This document shows, one piece after another, positions 1-64,000 of a DNA stretch of 64,000 nucleotides. The stretch is from Corallochytrium limacisporum Hawaii. Lineage: Eukaryota > Protista > Pluriformea. The stretch spans positions 1-64,000 of the forward strand of contig PDIP01000149.1 of NCBI GenBank assembly GCA_002811645.1. The letters are read 5' to 3'. The position numbers and the translations under genes were made by a program. The first letter of the stretch is position 1, and each line of letters opens with the position of its first letter. The notes under the pieces are model-generated. The model was not told the DNA's origin, did not search any database, and saw only the letters and a list, made by a program, of their open reading frames with translations.

Positions 1-440
1 CAAAACACCCCCCCCCGGGGGGGGGGGGGAGAGGGACCTTTTCCTCTGCCTTCCGAATCGAAATCGCCCCGCAGGGGGAAGACAGAAAGATGTCCTTCAT
101 CGGGATCATGAACCCCTGTGCACACCTTCTCCGTGGCTCCGTCTTAGCAAATCATTGGGATAGCAGAAGGTGTTCCTACTAAAACACATCTCTTCCAGTT
201 AGACTCCAAATGCTCAGTCATGTTTGTGTAGTGAGTATAGAAAGTCTGGCCGACCGGAAGGTGCCATTAGTGCCACTACAGGGTGAAGGCGATCCTTTGG
301 GACTCGGTGATGTATGTGCTACTCGTATGGATGTATTATGACTAAATATGCCAGAAATGAATGAATGTTAATGCGGCATCAGATGTGTGTTCAACGCACC
401 GAGTGCCCGATGTTTGATTTTCGAATTGTTGCCCCTGCAA

Positions 441-1943
441 TTAGCTTTGAGCGCTCAAGGTGTACTCGTCAGGCATGGTGGACCGGGGAGTTATGGCAGA
501 CATGGAGGCGGACATGTTGTCCGTGTAGGCAGTGGCCTCCACATCGTCCTTTGCATTGTCGGTGGTGAAAGTATGGCTTGCCTTGCGACGCTTGTAGTAC
601 ACAGCACCAGCGACAATACCACTCACAACCACTACAGCGCCGACGACACTAACCGCAATGGCGATTGTTTCAGTGTTATCGCTGTCTCCTCCCGTGGAAG
701 TATCGGAATTCCCTCCATTGTCAGGTGAAGTCAAGGACACCTCAGTACCCACGGTCGAATCAAGAGCACCCGACTCATCCGCAGACTTCAAGGCGGCTTC
801 CACAGTGGTAGCTGCATAGAATCCCCCGGAGTTTGGATTAGCAACAGCGATGGTAACGGCAGAACCGCTATCAATGTCCTCGATTTCCAGCAATCGTACG
901 TCGGAGGGCTGAACCCCATTACCCATTGCGTCAGCAACGGCCTGCTTGAGGTTGTCCGCGTACATGGAGCTGAATTCAGTGGGACTGACAGTGACATACA
1001 CCTTCAAGGTCTGGGTGAGCGGTCCATCGCTTGTGGGGCTGACGTCGTCGGAAGTGGTTGTAGGGTTGGGGTCGGTGGAAGGATTGTCGGGCGTCGTAGA
1101 AAGCGGGGGGCGCGGGGTGAGAATATCTTCACAGCCAGCCTGATTATAGGCCTTCGTCAAATCAATCGCGTTCCCGGCCGCGTCCTGGCAAACCCCCAAA
1201 GTAGTTCTACCCACACCGTCCTGTACGGACTCTGGCGTATTTAGGAAACCTGTTGCAAAGCAGCAATCCATGGTTACCACACCGGCCGGCTGTGAGAATA
1301 TCACTGTGCTCAGATCGGGATTAGTGCCCTCGAACGCTAACTCATCGACTGACTCCAGATTGTTGTTAGAGAGGTCAAGGTATGTCAAAGAGGGCGTGTA
1401 GTTACCGAAAGTGAAATCCTCGATGTTGGTCAATTGGTTACCGTTCAATTCGATCGTGTTCAGGTTGTCGAGTCCGTTGAAAGCAGCGCTGCTGATGTCG
1501 GCGATCTCGTTGATCCAAAGCTCGAGGGTCTCCAGACTTGTCGCACCCAAGAAAACGTTATCGGGCAAACTTGTGATGCCGTTGTAGCCCAAGTTGATAC
1601 GCTTCAAGTTACTAGCATTGGTGAAGGAATCGGGGAAGATGGTTGTAATCCCACCGCGCCCGTTGTTCGTGCCAATCATTTTGAGTTCCCGCAGCAGAGG
1701 TGCCCGATTGATCATGGTACTGTCAATGAAATCGAACTGCACTCTTGGCAGTTCCAGGATAACAGTATCGGCCTCGATCTCTGGGAAGTACCTCAAGCCT
1801 TCAACGCACTTGGTAAGGACACCGCCCTCAACGCTCAGACATTGACAGGCTGAATCGTATGGGCAGGGACTTCCGTCGTCCTGGGCAGAGACGGTCGTGG
1901 CCAACAGGGCGACCAGCGTAGTTGTGAATACTCCAGCCCTCAT
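441..1943 (-). CDS. Type I membrane protein: signal peptide, LRRNT cap, extracellular leucine-rich repeats, S/T/P-rich stalk, SEA-like module, TM helix, short Tyr-containing tail (500 aa)
   Basis: First ATG at 1943 gives the signal peptide MRAGVFTTTLVALLATTVSA. Cap CPYDSACQC; repeats such as LKRINLGYNGITSLPDNVF and LTYLDLSNNNLESVDELAF; TM TIAIAVSVVGAVVVVSGIVAGAVYY followed by KRRK. Confidence 0.88.
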   Translation of the reverse strand: MRAGVFTTTLVALLATTVSAQDDGSPCPYDSACQCLSVEGGVLTKCVEGLRYFPEIEADTVILELPRVQFDFIDSTMINRAPLLRELKMIGTNNGRGGITTIFPDSFTNASNLKRINLGYNGITSLPDNVFLGATSLETLELWINEIADISSAAFNGLDNLNTIELNGNQLTNIEDFTFGNYTPSLTYLDLSNNNLESVDELAFEGTNPDLSTVIFSQPAGVVTMDCCFATGFLNTPESVQDGVGRTTLGVCQDAAGNAIDLTKAYNQAGCEDILTPRPPLSTTPDNPSTDPNPTTTSDDVSPTSDGPLTQTLKVYVTVSPTEFSSMYADNLKQAVADAMGNGVQPSDVRLLEIEDIDSGSAVTIAVANPNSGGFYAATTVEAALKSADESGALDSTVGTEVSLTSPDNGGNSDTSTGGDSDNTETIAIAVSVVGAVVVVSGIVAGAVYYKRRKASHTFTTDNAKDDVEATAYTDNMSASMSAITPRSTMPDEYTLSAQS

Positions 1944-4900
1944 CGTGAGTCTGTGTGGTGTCGTGTTGTGGTGAGATTCAAAATGAGAACCCGTTTCGTG
2001 TATTCCCGTTATGGATACTGTCCAAAAAGAGCCCAATTGCACTACAAACCAATTGCAGCTTGTCTTCTTCTACCTGATCACTCCAACGGACCTCACGACT
2101 TCCGTTTGAGAACCCTACAATCCTATCTGTCTTCTCCTGTACATGAACTGGTTATCCAAAGCGAAACAGCGCAACACCATCGCCATGTATGCGATGCGGA
2201 CAACCACCAAAGTTCTTCCTCGATAGCCTGTTCTTCCGGTGCCTAAACGATGGGAGAGCAACGGGCATATCACAGCGCACACTAGTCCTCGTATGCGCTT
2301 TCAGTGGACAGTCCGATCCTTCCCCCCTTATCCCCCTCTTCCCGGGTTCCCTGCCCTCCCAAAGCCCCCGCCCCACATCTCTGCCGGGTTCACTATCCTT
2401 TTCCCCCCGGCCCCTGGTCCTCTCCTTCCCTGCCTTTCGTGCCTGCTTTCTATAGTGACACAATGTTAACCAAATTTTGAATCAAGAATCCGTGACCGAA
2501 AGAGCTCCCCGGGAGAAGCAAAGAGGCGGGGTACAGAAGCCAAAAAGACATACATCGCCAGGACAGACGATTTCGGACCGGTTTCACCGGTTGACCCCTA
2601 TGTGGTGAGGATAGTTTCCAAAGATGCTTGTGATTAAGTACATAATATACTATGATTAGTCAGATTGTTTTGGCAAACTTCGGCTTCTTCGACTCTGGTG
2701 AATTGGAACGTATTACTGTGAGGATGTGCTCAGAAAAGGCAATGCCGGACATCAAAAGGAAGGCTGACATGGAACAGTTCGAGTGTAAGAAGGAGATGGG
2801 CACGGTCATATATTTAGTACTGATTCACTTTTTAGTGCGAGGCAGAGAAGGCAAGAATGTGGACTGATGACCCTTGGGCAGAGCGACGAAGATCCTGCCC
2901 ACGCCCACAACGACTGTGCAGTTTGGATAGGTATCCGCACGACAACTCATAATGATCTACTGAAGATGTATATGAATTAACCACTTCCTCAAAGTTAAAT
3001 TTGGAACTAGCTCGTCCCATTCAGAGCCCTACTTGGAATTTCTGGAAATGGCACCGGATCCGCTTGACACAACTGCGCAATTTTTTTGCACTCTTCCTCA
3101 AAATGTTCTTCGTCAGCGGAATTTCTATTTGTCCACAATTTCAATATCAAAAGTACGTGATTAAAGAAAGGCGGGGACGTCGGGCCAGCTCGATTAGCGA
3201 GGTGGGGTGTTTCGTAGGGAGCGGATGGCCCACGAGGCGAATTACTTTTCCTTAATGAGGCGGGAGGGGGAAGAGGCAAAGAACTTTGAAACCACCAAGG
3301 GAAAAGCACAGATTGGTGACTGGGGAAGGGGAGAGGAGGGCAGCGTAGTGTGTTTGGTGGAAAGGGTTCTTGGGAGGGGGGGGGGGGGGGGGACAGGGAA
3401 GTAGAGGGGTTAGGCAGAAGCGTGGCCCATTCATTAAGCACTTCTATTTGGCCCGTTTGGGACTTTTAAAGAGTGTCCTGCAATTATCGGTCGAAAACTT
3501 TTCGCCGAACTAGGGCACAGAGTTTCCAGGTGCTGCTCGGTCTTGATCACCTCTCGCATCGCTGATCCGAGCAATTGGTGCGAGGTACGCGAGGAATGCA
3601 GTTACCCGAGTACCAGATGACACAACATTCTTGAAGATGTACATGCCATCAACTGATGAATGTCGTGGGTATTAAGTGCCATCACCGAGCATCGTTCGCT
3701 GGAACACAACATGCGAGCTCTCTTGCGACACCGTATTCCGAACGGATCCTATGCTCATGCCGATCCATAAATATTGGGATGCTGCTGCGTATGGTCATCT
3801 CGAGCTCAGATGTGATACCCTGCACATATACTAGTATCTGATCATCATTTCGTCAATACAGCATCTGGTCTGGGTCACGGCCATCCGCGCGGAGCCCGTG
3901 TGCCGCCTCGTTCTGTCCTGCACCACATTCTGTTCCCCGTGGCGGTGGTTGACTCCGTCTCACGACACCTGGCTTGCCTGTCCGTTCGGTTTCCACGGTA
4001 TACAGTCCACATCAACTCATAATGTGCCAAAAATGAATCCTTTATTCCCTTTGTTCGCTACTGGCCCAACAACCCCCCTCACTCACTTTCCCCGGCTGTC
4101 ACGGCGTATAAAATCAGATGGTGGTCTCCGTTGTGATATCACTCGGGTTATTTTACTTGGGTGTTCCTTTTGACCAATTGGTACGGCACGATTGGCACAC
4201 CCCCTCCCCCACCACGACGGAATTTATAAGGTACGTTCAGTACTGGTTTGGGGGCGCAGCGCGGGAAAAATAGTGCAAGAAATGCAAAACTCTTCGCGCA
4301 TTCTTGTGAATGAATGGGGTCTGTGCGAGGCACTGGGCCCTAGTATCAACATCGCTTATCCCTAATACTTATATTTAGTATTCAATTAGGTAACCCTCTG
4401 ATATGCACGACCTATAGCTATCGTTTCCCACTTCCTTGGTGTTGGGCGTTGAGAATGAAGAATGCCTGCCGACCTCCATACCCGATTTGGTCATATAGAA
4501 GAAAGAAGGGTGACATGAAAATCAGTCTCTTTAGGATTACATTCAGACTATATTTCTAATGTTTCATGTATACTATATTTATTTGATTGTTGATTGTTTA
4601 TATTTTTTATGAAAGATTTGAAACCCATTCAACCCCAAACAAGCTTTGGGCGATCCGAAGACCGTTTGCGGTACCTTTAAAGAGCCAAAGGAGGACACCT
4701 TCCAGGTGCTAGTACACATGTTCCCTACTTTATATATGTAAGTGTGTAGGTGAGTTGCGAGGATGTACGTAATTAATTGCCGTCGCAAAGAAAAAAAGAA
4801 AAGGGAGAAAGGGGCAAAGAGAGGCAAATTGGGCAGCGCACACAGACATACCACGTCCAAACACCGCTCGCTTGGTATACCTGACCGCACACGCGCCCAC

Positions 4901-5658
4901 ACTTTTGCCGAAGAGAGCAAATTGCCAGAACTCTTTCATGCAACAGTCTCAACAGTAGAAAACGAAAGGGGGGGGGGGAAACGACCGGTTCTTCAACCCG
5001 TCGAAACCTGAGAGAGTAAAGAGCGGGGCCTTTCGACCAAGAGAAGGGTAGGTGGTCCCATTTCCGAAGATGCCCAGGCGACCAAAGCGGAAACGGAGGA
5101 GTCAAAGAAAGGCATCCCCCTATCCATCTAAGGCATACATTTTGTATTGATGATATGTACTTACCTAGTAATGGCGTTGCTGATGCAACTCTCGAAATGT
5201 ATGTGGTGGTAGCGGTAATGGGTAGCGAGTTTCTTACAATTCGGTGGTAGTTTTCGTTATTTTCTGCCGTAATTTCGCTATCCCGCCGAGTCTCCCGAGT
5301 GACACCGCGATCAACCCGGCCGGGAGAAAGGGGGGGGGAGAGAAGGGGAGAGAACACAGGCAGGATTTGGTGCGACAGTTCGACCAGGAAGACTTGGCTC
5401 ACAATTATTGCGAGTTTTTAGTGCAGAAAAAAAAGAAAAAAGAAAAATGAAGCAAAAAAAAGAAAAAGGGTGGTCTGCTGTCACCTTCTACCTACCGCCA
5501 TTAAAACAGACTCCGGATCCTTGGACACAAAAAAAAATAATGGGCTCAGAAGGCCCCCGCGCCGTATATTGCTACGCACAGTGTGTGATGTCCGACACAC
5601 GACCTTTTCAAAAAAAAAAAAAAAGAAATGGGTGTCCCTCCACCGGCACGAGAACCCC

Positions 5659-5660
<2 letters not shown>

Positions 5661-5738
<78 letters not shown>
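5661..5738. repeat. (TG)39 microsatellite
   Basis: 78 nt of uninterrupted TG dinucleotide. Confidence 0.97.
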
Positions 5739-5741
<3 letters not shown>

Positions 5742-6297
5742 CTTTGGTAGCCGATCGCCCAAACCACGCAAAACGTCCGCGGTGGTTCTTGCGTTTTTGT
5801 ATTTTTTTTTTCCCGTGGTGGGCGGGGAAAGCGTGTGTTCTCCGACGAACCCGAACACTCGAACGGGCCCGCAGAGCGCCCAAAAGAGCACCGTTGTGCG
5901 CCATATAAAGTCAAAGACCTGCGGAACGGAAAGTACGCTATTCCCTCAACACAACACAACCCCCAAACCCCCCTGCCCGCTGTCAATGGGGACCCCGGAG
6001 ACTGGGGGAGGGTCGGGAGTGCTTGCGTGAGTTGAGTGCAAAGCATCCAAAGTCTACGAGCACGGTGCTTCGAGAGGATGTGAGACACATCAACATGCAT
6101 CCTTCCCATCAGTGTGTATCGGCCCTAAATAAACTACATCGTTGCAACCAATACGCACACGCATCGTTGTCAGTACTACGTTGGTAATTGGTAGTGAAGC
6201 CGGTATGTGCGTACGGACGTGCGGAGGTGGTAGTGGTACAGGTATGGGTCTATTGTGTAGGTTGTGTGGAATAGCCACGTTCATCGCACTTAATTCC

Positions 6298-8952
6298 CTA
6301 CCCGAGCAATGATCGCACCGTGTCAAAGGAGAGATCGAAGGTCGCCTTAGACTTGTTGATTCGACGAGTGTCCTGTGAGATGACGATGCCGTGCTGCAGT
6401 AGGGACTTGGATTCGCGCCGTTTGCGTTCGCTGATTTCCTTAACTCGGTTCTCGATTGATTCGGCTACGAGCAGATGGTGGACTGTAACCCATTCGCGCT
6501 GGTTTCCCTGACGAAGCACACGAGCAATGGCCTGGTCCTCTACGGACGGGGTGAACCACGGATCTAGGAGGATGACTGTGTCACCGTTGTGCAGGTTGAT
6601 GCCTTCCCCTGCTGCTTTGTAATTGACCAAAATGACTTTGATGCACCCCTCTGAACTCTCATCTGAGTCTTCTTGCTGGTCATTGAACCATTTTATATGC
6701 CGCTGGCGGTCTGTGCCATTCGTGCTGCCGTCGATGCGACGGATTTGCACAAATTTGCGGTATCCGGACGCTTCTTTGACACACACGTCTGCCTTGTCCA
6801 GGCCGCCATTCCACTGGCTGAAGATGACGACCCTCGGGAGGCTACTACCCGTGGTCTGCTCTCTTTTTAGCACTGGGTCGGAGTCACCATTTTCAGGCAT
6901 TTCTCGCTTTCGAGACCACATGCCATTATTGCGGTCCGCTGGATACACGGTAAAGATGTTCCGGAGAACCTCAACCAATCGCTCCAGCTTGGAGGATGAG
7001 CCAGTGACAACGGGGCGCTTCGATGACAACGCTGAATCGCGGGCCTTGTCTGCAATCCAAGCCTTAAGCTTTGGGGGCAGGGCTCGCAGAACGTGCTCTT
7101 TGCGCAGGACGCGGCCAGAAAGGTTGCCATCTCCGTTATTTTCAAACATAGTCTCCTCGTCCTCTTCTGTGGTAAGAAGTAGATCGGCAGCCACGCAGAT
7201 GCGGCGCATCAGCAGTACACCACCGTGAACTGACACAAAGTCCAGGGTCTGGTTGCTTTCTTCGATGGAGAGTACATAGTCCTTGACAATATCACGAATC
7301 AGGTTGTAGACTGCTTCCTCTCTGGGGTCACACTGGCCAAGCTTGATGTGATGGTATTCATCGTGCCGCTTGGGGATGGTTTCTTTCAGCCATTGGTCAT
7401 TTGTCCGCCTCAGCAGCAGGCTGTTCATCCACATTTCTATGAGACCTGAATCCCGTGGGGACATGGCATTGCAGTTATACTTCGGCAGCTTGGACATGTC
7501 CTCATAATCCCTCCACTCCACCAGCGCATCATTACGTGTAAAAATGCGGTTCCACCGGGCCTTTACCCCAAAGCGTTCTTCGTAGAGCGCCTTATCACGC
7601 AAACCCAAGAAGTCTACCATCTGAGAGTATAGATCTCGGGGGGAATTGCGGTACGGTGATCCGCTTAGGATCCATTTGTGTTGGCCACGTAGAGACGCCA
7701 GCGCCTTCAATGTGCCCGAATTGTGATTTGCAATGTGGTGGCCCTCGTCGCACACCACACGGTGCCAGTGGATGTCTTGGAACTGCTTGACTTTGTTTCT
7801 GAGCGTATCGTAAGTTGTCAGGACCAGGAGTATTGATGAATCATATTCGGAACCTCCTTCCTTCCCCTCAGGGTCCTCGTCATCATGATCATCACCGGTG
7901 TCAGAAGGCAAAATCGACCAAGTGCCCGTTCCTGAAGATGCATGGGCAATGTGCATCTGCATTTTTCCGCCATCCTTCAGCAGAAAGACATCGTCAGTCT
8001 CAGAGGTCGACACATTCTTGTCGGCAAGGAACTTGTGCGCCTCAGCTCGCCACTGGTGCAGCACAGAAAGTTTGCAGACTATGAGATTCGCCCTAGTCCC
8101 GGAACACGACCGATGAGCCAGGATTAGCATTAGTGCCTGCAATGTCTTGCCGAGACCCATCTCGTCAGCCAGGATTCCACCACTGACTCCGAAGTACATC
8201 AGTTGTTCCCTCATCCACATCCATTCAATGCCATCTAATTGGTGCCGCTTCAGTCGGAACGGATCCTCAAGATACCTCCGTTCGAGGTTCTGCAGGCGCA
8301 GGTGGCTGAGCAGGTGGGACTCAACATCACCCACAAGCCCCTGCTCTTCGGGCAACAAGAACTGAGCTGGTCTTAACTCCTGCCAATGTTGCATCCACAG
8401 CTTGGACATGTAGTCCACGAAGCATACTCGAGTCAGACTGTTGTCCCAGGATGGATATAAAGCTGATCCAACACTCGTCTCGTTGTACGCACGACGCGCG
8501 AGAGTGCCGTGGCTGATATAGACGGTCTCATTGGGCGCACAGTTGAGGAGAGTTCCAGCGCTTTGCAGTTCCTTCGCAATCCGTTTTTCATCTGACTGGT
8601 ACCAATGGTTGAGTAAGGTTGCAAGTTGGAAATGGTCATAGTACATCTCATACTCAATCGTAGGCATACAAGGGACCCCAGGATTCTTGTTGTCCGCTGA
8701 CTTCACGTTGCTATCATGTTTCTGCGGAGCGGCACAGACGTGCACATCGATCACGACACTGCTCTTGCCATTTGTCGGACTAAATTCCAACCCTTTGTAA
8801 CGCTGAGGCGTGCATTCTACATTGATCTTTGTCCCGAAGCATAGCGAGGACAGGAGATCGCTGTCTACGACCAGCATTTCATGAATCCAAGTGATCGCCT
8901 GGTTAGCATTCTTCCCATTGCAGAAAGTACAGGACGACACACTGATCTTCAA
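6298..8952 (-). CDS. SNF2-family ATPase, Rad5/16-like (TTF2/Lodestar-like), no RING finger; true start uncertain (first in-frame ATG at 8877)
   Basis: Q motif LKRHQLDGIEWM, motif I GGILADEMGLGKT, Ia LIVCKLSVLHQW, II WHRVVCDEGH, III LSGSPYRN, IV VVIFSQW, V AAGEGINL, VI QAIARVLRQGN. Confidence 0.9.
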   Translation of the reverse strand: MKISVSSCTFCNGKNANQAITWIHEMLVVDSDLLSSLCFGTKINVECTPQRYKGLEFSPTNGKSSVVIDVHVCAAPQKHDSNVKSADNKNPGVPCMPTIEYEMYYDHFQLATLLNHWYQSDEKRIAKELQSAGTLLNCAPNETVYISHGTLARRAYNETSVGSALYPSWDNSLTRVCFVDYMSKLWMQHWQELRPAQFLLPEEQGLVGDVESHLLSHLRLQNLERRYLEDPFRLKRHQLDGIEWMWMREQLMYFGVSGGILADEMGLGKTLQALMLILAHRSCSGTRANLIVCKLSVLHQWRAEAHKFLADKNVSTSETDDVFLLKDGGKMQMHIAHASSGTGTWSILPSDTGDDHDDEDPEGKEGGSEYDSSILLVLTTYDTLRNKVKQFQDIHWHRVVCDEGHHIANHNSGTLKALASLRGQHKWILSGSPYRNSPRDLYSQMVDFLGLRDKALYEERFGVKARWNRIFTRNDALVEWRDYEDMSKLPKYNCNAMSPRDSGLIEMWMNSLLLRRTNDQWLKETIPKRHDEYHHIKLGQCDPREEAVYNLIRDIVKDYVLSIEESNQTLDFVSVHGGVLLMRRICVAADLLLTTEEDEETMFENNGDGNLSGRVLRKEHVLRALPPKLKAWIADKARDSALSSKRPVVTGSSSKLERLVEVLRNIFTVYPADRNNGMWSRKREMPENGDSDPVLKREQTTGSSLPRVVIFSQWNGGLDKADVCVKEASGYRKFVQIRRIDGSTNGTDRQRHIKWFNDQQEDSDESSEGCIKVILVNYKAAGEGINLHNGDTVILLDPWFTPSVEDQAIARVLRQGNQREWVTVHHLLVAESIENRVKEISERKRRESKSLLQHGIVISQDTRRINKSKATFDLSFDTVRSLLG

Positions 8953-8995
8953 ATTAACTCTCTAGTATTGCATGGTTGAGAGAACGGCGCGGGCA

Positions 8996-9535
8996 CTAGT
9001 TCATACAGAGGATTAAATAGTGGACAGCGTCAAAGACAGCCACTTGCGGAGTATCTCCTTGCGCTACATGAGACAAAGCCGGGCATTGGAATCGTGTGAT
9101 GGTATTCTCCCTGGCCTCTGGGATTGGCCACCGAAGTTGATCAATACAATCAATGGATTTACGAATCCATTGTCCGATGGAGTGTGCACACAGTATGAAC
9201 TGTTTTGTATTGATCAATCCAAACTGCATATCTACGCAGGAATTCTGCCCCAAACGTTGTACAAACACACACAACGAAATCAGCCCTACCTTTCGAATAT
9301 GTTCTTCTATAGTGAATGGCTCAAAGTTTCCGATGATTGTATTTTGATTCCCACACTCAGGTGGGTCCAAGCCCTGCATCTCTTCACACAATGGTGTCGA
9401 ATGACATAAGAGTGGAACCGCCACTCCCCGCCTGTGCATACAATGACAAATGTGTACGCTCCATTTTGCGGTGGTTACGCATCGCGGAGAGGCTGAACCC
9501 GAACCCGCAATAGTGCTGCCCTGCGCCATTTGCAT
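8996..9535 (-). CDS. Hypothetical 179-aa ORF, possibly the 5' part (exon 1 or frameshifted N-terminus) of the SNF2 gene
   Basis: ATG in an AT-rich aaaATG context; ends about 30 nt before the SNF2 frame opens, in a different frame; no recognisable domain. Confidence 0.3.
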   Translation of the reverse strand: MQMAQGSTIAGSGSASPRCVTTAKWSVHICHCMHRRGVAVPLLCHSTPLCEEMQGLDPPECGNQNTIIGNFEPFTIEEHIRKVGLISLCVFVQRLGQNSCVDMQFGLINTKQFILCAHSIGQWIRKSIDCIDQLRWPIPEARENTITRFQCPALSHVAQGDTPQVAVFDAVHYLILCMN

Positions 9536-9907
9536 TTTAATTTGTCAAACATTTTATTAACTTTAAAAATGTCCGTATATTTTATACACGTCCGCACCTG
9601 AAGCTTTCCACCGGCCGGTACATTCACTACCGAATGGCCGTCCCTGCGAAGTTTGCTCCAATGCAGAGACCCAGTGCCGGGCAAGAACTTCGATAATGAA
9701 TGTACTGAGTTTCCCACCGAGCTCCAGACCGATGCCCGACCATTCCGGACCGCGAGAGGAATCGCACGGAGAGAATTCGGGGGGGGGGGTGCCCAAGCCG
9801 CCCCTTCCCGTTTTCTCCAATCTTGCGAACACACCCAACCGGTAAACCCTTTGATTCCAAAGTAATCCATACATTTATTACGAATGGTGCCGGTTGTCCC
9901 AGCGATG

Positions 9908-10348
9908 GGGACGTGTGCAGCCGTGCACGGTCCAGAGCCAAGAGATCACGGTTTCTTCAAAATTTCACCGGCAGTAGCCTTTGTACCCACGCGCAATCGG
10001 TGGCTGAGCCCAGAGTTTGTGGGTGCTGACACAACTGACCCGGGCAACTGGGCGGCCGGGGAGGGCGGTGGTTTTGTGGGGCCTTGTGAGTCACTAACGG
10101 GCTCGTTCCGCAGAGTGGCTCCGTCTTTCGTTTTTCGACTGCAGACTGTGTGCAATGGACAATTGTATTGAAGCAGTGATGTTGTAATTTCTTCACCGCA
10201 CTGATAAGCAATCGTCGTGGTCATCACGGTTCACCATTGAGGAATCTGTAACTGCGGGTCACCTGCCCGTGGAGCCGAGGTGAGTTCACGGCAATGGGCC
10301 GGCTATTTGGGACGTGTGCACGGTGGACCAGTGATATTTTGTGCACCC
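9908..10348. promoter_or_regulatory. Repeated GGGACGTGTGCA / TGCRCNC motifs in the divergent SNF2-SLC25 spacer
   Basis: GGGACGTGTGCA at 9908-9919 and 10309-10320. TGCACAC on the minus strand at 9913, 10148 and 10314; TGCACCC on the plus strand at 10342. Confidence 0.3.
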
Positions 10349-10482
10349 TAACGAGTTCCAGTGTCTACAATGACCTTATAATTAAAGAATTTCGGTATGC
10401 ATATTTGAATGGTATGAGACTAGTTACAGCTTCGGGAACACTTGAGTGAAATTGAGTATAAGGTCAAGCGTGGAACAACTTA

Positions 10483-11604
10483 ATGAGTTCACAAATCACA
10501 GACAACTCAATGGCCCTTGGTCAAAACGCCCGGCAGCAGGTGCACCATGCCACTGAGGCGGCGGAAAAAATTGTGGCGCTGACTCCGGTCCAACAAATGA
10601 TTAGCAGCTGTTCAGGGGCATTCCTCACTAGCATGTTGATGACACCTTTTGACGTCGTCAAGACAAGGCTTCAGGCTCAGGAGCATTCCATCACAGCCTC
10701 CATTGCAGGAGAAGATTGCAAGTATGTAGTTTTTCGAAATGGTCTCATGGAACAGTACGTAGAACGCTGTACTGTCTGCGGAAATACGCCGGGGTCGACA
10801 ACATTGGAGGCATGTGCAGCAAGGCCTGTGCGGTTGAACGGTACATGGGACGCTATGGTCAAGATCAGCGAATCGGAAGGTATCACCGCACTATGGCGTG
10901 GTTTACCCCCTACCCTGGTCATGGCTGTACCTGCGACCGTCATTTATTTTACGGGATATGAACAATTGAAAGCACTATACGAGCGCAGGAGTGTAAGCCA
11001 AAGTTACGCACCCCTCCTCGCCGGAGCCAGTGCCCGTGTCTTTAGCGCAACCTTCGTGAGCCCTCTGGAGCTGATTCGCACGAAAATGCAAGCCGCTAGG
11101 AACCATGGTTTCCGCAAGGTCTTCACTATTGTGAAACAACAGGCGCACGACGCCGGAATAACCTCACTGTGGCGAGGCTTGACGCCGACACTGCTGCGCG
11201 ACGTCCCGTTCAGTGCAATGTACTTTTCCGGTTACGAGTATCTGAAGCCACGTTTCCGATCATCACTGCAGCAGCGATTTGGTGGAGATCATCTGTTCCT
11301 TAGCGCCTTCCTGTCTGGTGCAACGTCGGGTGCCTTCAGTGCGTTTGTGACCACACCGTTCGACGTGATCAAGACCAAGATGCAAGCCGACCAGATAACT
11401 GGACCCTACGAGCCCAACGCACGCATCAAGCCGGCAATGGAGGTTACTCGGGATATTTACCGCCACCAGGGCATCCGTGGATTCTTTGTCGGACTCTCAC
11501 CACGCCTGGCAAAAGTTGCGCCGGCTTGTGCCATCATGATTAGCTCCTACGAGACAACCAAGAAGATCTTCCGCGACTACAATCATCAGGAAGCCATCGC
11601 GTAG
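10483..11604 (+). CDS. SLC25A39/SLC25A40: Mitochondrial carrier of the SLC25A39/SLC25A40 (yeast Mtm1) subfamily, putative glutathione importer
   Basis: Three carrier signatures (TPFDVVKTRLQ, SPLELIRTKMQ, TPFDVIKTKMQ) plus subfamily segments NGLME, GTWDAMVKI, LWRGLPPTLVMAVPATVIYFTGYEQLK and RLAKVAPACAIMISSYE. Confidence 0.93.
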   Translation: MSSQITDNSMALGQNARQQVHHATEAAEKIVALTPVQQMISSCSGAFLTSMLMTPFDVVKTRLQAQEHSITASIAGEDCKYVVFRNGLMEQYVERCTVCGNTPGSTTLEACAARPVRLNGTWDAMVKISESEGITALWRGLPPTLVMAVPATVIYFTGYEQLKALYERRSVSQSYAPLLAGASARVFSATFVSPLELIRTKMQAARNHGFRKVFTIVKQQAHDAGITSLWRGLTPTLLRDVPFSAMYFSGYEYLKPRFRSSLQQRFGGDHLFLSAFLSGATSGAFSAFVTTPFDVIKTKMQADQITGPYEPNARIKPAMEVTRDIYRHQGIRGFFVGLSPRLAKVAPACAIMISSYETTKKIFRDYNHQEAIA

Positions 11605-12736
11605 TGCATGGTTCCTGAGTCTAACCAGAGCGCTCTGTAGCATCAAGAGCCTATGCCATTCACCCTTCTGCTTTTGCATCCATCATTCTCTGTTCTAAAT
11701 TTACAACATTTCATCATAACTTCAAAGCATGTACTTCAATCCTCCATACATCATCGTTTATGCGAAGCAGATCCTAGAGCAATAAAATCGCCGTTTGCCC
11801 ATACACAGCTGTTCTTCTTCGTCACAGACTAGATCCCATCCTTTTGCGCTTCTATCCGATGCGCATGACCGTCGTCAAATGGGCATAACCATCGACAAAC
11901 ATCATACCCGTTGGCCCATAGCGGTTCCCGTCACCACAAGGGTTTCCACTAACGAATCCATCCACTATCACCAGGGACCCATCGGAGAGCGAGAAGCGGG
12001 CGGGATTGTCTGGGCACACTACTGCGCGAGGAAAAACTTGTTGGAAAAATCTAGAGCCTCCGCCGCATCATCGATGCAAAATGTAAACCCACCGGAGATA
12101 GTGATACGATGGGAGGGCGAGTTGGGACTCGCCACACTGGCGGCGCGCACAAGCGAGGTCTATTTTCCAATGCTGTTCTCCTGCGCTGGTACCAGTACAT
12201 CACGCGGGGGCAGAAACTTGGAGAAGAGAAGGTCCCCCCCCCCCCAAAGGGAGAAGGGGAAAAGTTCCCCGAACAAAAAATTATCCTCGAGAACATTTCG
12301 CCGCGAACGAACTCACAGTGGAAGCCGGGGGAACGGGTAGTAGAAAGATTCTCTACGAACAAAAGGGAGAAAAATGGCCTGACCCACCCTCCGTCTCTTT
12401 TGCCCGGGGGACAGAGAGGTTGGGTCGGGCGCTGCCGTGTCTCCCCCCGTCGTTGGTCCCGTGGCTGCAGGGCCGAACTGGAGAGACACCTTTGGCCATT
12501 GGAGTTGGTAGATGCGTGTGTAATCGTGCAATATTTTGGCTGTTTGCTTCTTTGCGAATGTGCCTATTGAACTCCAATTATCTCATTTAGATTGATGCGT
12601 AATGAATCATGAAGGTAGATCAAAGGGGAACGCAGGAGAGTAGCGGAACATGCTTTTTCTCGTCACGACAGGTCTTCCATTTGCGGAAATCACTTTGGAA
12701 ATAATCAAGCCCTTGTGCATTCAACTCGTTGTAAAT

Positions 12737-13015
12737 ATGAGCACAGTCAAGGTATTTATCAACTATTGTGGCGCGTGAGGCTACTCTGGAAAGGCTGGGG
12801 AAATTCAAATGATGATCGAGAATAAATTTGGACCGGACGACTTTGATTTTGATCTTCGGTCTGACGGGAGGATTGCAACGGGTCGTCTGGAGGTCACCAT
12901 CGACGGCAAGCTGGTGCACTCCAAATCAAGAGGAGATGGTTACGTTAACACTCCGCAAAAAAAGCAAAACATTCTTGATGCTGCCGAAGCAGCCTTGCAA
13001 GGCGCCGGCCTCTAA
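12737..13015 (+). CDS. SELENOW: Selenoprotein W (Rdx family, CxxU), 92 aa, in-frame TGA at 12776-12778 read as selenocysteine
   Basis: ATG 12737 is in frame with track ORF 12809-13015: MSTVKVFINYCGA[U]GYSGK...ATGRLEVTIDGKLVHSKSRGDGYVNT...AALQG. This matches the vertebrate SelW pattern YCGAUGY...ATGFFEV..GKLIHSKKKGDGYVDT on both sides of the TGA. Confidence 0.95.
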
Positions 13016-13099
13016 AGAATTGAGGCCCGTTTGAGCTGATCAGGGAATAGGGTGATGACGTAGGGATCTATGTGTATCAATCACTGGGAACTGCAGACG

Positions 13100-13172
13100 A
13101 TGACGAATCCAGCCTTGTAAAACCTTCATTTCACCTGTGTTTGTCACGATGACCTGGCTGTTGTATTCTGAC
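13100..13172 (+). promoter_or_regulatory. Candidate SECIS element (non-canonical) in the SELENOW 3' UTR
   Basis: ATGAC core at 13100, helix GAATCCAGC pairing with GTTGTATTC (8/9 pairs), unpaired AAAA at 13119-13122, closing TGAC at 13169-13172. Core-to-AA distance and apical region are longer than canonical. Confidence 0.42.
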
Positions 13173-13546
13173 AAGGAAAACAAGCTTAGCAAAGCTTCAG
13201 ATGTGGATCTCATTTAAAGGTATCGAAACGCCAGTGGACAGATTTCTCTCCCCGCCTTTTGCTGCTCCATCGGTGAAGTATTTCTTTATCCCTCGAGGTC
13301 TTGGTGGTTTCCTTTTCTTGAATTGGTATCTTACATTGCACTCTCTTCCCGCTATCGTTAAACGCCGTGTCGCGCACCAAGAATATTGTACATTACATGT
13401 TTCTAAAGTCGCAGAGTGGTTATATCAACATTTCAAAAGACATTCTTCCTTGTGTATGCGAATGTTCTATGCTATATACTTCTATGTAATAATGTTGAAA
13501 CTTATGCTAGAATGAAACACGTGTGTGTTTGCTTTGATTAACAGTT

Positions 13547-14824
13547 CTAATTGTCCCCATTATTAATCAGGGGCGCATCCTCGTCGTCGCTTTCCCAATC
13601 GTCCCCATCATGTTTTCCTGATGCCTTGGTGGTGGAAGAGGAGGCCAGTCCAACACCTTCGTTGGAAGACCCAGAGGAAGAGCTGTGGCGACCCAGAACT
13701 GGACGGCCTTCTTCGAGCAGGCCCTGCGTCTCGGCCTCCGCCTCAACTGGTCGTGTATCCGGACTGGCGGGCACCTCGGTCGCCTTGCGGGCCATCACTG
13801 TGGAAGCAACGCCGCTCACCACCAGGACTGTACCAACGACGTCCACGTAGGTCAGAGTATAGCCCAGGAACAGGATAGACAGAATCATGCTGGCCAAAAT
13901 CTGCACTGGCCAGAAAGAAGTGACAAAGACTGCAGTGGTACGCTTCGTGGCCCATGTGAGCAGGGTGTAGTTGAGAGCAGAGGTACCAAATCCGCAGTAA
14001 AGTACAGCCCACAGGCCAGTTTCATTGAGGATCCAGTGGCTATCCCATGGAGGGCACCACAGCATTGCAAGTGGAACCAGCATCACGCAACCAAACAGGT
14101 AGATCCACAATGTCACGGCCCGGGCGTTCACGCCCTTCAAGTTCAGCACCTTCTTCAGTTGGACATTGTACAAGGCACCACAGATACCGTTCAAGAGAAG
14201 CCAAAAGTCACCTAGGAGGACCTGCCAGGAAGTCACACCAACGCCACCCTTGCCGGTGGCCATGGGAGCGTCTGTCAAGGTGTCGATGGCAGGCGAGTCA
14301 GGTTCAGTTGACTCTTCACTGCCCGATCCACCGAGAATGATCACACAAGCACCGCCCACGGCCGCGGCAATACCAATCAGGCGCCAGACTCCGGACCTGG
14401 TCTTCACATCCAGCTTGTCCTGACCCAGAATTAATGCAATAATAAAGGTAATGATGGGCAGCATGTTCTTCCACAGAGCCGCAGTCACCGCGCTCGTGTA
14501 CTGCACACCCAGAATTAGCAGAGGCTGCTTCAGGAGCACACCCGTGACTGCAAGGAAGAACATGGAACCAATCACCTTCCCAGTTTTCTCGTGCCCATGA
14601 TTTTCAACGAACTTCGTGCTCAGCCACGGCGGCATAAGCGCATTGCGCTTGAAACCCGTAAAGCCTACCAGGACGAGTGCTCCTAATAATGACCGGTAAA
14701 CGGCAAAGACAATGGGGTCAACTCCAGAGTCTGTTGCTGCCTTGGTGATCACAGCACTGCCTGCGAAAATGCACTGTACCAGGACCAGGACCAGCCCGGT
14801 AATGACGTCAGCCTTGCTAACCAT
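13547..14824 (-). CDS. EamA/DMT superfamily transporter, WAT1/UMAMIT (MtN21)-like, about 10 TM
   Basis: Two EamA repeats; segments GVDPIVFAVYR, GVQYTSAVTAALWKNMLPIITFIIALILGQDKL and AVFVTSFWPVQ; acidic dileucine motifs ETQGLL and EDAPLI in the tail. Confidence 0.9.
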   Translation of the reverse strand: MVSKADVITGLVLVLVQCIFAGSAVITKAATDSGVDPIVFAVYRSLLGALVLVGFTGFKRNALMPPWLSTKFVENHGHEKTGKVIGSMFFLAVTGVLLKQPLLILGVQYTSAVTAALWKNMLPIITFIIALILGQDKLDVKTRSGVWRLIGIAAAVGGACVIILGGSGSEESTEPDSPAIDTLTDAPMATGKGGVGVTSWQVLLGDFWLLLNGICGALYNVQLKKVLNLKGVNARAVTLWIYLFGCVMLVPLAMLWCPPWDSHWILNETGLWAVLYCGFGTSALNYTLLTWATKRTTAVFVTSFWPVQILASMILSILFLGYTLTYVDVVGTVLVVSGVASTVMARKATEVPASPDTRPVEAEAETQGLLEEGRPVLGRHSSSSGSSNEGVGLASSSTTKASGKHDGDDWESDDEDAPLINNGDN

Positions 14825-15315
14825 TATGTTTTGGTTTCTGTGTTGTAGTTGAGAAGGATTCTATCTGATCCGCTCTCCGTGTTTAGGGGGAACTCTCACT
14901 GCTTGAGAATTTAACTCTCCGTTCTACCCCGAGCACTTGTCCAGCAAAGTTGTTCTGCTAACGACTCCTGCTTGTCTCTCGTATTCTTTGCCTTTCACAC
15001 TGTATGTGAGGTCGCGTTTACAACGTTCGTGACTTTGTCCAGACGACTGATCTGACACTCGCGCTTAAATAGCGTACCCTGTGTGCAACGAAGGTGAAAC
15101 CCTCAGAGTCCATGACACAAACACCCGCAAGAATACATCACCGAAGAGGAAACCATGAGATCGCCCGCAAGATTTGTGCACAGTGCGTGTGCCGCAGCAT
15201 CCCGCGATGTGTGAGAAGCCGTGAACATCTGAGTATGTCTGTATGTATGCGTGTGTATGTGTGTGCGAAGGAAGAAGGGAGAACCCGCACTTCGCCACCA
15301 CTCCTCCCCCCCCCC

Positions 15316-15533
15316 NNNNNNNNNNNNNNNNNNNNNNNNNNNNNNNNNNNNNNNNNNNNNNNNNNNNNNNNNNNNNNNNNNNNNNNNNNNNNNNNNNNNN
15401 NNNNNNNNNNNNNNNNNNNNNNNNNNNNNNNNNNNNNNNNNNNNNNNNNNNNNNNNNNNNNNNNNNNNNNNNNNNNNNNNNNNNNNNNNNNNNNNNNNNN
15501 NNNNNNNNNNNNNNNNNNNNNNNNNNNNNNNNN
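15316..15533. other. Assembly gap (218 N)
   Basis: N run flanked by poly-C on both sides. Confidence 0.99.
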
Positions 15534-16521
15534 CCCCCCCAACCCCCGGGCCTTTTCTCCCCTCTCCTCTCTCTTTGGTGTGTGTGTTGGCTACTACCGC
15601 GTTAAGCGGCCCACAACACACCCTCCGCACACACCGCTCCCAAACGGCGGAACATTTTTTTTCGTGCTTTCTCTTTTTTTCTCTTTCTTTCGTTCTTGGT
15701 TCCAAAGTTTTCTCCAAATCTTCCTACATTTTATCCATAGTGAATGTACCGGTAAAGGGGCTCGTCAGTTTTTTTGCACCGCACCCCCACCAACGCACGC
15801 GATAGGGGACCCGGAGGAAAAATGGATCTGATCCAAACGCTCGGACTCTCGGCCCCCGTTTGCTTCCCCCGCTCACACTTGGACTTTTTCCCTTCCCTAC
15901 CCCCCTCCCCCTTTCCCGTGCAGGCGTTCCTCGTCCTTTCGTTATCTATAGTAATTCTTCTTCTCTTTTTCCTCACGGTATGCCGTCGTGGGCCGCTTTG
16001 GCATCCTTACCTTTCGCACGCTTCGCCCCAGCTTCGCGAGTTTTCTTCTTTTCTTTTTTTTTTACTGTTTGTCCCGTGCGCCTCCGTGCCAAGGTGTCTG
16101 GACTCCCCCCCCCTCTCCCTCCCGACAATGAAAACCTTTGGGCAGGGCCACCAACAGAGATCCAAAGGTTTAAGAAAAACAAATAAAATATCAATGTCCC
16201 AGTCTCACGTCCCTGAATTTAATACGGTAAGAAGTTTCCCTAAGAACATCACACCTGTTCGCGGGATGAAGCTGGGCCCGACCAGGATTTTTATTTTTTT
16301 TTCCAAACCGACGGGGCACCCTTCTGCGGTGGTGGTACGTGACATCACATCAGTCCCAGAGACTCTTGCTCGCCCACGCCGCCCGCCAAATTTATGGCAA
16401 TGCATCTTTCCTGTATACCTCTTAAATTTCTCTTCCCGGATTTATCAATATATAATATATGACAATGTTGTGAAGAAAACTTACACCATGTATCCAATTT
16501 CGCACTGTTGTCGCCACCAAA

Positions 16522-16546
16522 TCACCGCCGCGAGTCGCGGCGGTGA
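16522..16546. repeat. Perfect GC-rich inverted repeat (12-bp arms, 1-nt spacer)
   Basis: TCACCGCCGCGA-G-TCGCGGCGGTGA. Confidence 0.9.
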
Positions 16547-19438
16547 CGATACTGCCAAGAATTTATTCTCCTAAACGCTTCTACGCGGCGCAGCGGGTCT
16601 GGGCCAATGCAGAAGAAAACGTCGGCCCAAATCGTTAGAAAGGAACGATAAGGAGGCCCGAGCGTTCTGGAACGTTAAGAGGAAATTTCTAAAATTCCAA
16701 GCGGAACAAAAAGTAAAGTGACTTGAGCAAGGAACATGCAAGGAGAGCACATAATGAACCCGCCCAGCAGCAAGGACACGGGTGCTCGGGAAGGGGAAAA
16801 GGGGGTTGGACACGGGAACGGGGCTCCAGAAAGTGAAGGGGGAGGTGGGGGAGGTATATCTTCCCATTTTGGTTTCTTTTGTTGTTTGATCAAAAGGGAA
16901 AAAGGAAAATGGGGATTTGGAGACTGACAGGGCCAACCAACCAAAAAAATGAAAGGAGAAAACTGGAGAATTGATCTCACATCATTGTGGGACGATAACC
17001 TTGGCGGACATGTGTGTGTGTGCGTTGCTGGAGGAAAACCTGTGTTGTGTTTCGTTGTTTTTTTTTATTTTACTTTTTGCTGCGTTCCTATTTTGTATTG
17101 ATAGGAGAAACGGTAGTACCTGGAGATCCTCTCCGCATCAACCGATAGGAAGTGGAAAACCCTCAACAACAACCCACCCCCGTCATTCCTCAACACCACA
17201 AAAACTTTGGATAACAACGAGAACATGAAATTTGCTTGTGTGCAGGAAAAGGGGAAAAATGAAAAGATGGAACCCACAAATTGGCTGATGATACGGCTGA
17301 ACCCCATTTAAGACGGTTTCATCGCTGCTAAAATGTAAAAGGGAAAAAAAAAAGAAAGAAAGAATCAAAAAGGAAAATATATGAGAATTAGACCAAAACA
17401 AAACCGTCTGTGTTTATTTTTACGATTTCTTGAGACGAGTTAAAAAAAACACAGAAAGAATATCTGTGATTTGGAAAATAATCCAATACGTGTGATATAG
17501 GAAAATCCGAGGCTATAGATTTCCGCAGCGAGCCTTATCTCTCACCCACGGCAGCGGAAAAAACCCTCCAGCACTCCTCTTCTTTGATGTCTTATCCATT
17601 GATTTTATATTTAGCCCATCCGCCGTTTGATCATCATCTTCGTTGCGATAAAACCGGGTACCACTCGCATCCGATCTCGGCTCCAACGACAAAGACGGTT
17701 GGGAGGTCCTCAAACAAGAACCGAATGAAAGAAAAATGTAAGAATACAAGATACCCACAAAACTCCGGTACTATCGGTACTGAATAATCCGTAGGTCCGA
17801 CCGTTCGCATGGCCAAATACAGGACCATCGGTCACCCTCTCTCCCTCCCACACCACACCGTCCAACGAAGCAGCACACAACTAAAACGCTTGAAAGACCC
17901 CAATCCATTCGCCCTTTTCTTTTTTTCGAATGTTTGGTTTGTGTTCTCCGGTGTTCCTCCAACTTTCTACTGTTCTGTTCCGTTGCCATTAATCAGCTCC
18001 ATACATTACTCAGGAATTCTTTCCCTACCGGGTTGGAGGATGCAAAATCTATAAGATTTCCAATCTGTCCCATTCTCTTATTTTTTTTTCAAATGGGGAA
18101 GGTGTGGGGCTCACCCATTTTTATTTGTTTCCTATTCTGTCGGTCACGAAAATTAAAATTTCATCCCACAGTGTGACATCCGACTATTTTCCCTCGGTTC
18201 ATTTTATATACATAAATGCCCAGTGGCTAGAGTCGTGAAACCTGGCAGAAAAAGTAGACTATCGGCGTATGACGCGACGTATTGTGAAAACAAGGGCACT
18301 GGACTGAAGAAATTTCTTTCCTTGCTCCTTTCCTTGGCCTGGCTATTGAAACATCGTCACCCAGTCTCTTGGTGATTATTTTCCCCATTCTCTGAGTATG
18401 AGATGTGACTTCCAACATCTGAAGTGGAATAAAATTTTCTTCAGACGGACAAACGCGGCAGAAAGGAAGGAAGGGGGAGGGGGGGCAAGGTTCTGATTTC
18501 TTTTTTTTTTCGCATTGATTCACCGCCACACCAACAAAACGCCTACAGTACGGAACCAAATAAATATATCCGCTTCCTACACATCGCTTATGCGAGCGCA
18601 GCCCAGTATTTCCGTATTGCGTGTGCCTAGGCGCGCGGGCGGACGGCGAGGCAAGAGAGGGACCACGCGGTGCTGGCAGGCCTATAGTGAGCTACCTGAA
18701 AGTGTGTGCAGCAGCCCAGCGAGCGGGTAGAGAAGGGGGAGGGGAATGAAGAACAATCACGTTAGGGTTATTTCCCCATTTATTCAGTATAGGAACCCAA
18801 TATCCCCTGGCCTTCTTTCTTTCCCACTGTTTTCCTTTCTTTCTTTCTTTTTTTCCTTCTACTCCGGACCGCCTTTCCTTTGCGCACTGCGCGCCCTTTG
18901 CTTTGCGGGAGTGTGGTGCAGAGCGCAGCCGAGAGGGCACCGGCGCACTCGAAACACACACAAAGCGCTGGGGGGGGGGGGTTCTTAATGAACTAGAGGG
19001 TGTCCAATTTCTATATAAAATGAACTGGAGAATGGATGGACTCTAGAGAATTGAGCAAGAGAGAGGGGGAAACGGTTTAGGCATTGGAACCAAAGGCGAG
19101 AACTCGGGCCTTGAGGACGAAAGCGCAAGACCGCCCACTTTTCCCCCTTTTTCATTTTCACATACTTTCTGACGTGCTCCACAAAGCTCGCGGAACCGAG
19201 GTGGCGGGTCCAATGGAGCAAGGAGCGGTGGGGCCAGAACCCGGGGAGTGGCCTTTTTTTTGTTACAAATGGGTACGTACGCCCGCTAAAGCATTTTCCC
19301 TCTTTACTTTTTGGTGTCTTTAGGGCTTCGCTTAGTTCCAGGAATTTGGGGGAGGGTTCAAAATTTTGGCAGTGCTGGGAGCGCCACAGCTTACTGCTGA
19401 TGTGCGTACGCGCAGCTTTGATTTGTGCCCGCGGGTGC

Positions 19439-19471
19439 CCGCCGCTCGGCCGCAGGGCGGCCGAGCGGCGG
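19439..19471. repeat. Perfect GC-rich inverted repeat (15-bp arms, 3-nt loop)
   Basis: CCGCCGCTCGGCCGC-AGG-GCGGCCGAGCGGCGG. Confidence 0.92.
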
Positions 19472-21711
19472 CTTGCTGAAGCAGAGACACCACCATCCCA
19501 GTACCAACCTATTGTGGGGCACCATAAGCCATACACCGATGCAAACGGCCATTCCTGGATGGCTGGGCGCATGTTAGATTTTGGAGTTCACTGTCGTACA
19601 GAATGTCTGCGATGACTGGCCCCGCGCGGCATGCAGCAGAGGAAAAATTATGAACACACGATCCTCACCGCCGATCGCTTGGCCAGTGCGAAGAGCATGG
19701 CCAATATCGCCGTGTCAAGATGGCTGTGGGTGTTTGCTATGTGTTTTGTGGAGCGTACCTGTGCACGGCTCAATAATTTCGGGGCGCGATCGCACACAAA
19801 GAAATCGAACCCCATCTTTACGATTTGTGTATAAGAAGATGGGTGCTTCAAGTCTACATCATACGACCAGACTGCTGTGTCACATGCCGCTGTCAACATT
19901 CCGTCTCGCTTGGCGCAGTCGATGAAGAGGTCCTATGGTCTGTTCTATACACGCGCTCAGAATCCCACTACCACTACCAATACCATATCTCCTAATTGGC
20001 ATCCGGCAAAGAATGGTACTGGTGGTGTGGATGGATGCTGATGGCTTCTTCTACCATGGACTCCTCCTGAAGAAAACAAAACAGTCTCACCGCCGCTGCT
20101 GCTACGAGTGTCACCCCCGAGCTTCGAAACGAGTTGGTAACTTCGCCACACGATCATCCGGGTGTTCGCTGCGTCCTCATTGACTCCCGGACGGGCTGGC
20201 TGGCCGCTGGCTGGTAAGGTATGAGAATGATGTGTGCTTCCACAGCGCAAGCACATATCATCGCCCAATAGTAGCATCAACCGCCAACGAAGTCCTCGCA
20301 GCATGCGGATCATGCTGAAAGTGTGGGCGTCTTTGGCGCTGTGTGCACACGTAACAACATGAGCATCATTCTCTGCAAAGCTCACATCTTCCGCGTGTAC
20401 CGAAGAGCTGCTGTAATCGTCCGCACGACGAACGCAGCCACGAGGTACTATTCCATTTCCGTTGTAAGAGATGAATTGGCCATAGATACAACGAAAAGGA
20501 TGCGAGAACAGCATATTTATCTTTACTATGGCTGTCCTGTCGCGATCCTGACCTCCTCCAATGTCTAGGCTTAGCAGCCCGCCAGGCGCTTTTGTCCTCC
20601 CCGCCCCTTCTTCGGCGGATCATCTCCGCCGTTCGTTGAATAGTCTCTGCTCTCCAGCAATCGTGACATATGCGTGCTGAATTGGACCAGAGAACTCCAA
20701 TCGATACTCGTGTCGTCATTCTGTGCCCTGACCTACTTCTGGATGCCCGCATCCGGATGGCGCCGAAAGATTGGTGATGATGCGCACCCGTACGTGAATA
20801 CGCTTCGTTGTTGATTGTGATAATCGTCCGCAGATACTCCGGGCCTTTAAGTACGAATCATATTTTTCGCGCTCAAAATCCCGTGGATTGGGGGGACGTC
20901 ATTGCTGTCCATGGTATTATATAGCTACGTGTATAACCCAATACCAATCAATCAAATCGGCCCCTGGCTTTTTCGGTCAGGTTTGCGCCTTGTGCGGGAC
21001 GAGTCTCGCTGTCCCACACCGGGTTGGCGGTGTTTGATGGTCTCTGTGGCACCTTGCCCACTATTTGACCCGCCCGGTACATTTGCTATGCTGCGCACGG
21101 CAAAGCACCGCACCGGCGGCCAAACCGAGGCAAGGCTACTTTGTTCACCGAAAACGAGGAACACACTGATGCAGGAATTAGGCCCAGGGGGGGCCTAAGC
21201 GGACGGGCATGCACACACACACACACGCGCACGCAGACTCTGTCCGCTCCGAGGCCGCTCTTTCTCCGGCCGCGCTGCCTTCGCTCTTGGGACTTGCGCG
21301 CTGCGGAAAACCACCTCCCATCACCCCCGGGTGGGGGTGGGGGAGGCCGGTGGCGCCTGGGGCGGCGAAAGCAAGCATTGGTGGGGAGGCACCGGACGAG
21401 GAAAAAATGCAGGAGAAAATGATGGGCCCTTCGCCCCCTGCCCCCCCCCGGGCGGGCCTCTTACCCGCGTAGTGAAAGTACCACCAGAAGACAACTATGC
21501 CACACGGGCAAGGCCGGAGAGAGGGAAAAAAAAAAACTCGCGGGCGGGTCCGGAGTCCATCGGGGCAAGCCATGCGGTGCACACCCAACTCCTGGCTTTA
21601 TAGAAAATGTGCGACGACAACGACCGCAAAAAGCAGTTGATATGATAAACTCCCGGCCAGGGTTGGAGGCACTAGGCAGCCATGCGCTAGGGAGCCCGCT
21701 TTCAACACATA

Positions 21712-21735
21712 GCTCAGATTGGGCGGGACCTGGCG
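21712..21735 (+). promoter_or_regulatory. Composite inverted CCAAT + GC-box element upstream of IMPDH
   Basis: GCTCAGATTGGGCGGGACCTGGCG, 21/24 identical to 59733-59756 upstream of MTAP; further CCAAT boxes near 21756, 21831 and 21842. Confidence 0.55.
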
Positions 21736-22068
21736 CTTGCTGTGCGGACAAGGACCCAATTCTACCCGCGCGCCCCACTGAGGGTCACATGGCTAAAAGC
21801 GCAGGCTTTCTCGACACGCAGAGACGGTCACCAATGCGTGGCCAATGGCGAGACTAGATATGTTGCAATTACAATGTAAGAAAAGTGGCCGTTCCCGGCT
21901 TGTTGATCACAAAAAAGACAAAGCTACAAGAGAGTCCACGTGGATCGGGTAAGAGGTACCGCTGAAAGTGTAACAAATGGCAAGAGCAGCTTTGCCCAAC
22001 CTTGGATATAGTTTAGGAGCAGAAATTGGTTGGCCGACGCCAATAGCATACACAGAAATAAGAAAACC

Positions 22069-23598
22069 ATGTCCAACGGCATCAACAAGGATTTGAGGGA
22101 CGGCCTCAGCGCCGACGAAATGTTCGGCAAGGGGGTCAGCCTAACCTACAATGATATTATGATCCTGCCGGGATACATTGACTTCCCTGCTAGCGCCGTG
22201 GACCTGACCACTAAGCTCAGTCGCAATATCAAGATGAAAACCCCATTCGTCTCGTCCCCCATGGACACCGTGACCGAGTCCGAAATGGCCATCCACATGG
22301 CCCTGCTCGGCGGTGTTGGTATTATTCACAATAACCAGGGTGCGGCGACCCAGGCCGAAATGGTCAGGAAGGTCAAAAAGTATGAACAGGGTTTTATTCT
22401 TGACCCCGTTACTCTACCTGCCACTGCCACTCTCATTGATCTTTTCGACATCAAGAAGAAGTTTGGCTTTAGTGGCATTCCCATCACTGATACGGGTAAG
22501 ATGCGCGGTAAGCTGTTGGGTATTGTCACCTCACGGGATGTTGATTTCCTCACCGACGAGCAGATCAACACTCTGACTGTCAAGGACGTGATGACCCCCC
22601 GCTCTGATCTCGTGGTCGGCACCCAAGACATGAACCTTGAGGATGCCAACCGGGTTGTCAAGGATTCCAAGAAGTCAAAGCTTCCGATCGTCAACGAACA
22701 GGATGAACTTGTGGCCTTGATTAGCCGCACTGACATTAAAAAGAACGAGACCTTCCCCCTTGCGTCCAAGGATCCTCACCACCAGCTGATCGCTGCTGCT
22801 GCCGTTGGCACTCGAGAACACGACCGTCAGCGTTTCCGTGCTCTGGTGGATGCCGGAGTGGATTGCATTGTTATTGATTCAAGCCAGGGTAACTCTTCCT
22901 ACCAGATCGAAATGATTCGTGCCATGAAGAATGAATTCCCAAACGTCGACATCGTTGGAGGTAACGTCGTGACCCGCGGTCAGGCTGCCAACCTGATTGC
23001 TGCTGGGGCCGATGGTCTGCGTGTGGGTATGGGCTCCGGATCGATTTGCATCACACAGGAGGTCATGGCTTGTGGGCGCGCTCAGAGTACCGCGGTCTGG
23101 AACGTAGCTCGTGAAGCTGCCAAGCACGACGTGCCCATCATTGCCGATGGTGGCATTGGCAATGTCGGACACATCATCAAAGCCTGCGCCTTGGGTGCGT
23201 CCACCGTGATGATGGGTTCCCTGCTGGCCGGTACCTCAGAGTCTCCGGGTGAATACTTCTACCAGGACGGTGTGCGCTTGAAGCGCTACCGTGGTATGGG
23301 TTCTCTGGATGCCATGGAGAAGGAAGGTGGAAAGCAGCGCTATTTCAGTGAGAAGGACAAGATCAAAGTTGCGCAGGGCGTGACTGGTTCTGTCGTGGAC
23401 CGCGGCAGCATTCATCGTTTCGTGCCGTACCTGTACGCTGGTGTCCAGCACGGTCTGCAGGACATTGGGTACAAGAGTCTGAGCACCCTGAAGGAGGGTA
23501 TGTACGCCGGTGATGTCCGCTTTGAGCAGCGTTCTCCAGCGGCCCAGTACGAAGGTGGTGTTCATGGTCTGCACAGCTTCGAGAAGCGCCTGTTCTAA
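22069..23598 (+). CDS. IMPDH: Inosine-5'-monophosphate dehydrogenase (509 aa)
   Basis: [21 protein letters not shown], tandem CBS domains, DSSQGNS, catalytic loop [22 protein letters not shown] and eukaryotic C-terminus [11 protein letters not shown]; ATG 22069 in accATG context. Confidence 0.98.
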
Positions 23599-23903
23599 AC
23601 GACTGTTCTCTCTCATGTCCCATTTCTTATGTCTCATCTGTGTACTTAATATAGAGCATATGCTACACTTTCCAATTTCAAATCAGCTTGTTGCACTGAA
23701 AACAGGCACACTTACAATCACAGGCTACCTTCTTGGGAGAGATCTTTTTTTTTGCGAACAACGCGAAGACTATATGTGTAAACTATTACATGATGCAACA
23801 AAAGGGTGGACTATGGTCACCGGAATTGGGTGCTCTGTTCAAAATACAAATGCATTGAACTAGTTATATTGCACACAACAAAGAGTATGGCTAACGTGAG
23901 GAC

Positions 23904-26024
23904 TCAGCCTTCATAATCATCTTCCTCCATCGACAGCTTCATTGTGCGTTTCTTCCTGGTCTTGGAGTTGGATTTCTTGCGGGTCCTCGAAGTGAGCTCG
24001 GATAGGAAATCGTCATCCGTAGCATCTTGCTTCTCCGTCTTGGGACGGTTTTCAATTTCTCGAGCGGTAACGGCAGTACTGGCCATGGCACGCTCCATAG
24101 GTGAGTCCACTCTGTCTAGGAAGTCATTTACGTCGACCTCCGCATGTAGACTCTTGGGTATTGGGTCCGTGGCCTTTGAATGCTCCACCGGCGCTTCTCG
24201 GAACGCGTCCGGCACGACATTGTTGTCAAACATAGCAGCTGTTAGTGCAGCCGCGGCGGCATCTTCTTTGTCCTGTAGACGCGCATCTACTGAAGGTACT
24301 GTCATGGACGTCTGCCTCGGAGGAGAAGCTGGTGCTATTTCAACCGCTGGTGGAGCATCTTCCAAAATCTCCCTACCAGCTCTGGGAGAGTTGATCACCC
24401 CCCGCTGGAGCGCACTGGTTCCTGTACTGGTGGTCGCCCTGGATGCCTGCGGCTCTCTCTGGACATTACGGTCATGCTTCGACGTGCCTTTTGACACCAT
24501 TCTGTTTTTCCTCATTACCTCCTTGGTCTGTAGGATACTGCTGTCGTCCGAGGATGGCTCAGGAGCCCGCTTCGCTTGAGCGTTCTCGCGCATCTTCCGC
24601 CTGGCGTCTTCCAATTTCTTCGACCGCAGTCGGCGACTCCTGTCGAGGGTCTCCTGAGCTTCAGCGTCCACTTCGCTGTCAATTGGTCCCGTCTCTGTGT
24701 CTTCATTGTCTCCCAGGAAGTCCTCCAGATCGATTTCTTGGTCACCGTTAATAGATGACCCCAAACCGCTGCTGGCATTGCTCGCACTACGGCTGTGTTT
24801 CGGGCCACTGGGCACACGCCTGTGTCCCCTAACTGCACTAGCAACATTGAGACTGCCATTGTCGTACTCCATGCTTTCCCGTCTTTGTCGCTCAATCACC
24901 TGCTGCTGATGCTTGCGTTCACGAGTCTTCTTAAAGTATACAAAGTCCTGGCTCAACCCAGCCGATATCAGATCATCCGCGCAGCGATGTAACCGCTCAG
25001 CCATATCCAGCTGTGCACGTGCATACATAGCCTGGCGGGCCTGTAGGAAAGGGACATTGATGGCGGTGTACAGATATTTCAGTCCATAGCCCAAGATCGC
25101 ACTCGATTCCCCAAAATGCAATTGTCCAGTCGGGTGGAGTGTGAGATAATACTCGTCATTCAGCCCAGTGCTCGTCTCATCCCTTTGTGGCCGCGATGCA
25201 TCAACCTTTGTTGATGAGGCTGAATTGGCCGTACTGTGAGCCCGATGCTCCTGAACGTACTCTTCACAACGATCCCTCCAGATCTGCTCCAATTCTTCAT
25301 GCCATACCGCAATGACGTCTCTGTACTCGGTCTCCCCGTCCATTTGGTCTCCGTTCTCCTCGCTGGCACTGCTAGAGTGTAGCAGTTGATCAAGGACATC
25401 CCGTTTCGTTCCGAGTACTAAGACATTCACCGTCACGGGAATCTCTTCCTTCATCAACCGCTTGATGTAGTGCATCGGGCTCTCGGCGACTGCAGTATCC
25501 TTCATCACACTAACGTGCCACTCGAGAGCCAGATCTAGTAGTAAAATGACCAATGATGTACCCCTATACACATCCATATGTGCAGCATCTGCTGGAGGCA
25601 GGGCTAGACCTGTGGCCCCATTGATTATCGTCGTTCTATTGGAGTCGTTACCTTTGTTGCCATCAGGAACGTCCCAAACCTCAACCTTTGCTTCTGCGGC
25701 AATCACGTTGCTGCCTCCCACACCCCCTACGGCACAACCGCGCGCAGGGCTCCAGCGGATATGGTCCGAATTCAAACGCAAGGTTGGAGTGTGATTCATG
25801 GGCGGCTGTTTGCCCTGCAGGCAACGGAACAAGCTTGTCTTACCTGACCCAGACGGACCCCGTAGGATCACACGAAGATTGTAGCGCTCCAAAGCATGGT
25901 CAGGCTTCTTTGTCAACCGGTTGGCTAGTTTGTGATCACCAACCGGCGACGGTGGTATTTCCTTTGGCGCTAACGGTGGAGCCCGAGGTGGCCCGCCAGC
26001 AAAATTGCTTCGTAGCCAATCCAT
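23904..26024 (-). CDS. RABL6: Rab-like protein 6 (RBEL1/PARF) atypical GTPase with long disordered C-terminus
   Basis: YNLRVILRGPSGSGKTSLFRCLQG, KVEVWDV, DAAHMDVY, VLVLGTKRD and ESSAILGYGLKYLYTAINVPFLQ follow the RABL6 pattern; basic then acidic tail KTRKKRT...EEDDYEG. Confidence 0.88.
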   Translation of the reverse strand: MDWLRSNFAGGPPRAPPLAPKEIPPSPVGDHKLANRLTKKPDHALERYNLRVILRGPSGSGKTSLFRCLQGKQPPMNHTPTLRLNSDHIRWSPARGCAVGGVGGSNVIAAEAKVEVWDVPDGNKGNDSNRTTIINGATGLALPPADAAHMDVYRGTSLVILLLDLALEWHVSVMKDTAVAESPMHYIKRLMKEEIPVTVNVLVLGTKRDVLDQLLHSSSASEENGDQMDGETEYRDVIAVWHEELEQIWRDRCEEYVQEHRAHSTANSASSTKVDASRPQRDETSTGLNDEYYLTLHPTGQLHFGESSAILGYGLKYLYTAINVPFLQARQAMYARAQLDMAERLHRCADDLISAGLSQDFVYFKKTRERKHQQQVIERQRRESMEYDNGSLNVASAVRGHRRVPSGPKHSRSASNASSGLGSSINGDQEIDLEDFLGDNEDTETGPIDSEVDAEAQETLDRSRRLRSKKLEDARRKMRENAQAKRAPEPSSDDSSILQTKEVMRKNRMVSKGTSKHDRNVQREPQASRATTSTGTSALQRGVINSPRAGREILEDAPPAVEIAPASPPRQTSMTVPSVDARLQDKEDAAAAALTAAMFDNNVVPDAFREAPVEHSKATDPIPKSLHAEVDVNDFLDRVDSPMERAMASTAVTAREIENRPKTEKQDATDDDFLSELTSRTRKKSNSKTRKKRTMKLSMEEDDYEG

Positions 26025-26697
26025 GGTCACGATTCACGTTTGACTATGCGTGCTACTTCCGACAAGGGGTGTTTTAGTTACGGCTCAACGCCTACCATTC
26101 TTTGTACATTCGTATCTCCCGTCATGAAATTGAATCCCATCCTGAAACAATTCACTGGTCAAATTCTATAAACACAATGCTCACTCCTTTCGCAAACGTT
26201 CTTTGAATACCAGTAACATGTCGCCGCCGTGGCAGTCTGGCTATTCCCGATAGGGAGCGCCCGCAATCCTGCACCACAACAGGAGGCGCGGCTGAGCCGG
26301 AAACGGTTAGGGTGTAGGGTCGGGCACGGGCGAAAATTCACTACACCACCTTAGCCCCCATTGCTCCCCCACCCCTCTTTCTCCGGGCGCGTCGAGAATC
26401 GGTCGTCCTCCCTCCGGGCTTTGTACTGGTACCCTCCAACCAAAGAGCTTTCCCAGGCCAGAAACTGTGACCCGAGGGGAGGGGTGAAGAGTGGGTAAGA
26501 GAAACGGCGGGGGAGAGAGTCTATGGGAAACGTACCATTGCAGCAACGCGCAGCAAATGAAACAAATGAATACGGTACGATATGTATTTCAAATTCTACT
26601 TTACAGGCATCAAGGGAGTGGCAATACGATGCGTAGTGCATATGCACAAATGTCATTTAAAGGAAAGAGGAACCCCACGGTCAGTTGTCCTGGATTC

Positions 26698-28017
26698 CTA
26701 GACCATGCCCGCACTATACTTATTCTGCCGTCCTCGAGCACGATCAAGCTTCTTGGCCTTTGCCTCATCCGCCTTTTGCCGCAGGTCGATGCCTGTGCGT
26801 TCCTGGCCGAGCTCTGCATCTGGTAGTCCGAGCAAAGACCGCACGAAGTTGTTGCCATTCAGATGGATCAGCATACCACCAGCCAGTACTCGTCGCAATC
26901 CCTGGAGCTGCACGTAGTCTTCCCAAGACTCGACCTCGTAGTCTTCCTTGGCCAACTTCAAGGTCTCCGACGGCACATCACCGTCCCTGATGCCCCGGGC
27001 AATGTCTCGGAAGGCGGCCTTCTGCTTGGCCTTGTCCTTCTTTGACACGCGCTTGCTGCTCTCTTTGACCAACTGTTCGAGGGTGTCATTCAATTCCGAC
27101 TGGTCAAAACTATTGAGAGCGTCCTCATTGTGTTCCCGCATCTTTTCGAAGAGGAGAGCTAAAGCCTCCCCGGCATTTACTCTCGTCATCAGGTCTGTGT
27201 CGCGCAGAGTCGCAACTATCCGCTGAAATTCTTCTAGGTAAATCTGTTCCACATCATCGTCTTCAATGCGGGTAAGAATCAAGGCAAACCCTTGCAGAGC
27301 CGCACGCTTGATCTGACTTCCATTGCCCTTGGGTCCAAAAAGATCCGCGAACTTGTGCGCCAGCGCAACCACGCGATCCTCCTCCGGGCAGGCAATAACC
27401 ATAATCCAACTGAGGGACATGATGCATGCGGCCCGTTCTCCATCGTCTGCCGATGGATCCTGCGCAACCACCATGAGCACCTCACCCATTTTACTCATAA
27501 GATCTTCATGGTGGCCTTCATCTGCCGACTGCAGAAGAAAGGCTGCGGCAGCCGCGGCTGCAAGTGACCGTTCCTGTGAGTCACCTTTTCTGACACTGGC
27601 TGTGATTGCACTGACAATGCTGTCCCGGCGTTCGTCGTACACTTCCGTGAGCACACTGCCTTGGCTGACACGCAGAAGCGTCTTGAGTCCCAGCATTCGC
27701 TGAGTTGAACGCTTTTCAGCGCAGAATTCTAGTGCTTCATCAACGATGGCCATCTGCTTGTCTACGGCACTGTGTCCTAATTCTGGCTGTACGAACTGCT
27801 GCAGCTCCTCGTGACTGAGGTTAAAATCGCTCATCATGCTACCGGCGCCAAGACTGGCGGTTTCATAGTCAAGATCACTGGTGTCGTCCGCTCCCCAAGA
27901 ATTGTCTGTGGCCGTATGGAAATCGCTCCAATTACCATTGGTTGCGTTTGTCTGAGGAACAGACAATAAAGCCTGCTGGCGCAGGTCTTTCGGTGCCCTG
28001 CGAGACTTTTTACCCAT
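26698..28017 (-). CDS. IFRD: Interferon-related developmental regulator family protein (IFRD1/2-like, ARM/HEAT fold)
   Basis: Basic N-terminus MGKKSRR, EKRSTQRMLGL, RVNAGEALALLFE, ESSKRVSKKDKAKQKAAFRDI, LRRVLAGGMLIHLNGNNFVRSLLG and basic tail RARGRQNK. Confidence 0.92.
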   Translation of the reverse strand: MGKKSRRAPKDLRQQALLSVPQTNATNGNWSDFHTATDNSWGADDTSDLDYETASLGAGSMMSDFNLSHEELQQFVQPELGHSAVDKQMAIVDEALEFCAEKRSTQRMLGLKTLLRVSQGSVLTEVYDERRDSIVSAITASVRKGDSQERSLAAAAAAAFLLQSADEGHHEDLMSKMGEVLMVVAQDPSADDGERAACIMSLSWIMVIACPEEDRVVALAHKFADLFGPKGNGSQIKRAALQGFALILTRIEDDDVEQIYLEEFQRIVATLRDTDLMTRVNAGEALALLFEKMREHNEDALNSFDQSELNDTLEQLVKESSKRVSKKDKAKQKAAFRDIARGIRDGDVPSETLKLAKEDYEVESWEDYVQLQGLRRVLAGGMLIHLNGNNFVRSLLGLPDAELGQERTGIDLRQKADEAKAKKLDRARGRQNKYSAGMV

Positions 28018-30932
28018 TGTGTCGTTTCAATATTCTTGCGTTATTCCGTTATTCTGTGGTTGCCAGGATTTATGCAATTGAACTCTTTAATCGTGTTAAG
28101 TTTCTGTGTATATGATTCCTGTTCTAATTTTCAATGGAGCCTGTGTATTCATGCTTGTTTACCCAAGGCTTATTTTGCAAACGAATTTCGGAACCAGAAT
28201 CCTAGCTACGGTTATGAAAAACAATACTCTTCTGTAACCCAAAACCGATTTACTTTTTTTCGTTTTCCATTGTATACCACTCAGCTTGTATCCAAATAAT
28301 GGTCATGATCGTTCAGGGGTGAAGACTGTGACACCCAGCATGAAGCTTTTCGTTGCTTTCTAGAATTTGTCCGGGGTCCATTCTTGTTGCAGTGACTCCT
28401 TCGTGACCCTTCCCGACCACGTCTGGCCCAAGGGTACTCTTTGGCGTGCTCCCTGTTGAGGGGGGGGGGGTATCGTGCCTGGGCGGCAGGGGGCGGGCGG
28501 TTGAAGCGTCCGACTTCCTGACCAGCTGGGTATAGCCCAGCCCAGTGCGCCGGCAGGAGTGGAGGGGTTCATTTTCTTCCCTGCCCAGGCCATGAGCTTT
28601 TGGCCGCTTTGTCAAGAGTTCACCACGAGCCCGTGGTTGCCTGCCTCGGTCACTCCACCTGCCTTGGTTCTTGGGCGTCCTGACCCGGCCCAAAACAAAT
28701 AAAGGCAACGATAGAGGGGACGAAAAAAAATAGCCAACGAAACCAACAAACGGGCGCAACCCAAAAAAAGAAAGGGGATATTTTGCACTTGGCAGAAAGT
28801 GCCCGCTCGGTGTCCCCGCTGTGTTCCCTTTTTCGGGCCCCCGGGGGGGGACCCCCAGGGCTCTTCCCGTTCAGTCCCCACCAAGAGCCGAGAGCCGAGA
28901 GCCGAGGACGGACGCATCCGAAATTGCAAAGCCCGCCCGCCAAGCCCGAACGTACAGAAGACTATGGTTGCCTTGCGGAGGGTCGACCAAACCCCCTGTT
29001 TGATCTGTACGACCACCGAGCAATCCCGCAAACCATCCATTCACAGTTGACCCAACACGCCGGCACCGGAAGCAGAACAAACATCCGGAGAAATGCCGCC
29101 GATTGCTGCCCCGGGGGGTTCGATCCCCCTTAGCGGTGAAGGCGGTACATTATACGCCCGTGGAGACATCCCCCCCCCCAATTTCCCGTGCAAAAATAAA
29201 TATACCCCCGTCGCCTCGCGGCTCGACCCTTTGAAACTTCCGGCTCTCTCATCGTTTCGTCTATTGGGTGGGTTTTTGGCGCTCTTTGTGTGGAAAAGCG
29301 GGGCTTTTTGATTCTCATACGAGGGAGGGGAGGCGGCACGGCATGCTTGGGGTTTCAATCGTGGTCCCCGCTCCCACACCCACAGACGACAGTTGACTCT
29401 CCGTCGCTGGTCACATACGCGCTTCTGTAGGAACTGGATACCTTCTCAAAACCACCAGTAAGGGTATGGTTTTCAGTGGAACAATTGTAGTGTCCACCAA
29501 GCATTTTCTTGTATGTTCAGTAGGCTTTACCTTCCGGTGTGAGCCAATTGGTGTTCCATTCCCTACCATAGTTCTCCCACTATGGCTACATCCTCGATGC
29601 GGTACTGTCACTACTGCGTTCATGCTCCACCTCCCCTCTCTACGCGTCCAGTTGTGCATTACAGGCCATGAGGTACGAGTTGCCTCCAGATAACCAGAAG
29701 GATGCGAACGATGCGTAGAATTGCGGGATCAAATCATATCAGCGCATTTCCATGACTCTCTGCCCTTGGCCGCGAGTTGCGTAGAAAAATTTTCAGAGAC
29801 GTACATGTGTGACAGACGTATTGGTGTTTCATTTCACTCACACATTGATACGGGAAAAGCACCGCGGCATGGCATGATAGATCGCACCATCCCCGCTTCT
29901 CCGAATTCTACCCATTAAGTCCGGCAGCACATTGTGCCAAAGCATCGTGATAGATGGTGCTGACCTCACAGACCTCCAAAACGACTGGGTGGTACCAAGC
30001 TGCGAATTATTTGTCCTCACACCTTCAAAGACGTAGTCTCCAGCGATTTCTCTCGCACGAGAAGTTCTTGATGGGACGCATGGTCACATGCATAACAGTA
30101 CTATTCGAGAACCAGAAACGAGAAACCACGTCAAACAAACTGAATGCTTTTGGCTGGCCTCGTCATGTTTCCATCACAATGCATCAAACTTGACAGTTGG
30201 GAATCTTGATGAGAGACACACCCGTCCAACCACATATCGGGGTGGATGGACACCAGTCTGTTTGAGAACAACAAAAAGAAAAGGGGCAGAAGTAGATCCA
30301 GCTGGTTACCATGCACTATGTGTTCGGCATCGTATGGACAATTAGATGTCACCAAAAAGGAAAGACAGGGAAATGACTCCCAAAACGGATAACGCCAGGC
30401 GGGAAAAGGGAAAGAGATCAGAACGAGAGTCTTCTGTTAACTTTTCTTTTTCTTTTTAATATTTTCTTCATGACTTTCAACCTCAGACCCACTTTTTTTC
30501 GTCGGAACGTTGGGAATGACAGCGGTTTTCCGTCAAGGCGTCCCGAATGGCGAGGGACAAAACTACGTTTACTGGTAGCACAATCTCATGCTTCGTCTAT
30601 GTAGGCGACCAGGAAGAAGAGGGAAAGGGCGGCGCATGGCAAACGTGACGTTATTTAGACTAAGCAGGGCATCAGTGTTCGACGGGGGGATGAAACGATA
30701 GATGATGAAGTACGATTCGGAGGTTCCCTGACGTACTCCTCGCTGTCGTAGCTATCTGAGTGTTCAGTTTTGCTGCACAAAGGTTTTTCAATGTTGGTGA
30801 GTGCACCTACTACTGTAGACTCATATGCCCTAGACTCACATGATCTAATAGGTTCGGGTTGGCATCTTCGGCTAGCGAGACGAACAGAGTGGAAATGGCT
30901 GCAATCATTGGGCCGTCCACGGCGAGAATTTA

Positions 30933-32267
30933 ATGTCCCACGGTCAAAAGACACAAGGGGGCCAACAGGAGGGCCGTGAGATTCCGGTACATCCCGGATG
31001 GGTGCCAATAGCCGATGAGACGCAACCTAGGATCCACACTGAACAGACACGACAAAATCCGATTCAATTGCCACAATTCTATCCCGGTACAGGTCCCCAG
31101 AAGTTCCCTGTATCACAACCACCCTCTGGTCAACCATGGTCAGGGTCCCAATACATGAGCCATGTACACGAACATGCTCAGGATCCGTGGTATAGAGCTC
31201 AAGCTACAGGGCCGCCTGAGGGAACAGTACCCCAACAGTCACAATATCCCGGAGGGACAACCCCGACCAGCAGTGGAGTCATGGCAATTCCAAGTTACCC
31301 GCATAGCTTAGACCCTATGCAAATGCAACACCTCCCGCAACAGCAGACACCGTTTGCGTCGCAACATCATGTGGCCTCACACATGCCACGCCCACAACCG
31401 CCACACTACATGCAATCACATATGCCACCACCACCTCACCATGTGCAAGCATCCATGCCACCACAACCACCACATATGCAAACACATATGCCACCTCAGC
31501 CGCAACACGTGGAAGCACACCGGCCGTCACCGCCGCCAATGTCACACCATGTGCCTCCACCGCAGCAGGATCTACAGTACATGACGGCTCCTCTCACGGG
31601 AGCATTTTCACAGCCAGAACCGCAGCAACATGCATTGATCAAACCCTTGATTGTGCAGCCGCTTGGTTCCGAACACGCTTACCTACTGCGTGGAGAACCA
31701 CCACGAGACATTCCCGTGATTGATGCTCGCGTATATTCATTGACCAAGCCAGATTCCCGAAGATCTGGAAGTTCTCGGGGACAGAGCACTGGCCAGTATC
31801 GTGTTGGACGGCGTCGGAAGGAGCGACATTTCGAATTGGAACCAAAAACTGTGCAGAAGAAGAAACAGCAGTATCAGCAGCCCCACCACCACCACCACCA
31901 GCAGCAGCAGCAACAGTCGCAGCAGCAGCAACAGCAACAGCCGCAGCAACAACACCAACAACTGCCGGAGCAGCAGCAGCAGCCGCAGCATCAACACCAC
32001 CAATTGCAGCAGCAGCCACAGCAACAACACCAACATATGCTGACGCAGCCAAAGCAACAACAACGACAGATGGAGCAGCAGCCACAGCAACACCAACTAC
32101 AGCAGCATCAACAGCAGTCGCAGCAGCATCAACAGCACCAGCAGCATCAACAGCAACACCATCAGCAGTCGCAGTATCACCAGCAACCGCAACAGCAAGC
32201 TACCGGTCCCCCTGTCTCCAGCGTGCCAGGCCAACCATCCAGCAATGGCGAGAAGCCACTGTCGTAG
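30933..32267 (+). CDS. Hypothetical low-complexity Q/H/P-rich protein with basic patch (444 aa)
   Basis: Long ATG ORF; mixed CAG/CAA/CAC codons at about 31865-32200 stay in frame; degenerate HMPPxPxH repeats; RRRKER...KKK patch. Confidence 0.6.
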   Translation: MSHGQKTQGGQQEGREIPVHPGWVPIADETQPRIHTEQTRQNPIQLPQFYPGTGPQKFPVSQPPSGQPWSGSQYMSHVHEHAQDPWYRAQATGPPEGTVPQQSQYPGGTTPTSSGVMAIPSYPHSLDPMQMQHLPQQQTPFASQHHVASHMPRPQPPHYMQSHMPPPPHHVQASMPPQPPHMQTHMPPQPQHVEAHRPSPPPMSHHVPPPQQDLQYMTAPLTGAFSQPEPQQHALIKPLIVQPLGSEHAYLLRGEPPRDIPVIDARVYSLTKPDSRRSGSSRGQSTGQYRVGRRRKERHFELEPKTVQKKKQQYQQPHHHHHQQQQQQSQQQQQQQPQQQHQQLPEQQQQPQHQHHQLQQQPQQQHQHMLTQPKQQQRQMEQQPQQHQLQQHQQQSQQHQQHQQHQQQHHQQSQYHQQPQQQATGPPVSSVPGQPSSNGEKPLS

Positions 32268-32754
32268 CCCGCGGCCGGGAAATGACATTTTCCCTCCCTT
32301 TTTCCCCCCCCAATCCCCAGCTGTGCGTCGTGCGATGGACACCTAGGAGATTGTCCCCCCCCTTTCTTTTCTTTCGCAAGACGTTTGCGTTCGCAGAAAG
32401 GCAAACGAGTCTTTGGCATATAATCAGCAAATAATGAATAAGCAAAAGGAAGAAAGAAAAAAAAAACAAAGGAGCAACTATAAAATAGAAAGTCTTAAAG
32501 AAGATAGAAATACTTTTATTGCGCCAGAACCACGATCATTACCCTGGGTAACATTTTCCTATTGTTTGTCAAAGGTATTTGATAACGACTCCCCCTCCGC
32601 GCTCGATTTGGTTCAGTGTATGAGGATTTCATTCGGAGTTGGAAGTTGGTGGAATGCGAGATCTTTTCCTTCCAGGAGGGGTATTAAACAGATGCTGGGC
32701 GCCATCGGGAAGAAAACGGGGGCAGGGGGAGAATGTGGGGGGAGTGGGGGGGGT

Positions 32755-32994
32755 NNNNNNNNNNNNNNNNNNNNNNNNNNNNNNNNNNNNNNNNNNNNNN
32801 NNNNNNNNNNNNNNNNNNNNNNNNNNNNNNNNNNNNNNNNNNNNNNNNNNNNNNNNNNNNNNNNNNNNNNNNNNNNNNNNNNNNNNNNNNNNNNNNNNNN
32901 NNNNNNNNNNNNNNNNNNNNNNNNNNNNNNNNNNNNNNNNNNNNNNNNNNNNNNNNNNNNNNNNNNNNNNNNNNNNNNNNNNNNNNNNNNNNNN
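32755..32994. other. Assembly gap (240 N)
   Basis: N run flanked by G-rich tracts. Confidence 0.99.
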
Positions 32995-33406
32995 GGGGGG
33001 GAGGAGAGGGGAGGATCGTGTGTAAACGGCGCGGTGGCAAAATAAGCTTTCGCGGGGTTAAGCTGTGAAAATGAGTGGCCAAGCCCTGCAACGGACTTTG
33101 CGATCCGGGCACCTTCGACAAAGACACCAATCGATTACGCTGGCAGGTATGATAAGGCAGACTGATAGGCTGGTGCAGGCCGTAGGCTGATGGGCAGCAA
33201 TGCAGGATGGTCCATGTTTCAAACCAGACGAGGGGGCAACTGGTGGGGGGCGGCGGCCTTTGAGAACAAGGATGACAAATCACAGGAATAGGAAAGAAAA
33301 TGTCAAGCCGCCAGGACAGGTGGTTTGTGCAGGGGGGGGGGCTGCTTAACCCATCAAATTCATTTTTTATTGCATTGATTGAGTTTTCGTCGGATTGGTT
33401 ATTCAT

Positions 33407-33458
33407 CGGTAGTGTGGCCAGAACGCGGTAGTGAGGCCAGACACGGTAGTGAGGCCAG
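33407..33458. repeat. Short tandem repeat, 3 copies of CGGTAGTGWGGCCAG (period 18-19 nt)
   Basis: CGGTAGTGTGGCCAGAACG / CGGTAGTGAGGCCAGACA / CGGTAGTGAGGCCAG. Confidence 0.9.
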
Positions 33459-33978
33459 GGGGATCATATTATGAGAAGGCCGTTTTAATTACTGGGGGAC
33501 CCTAATTTTTACTTGTATCGGCTTCGGACCTGCGCGAAGGGGAAACTGAAGATGTTCTTATTTGGGTAGCCGGGGCACCCCATTTGCTTGTCAGGGGCCT
33601 ATTTTCCCAGAGCGGTACCGGGTCTTTTGGTGAGTAGGCCGCTAAACGGGTGGTCCATTATGACCCCTGGGCGAACATACCAAATATGTTGGCAGGCGGC
33701 TCGTCAGAGTACTATGATCATGGCGATATTTTGCAATCACGATGATGCTAATGTACTGCTCGAGGATTTTAATGATGATGACAATGTGCGATGTATGCAT
33801 TCTATATGAGCAAACGTAACTACTATGCATGAAAGAAATGTAAAAATGATGCCGATGATGCCAGCAGAAATCAATTGGAGAACTGGCGGCTGAAACACAT
33901 GATGAAACCCCTCCCTTTTGATCAATGGCAACAGTGGGTGTGTGCAGAACTGATCATGCTCGCCGTTTCTATTCCCGT

Positions 33979-35577
33979 TTAGACGATTACGCCGTATACG
34001 CCAATTACTGTGGCGATGGTGCTGAAGCAGATTAGGAAGTAGCACCAGACCCTTTCCCAGGTCGGCACCGGTTTGTCGAAGTCCTTGGACAGCTTGAGAT
34101 AGCACAAGCAAGGGAATGTGACACTGATAAAGAATGAGAACATGGCACCAATGAACGCAACTACGCGGTCAAAGTAGGGCACATAGAGAGCGGTCACAAG
34201 GGCCAGGCTGGTCAACGCAGTGCGGGTGAAAACGCGGAAGACTGGGTCGAGCTTCTCTGGGATCACCGGTACGACCAGCTCCTCAATACTGAGAGCAACT
34301 GGGTTCAAACACAGACTGAACTTACTGAAGGGACTGATGACAATAAGCCATGTGCTCATCAGAATCATGGCGCCACCACTGATGGTCATGTTCAGCGTGA
34401 CCTCCTCCCGGGTCAAATCTCCGTACATCAGGTATCCCACAATCATAATTCCCGCATACACCACAGTAGTCACGACATAAGTAATGTTCACCATGGTGTT
34501 GTAGTCCTGGGGTCGCTTCATGCTGCTGTAAATGGAAGGGAAGCAGGCATGTCCGCCGTAGCCGACCATGATGAGACCGAAACTGATCGGCAGATTCCAG
34601 ATGTCACCCACCAGGCGCGTATGCGCAACCTGGTGCAGGCTGCCACCGATACCGGGCTCTGCATCGTGAGTGGTTCCCTGCACCACCAGAGCCACAAACA
34701 GGAACGAGGATGCCAAGACACCCAGAATGGAAATGTAGGACAGAATGCTCAGCTGGCGCATCCAGCTGGTTGGAAGTACAATCAGGAAGGAGATCAGGGT
34801 GAAGGTCATGGTCTCCACATTCGGAAAGAGAGCGTGCAGGTTGTCGCTCATGAGAATCAAGAACATGGCACAGGTGGTGAACAGTTCCAGGAAGAAGGCC
34901 ACGCTAATTGCCGCCCGACCCTTTGTTCCAAATGCGCCCTGCCCGAGGTCAGGATAGTTGATGAACTTGGAGGGATTCATGTCGATACAGGCCCGCAGCA
35001 GACGTGCTGTGTAGTTTGTTACGCCAGCCAAGAAGAACAGCATGGTGAGTGACAGAATCCACCCTGCCTTCATGGCTGCGTAGGGCAGAGAAAGCACACC
35101 GACGCCCAAAAGCACGTTGATCCCGTTAAAAGTTGCCTGCAAAGTGGAGGATGCGCGTCCAGGGGCATCGACTGTCTCTTCACCCTTGGCCAGCAAGAGA
35201 GAGGTCTCGTCGTATTCGGGAACCCCTCCGCTGCTGACTGTATAATTGCTAGTCTCGCGGCCAGTGCTGGTTCCGGAGTTCACACGGCTAATGTGACCAC
35301 TCACGCTGGGCCGGCGGTGGAACACACCAAAGGACGAAGACTCTGCCCGGAGAAAATCCTGGCCCTCCCCGTAGCTATGACTGAAGCCACGGTGGGTAAG
35401 ACGGTCATGGTCAGCCCAGCTGAGATTCTGCCCGGTGAAGGAATTGAACTGGTACGCCGTGGCTGCTGTGTAGGAGGCGGGCCACTGCAGAGGCGGATTG
35501 TCATTCTCTTCGTCTTCCGGTGTGGCCGCAGTGATGTTGACCGGAGTCGAAGTGGGGAACGGTGACATGGGAGCCAT
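33979..35577 (-). CDS. Amino acid/auxin permease (Aa_trans) family transporter, AVT1-like vacuolar type
   Basis: STLQATFNGINVLLGVGVLSLPYA, YPDLGQGAFG, GYGGHACFPSIYSSMKRP, GYLMYG, about 11 TM; long cytosolic N-terminus with dileucine motif DETSLL. Confidence 0.93.
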   Translation of the reverse strand: MAPMSPFPTSTPVNITAATPEDEENDNPPLQWPASYTAATAYQFNSFTGQNLSWADHDRLTHRGFSHSYGEGQDFLRAESSSFGVFHRRPSVSGHISRVNSGTSTGRETSNYTVSSGGVPEYDETSLLLAKGEETVDAPGRASSTLQATFNGINVLLGVGVLSLPYAAMKAGWILSLTMLFFLAGVTNYTARLLRACIDMNPSKFINYPDLGQGAFGTKGRAAISVAFFLELFTTCAMFLILMSDNLHALFPNVETMTFTLISFLIVLPTSWMRQLSILSYISILGVLASSFLFVALVVQGTTHDAEPGIGGSLHQVAHTRLVGDIWNLPISFGLIMVGYGGHACFPSIYSSMKRPQDYNTMVNITYVVTTVVYAGIMIVGYLMYGDLTREEVTLNMTISGGAMILMSTWLIVISPFSKFSLCLNPVALSIEELVVPVIPEKLDPVFRVFTRTALTSLALVTALYVPYFDRVVAFIGAMFSFFISVTFPCLCYLKLSKDFDKPVPTWERVWCYFLICFSTIATVIGVYGVIV

Positions 35578-38500
35578 TGTTCGCTCTCGAATTGTGAATC
35601 TATGTAGGTCAATCCCGTGTGTCTACACTTCAGCCACGGTATGGTCAGCAACTACCTATCAGAACATGGCAAAAAGTACCTTATCAAAGCAGATGACATG
35701 AACAGATACCAAAAATCCAAGACTGGCTGTTGTACACCGTGGGTATAACTAAGCCCCGATGCGCTGCGTCTTTTCGACACATCTCTCTACGGACGTCTTA
35801 GGGTGTGACATTTTGGAACAAAACCTCCGGCCTTCCAAAATTTCGTACGACCCCCCCCCTCCGTTTTCGGAGAGGGAGAGGAGGGAAGGGAAGGGGGGGT
35901 TGGTGGTGAGGAGTAGGCCCCCCCTCTCTAACAAAGGACGGGCCTGGGTCCCCCCTTGTCTAAAATGGCTCTTTTTTTTTCATTTATGTATTACGAACCA
36001 TGCGCCGTGACTGAAACGATTAAACACGAGACCCACAGACAAAAAAGCAAAATGAAAAGAAAAATTAAGCCAGAACTATAGAAGAAAATGGAAAGAAAAT
36101 GGAAGAAAGAAAAGGACAGGGACCAAAATGAAAAAGACGTGATTTACAAACACACTTCTCCGCAGCCCACCTTTCTTTTCCCGTTCAAAATGCATAGGAA
36201 CGGACCCGATTCTACTCTTGGCAGCCAAGACCCGCAACACCGGGCCATGTCCGTGATTTTCAACCGCACGCCTCGCCGAGACTGGTCAGGACCAGTGCTT
36301 GCTCCCGTACCCAAACTACCCCAACCAAAACACCAAAATAAACCCCAAAAAAAGAAATAGAGAGAGAGAGAGAGGGAGAGAGATGCTGGCAAACAATTGC
36401 CTGCAAGAAAGCGCAACGGTGGGTGAACCTGACCAACAAAAACCCAAAGAAAAAATGGGAATTGGGAGAGGGGAGGGGGGGGGAGGGGCGGAGGGAGACC
36501 TTATCGGCGGCCGAGACTGCAATGCCTCACAACACACACAGTCACCCACGCAAGAGTTTTTCGCTCTGTCTCTGTCTCTCTGTCTGTGTGTGTGTGTGTG
36601 TGTGTGACCCTGGCGGAAAGGAAGGGACGGACGCAAGGTCGCAACCGAGGGAGGGGAGGAAATCGCTGGTCTCTGAATTTTCTGGTTCGTATACTTGGTA
36701 CATTCATTACTGAATCCTGCCCAGTCCCCAAAATTCATCAGCAAATTGCTATTTTGGGACCCCGGGGGAGGGACGAGAAGATTTTTCGCGGGATCGCGGG
36801 GTTTTTTTTTTGGTTTTCTCTATTTTTTTCTTTTTTGTTGCTCTCAAGGCACCTGTCTCACCTGTCTTTGTTGGGCTCCTGTCCCGTGGGGCAATTGACA
36901 CGTTAACGAATTCTGTGTTGGTTTTTTTTTTCTTTAAAGGCCTCCCGGGATTTCGCGCTGGTGTGTGTGCGTGTGTGTGGTGGGGGTAACCGCCGCTCTG
37001 GGGTGGTAGGGAGGCGGGAGTTGGGTCTCTATGTGTTCAGTACTGCGCATCGGTGGTTTTTATTGGGGGGAGGGGAAGAGGGGAGGGAGGTTTTGGGATT
37101 CTGAGATCGCCGTGGTGGCCGAAGGAAAACTTTTTTGCGATGACGAGGGCGGCGGCTCCGCCAGCAGAGAGCTGTCTGTAACAATCGCGGTCTCTGCCCC
37201 TCTTTTTGTTTTTTTTTCTTTTTTTTTTGTTTGGGCTTCTCCACCGTCGCCTTACCCCACAACGGCCCCCCTTTTTGCCCTTAGTTCAAAAAGAAAAAGA
37301 AAGGAAAGGCACACCAAAACGCGTGGTGCTCTCTCCCTCTCTCTCTCTCCCTCTCTCTCTATCTCTCGCTCACACACCAAAAACGTCACACTTTCCGCGC
37401 GGCGGCGGACAACCGTTGGTTTCCACAGAAAACTAGGGACCCAGGAAAGCCAAAATATAAGAAAGAAAAGAAAGAAAAGAGGTGAGCGACGTGAACCCGT
37501 GGCAGTGGTTTGGGCGGTTGGCACAAGGATCGACGGCGGACAACACCGGGGTCAAACTGACCGGAGGCGTTGAGTCACCGCCCGCCGCGCGCGCTCGAAA
37601 AACGAAAGGCAACAAACCCGGGAGCGCGCTGCCGATGGGCCACCGGTCCTGCTGGGACGGAGCGCTCCCAAATGAAATGAGGTTGCAGCGCCTATGGACT
37701 TTGTCCGGCAAATGCTCACTGGGCAAATTGTCGCTATTTCGTTTGTTTTCAAAAGTCCCGATGTTGATGATGGCCCCTGTTTAAGGTTGGGTGGGTGTGT
37801 GTTTAAGGATGACGATAATCAACGCAGATTATTGTTTTCACATCGACCAAGAACAGTTCGTGACCACAGGGTAGCCATCACTGGACAGAATAATTGTCCA
37901 TGCAAACGGGCAAGCCGTTAGGATGGCAGTGGCCAGTCCTATGTTGTAACGACAATGCTGATGATGTCCATTTATCAACTATAACGGGCCAAAGATCTGT
38001 CGAACTCACATCCGACAATCTAACATCACATGGCAGCGACGGAATTTCCCTTTACCTGCACACAAATGGCGTTTGGGCGAGAGATGTGAAAGAGCGCGTT
38101 TGGAACCCAGGAACAGGTTTGGCGACCGAAGGACTTTCTTCTGCGTTTTTATCCCAACGCACGGAGATGGTGATTGTGTGCAGGTGAGAAGATAGAAACA
38201 CGCGACGCGTGCACTGGGAACCCCTGCCTCCACCAAGCGTCTCAAGCGGCGGGGTCGTGTTTGCACTTGCCCCGATGACGACAACTACCCCTTGTCTCAG
38301 AGCTCCCTCACACTTTCGCCGTTGCGCACATGCGCAACCGTAACGGTCTGGCATGTGAAAGTTTGCTGGAAAGGAGGAAGTCAAAAGAATCCCGATCCAT
38401 ACCATGCGATTTCCACATGCGTTCCGAGGTGCTGGGTGTGTGAAGAAGATGCTCAATGGGGGACCCCAAGGGAAGGAACAAGCAGGCGGAATGTGTTCAT

Positions 38501-40160
38501 TGTCTTTTTTCTGATTGCTCCCTTTTGGCCCAGACAATAAAACTAAAGAGGTGGTGGTACACACAGCTCCGTCGCCAGACTTGGCGTCCTAACGAACTGG
38601 GAGGGATCCAAACAAGCCAGTCGCAGATGATGTGCGCCCGCTGACAGGTCAGCAGGCGCGACATCTTCACCAAAAAGTTGAACGCATCCTCTTCCTCTGT
38701 GGGTATTTCAACAATCAACCGGTTCAGGCACCGCCAAGGCGGGGGTTCCAGGGTCTTCGAAAACACACAATGGAACATTGTTCCATTTCCGGAATGGATT
38801 CCCCCATTTCTTGAGTACGGAATGTGCCCGTATTACCGGGCGCTCGCGTGGGAAGGGTGGGTCCCACGGGTTCGGTCCGGGTTTTTCCAGAGCGGGTCAT
38901 CGGTGGAGAGCCGGTAGGGAGACCCGTCGGCCAACCGGTCCAGATTTAAGCATAAGGGGTGGTCCTACCCCTTTCCTTTGTGGCGTATCCGTGGCTTCAG
39001 TGTTCCTTAGGCCACAAGGCTTCCCAGCTGAAATGGAATTGAATTTAAGATAGTAGGGTAAAATCTCTGTATACGTATAATTTCTGATCTGCCATCTACA
39101 ATCCTGCCCAATGGGACGACGGACATGCGTTCACGCATAAATCTTCTCGTCCCCTCTCGTTACGACACCTTTTGAATGTCTGAACATCTGAATGCAACCA
39201 TACCTTGAAATCCTTGACCTCTGTGACTGTTTTGGGATGGTCAACCATGGTCTAGTCGGCATTACTAGAACATGTCAAATGACTATATTTAGAATGATAA
39301 GGATGAATGAACGTATGGATGTGGGTATGGGTATGGATGCCGTAATGTGAGATGTGAATGAATGGATGTGGCAATGAACTTGATCAGTATGTATGCGCAA
39401 GGGTTGATGGCATCTCGAACGTACGAAGAAGAATCTGAGCTTCCTAGTTGGACTGCTTTCAGAGCCCTTTTCAGCTGCCATCCGTACACAAACGTGCTCG
39501 CCAAACGACCGCCTATGAAGCAACACGTGATGAATGCAGGGTTCTGCCAAAGCTATCACACATTGCAGGAGACCTCAGAACAGAAATGCTCTGCAGCGAC
39601 CTGCAGCAGACATCATACAAATGGCGGGTCGGTGTACAACCATTGTATTCCGCCGTTGAACTCCTGATGTCTCTCCAAGACGGCAGCTGTGTCTGTGGGA
39701 ATAGGAGTAGGTGATAGGGAAAGGCCTGTCCCAGGGAAATTGTAGATACCGATATTTTCGTTGCCATGTAGCCAGCGCATGGACAAGAAGATACAGAAGC
39801 CGGTCGTGTTTGTTGTGATAATGGATAGACTGGTTGTTCCTTGCCGGTAACTCTGAAGTATGCAGGATGTGCGATTGCTCTGCTTGGAGCGTTCGCGGCG
39901 AAGGGAATGCTCTGGAAGTAGTTTTGCTTTGGCGTTTGGTTTTGGTTTGTTATCTTTTACATTGGTTTTGTTCGTTTCATTTCTTTTTTTTTTCTTTGTT
40001 TTGGTCTCTTGCATGCCTTCTTTTGATTTTTTTTTCAGTTCGCATGTCATTCTTAACTTATGTTTTTGGTATTGGAGAATGGTTGTGACTCGACTGGGGA
40101 TGGTATGGGTGCCGTGGTACTGCATGGCTGAGGGGTGCACCGTCACATCGTGGGGTACAG

Positions 40161-42587
40161 TTAGTCCTCCATGCTGTCACCACCGTGACCCTGCTGACCC
40201 CATGCTTGTGACTGCTGCTGGCTAGCCTGCTGAGGCTGCTGCCAGCCCGTCTGGTCCTCCTGCTGCGTCCCTCCTTGCTGTTGTTGGTTCCAGCCACCCT
40301 GCTGCTCACCAGCAGACGGCTGCCCAATTGCCGGAGCAGCATGACCAAAAGAAGGAGTGCCTCCGCCAAATTGAGGACCAGCCTGAGGTTGCTGCTGCTC
40401 TTGCTGCGGATGCGCCCCAACGCGCACGGTGAAGTTGGACTGTGCACAGCTTTGACCGGCGCTTTGTGCCTGGGCAGAGTTACTGTACTGTACGTAGGCA
40501 TCGGAGTCGGACACCATCTTCAGTTGCTCGATGCGACCGTAGTTTTTGAAATGTGAGAACAGTTGTTTGCTGGTTGTTCCGGCCGGCAGATTCTCAAGGA
40601 CGAGCGTACGCTGGTCCAATGGTTCCTGGGGACCAGTGGTGTTTGGAATAAAGATCCCACCACGGCCACGGCCCCTGCCCCGGGGCGCACCACGGCCACG
40701 GTATGTGCCGCGACCGCGGTACCCACCGCGAGGATTGTAGCCTCCCTGATAGTACCCACCTTGGGGTCCGGATCCGAAGCCGCTAAATTGGTCACCCCCG
40801 GAATCTTGGCTCTGTGCATCCACAGAATCGCTGCCGGCCATTGCATTGTCCTGCTCGTCGCCGGGTGCTGCCATGCTATCGCCACCAGATTGCTGCTGCT
40901 GCTGCTGTCCTTCCTGGACCTGACTCTGCTGCTGTGCCTGTTCCTGAGCAGCTATCGCCGCCTGAAGGGCCTGGTTGGCCTCTTCCACAGTCTTCTTGTG
41001 CTGTTCAGCCATGGTCTGCAGCTGCTGCAACATTTGCATCGCTTCGGCTGCTTCAGTCTGCTTACCATCGTTGGTCAGCGCCTCAACCTGCTCCATGACC
41101 ATCTTCTGCTGCTGAATGCTCTCGTCGAGCAATCCCTGGGCCTTGTTGCGGATCTGTTCCTGCATGGCCATTTCTCCGCTACCGGCCTTGGCCATGAGAG
41201 CAGCTTTCTTAGCAGCCTGCTTGGCCTCCCACTCTGCCTTCTTCATGGCCACAAACTCCTCTTTCTTCTTCTTGCGCTCCTCACGGCGTTTCTCTTCGTT
41301 GCGGCGCTGCAACTCAAGTAAAGCTTCCCGCTGTTCAAGAGGACCAGGTTTGTCTAGGTTTGCGTATGAAACGGTGATGAAACGGTTTCCAAAAACGGCT
41401 TCTGGCGCATCGTGTGCCGCCTTTGCGCTGTCTTTGTCGACAAATTCCACGCGAGCTGTCTTGCCGTCCGCGTTCAACCCGGTCTTAATGGTGGCAACTT
41501 CGCCAAACTTACTGAAGTGCTCCATCAAAGGCATGATCTTGTTCTGTTCAGGAGGGATGCCAGTCACTTCTAAAATAGCTGCAGCCTTTAGAACGTGCTT
41601 ATGCTTGCACTTGTCACCGTACTTGCACCAGCCACGTTCGGAGAACGCCCTACAAATACCTTGTTCTTCCTGGCCGGGGGCGTTCGAGGTATCGTGCCTG
41701 TATCGACATTTGTCTCCGTACCGACAGAAACCTTTGTCACGGAATGCAACACATACCCCGCGCTGATTGCTGTTATCACCACCGTTTGCGTTCTGCTGAC
41801 CCTCGGCCCTTTCGTGCTTGTGCCGGCACTTGTCACCAAAGTTGCAACGTCCTTTGGCTGCAAACGCCCGGCAGATCTCTTGGGGCCGTTCGTCGGTGCC
41901 ATTGTCTCCACCAGTTCGTTCGTGCAGATTTCGGCACCGGTCACCAAATTTGCAACGTCCAGTCGAGGCGAAGGCGCGACAAATTTGCTTCTCCCGTCGC
42001 GAGTTGCCACGGGGACTGCGAGAACGGCTACGATCCCGGTTATCCCGTTCATTGTCGTCGCGTTCGCGGCCACGATTCCGCTTATCTGATTTCTCTCCAC
42101 GCCGCAACCGCCCGCGAAGATCGTCACCATCTCCTTTCTGATCGTCATTGAACGCACTCTCTCCGAAACGGTTGCGACGGGCCTCCTTCGCGGCCTCCGG
42201 GTCCCGGGGTGTGCTTTGCGCGGACTGTGGTGCGGACTGTGGTGTAGACTGCTGCTGTGGTTCATCTGCGTACTCTGGCTCGGGTTCTGGCTCTGCTACT
42301 GGTTCTTCCGCAGCTCCTTCGTCATCGAATCCACCGACCAAGTACGAATTGGTCTCTAGAGCTTCGATCAGATCCCGAACCAATGTATCCGTCTGGGGTC
42401 CCGCAAATGCACCCAGCATGCCAGAGAGTTGTGTGCGCAGGAATTCCTCATCATCCTGCTCAGTTTCCTCCAACCAATCAACCGCTTGCTTGGCCAACCC
42501 CGGGGCCTCTGCTTTCCGATCTGGTACAACTGCTTTCAGCTCTGTTGCAAGCCATTCAGCCAGTTGATCTGTATCGACAACAAACAT
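40161..42587 (-). CDS. RBM26: RBM26/RBM27-like RNA-binding protein: PWI-like domain, RS/RD region, four CCCH fingers, RRM, coiled coil, RGG, second RRM
   Basis: N-terminal DQLAEWLATELKAV...FLRTQLSGMLGAFAGPQTDTLVRDLIEALETNSYL; RRM1 LEVTGIPPEQNKIMPLMEHFSKFGEV...AHDAPEAVFGNRFITVSY; RGRG repeats; RRM2 QLFSHFKNYGRI. Confidence 0.88.
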   Translation of the reverse strand: MFVVDTDQLAEWLATELKAVVPDRKAEAPGLAKQAVDWLEETEQDDEEFLRTQLSGMLGAFAGPQTDTLVRDLIEALETNSYLVGGFDDEGAAEEPVAEPEPEPEYADEPQQQSTPQSAPQSAQSTPRDPEAAKEARRNRFGESAFNDDQKGDGDDLRGRLRRGEKSDKRNRGRERDDNERDNRDRSRSRSPRGNSRREKQICRAFASTGRCKFGDRCRNLHERTGGDNGTDERPQEICRAFAAKGRCNFGDKCRHKHERAEGQQNANGGDNSNQRGVCVAFRDKGFCRYGDKCRYRHDTSNAPGQEEQGICRAFSERGWCKYGDKCKHKHVLKAAAILEVTGIPPEQNKIMPLMEHFSKFGEVATIKTGLNADGKTARVEFVDKDSAKAAHDAPEAVFGNRFITVSYANLDKPGPLEQREALLELQRRNEEKRREERKKKKEEFVAMKKAEWEAKQAAKKAALMAKAGSGEMAMQEQIRNKAQGLLDESIQQQKMVMEQVEALTNDGKQTEAAEAMQMLQQLQTMAEQHKKTVEEANQALQAAIAAQEQAQQQSQVQEGQQQQQQSGGDSMAAPGDEQDNAMAGSDSVDAQSQDSGGDQFSGFGSGPQGGYYQGGYNPRGGYRGRGTYRGRGAPRGRGRGRGGIFIPNTTGPQEPLDQRTLVLENLPAGTTSKQLFSHFKNYGRIEQLKMVSDSDAYVQYSNSAQAQSAGQSCAQSNFTVRVGAHPQQEQQQPQAGPQFGGGTPSFGHAAPAIGQPSAGEQQGGWNQQQQGGTQQEDQTGWQQPQQASQQQSQAWGQQGHGGDSMED

Positions 42588-45341
42588 TGTGTTAGTCTGC
42601 TGCTGGATGTAATAAACTGTGGTTCTTTAACTGTATGTGATAAAAGGGAACGTCCTATTGGACTCGCTCTAGTACATTCTTTAAATGCTTCCTGTTCCAC
42701 TGAGCGCTGGAAAGAACCCCTACATGTTAAACAGCCATCATTTCTCAGCACTACACTATTGATCATGCAATATTAATCGAAATACCATCATTATATGGCG
42801 AGAAAAACTTTGCCAAGAGGCACCACAAAAGGTTCAGTCCACACGCTCTGAGACCCAGTGCCTCCCCCTTTCAATGGACCGGGGTTTGCAGCAACGTGGA
42901 AAGTTTGTGGACTCCCGCTTCAATTGTTCCCGCCTTAGCGGGACGGGGGATATCTGGTACTGAATGTACCGCAGTCAGGAATATTCGAAGGGTTCTACCA
43001 AGCAAACAGTGGGACCATTGTTTCGAATCAAAATATATGGATTTCGGTGCGCAGGCAGTGGCGATGAGCCTTGGATGGTTGGTCCATGAATTGCTTTAGC
43101 AACAGGCACACGATCATGATGGTAAATAAACACGCTGTTCGGATCTGATTCGTTTTACGCAGAAAAACATTGTGCATTCACATGTCCGATTCGATTTATC
43201 ATGTTGATTCATCATTGGCATCGACAATGTCTGAGGCGCGCACACAATTGGTCACAGGCTAGAGACCATTGGGGTCATCCCAACCTATGGGTTGACCTGG
43301 CATCGTGCTCTCATATGCGCGCGCACCAGCGGTATGCCGATATCCGCAGTGCATCATCGAAGGCAGCAGTCATTCCCAGACTTCTTCTTCCTTTTGCAGT
43401 GCACCCTCGCGGCACAGTGTTTGTGCAAACCATCAATATGGAAATGGATCATCTCCCTGTCTGCAGTGTACCCTGGTGACGTCCGGCAACAATTCTCGGT
43501 ATAGTTGCATTAGGATGCTGGTTCCATGCGGCGGCACTGCTGCATCTGTTTAGCGGATTGTCTTCACAGCACCGAGTCCAGTTGACCATGGTCAGCAAAT
43601 TTTGTGCCTTACACTGTGTACGACGGTGCCTTTCCTGAAACGCCCCAAGAAACACTAATCGAAAGTTGGATGCGAAGGGAACGGGGCAGACATGTGAAGA
43701 AAACTGCGCCGTTGAACTGTCTATAAATCATACTGGGAGTTTAAATATTTTACTGGTAATCACATTAAAAATTCTAAAACATGTTTAAAAAACATACGGA
43801 AAGGTAATAAACTGCCATTATAGAGAAAGTGATGGTCTGGGTGCTTTCGACGAATATCCCACCCTGGACTAGTCCGTACCGACGACCACCTCCTCATACA
43901 CCCAAAGACCACACACAGTCTTCGGTGGAAGCCCCGCCTCCCTACAAATACGTCTCGTGTCTGGTTTTACTTTTCTCGACCTCTTGCAAAACAGAAAACT
44001 GGAGAGGGCACGGGAGGAAAAGTGAGAGCTGCGGACAAGGGAAATGAAGCTGGCCCACGGTGCCGGGGGAGGGGGAGGGAGGGGGGGGAAGGAGAGGGTT
44101 CGCAAATCGAATAGGAAAAGGGAGTAGATCTTCGTATGGATTCCTATCTTCCCCGTTATCCCCTATCTCACCCACTCCGATGTCCATAATATGCAAACAA
44201 CACTCGCTAACGGGTAAACTGCCCCCTTCTTTCCCCCCCTCCCTACCTCCTCTCCTTCCTCCTCCGGGAGCGCCACCCCTTCCCGTCCAGCCTTTTATTT
44301 CCTTGCGATCAAAGCGAGATTTTTTTTTCTTCGTCTTTCTTGCTTTTCTTTCTTCTCCTTGTGTGGAAACCCAAGGGGATCGGTCTCGGTGATTGCAGGT
44401 TATAAGAAAGGGCCTGTTATGCGCGACGATGATGGTCGGTGTCGGTGGTACTGAATATATGCTGAAGTGTGCATCAAGGGCGGCCAGCGACCGCTGCTGT
44501 CGGCGGTTGGCCCCCCCCCGGGGGGGGTGGGGTTGTCGGGCCGGGCGGGAAGTGGCTGCAAAATCACATAATTATGGCACTGAATGTACTAACCAAAATT
44601 TTCTTCTACTTTTTTCATTCACCGGCGGGGCTGAGGCCCAGTGTGGTGGCGAGATCCTTTCCGAAAGCCCTCACTTTGTATCCCCGATCGAGCAAAGAAA
44701 TCAGTACTTTCATTATTAAAATATATCCACCGGACGTGACGGAAGGGTAGGGACGGGAAGGCCCCCCCTGCACTGCCCGACGCACAGTTCCCGCCCGAAC
44801 AAAAACACAAGATGAAGCCGCAGCCACAGAGGCCAGTCGCTGATGAGTATTTACACCGGTCATCCCATACATTTATTACCACTTAGTATTGCGAAAGGGA
44901 GAAGGTGGAAACAGTGTGGGGGTGGGTTCTTGCCTTTTTCGGGACTGGTACCGTGTATGTAAGAGTGGAGGGCGGGGAGGGGGGTAGGGTTAGGGGGGAA
45001 TCGGGAGACCAGAGAAACGGCCGGGATTCGACTCCGGGGAGAAGGATTGGTAGTGAAACACAGAGAGAAAAAAAAGACAAAAAGAAAATGTTAAAGTGGA
45101 GAGAAAGAGAGGGTGGGGGGAGACCCCCCTCCTCCCGTGGCGGAGGGAGGGGGTTACACCGCCGGGCACCGTGGTTTTTGTGGCGGCAAAAAGCAAAAAC
45201 AGAGAAAGCGCACGGCAAGAGGGGCCTTTGCGAACCGAAATGGTCCCCGGGCCGTTGAGGACGGCTTGCCGGAATGAATGATTTCAATAGAAAGGGAGAC
45301 AGAATAAAAAAAAAATCATGAGGGTCACGTCGAAGGGGGGT

Positions 45342-45557
45342 NNNNNNNNNNNNNNNNNNNNNNNNNNNNNNNNNNNNNNNNNNNNNNNNNNNNNNNNNNN
45401 NNNNNNNNNNNNNNNNNNNNNNNNNNNNNNNNNNNNNNNNNNNNNNNNNNNNNNNNNNNNNNNNNNNNNNNNNNNNNNNNNNNNNNNNNNNNNNNNNNNN
45501 NNNNNNNNNNNNNNNNNNNNNNNNNNNNNNNNNNNNNNNNNNNNNNNNNNNNNNNNN
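45342..45557. other. Assembly gap (216 N)
   Basis: N run flanked by G-rich tracts. Confidence 0.99.
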
Positions 45558-46209
45558 AGGGTGGGGGGGTGCCAAACGGGGAGGAGGGGTGGCGCACCGG
45601 GGGCGGACCCTGGAGCCCGTGGTTTTGTATGGCCCGGTCGAGGAAGCCGGGACACCGGTGGCCATTGCTTCTCCTTGGTGGTAGTCTGGTGGGGGGGGGG
45701 GCTTCTGTGATGGTGGAATCTCTTTCAAAACCGCTCACGCTCCACTCTGCGTGCCGCAGACCAATACTCACATACCCACAGAAAGGCTCACACATTCCCC
45801 GAATCTCGGCTTCCATTTGGCTTGGTCGTGCCGGCCCTGCTACTGTGTATCGCGGTACAGTATGGGTATTGCGACACTGCGGGAGCTCTTCGTTTGGGGC
45901 GTATTCTATCATATTTGTCGAGGCCATATGGGTTAGTGATTAACGTGCGATGGAAGTGTCGCTCTGCCTTATGCGTTCTACGTACTTAGAGAGATGTATC
46001 TTTGAAATCGTTGCAGAGAATGGGCAATGGTTCATTAGGTGACAATGTCATAACGGAAGGAATTAGCGGGAACAATCAGTACAATATATAGTGCAATAGG
46101 AAAGGACATGGATAACTCGGGTCCACTGGCCACTCTTGAAACGACCCTGGCACAGATATAAGTTTCACAACTGCATGGTGGAGACTGCGTCACGGCACAA
46201 ATCTACACA

Positions 46210-48477
46210 ATGATTGTAAAACCGTACTTCCCACCGTTTCTCAAGAACGGTTTTCCGCATAGTCTTGCAGTCCTGAAACGGCCCGATAGCCAGGCTATTC
46301 GACGGAGCAGGTCTCTAGATCGCAACACTGCGACCAGCAAAGGCCTCGTGCCCAATGGAAGTAACACCAGCGGAGACACTACTCCGGAGACTAGCCCACG
46401 AAAGGGCCCCTCTCTCGGATCAGAACTTGCGTCCAAGAGCAGTGACTCTCTCAGAGGAACCATTAGGAATGGAATCAGCCCCTTGCTTCGTCGCAAATCA
46501 AGAGACGTTACGGCCAGTTCAGGCAGAGTGACCCCGGCGGTCCAGGACTATGCAAGCAAGTACGAAAACGAATATTTTTTACTAGCACATTTGGAGTCGT
46601 GGGCTCTCCTGCACAAGGCGGTGTACAAGACACGGTACTGGATCCTCATGAAGGGAAGCTCTCTGAGTCCACGCTCTCCAATCAACCCGGAAGGCAATGC
46701 TTACATTGTTATTGCTAAGGCGGAGGACAAGGATGACATTCTCGCCGATTGGAAGAGTTTGGAAGATAAGGTCTTGCCCAGGCTACGCGATAATCCAGCC
46801 ATGGCTGACCGAATCGATGAGGTCATCAAGCAGCTGCTTAATAGTGGTGATATTTATCCCGTAACCTTCAAACGCAGCGGCAGTGTTGTTGTGCGCCGGG
46901 TTGGAAAGTACAAAGTCATTCAGCGTCTCGGTCGGGGTGCCTTTGGTGCCATTCGTTTGGCCGTTGACGAGGAGACGGGACAAAAGGTTGCGCTGAAAAT
47001 GGGCGATGTAAAGCGTAAGGACGCCATGCGGACTTTCCGACGCGAGAGCGAGGTCATGCGCAATCTACATCATCCCAACGTTGTGGCAGCGTACCAACTG
47101 ATCACAAGTGATACGTTTGTTTGCCTTGTGCTTGAGTACTGCTCCGGAGGCGACTTGCTATCGTACATCAACGAATCTCCCGCAGGTATGCTGACTGATC
47201 GGGAAGCCAAGCGGATTACTTTTGAATTGTGTCAAGGAATCAATTACCTTCACGAACACGGGATTATTCATCGTGACATCAAGCCGGGAAACATTCTGCT
47301 CGACGCAAAGAGACGTGTCAAAGTTATCGACTTCGGTCTTGCCCGCTTCGTCGAGAAGGGTAATTTCATGGCCAAGACCCTCTGCGGTTCGCCATTCTAT
47401 GCCGCTCCGGAACTGCTGACGCGCAACTACGACGGTGCCAAAGCTGATATGTGGAGCATCGGTGTTGTCCTGTATAACATGGTCACAGGTGAGGCACCGT
47501 ACGCTGGCGATCCTAACGCACCCTTGCCCAAGTTCCTGAAGGGGTTGCAGCATTATCGTTTCACTCTTCCACGGTATGTGAACAGAAAGCCTGGCGAAAT
47601 CATTGCCAAACTCATGGTCCTTGACCCGCAGCAGCGTGCTGGTATGAGGGAGATTCTCGATGACGACTGGTTCTACAGCGTCAGGGCAATGTATGAAGCG
47701 AGCCTGAAGTTCAATGTCGAAAGCGAACGGGACGACCGGGAACACATGCGCAAACGGGCTCGGGAGTTGACTGAAATAACCCGGGAACGCATCCAGGACA
47801 AATACTGGAAGGAATGGAAGAAAGAAGGGGAAACCACAATTTACGTGCCCAAGGATGACCGCAAGTGCGAGAAGAATCGCTACATTTCCGTGATGCAGCG
47901 GGCACCCCTGCATTTTGACTGTAGTGAAGTGGCGACGAATCTATCTAGTTTGCATGATAGTGAATATGCCATCGAACAGCCGGAGCGTGTTGAGGTCTAC
48001 TCCAACCACACATATGTGATCTATAGTGCCCACCAACGCCAAGGGCGGCTAGGCTTCGGTAAAGAGAGCCGCGATTTCGTTACGTTGGTACACAAAGACA
48101 TTGTCGTCAACGATGAGAAGGAGCTACAGGAGGTCTGTGTAGGAGCACAGAGCGTTGACCACTGGGCGGTGCCCTCACAAGCAGACTGGGTACGGGCTAA
48201 GACGCGTCATTTGGGGGCGCTGGTGACCAAGACCGGTGATCATGAATGCCATCTGACAGTTATTTATGACCTCGACCTAACCAAACCAGTTAGCGGTTCA
48301 ATCTACAAGGACCTCTTTACAGAGGCGGCACATGGCGTTGACCGCGTCCGTCAGCGCCTGGAAGCAAAGCACACACACGATTACGGCAACTGGATGGCCA
48401 AGAAGCAGGCCAAGCGGGGACATGGCAGTCGGATCGATCTGGCTAGTTTCTTTGCGTCCAGTAGAGATCAAAGTTGA
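46210..48477 (+). CDS. Ser/Thr kinase (CAMK group, AMPK-related) fused to a C-terminal START lipid-binding domain
   Basis: Kinase at about aa 234-488: LGRGAFG, VALK, HRDIKPGN, DFG, TLCGSPFYAAPE, DMWSIGV. START-like segment ESRDFVTL...AQSVDHWAVPSQADWVRAK...CHLTVIYDLDL followed by a terminal helix. Confidence 0.9.
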   Translation: MIVKPYFPPFLKNGFPHSLAVLKRPDSQAIRRSRSLDRNTATSKGLVPNGSNTSGDTTPETSPRKGPSLGSELASKSSDSLRGTIRNGISPLLRRKSRDVTASSGRVTPAVQDYASKYENEYFLLAHLESWALLHKAVYKTRYWILMKGSSLSPRSPINPEGNAYIVIAKAEDKDDILADWKSLEDKVLPRLRDNPAMADRIDEVIKQLLNSGDIYPVTFKRSGSVVVRRVGKYKVIQRLGRGAFGAIRLAVDEETGQKVALKMGDVKRKDAMRTFRRESEVMRNLHHPNVVAAYQLITSDTFVCLVLEYCSGGDLLSYINESPAGMLTDREAKRITFELCQGINYLHEHGIIHRDIKPGNILLDAKRRVKVIDFGLARFVEKGNFMAKTLCGSPFYAAPELLTRNYDGAKADMWSIGVVLYNMVTGEAPYAGDPNAPLPKFLKGLQHYRFTLPRYVNRKPGEIIAKLMVLDPQQRAGMREILDDDWFYSVRAMYEASLKFNVESERDDREHMRKRARELTEITRERIQDKYWKEWKKEGETTIYVPKDDRKCEKNRYISVMQRAPLHFDCSEVATNLSSLHDSEYAIEQPERVEVYSNHTYVIYSAHQRQGRLGFGKESRDFVTLVHKDIVVNDEKELQEVCVGAQSVDHWAVPSQADWVRAKTRHLGALVTKTGDHECHLTVIYDLDLTKPVSGSIYKDLFTEAAHGVDRVRQRLEAKHTHDYGNWMAKKQAKRGHGSRIDLASFFASSRDQS

Positions 48478-48658
48478 AGGCACTGCCAGAACGATACCTC
48501 AATGACTCCAACAAAGCATAACACATTCACCCTTGCCATATCTGTCTTGTAAAATCACACATCATACATTGCTCTGTCACTAATACATGAACTTGTTCTA
48601 TTCATTCATACGCTAATAGTTTGGTATGTCACAGCACTGAATGTTGTTCTCAGATCGT

Positions 48659-49351
48659 CTACTGAGCTTTGGCACGCGCCTCACTGCAGCTCTTGCAGGT
48701 CTCGTGCATGGGCTTGTTCACCTCCTGCACTTCGGGTCTGGCATTCATCGAGTCCAGGAAATTGCGCAGGCGTGGGAACTTATTGCCTTGAATGTCCGCG
48801 ACACCATGTTTCTCAAAATGGTGAAGGCAGACGTACATAACAACGTCCGCATAGGTAAGCCCAACATCTTTGCCGAGCACAAACTCCGAGTTATCCTGGA
48901 AGTACTTTTCTTCCAGCATGGGTAGGGTATCAGCAGCTCCCTTTTGGAGCTCCTCCACCCGCGCGTGATCCACCGATGTGCTGAAGAGGGGCTTAAAGCT
49001 CAAGTGATAGCCCAGTCCACCTGCAGGGCCCCAGATCAGGTCCCTGCACAGCTGAATGGCCTCGTGCATGCGCGCGTTGACCTTGCGGTCCGAGGGTACC
49101 AGTTTTTTGCATTCTTCACGTCCCAGATACTCGAGGATAGCGAAGGACTCAGTCAGCTCAAAGTCTCCGTCCTTCAAAACTGGGACCTTACAGCGGACAT
49201 TTAGGCGGAGGAATTCGTCTGTCTTGTGTTCACCCTTGTGCAGCATAAGATTGTGGAGTTCAAAGTTCACATGGCAAAGATTCAGAGACACATGGACAAT
49301 ACGGCATGGGTTGGACAGGCCCTCGGCCATATTGTACATTTGTAAAACCAT
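48659..49351 (-). CDS. Glutathione S-transferase, theta-like class
   Basis: LSNPCR active-site segment, KGEHKTDEFLRLN, KVPVLKDGDFELTESFAILEYL, LTYAD N-capping box, FPRLRNF. Confidence 0.93.
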   Translation of the reverse strand: MVLQMYNMAEGLSNPCRIVHVSLNLCHVNFELHNLMLHKGEHKTDEFLRLNVRCKVPVLKDGDFELTESFAILEYLGREECKKLVPSDRKVNARMHEAIQLCRDLIWGPAGGLGYHLSFKPLFSTSVDHARVEELQKGAADTLPMLEEKYFQDNSEFVLGKDVGLTYADVVMYVCLHHFEKHGVADIQGNKFPRLRNFLDSMNARPEVQEVNKPMHETCKSCSEARAKAQ

Positions 49352-49897
49352 CTTTGACTGCGTATTAGGACCGTCATGCGTCAGATATGCAAATTATAGA
49401 TGATCAATACTTCTTGAACATGTACGCATGGGAAAGGTACTCTAGGTAGCTTTCGGCACATGGTGCGTACCATTTCGTGTACGGGTGGTGCTTGTTCCAG
49501 GACGAGATTCCCTCCTTCCATACGGATGGAATCCATGGAAGGCATGAATAAGAGATGCGCAACAAACGAATCCCGAAGTTATTATCCCTAATCAGCGGAA
49601 GTGAGGGAGAACAATATGCGATGGTCCCATCCCTACCCGCACTGGCCAAGAGAGGGAGTCCATTTCTCACAGGCCCGCCTCGAGGGGCTTTGGGTGGGCG
49701 ATGATTTGTGTGGGCCTTGCCCCGGTTTCGAAATCTGACAGTGCAGTACATAGGCTCTTTTTCTGATCATCATGTTCAGATTTGCCGTCACCCTTCGCAA
49801 CTCTAAAGGACCAACTGGCGACATCAATTAACGTCATACGCATCTAACATTTGTATGGTATAATTTTACTCTGTGTAGCTGGCGTTGCATTCTTCAA

Positions 49898-51205
49898 CTA
49901 CGCCATGAGGACCGACTCGCCAACCGTTGCGTCGTAATTGCGACTATTGTCTCCACTACCGACGCTTCCAGAGCTCTTCGAAGAGTGGCTTGCAATTAGT
50001 CCAGTACCAATGCTGACAATGAGGAACCCGAGTCCATAGGCAAAGACCTGCGTTCTGCTCTGGAACTGCTCAAACTCCTTGAAGAATACACCTCCTTCGA
50101 CCATGCTGACCAGCATCCAGAACATTTGCATCACTGGGAGGATTGTCACAGCCGGGAACTTGCGCAATGATGTGTTGAGCTGTCTAACCCAGAAAGTGGC
50201 GGTTGTGATCAGAAGTCCGATCAGGGCAGCCACAAAGAGGGTCTTATTACCCTGGAAAGGAAGCTCCTCGGTATCTGGAGCGGAGATATGGTCCCCTTTG
50301 GATGCTGCCTTCTCTAAATTCGATTCAATATTATGGCTGAGGAGCATACTAAGACACTTACCAAACAAGACACTCTGGGCTCCGATAATGCTGCTGTACA
50401 CTGCGTAGGTCACGGGTTTCAACTTGGCCAGCGTCCGGCTCAGTTTAAGCGTGTGCTCTGTGTGATTCAAATAGTGGTAGGACATCCAGGCCTTCACTGC
50501 CACAGGAAAGGCTGTCATCATGTAGTAGACATATTCAGGCCTCAAAAAGAGCTCTCGAATCTGTTCTGCGTAGTAACTGCTTGTGTCCTTGGCGCCAAAA
50601 TTCACCATCAGTAAAATTCCTATGCAAATGAGTGCAGTGCCCGAGCTCAATCGCTTTGTGATTTTCTCTTGGTTCACAAATCGTGCAAATGCGATGTTTG
50701 CCACAAACTGGATGCTCCCAAAACTTGCCAGCGTGGACTGCGGGGCGAAACTGAAGCTCGCGAAGTTGCACGCGTTACCAACAGCAAACAGGGACCAGCC
50801 CAGTGTAAATCTTATGTGCTGCGACCGTATCCGCATGCCCGCCGGCTTCAGTCTGCGTCCTAGGCTAACCAGTGAGGCCAGCAGGCCCTCAAAGAAATCT
50901 ACTACTTCGCCTTGCAAGCGGTTGACGTCTGCTGCAGGTGCATCTGCTCCCCACGGCGTCGACCCGAGGATCGGGGACGTCGAACCGTTGTCAAGGGATT
51001 CGTATTTATACTCATAAGTGGGTGATTGAGGTGCGGCTTTCTTCTTGGCAACCCGAATGTGACCTAATTTCACGACATTGGTACCGACATTCACTAAAAT
51101 GTTACCAATGATGCTCAGTAGGAGACCCATCCAGAAGCCTTTCTCTTCTGCCGATGTTGTTGCCCCCGGCGCATCTCCGCCTGCGAAGTGCAAGGGATCC
51201 TCCAT
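49898..51205 (-). CDS. NIPA-family magnesium transporter (NIPAL2/3-like)
   Basis: GLLLSIIGNILVNVGTNVVKLGH, GNACNFASFSFAPQSTLASFGSIQFVAN, GAQSVLFGK, LNTSLRKF...ILPVMQ, GGVFFKEF. Confidence 0.92.
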   Translation of the reverse strand: MEDPLHFAGGDAPGATTSAEEKGFWMGLLLSIIGNILVNVGTNVVKLGHIRVAKKKAAPQSPTYEYKYESLDNGSTSPILGSTPWGADAPAADVNRLQGEVVDFFEGLLASLVSLGRRLKPAGMRIRSQHIRFTLGWSLFAVGNACNFASFSFAPQSTLASFGSIQFVANIAFARFVNQEKITKRLSSGTALICIGILLMVNFGAKDTSSYYAEQIRELFLRPEYVYYMMTAFPVAVKAWMSYHYLNHTEHTLKLSRTLAKLKPVTYAVYSSIIGAQSVLFGKCLSMLLSHNIESNLEKAASKGDHISAPDTEELPFQGNKTLFVAALIGLLITTATFWVRQLNTSLRKFPAVTILPVMQMFWMLVSMVEGGVFFKEFEQFQSRTQVFAYGLGFLIVSIGTGLIASHSSKSSGSVGSGDNSRNYDATVGESVLMA

Positions 51206-52492
51206 ATTATTGCTGTTCTGCTACGAGATCTCAATGGTTTCTTGATACAATTGAACATTACATTATGAATAAATTTTTGCAATATCCATGTCTTCGTCGG
51301 CTATTGTCTTTGAGTGCTGTCACTCATTTCACAGCTGCGTAACCACAACGTTTTATCTCTCACGATAAGCTCGTAGCCTGTGAACCTCGTCCAAACGTTG
51401 ACGGCTTGATCTCCAAATGCCTTTCAACAAATAGTCGAACTCCTATTTTAGTACCTGTGAAATACTGAAGTACTACAAAGCTATAAAATGATCAAAACAA
51501 AATGTCTCACCTCTGCGCCTCATATCCTAAAGTTCTACTTTCAAATCCAAAGGAAAAGTTTTGTTTGCGTGGAGCTTGATGGGAGGGGAGGGACTTGCCC
51601 TATGTGAACCTCCGCCTGGTTCCCCGGTTACCACAGTACTACTGCCGCATACTCAACGCACCTACCTCCTCCCGATTCACTGAGGACCAGGTCCGTCTCG
51701 CACCGTTGAAGCACGCAAAACCTTTAACGCCCACCGGCCCACCCGAAAAGGTGGGTATGCACCACTCACCGCAAGGGCCAAATCGCTCCATACAAAATGT
51801 ACTACGTCGTCCAGGGCGATGGGACGGTGCCCGAAGTCGCCAGCCACGCAATTTTTGCGAAGAAAACGTGAAAAAGTGGGCCAGGACAGAAAAAGAGCGT
51901 GCAGTAGTGAGAGAACCGAACCGCAATCCCCCTTCCCGGGGAAGTTGTCCCGCGGGGGTTGTGTCATAGTAGTAGGGCCGGCACGAGTTTTGAAGGCAAG
52001 GATGTGTGTGTACCCGATGAGGATCGATTTCTGCTCACGCACTACCAACACACTGTGGCCACTGGGCCAGCGGCAGGCGGACGGGGCGGAAGCGCAGTCG
52101 GAGGAGCGGGTCCCTTTTGGGCGAGAGATGGAAGTCCGGTACTGAAAGTACTGAGCGCCCGGCGGAAGGCCCTGGGCCGAAGAGGTGTTTCCGCCCCACA
52201 GGCGGGGAGATAGTGGATGAGGATTTTCAGATGGCGCGAATGACTCGGCGGCGGGGCGCCGGCGGGTGCCTTGAAGAATAAAGTACGCACACATGTGTGC
52301 CGCTTGTTTTCTTTGCAGAAAACTTCTACGTTCGGCTGTTGGTTAAGGTGTACAAAGGGAACGATCAGAGAACATTGCACAGCATACAACGTGGTTCAAT
52401 ACCCACTATGACCCTAGGCATTATGTGAGTGTCCGCATTCTCATGGGAAGATTACTCACTGTGGTGCGGTGGTAGTAGTGGATCCTTCGGGC

Positions 52493-53305
52493 ATGAGAAT
52501 GTCAAAAGAGAACTTCATTGCGGGGCAGCTTTCGGCCTTTTTTAAAGGTCACGGCACTGATGCAGAGGAGCTTGATAGTGTCATCACTGAGGGTGCGGTG
52601 GTCACATACATTACTGAACCCCTTGCCGACGCTGACACTCCTGATGAACTCATTGAGCTGGCTGACATGATCTTGGCCTATTTGCCATCTGCAGAAGTGG
52701 AGCAGAGCGAAGTGTGTGCATGGTTAGAGACGCTTCGTGTAGATTTGAAGCAACGGGATCAGGCTGACACTGACGACGTCCACCGGAAGTCTCAGACCGA
52801 CAACGTCAAGGTGATGTTGTCGCCTTCATCACATTTCCAAAGCATGTACCCTTCGCTTGACCTGAAGGAAATTGAGCAAATTTTGGATAGTATAGTAGAT
52901 TTCGACATTGGTAATGAAACACATGTAGACCAGGCCACTGATCTTTTGTTGCAGGCAGTGGAAGATAAGGCCGCGTTGAACAGGGATCGACGGGAGAGTG
53001 CTGACAGCAAAGGATCGCAGGCTGGTGAAGACAACAGTATCAAGAATATCATCCTAGACCGTTATTTTGGTAAAGAAGTCATTGAAGGCAATGAAATTAA
53101 TGAGAGCAAGATTCGAGTCGATCCAAATTGGAAGAAAACCCGCAAAGATGCCGTACAGGAACCCAAGACGATGTACCGCAATGGCCAGGTAGTAAGTACA
53201 AGGGGCGAGCGCTATAGCGTCATCAAGGATCCCAGAGAGGACACAGAGGAGATGAAGAAGACATACGTCAACCTTAAGCCGGCACGCAAATACCGATTCC
53301 ACTGA
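52493..53305 (+). CDS. CUEDC2: CUE domain-containing protein 2 (start at 52493 or 52499)
   Basis: Central CUE-like QSMYPSLDLKEIEQIL...ATDLLL; conserved C-terminus MYRNGQVVSTRGERY...EEMKKTYVNLKPARKYRFH. Confidence 0.9.
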   Translation: MRMSKENFIAGQLSAFFKGHGTDAEELDSVITEGAVVTYITEPLADADTPDELIELADMILAYLPSAEVEQSEVCAWLETLRVDLKQRDQADTDDVHRKSQTDNVKVMLSPSSHFQSMYPSLDLKEIEQILDSIVDFDIGNETHVDQATDLLLQAVEDKAALNRDRRESADSKGSQAGEDNSIKNIILDRYFGKEVIEGNEINESKIRVDPNWKKTRKDAVQEPKTMYRNGQVVSTRGERYSVIKDPREDTEEMKKTYVNLKPARKYRFH

Positions 53306-54224
53306 CCGATCAGAAGCGGACAACTGAGCTCCACCTGAGTGCGGTATCGGGAGTCTATTTTCCAGGTTCAGTGGCGCACCAAGCGCCACGTCCGACAGAA
53401 TCCCTCCATGAAATATAGTTCAAGTGAATCAATAGTTTCAATATATAGAAAAGCAGAGAGTTTTCTGCCTTAGATTTTTCAGCACTACCTCATACTAAAA
53501 GATCGGGTGATTTAAGTGTGCTCGGAAATTTGAATCGACTGGGAATCTAGCCAAGTCCCCTTCAGATTTTGGGGAGAATCGCCTCGTCCCACTTGCAGGT
53601 CCGAAGTCGAGCGCTGGTTGGCTGGAGGGCACTGATGGCCGAATTGCAGTTCTGGACCGCACCATCACGCGCAACAAGCCACACGTAAAAACCTCGAACC
53701 TCTCACACCACCCATCGAACAGACAATTTAACCTTTCATGCAATAAGTAAGTACGGTGCTGGCACTAAAAGTTGGTGTTCGGCGAAACCAATTTTCAGTT
53801 GGTGCCGGTCAAACGAATCCGAGTTCCGCCAACACAGTAACGGCGGGCGGTATAGGTAAAGCAAACCCTTACCACTATGGTACAGACTTGAAACGTTCTC
53901 ACACTTTCAATCTTGGTGCAATGCACAAACAATGGTGTGTCTAGTACATTTGCCCGCATACTGCACTAGTCCTCCTCGATTTGTGAGAAATTTTGGGGAA
54001 GCGGTTGATGCACTAAACATTGTTTTCTTTCGGTCGATGTGGAGAAGACACGGTCCTCTAAACAAAGTCTTCTTTCACCATGCTAAACATGACAGATGAT
54101 GTCTATCATTTCTATTCAATGTGTTCACAAAGGATCTCGACGGCAGGGTCTTCTTCACCAAGAGTTGAGTTGGACCTAGGAGCGTTACTCAATATGCACG
54201 AAATTAGCATCCAAAAAGCACAAC

Positions 54225-54419
54225 AGGGCCCCGATCGTTCTCGAAGAGTGATGCTGACGAATGTTCCTGTGGATGTTCGAGGCACTTCGACGGTGCCTCA
54301 GGAGTGTAGGGCTGCTACAATCGCATAAGTGTGATATGAGAACACCGAGCTGCTGAAATCCGATCAGCATGTGACCCCTCCTGTCACTTGCTCCCCCAAC
54401 TCCCCAATGCGGGGGCCTT
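54225..54419 (+). ncRNA. Candidate structured RNA of unknown family (cloverleaf plus possible pseudoknot)
   Basis: Abutting helices 54279-85/54293-99, 54305-09/54315-19 and 54320-24/54331-35, closed by 54274-78/54340-44 and 54251-57/54364-70; hairpin 54371-87. G-U pairs favour the plus strand. Confidence 0.3.
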
Positions 54420-55958
54420 ATCAACGTTCCCACCTTCGGTCAAACGTACATTGGTGAAAAAAGACCGATGCAGTGATTACCGAGTGACCGGTGTTCTTTG
54501 TCCCAAAACAATCCTCCAACCAAAAAGTCCTGGAGGAGCGCCAATGCCCCGTGTGTCCCTCTCAGTGGCGCAGACAGCTAATCTACCTCCTCCTCCAACA
54601 TCCCCAATCTCGCCCATGTGAATGTGTGCCCACCGCCCGGTATATTCACTATGGAACTCCGCATTGCCCCACGTGACTTTTCTCTCTTGCTTCCCCAGTG
54701 TCCTTCACCGCCTCGCCCACCCCTCGTCTTCCCATTTTCCTTCTTTACCGCGTTTGAGTATGAAAAAGTGGCCCCAATCTACCGCCTCACAGGCGACATA
54801 AGAACAAGACGTACTAGTACATTTACTACTAGAGAGAGGTCTGCTATTTTTAGTGTGTCTAATTTTTTCACTTTTCTTTACTAAGACCAGCGTGGCGGCC
54901 TCGACTCAGTAAGTCAGCATCCAAATTGCCGGTATTGAATGTACCGGGAAACAGCAAGCTCGCTGATGTTCCGCCCGGACCTCGCATACCGAAGAATTTC
55001 CGGGGGAACAGGAAAAGTTCAGAGGTGAATGTATGGGTATTTCTGGTTACGAAATTTATGGGATCACTCTCTGAAGAATGTCGTGCTCGATGTTCATCAA
55101 CGTGAATAAGTCCAACAACGCCCGCAAGCAAATGTCCCCCGCATTGCGCGCGATCTGTTTGCTCACAAGCAATACTGCTATATCCTGACTGCGACCATGG
55201 TCTAGTTTGCTCTGTGTCAATGATGCCGACCGTTTTGAAAACCGCGCGACCGGGGAAACTATGCGTACCCAATCAGCAAAGAGAGTTACAATTGCCCCTC
55301 ATCCCCGCTGAGTCTTGATCATCATCATCATTTCTCCCATCGCAAGACGATGACCATCCATGCACTAAGAACGTGTAACTTGGTGCATTGACGTTCCAAA
55401 AATGATGTGGCCAAACCGGTGTTGTTGGGGGGAAATCAGGGGACTATGGCTCTAGAACAGTGGAGTGGTGGGGGGGAGGGATCTTCCAATGCGCAGGGGC
55501 TCTTCCATTGAAAGGGGGGGTCAGCCAAACTGTAATCCCGCACTGAGCACGCAGGCAACAGTACCACGACCAGTCCGGTGTGCCTTTCCGTTGCTTTGCC
55601 TGCCTTTGCGTTCCGTACGTTCCGGAACACCCTGGGCACGTCGCGGAAGACCGTTTTCGACCCGTACCCGATCCTTTGGCAATACGGTCAATTATGAACT
55701 GGTCCGGTGTGCAGCCAGCCACAGGGCAAAGACCGGCAGTGGGAAGAAATGAAAAGGAAAAGGGGGAGGGGTCGGCCCGGGAGGGAAGGGGATGGGACAT
55801 TTAAAACGAAACAGATGAAAACAGATATCGAACAATTAAAACCTTAACACACACAGCGGTCCCGCGAAAAAAAAAGAAAGAAAACCAGCAGCTCCGAGGA
55901 AAGAAAAAGCCAAGCGCTGGTGTGTGCCACGCGAAAACGTGTGGGCCAGAAATTGTCC

Positions 55959-55982
55959 GGGGGGGGGGGGGGGGGGGGGGGG
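55959..55982. repeat. G24 homopolymer, the longest of many G/C tracts
   Basis: 24 consecutive G. Confidence 0.95.
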
Positions 55983-58343
55983 TTTGGAACAGCTTCCGGA
56001 TGCCTGCTTCGGCTTCATCATTCTTGGCCATCCTCAGTTCCCATAAATATCGCCTCGCTAGGTCCAAATACTCGGCTATGACTTTCTCACATGGAGCATG
56101 TACTAAGGAATTGTGGTGAAAAGATAAAGGTACCATCATCGAGCTCAAGTGACACTCACAGCACTGACCACGGAATTCCATGACCTTGGCTATTTCACCA
56201 ATCTTTCGGGCATGGCTCGTGATCAAACTTTTGCTCGTTTGTGGCCGGTTTCTCGTGAACGAAGGGCTCCTGCTATAGGATTCCGACCACTGTAGTCTCA
56301 CTGAAGCTGGTGACACCGAGTAAAGAATTTCTCCGGTATGTGTTGCACCTCCTGCACTTGTATACTCAAATGGGTACCTGTACATTTGGCGATACGCTTG
56401 CACGGATGTCTGGCTTTTTTCTAAGTTTTTCGTCGTTTCTCCGCGTGTTCCAGCCTTTGTGTGATGCATTAATGTCCATGCATCTACCGTGACGACGGCA
56501 AGCATCCGCGATGCACGGATCAGTCAATGAACTTCATTTTTGCCTATTGTTCTGGTATGCATTGTATCTGTTGACGATTCATGAACCAGTGATCACCAGT
56601 AGATGACTCAGACAGCCAAGACATATCGACACTTAATTAGAATAGCGCAAATCCGCCACGTATATCCCTTGCCGCAGTTCTTCTATTCGCACACACTGAA
56701 TGACCCAAAGCGACTAACCCAAAGAACAGGACCCCACATCGTGGGTGCCGCCCTGCCGCACTGCACGGCTGCGGGGATTGATGAGAGATGTCAGCACGTC
56801 CGATCATCGCATAAAATAAAGAAGAACACAGTGGAAACAGAGATCTCCATCGCCCTTGTGTTTGGACCATGAAACGGCTTCTGCTCTAAGCCGTCCGGAA
56901 TCATTCACAATGTCGAAGATTCGGATAGCGCTGCGCTACCACATGAATGAAGAAATTCGGGTCAGAGTGTCGTGGGGTTTAAAAAAATATTTCTTCTGTG
57001 ACCCAAAGGATGAATAAATTTCCAAAGTAGAAATTGAGATTCGTGAACTACCTACTGTTGACCACCGTACCAATCTTTGCCAAAAAAAATATTCATGCTC
57101 GAATTCCCATGGGGTGGGTCTCGAGACACACCTTCTGCCGCTCCACAGAGGACTCCAACGGGAGGGCAGGGACGGCAGACAGAGTCAGTTGCAAAATGAG
57201 GAAATGAAACATCTCTCGATTTCCACTTTTCCAAGTTTTTCTGGCACCGTCATCCTCCATGATAAACGCCGGGTATTTTACTAGTCGAAACTGAAGGAAG
57301 CCCGTGCCGAAGTGAACGGAATGGCTAGTCTTGGGGCGCAGCGACCAATGTTCAGTACTGCAGTAGTCAAGTTTGTAGCCCCACACAATTCAGGATAGGA
57401 TACCAGTATTTCCGTGCCACTCTGTGCTCCTGTCTGCATTGAAACTGAAGGACCTCAAGAAAGCCGTAAGCGTTCGCAGTGCGCACAGTCCACGGACGGT
57501 CAGGGAGTTCTGAAAGGAAGAGCGGACGGCTCCACCAACGATGCACTATCACAGAGCGGACAAGGTGACATGTGAGTGCCAGAGTGCTGACATCCATAAC
57601 TTGTACAATCTATGCTTAGAGCATGCGGCCACTTAAGCTCACAGCCACCAACAAGCCTTCATCCATCGACAACACTAAGCAGATCGCATCGCGTCATTTG
57701 TTCCGTGGATCTGTTGACACTGTGGGTAAGTGTATTCATCATCGTATTCGATACCCATAGGATCCAAGCCCCCTATGGGCATCTAGGAACATCCAGCATC
57801 TGTACACCGATTGCACGTTGCGTATCACAATGGACAAGTCCGCGCCTTTCTCCTGGCTCTTCAGCGAGTACCCGGTTTGTGTCTCATTGGTTGTCACTGT
57901 TAACCCCCTCCTGCGGGTTTGGGGATATAAATCCCCATATATTCAGTAGGTCAAAAGGTAAGAGATCGTGGGGATTCACTGGACGGAATAAAGGAAACAA
58001 GGAAGAAAAGAAGCTGAATGGGGGAGAACAATACTTGTCGACGCACAGCTTCCCGGGGCCGCCCCGCTAGTGGAGAATGGGTTCTTCATAAACAGAACCC
58101 CATCCAGAGTGTCACGGTGGCCTTAAACTTGAAACGCAAATTTCTTTATTTTGAAAGAGTCTTAATATGACTCGCCGAGGATATGCGAGCGAAGAATGTG
58201 ATGTAAATTCATGATTGCTGGTGCATGGATACTGTAAGATGATAGTAGTCCTAGCACTTTCTTTAATTTGTGCACCGTGTAACATGCGCGTGTTCTTTAA
58301 ATCATGTGGTCACTGAAAGTCGATCTCAAACATGTAGCAGTGT

Positions 58344-58625
58344 CTAAGATGATTGATTCTGCAGCTTCTCAAAAGGATCATCCGGTTTGGGACCACAAGG
58401 CATAGCATATGAAGTCAACAATTGTTGCCTAAGTCGCTCATTGGAGACATTCTGGCCCATGGCAGACAGTGCAAGCATTGATCGATTGTTTAGTAGCACC
58501 GCAGTCATGTCACGTTGTTGATTCTCCATGAATTCATGCGTTTTCGTGTCCGCGTCGCCAACACTACCATGCCTTGCCTTAACGCCCTCCTGATACGCTC
58601 GGTGATTGTAGCGAGTCTGCTCCAT
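58344..58625 (-). CDS. Hypothetical small protein (93 aa from ATG 58625)
   Basis: atcATGg context, protein-like composition, AT-rich flanks, divergent from MTAP; no family recognised. Confidence 0.3.
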   Translation of the reverse strand: MEQTRYNHRAYQEGVKARHGSVGDADTKTHEFMENQQRDMTAVLLNNRSMLALSAMGQNVSNERLRQQLLTSYAMPCGPKPDDPFEKLQNQSS

Positions 58626-59732
58626 GATCTCTCCTGTGTCAATGGAGGTTGTGCACTCTACTGCATCTCGTATCCATACAAGTACCGATTTGTGTTCGCT
58701 AAGCACAAAATATATAAAACAAAAACTAAATCAATTCAGAATTCCTTCCAATACCTTGATGAGCACCGTAAATCCAGGCGGGGTCACTCAATTGTATTGC
58801 AGCCTTGTGCGTGCCCATGCGTACCGCTTCCGCGCCCAAAACCCTCCATCCCAGCCCCACCCAAGCGCCTAAGCCGTGGATTCAACTCGTAATGAAAATA
58901 GGCCCCCAATTACAATTGGGGCCTCTTTTCTTAACCTCCTGTGTCTTCCGTCACACTCCCTGTCGACACGAGAGAATGCGAGTGTTTATCAGACTAGGGT
59001 GACATTTCTAGGCAAGCTGGCCGGACATTTGCTGCAGTCTACGGCCCTCCGTGATTGCGAAGTTGTTGCCGTTGCTCTTTTTGTTTTTTTTTTGGAAAAC
59101 GATCCGCACGAACTAGATGGGTTAGTTGGAATCCGGGCCAACCAACCACAGATTCCTGGTACGAAACAAAGTGGAAACCGCCGTCTCATTTTCAACGGGC
59201 AAACACGATCGTACCCAAGTGAGTCGTCGGAGAGATGTCCTCGTCCAGTGTATGGGCTTATATGCAGGTGTTGGAGATGTTTAAGGGTTTTGCCCTTTCG
59301 TGTTTGTGACCTGCCGCAGTGCTTCAAACAGTTCATCACCAGGAACGGAATCTGACCCTCTCGGTTCCCGGGGGGTCCGTTCTTCACACGGACATATGAT
59401 GAACTTTGCGTAATTCAATTCGGGGAGCCGGTGCTACAAACGAAGAGAACACTTGGCGGAACGTGCTGGAGGACTAGCGTGTTTGCCGGGGTACCAGGCA
59501 CATGCCTGTAGCAACAGTCAAAGGTGGCTTTTTTTTCCATCCCTGGCTAACACGAGTGGGTGACCGTTTGCTGTACATTCACTATGGGAAACGAGTCTCT
59601 GTCACGGTAATTGTTTTGGCCCATTTGGATTTGTTTTCGCTGCTTAGGGTTTTTTTTGGGCAAGACCTGTCACTCTCTCTTTTAAATCCCCCGAAGTGGG
59701 GGGGGGAGATCGCCACGCAGTGGATAGCCAAG

Positions 59733-59756
59733 GCTCTGATTGGGCGGGACGGGGCG
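59733..59756 (+). promoter_or_regulatory. Composite inverted CCAAT + GC-box element upstream of MTAP
   Basis: GCTCTGATTGGGCGGGACGGGGCG, 21/24 identical to the IMPDH upstream element. Confidence 0.55.
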
Positions 59757-59996
59757 AGGAGTGCTGATGAGATCATTGCATCATCAGCAGGCTAGAGGCA
59801 ACGCTGGCGAATGCGAGTTGGCAGGATAGCGGCCAACTAGCATCCTTTGGTTACATGCAGTGTGCGTGACCTTGGACGTCAAGGTGCTTCAGTGGCAGCG
59901 GAACTGGTATGCGCTCGGTTTGACGAGCAGCTTTCACAACAGCTCGAACTGTTTGAAACGCGCAACTCCGCACGTGAAAAATTGGAATCCAGAACC

Positions 59997-60836
59997 ATGG
60001 TTGCAGTCAAGATCGGTATCATTGGTGGATCTGGCCTCGACAAGAGCCACATCTTTGCCAACAAGACCACTAAGGAGGTAGAAACCCCATATGGCAAGCC
60101 CTCCGGTCCTCTAACTTGCGGTGAGGTTGCCGGCGTACCTTGCGTCTTGGTTGCCCGCCACGGTCCCAAGCACACTTTCATGCCCGGCAATGTCAACTTC
60201 CGTGCGAATCTGTGGGCCCTGAAGGAGGATGGTATCACGCATCTTATCGTCTCCACTGCCTGTGGTTCCCTGAAGGAGGGCGTACATCCTCGTGAGCTGC
60301 TCGTTCCGGATCAGATTATCGATCGGACCACCAAGCGCGTGTCAACCTTCTACGATGGTACCGCCAACGCACCCCGCGGTGTCATGCATATGCCCATGGC
60401 TCATCCTTTCGATGAACATCTGCGGAAGATCATGCTCGAATGCGCCGAGAAGACCATCCCTGACGTCAAGGTTCACTCTCACGGTACGGTCGTGACCATT
60501 GAGGGTCCCCGGTTCTCGACTAAGGCAGAAAGCGAATTGTTCCGCAGTTGGGGCTGCTCCATCATTAACATGACTACCTGTCCGGAGGCGTTCCTTGCCA
60601 ACGAGCTCGGCATTCCGTACGCTGCCATCGGTATGGTCACAGACTACGACTGCTGGCTGGAGGATCCCAACGCCCACGTCTCTGTGCAGGAGATCCTGGA
60701 GATCATGAAGGTCAATGGTGAAAATGTCATGAAGCTGTTCCTGGAAGTTATTCCCACTATTGCGGCTGGTGATTGGGATGAGCACCTCGAGAAGAAGAAG
60801 CAAACCTCCGCTGGTAGCATCATGCTGTTCGACTAA
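59997..60836 (+). CDS. MTAP: S-methyl-5'-thioadenosine phosphorylase (279 aa)
   Basis: VKIGIIGGSGL, ETPYGKPS, ARHG, VNFRAN, STACGSL, IEGPRFSTKAES, NMTT, VTDYDCW; ATG 59997 in accATGg context. Confidence 0.97.
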   Translation: MVAVKIGIIGGSGLDKSHIFANKTTKEVETPYGKPSGPLTCGEVAGVPCVLVARHGPKHTFMPGNVNFRANLWALKEDGITHLIVSTACGSLKEGVHPRELLVPDQIIDRTTKRVSTFYDGTANAPRGVMHMPMAHPFDEHLRKIMLECAEKTIPDVKVHSHGTVVTIEGPRFSTKAESELFRSWGCSIINMTTCPEAFLANELGIPYAAIGMVTDYDCWLEDPNAHVSVQEILEIMKVNGENVMKLFLEVIPTIAAGDWDEHLEKKKQTSAGSIMLFD

Positions 60837-63800
60837 ATTTCATGCTTTCAACTGGGCTGGCATCACCGAGCATTCCACAAAGCACCCCGATCACCTGTTC
60901 ACTTGTAAATATAATGTTCACTTTAAATCGCATGCCTGCTGGTCTTGCACTTCTCCGTACCCTTTGCCTGAACCCGAAATTTAAACATGCGGGACCATCG
61001 GAGAGCACCCTGGTCAAAACCATCTTCTCGCCAAACTCAAACATAGAGGAGGTGGGGACCAGTTTTCAATATCAAAATCAAATCATATGATTCAGTGCTT
61101 GTGTAAACTTTCAAACCAGGCAGAGGGGGGATTTATAAAAAAGTACGTATATAAAATTTATGACCACTGCAGACCAACTGGAGAGAAACAGGCGCAGTGT
61201 CTAATCTCCTCACTGCATCCACGCTTGCACGCGGACCAGCAGTGCCCCTCGTTTCCTATTGATGATTACAGTTTTCGGCGCGCATGCAATGCGATAAGTT
61301 TAGTAATACTGGTGAGGGAAAACGGAAACCTTATCCGGTCTTCTTCGGAGTGATAGACTTCTATTTGATACTACAATAACCTTTCGACCGGAGAGTTTAG
61401 AACTTCCTCTCATCGGTTTAGGTTGGTGCGCTGTAACCAACCCGGCCCCTTTTCCCCTTTGTGGACGACCCTAGGTTTTCCTAGGATTACTCCCCCTATC
61501 AAATTTCCATCTCGGATCGTGCTGCAGCAACGGCACGCTCTCAGCACAACAAGAAACCAAATATGCGCGTTCCATCGCACACAGTTTGACAGGAGGTGAC
61601 AGGCGTTGTCTTGTCCGTTCGAAATACCCTTGAAAACTATGCGTCGCAAAAACAAGAAGGATCAAGTTCAGGGATCATCAACAAAAAAAAAGTCAACGAT
61701 CACGGCACACGATGCCCGACGTTGCACACGGTGACAGTAACGACTACATCATCAACGCGAGCACAGCCCCTCCCTCAGAGATCTTGCGCAGAGACCACTG
61801 AAACAAGTCTTTCGCCTTTCCGTGTGCTGTCAAAGTTTTTCTTCGCTACACCCCGTAATTCGTGAAAGGGTATGTACGCACGCATACCTCCGCGAGCACC
61901 CAGTTGCAGAATGATCTGTCGGGTTGGCAGGGCTCTGCCCCTCTGCGCGGCCCTTTCCCTTCTTTTGGTCAACAAGAACACGCGACCAACTTGTACAGCA
62001 GGGCTCTGGTGGACGGTTGCCATCCAGAAGCCATGCACATATGTACGTAATCAGCAACAGTTTCAAACTGTTCTTACAATGGCTACGATGCAGCGGATTT
62101 ATCTGCATCAGGGAAACAGTGTTGCAAGGGATCTCCAAACATGGATCCAAGATAAGTGTGCGTGAGGTGACTTCTTTGAAGAAGAAAACCATCCACGACA
62201 GAACCCAGATCGCGGTATCTGCAATGAATCTATCGCACACTATGGGGGGTACAGGGGAAGTACCACCAAATGTGAATTTCTTAATGATTCTGGGGGGTGA
62301 CGCGAATGGCGAAAGGCAGCAATGCAGTAGTGCATTGTGAGAGCACACTAACGTTCGCGCATTTTGTAGCAGTGCCAATGATTCCATGAACCGGTCCCTT
62401 CGTTGGTGTCGTGCTTCGAAATTGTGTGGGTCTCAGCGGATCACCAGCCACTGGTGTGATGGGTACAAAATCAATGGAGCACATGCTTCAACATACAAGA
62501 TTTGAGACTCTTCTAATGGTCCCTGCAATTCATCTGCATGCTGCATGATAGCGTGCAATGGCTGCATCTGGTGAGAGGTTCCCGATTGTGGGCACAATGC
62601 CAGAGCTGTTGACCCGGGTTCGGCTTGCTTTTACTATTGTATGACAAGGATGCTTTAAGCCAAAACTCACCACAACCCGATGGTACGCATATATTGGCAG
62701 ACAGGGAATTCATCAACCGAAATTTCAAAATCTGCAGAATTTCTTGAACGGTATGCGTTGCTTGCTGCCTGGTAATGGTGGGAGATAGATTCTCCACATG
62801 CCCGTGGGGTTTGAAACCGGGAAGATCGGTCTTCCCACATTGGTACATTTAGTATAGGTCGGCGGCCTGGGCGAATTGGTGTGTACGTATGTGATAGGAC
62901 GCGAGATCCTTCGTCATGTACTTTTTGGAGGAGGCAATATTCCTGTGTGAAGAAATGAAATTGAAGAAAATGAGTACAGAAAGAAACAGGGTGGGAGGGG
63001 GGGGGGGCCGAGAGAGAGTACTATCACCCCCGTCGGAGTATGTAGTACGAAAATATGGGCCAAACAATTGCTTAATTTTTCTTTCGGCTTTCTGTACCAG
63101 GTTTTTGGCTTTTTTTGGCCAGCCCCCGGCTCGTTTTCTGTACCTCAGAAGTACTAAATATTTGAGTTCCGGTGAATAACGTTGGTCGGGGGAGGAGGGG
63201 GGAAAAGGCTGTGTTCCACGGTACATGTTTGTTTTGGTTCATTAACTTTTCACTGAATACAACTTATGATGATTCCCTAACAACATGCTTGCCTCTTCGG
63301 AGTAGAACTAAAGGCTGTACGCTTTCGTGATCTACCTACTTAGCATCTTCTCTCTCTCTCGCTCCCCTTTTCGCCTGCCTTTCTGAGACATTTCTTATCT
63401 TGACCGCATGCACAAAAGAAAGAAAATAGGGGGTAGGTATGAAACAAACAAGTGCCAACCCCTTTTAAAATATCTGTTTGAATCAACGAAACCGTCGGGA
63501 CTGAAAATTGGTATCGCCGTGGTTTTTTCCTTTGGGTCTGAGCTGTGTGTTGTTGGTACGCCGGTATTCGGCCCCCCCCCCCCCCCCCACTGAACCCCCT
63601 TTTTCGTATACGGTGTGTGCCCACTGTTTTTGTCGGTCACTTCACCGGAGCGATAACACCCGGGGCCTGGGTACTTTCAGTACCACGGTAGCGGACGTGG
63701 GGTTTTTTTTCCAAAATTCCAAAGCTTGTCATGCCTGTTTCTCCTTCTTATTCCGTATCCTTTTTGGTGGGAGCAAGCGGAGGTGCGCGTCGGCCCGTTT

Positions 63801-64000
63801 GCATTGCTCACAAAGTGGCTTTCCTTGCGCAGCCGGAAATGAACCGTGGTGAACCGTACGCGGTAGTCCGTGACGATATCTGCTCGCAGACATGCAGAGG
63901 GCCATTGTTATGCCAAACGCGCGGCCAGTTTCAGTCGCCGCCACCATTTCTTTCGACGGTACCTACTGAACAGCAAGCGGATCAAGCATGTAAAGCTACA

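Follow-up and report, generated by a model that had tools for sequence, protein, structure and literature searches.

Within the stretch of Corallochytrium limacisporum DNA analyzed here (64,000 nucleotides, hereafter the window), a short forward-strand reading frame is interrupted near its start by a TGA, raising the question of whether this codon ends translation or instead specifies selenocysteine (Sec) in a selenoprotein W (SelW) gene. The mechanical ORF list begins a 68-aa ORF at the ATG at 12809, 24 codons 3' of an in-frame ATG at 12737. A first-pass annotation, made from the letters of the window alone, had pointed to a TGA-GYSGK context upstream of that listed start, and comparison with the window translation and the ORF list showed its description to be exact—the ATG at 12737 is followed by MSTVKVFINYCGA, the TGA at 12776-12778, GYSGK and the remainder of the frame, and a TAA at 13013-13015. 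Positions 12737-13015 (+) are thus made up of 13 codons, the TGA, 78 codons, and the TAA, with a YCGA-UGA-GY motif at 12764-12784 (+). As argued below, this interval is very probably a single-exon SelW gene whose UGA at 12776 is decoded as Sec by means of a SECIS in the 3'UTR. The features on which the argument draws are as follows:

12678-13375, plus strand: SelW transcript as covered by two transcript-like assemblies; unspliced, with a 5'UTR of ~59 nt, the coding sequence, and a 3'UTR of ~340-360 nt

12737-13015, plus strand: predicted SelW coding sequence; 92 residues including Sec14, then a TAA stop

12767-12778, plus strand: putative CGAU redox motif (Cys11-Gly-Ala-Sec14), with the predicted UGA Sec codon at 12776-12778; placed by alignment to mouse SelW and to a paralogue

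12991-13044, plus strand: SECIS-like hairpin without a core; a covariance match, with stem 13007-13012 paired with 13022-13027

13100-13172, plus strand: best SECIS candidate; the only K-turn-compatible fold in the SelW 3'UTR

Homology and transcripts of the SelW locus

The pieces of the protein on either side of the TGA were searched apart. The 78-aa piece following the TGA passes the Pfam Rdx profile (PF10262) with 28.1 bits against a cut-off of 22.6, spanning profile positions 11-73 of 74—the missing first ten positions are those that hold the redox motif. When the genome was searched in six frames with read-through, the SelW locus reached 40.6 bits over Rdx positions 1-73 with "1 TGA" inside the match, such that the 13 upstream codons add ~12 bits of homology. 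The same 78-aa piece matched the structure of mouse SelW (2NPB) with an E-value of 7.8e-10. In this alignment, Tyr2 of the query falls on Tyr15 of the chain, placing the Gly after the TGA at residue 14 and the TGA itself at residue 13, where mouse SelW has Sec (replaced by Cys in the crystallised mutant), and bearing out the earlier proposal that the codon marks the U in the CxxU motif of SelW (YCGAUGY). A GKLVHSK-x-RGDGYV block is near-identical to mouse SelW, with an overall identity of ~40% by our count. Likewise, in a local alignment in which the TGA was written as X, the codon paired with the second Cys of YCPGC in the genome's Cys-type Rdx paralogue. Judged from these comparisons, the homology to SelW is not due to chance, and a thioredoxin-like beta-alpha-beta-beta-beta-alpha fold is predicted for the product, solely from the 2NPB match.

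The paralogue itself is a second Rdx gene (L013:1429-1773, G000:C234), 114 aa long, Cys-type and bacterial-like, and scores 93.9 bits against PF10262. Searches for further relatives of the SelW product returned none: no protein of 43-136 aa in a collection of 5.8 billion shared words with the 78-aa piece, and a metagenome scan found none either. No orthologue from another species that might show the UGA to be conserved was found.

Transcript evidence came from a search of sequencing runs, which found two runs from 2015—of one organism and differing in sample and study—and one marine metatranscriptome. A contig from the first run (X1) covers 12678-13352 with 0 differences to the genome, and one from the second (X2) covers 12681-13375 with five. 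Both are colinear with the genome, without joints or indels, and both keep the TGA at 12776-12778. Given their gene-sized ends and the fact that the flanking intergenic DNA at 12300-12487 and 13381-13427 is uncovered, these contigs resemble a transcriptome assembly. The SelW mRNA is expressed and is unspliced at the UGA, with the RNA nature of the runs being labelled in the record as a guess only. The differences in X2 lie in the 5'UTR (12727 C>T), in the coding sequence (12755 T>G, Phe7Val; 12949 C>T, synonymous; 13002 G>C, Gly89Ala), and in the 3'UTR (13298 G>A); the coding differences therefore comprise one synonymous and two conservative changes (F7V and G89A). Two events that could do away with the codon had been raised by the first-pass annotation, and neither was seen: no TGT or TGC occurs at 12776-12778, where the two transcript-like assemblies retain TGA, and no splice from AAG|GTATTT at 12752 takes place, as neither contig shows any joint. 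The gene thus has no introns and consists of a single exon.

The position of the start codon bears on a different reading of the locus, namely that the true product is the 68-aa ORF from the ATG at 12809 and that the first 13 codons form a short upstream ORF. This would agree with the mechanical ORF call. Such a product, however, would be without beta-strand 1 and the entire CxxU redox centre, and the alignments to both the Rdx profile and mouse SelW span the TGA, with ~12 bits contributed by the 13 upstream codons. Moreover, the ATG at 12737 is the first in the SelW transcript and has an A at -3; a further in-frame ATG upstream, at 12650, falls outside the transcript. We consider a 68-aa product very improbable and take the 92-residue frame from 12737 as the preferred one.

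The selenocysteine pathway and other genes with in-frame TGA

Decoding of the TGA as Sec would call on a dedicated machinery, for which we searched the genome assembly (24,109,830 bases in 286 contigs). SepSecS was recovered as an intact ORF with 374 bits, SPS2/SelD with an in-frame TGA exactly at LKG-U-GCKVP, eEFSec at full length with an E-value of 4e-152 against human eEFSec, and SBP2 with an E-value of 1.3e-28 and human SECISBP2 as its sole PDB match. For PSTK, we found a weak candidate that scores 48 bits against TIGR03575, far under the curated cut-off. Matches to PF08433 were rejected as PSTK, corresponding to KTI12 itself and to PFK-2/FBPase.

The gene for tRNA-Sec was found with Rfam (RF01852, 48.8 bits against a cut-off of 47) and has the anticodon UCA; a pattern search of the genome with the anticodon arm indicated a single copy, and ARAGORN did not call it. 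In this gene (L001:1501-1644, corresponding to G000:C110:371719-371862), ~55 extra nt separate a canonical T arm from the 3' acceptor strand. This strand (CUGAUUGGC plus G) pairs at eight of nine positions with the 5' end and is followed by CCACA and then nine T. The Rfam alignment takes in the first 87 nt only, leaving the acceptor stem unpaired. Thus, the pathway that the first-pass annotation had listed is present for five of its six parts—tRNA-Sec, SepSecS, SPS2, eEFSec, and SBP2—with the sixth, PSTK, represented by the 48-bit candidate.

Other genes of the same genome also carry in-frame TGA codons. In six of them, the TGA stands at a known Sec site: GPx (VASK-U-GKT), a DsbA-like gene (U-PWC), a SelU-like gene, MsrA, and two thioredoxin reductases (TrxR), both of which end in GC-U-G. 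An in-frame TGA is also found in an ADP-ribosylhydrolase-like gene and in an AhpC-like gene (L034, G000:C241) with a W-U-PYC motif; for the latter, a K-turn scan gave no convincing SECIS within 600 nt past the stop codon. The Sep15/SelM and SelS profiles had no match in the genome. Within the window, TGA is not globally reassigned, because it terminates two of the 12 long ORFs. Taken together, the machinery, the other Sec genes, and the ordinary use of TGA as a stop bear out, as far as sequence can, the earlier view that Sec insertion works here even though TGA is a normal stop codon; clearly, this organism reads UGA as Sec only in particular genes.

These observations also weigh on whether the codon could be read as something other than Sec—as Cys, Trp, or Arg through near-cognate decoding—or whether the TGA could be a base-calling error for TGT or TGC. 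The atypical form of the SECIS candidate described below speaks for such readings, but the codon occupies exactly the Sec position of SelW in a genome with a Sec pathway and many other Sec genes, and the genome and two transcript assemblies, each from its own sample and study, agree on TGA. We therefore regard both possibilities as highly improbable, and conclude from the sequence comparisons that the TGA at 12776-12778 almost certainly codes for selenocysteine.

SECIS-like elements in the SelW mRNA

To characterize the insertion signal, 3'UTRs were scanned for K-turn-compatible hairpins, defined as a UGA on the 5' strand and a GA on the 3' strand with a helix between. Eight other genes yielded one clear element each, and the elements that we compared with the SelW candidate come from the SPS2, GPx, DsbA, MsrA, SelU, TrxR, and ADP-ribosylhydrolase-like genes. 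They follow a common plan: a 5' core of AUGAC or AUGAU (6/8), GUGAC (1/8), or CUGAC (1/8), a helix II of 10-13 bp with a bulge on its 3' side, then AAA or AAAA as an A-rich run, and finally UGA or CGA as the 3' core. Seven of the eight have their A-run 11-13 nt from the core, and one TrxR has it at 16 nt. The second TrxR SECIS candidate (L064, reverse-strand 2079-2146, G000:C233) is unusual, combining a CUGAC core and a 13-bp helix II with an AAA 16 nt from the core.

In the SelW 3'UTR, the candidate at 13100-13172 begins 88 nt past the stop codon and 325 nt past the UGA. It has a 5' core of AUGAC (13100-13104), an AAAA run (13119-13122) that sits 4 nt past the helix and 15 nt from the core, and a 3' core of UGAC (13169-13172). 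Its 10-bp helix II pairs 13105-13114 with 13156-13160, 13163, and 13165-13168, leaving bulges of U and UU on the 3' side. This helix is the weakest of the nine (-7.6 kcal/mol vs -10.4 to -19.1 kcal/mol), and no clear helix I is present. The candidate is not the minimum-energy fold, as the unconstrained 3'UTR fold favours a hairpin that pairs the AUGA, and no SECIS-like minimum-energy structure appeared in the unconstrained folds of the 3'UTR. Other pairings within the 3'UTR, starting from AUGA at 13054, AUGA at 13149, GUGA at 13051, and CUGA at 13036, were rejected, as helix II did not form or no AA motif lay in range. The marine metatranscriptome contig matches the window only at 13074-13178 (105 nt, 3'UTR) and then diverges to unrelated sequence. 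This block, which holds the SECIS candidate and is single-copy in the genome, shows one change, A13107U, that would break a helix II pair of the candidate; at a depth of 4, the change may be a variant or an error, and the contig itself could be chimeric.

We gauged how readily such a structure arises by chance with a relaxed descriptor, which had been widened after the SelW candidate was seen and in whose design MsrA was not used. It matched seven times in 483 kb of the genome (both strands), five of these matches lying in the 3'UTRs of SPS2, GPx, DsbA, MsrA, and the ADP-ribosylhydrolase-like gene and the others SelW and L024; among 20,000 dinucleotide shuffles of the SelW 3'UTR, 65 (0.3%) contained a match. 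A loose pattern (ATGA..AA..GA) gave matches no commoner than expected by chance. The L024 match, on the minus strand at plus-strand coordinates ~259-323 (G000:C132), has no recognised selenoprotein gene ahead of it; we found no obvious upstream ORF with an in-frame TGA, and it is probably a false positive.

Two model-based searches were also applied. Rfam (SECIS_1, RF00031) found no SECIS in the SelW locus or in the whole window. As a control, the same model was run on five other selenoprotein loci, where it picked up only the GPx element, below threshold at 23.8 bits, and missed those of SPS2, DsbA, SelU, and the ADP-ribosylhydrolase-like gene. Since four of these five good elements are missed too, the negative result for SelW is uninformative. 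Two covariance models built from the genome's own elements—R1 trained on a single SECIS, R2 on three, namely those of the ADP-ribosylhydrolase-like, SPS2, and DsbA genes—did not find 13100-13172 either, and are evidently too narrow, because all five unseen true SECIS elements were missed as well. The 3' halves of the elements did not align structurally in MAFFT. On balance, we lean slightly toward 13100-13172 as the SelW SECIS. That the 3'UTR contains some functional SECIS would be much likelier than that this particular hairpin is the one, given the family, the transcript, and the machinery. The SECIS that the first-pass annotation had taken for granted accordingly finds one K-turn-compatible candidate that is rare by chance, but not a clear-cut one, its fold being weak and missed by both Rfam and R2.

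A second structure lies over the stop codon. At 12991-13044, the covariance models reported a match of 14.2 bits with R1 and of 19.4 bits with R2 (E 0.001-0.004), the best and sole non-training match when the 64-kb window and six selenoprotein-gene loci were searched with filters off; another 144 kb, for which the default filters were kept, contained no non-training match. Its stem is GC-rich and 6 bp long, and its 9-nt loop, UAAAGAAUU, contains the UAA stop codon. Over 10 nt, the loop and the next base exactly match the apical loop of the ADP-ribosylhydrolase-like SECIS, with CUUGCA, a CGU bulge, and UGAGC also common to the flanks of the two, and the structure resembles the upper half of the genome's SECIS elements. 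Its local fold is stable, at -28.8 kcal/mol (z -2.1). The 5' strand reads AAGG in place of AUGA and contains no GA dinucleotide, and thus the tandem G.A pairs needed by SBP2 cannot form. With no K-turn core, the hairpin was rejected as a classical SECIS. The structure could be what remains of an older SECIS that now lies partly in the coding tail, an auxiliary element, or a chance resemblance.

The SelW mRNA would on this evidence carry two SECIS-related elements, one weak with a canonical core (13100-13172) and one stable but core-less (12991-13044). It is conceivable, though in our estimate rather unlikely, that the pair represents a snapshot of SECIS turnover or a two-part recoding signal. 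Under turnover, an old element would be decaying into the coding tail as a new one takes over; as a two-part signal, the hairpin resembling an apical loop would assist a poor SECIS.

The same two elements bear on whether a former Cys- or Sec-type SelW might survive here only as a pseudogene in decay or as a nonsense allele, with translation ending at the UGA after 13 residues and yielding no functional protein. A weak SECIS candidate missed by Rfam and by the covariance model would fit such decay, as would an AUGA-less hairpin that can be read as a decayed SECIS. On the other hand, the reading frame is undamaged before and after the TGA and retains those SelW motifs that are best conserved; the transcript occurs in two samples, between which the differences are few and, in the coding sequence, synonymous or conservative; the genome has a large working selenoproteome; and a K-turn-compatible SECIS is present despite a chance frequency of 0.3%. 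We think decay of the gene most improbable, and return to the reading of 12737-13015 as a SelW gene with Sec at codon 14.

Proposed decoding, annotation status, and comparison with known systems

Under this reading, the mRNA would extend from ~12678 to ~13375 and translation would start at its first AUG, at 12737. By the mechanism established for eukaryotic Sec insertion, SBP2 would bind the K-turn of the 3'UTR SECIS—most likely the K-turn-type hairpin at 13100-13172—and recruit eEFSec and Sec-tRNA(Sec) to the UGA at codon 14. The predicted product is a 92-residue Rdx protein with the CGAU redox motif at the end of its first beta-strand. By homology with SelW, Cys11 and Sec14 would form a redox-active selenenylsulfide in a small thioredoxin-fold protein, and a redox function is likewise suggested by homology with the mammalian protein.

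SelW occurs in most selenoprotein-containing eukaryotes and is among the most widespread selenoproteins (Lobanov et al. 2007, PMC2375036), and for this reason its presence in a Sec-using unicellular relative of animals is expected. The Corallochytrium genome paper makes no mention of selenoproteins (PMC5560861), and no paper in the library searched contained both "Corallochytrium" and "selenoprotein". Public protein sets appear to lack the gene, and no truncated SelW product is on record. The suggestion of the first-pass annotation that automated annotation truncates or misses the gene is thus consistent with the absence of a word match in the 5.8-billion-protein collection and of recorded truncated products, although it is not thereby proven. 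The family is well known; what is new is a missed and previously unlisted SelW gene with an oddly weak RNA insertion signal. More broadly, most SECIS elements of this organism escape standard models, and lineage-specific models are needed for annotation of its selenoproteome. The 3' end of SelW, with a weak SECIS candidate and a SECIS-like hairpin at the stop codon, offers a small testable puzzle.

One of the closest known systems is mammalian SELENOW, represented by the mouse protein (2NPB). Mouse SelW is 88 aa long, and the window gene, at 92 aa, belongs to the same length class. The two share the YCGAUGY motif with the UGA at the same aligned residue, the conserved GKLVHSK-x-RGDGYV block, and a Sec codon early in the ORF, with a SECIS expected in the 3'UTR. 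In contrast to SELENOW, the window gene has no introns, a divergent C-terminal tail, and only ~40% identity; in its SECIS candidate, helix II is weak and the AAA motif comes after a longer spacer, and a second, core-less SECIS-like hairpin lies over its stop codon. Cys-type Rdx proteins and bacterial-like SelW-like proteins—the paralogue of this genome and Atu0228 (2FA8)—also belong to PF10262, and their CxxC aligns with CxxU. The paralogue differs in having CPGC and no UGA, in its far higher Rdx score (the 93.9 bits given above), and in its bacterial-type look, whereas the window gene is of the eukaryotic SelW type. Compared with type II SECIS elements, both those of RF00031 and the genome's own, the SelW candidate is alike in its AUGA...GA K-turn core, ~10-bp helix II, U-rich 3' bulges, and A-rich motif, but differs from the genome's other elements in having the weakest inner fold and no evident helix I.
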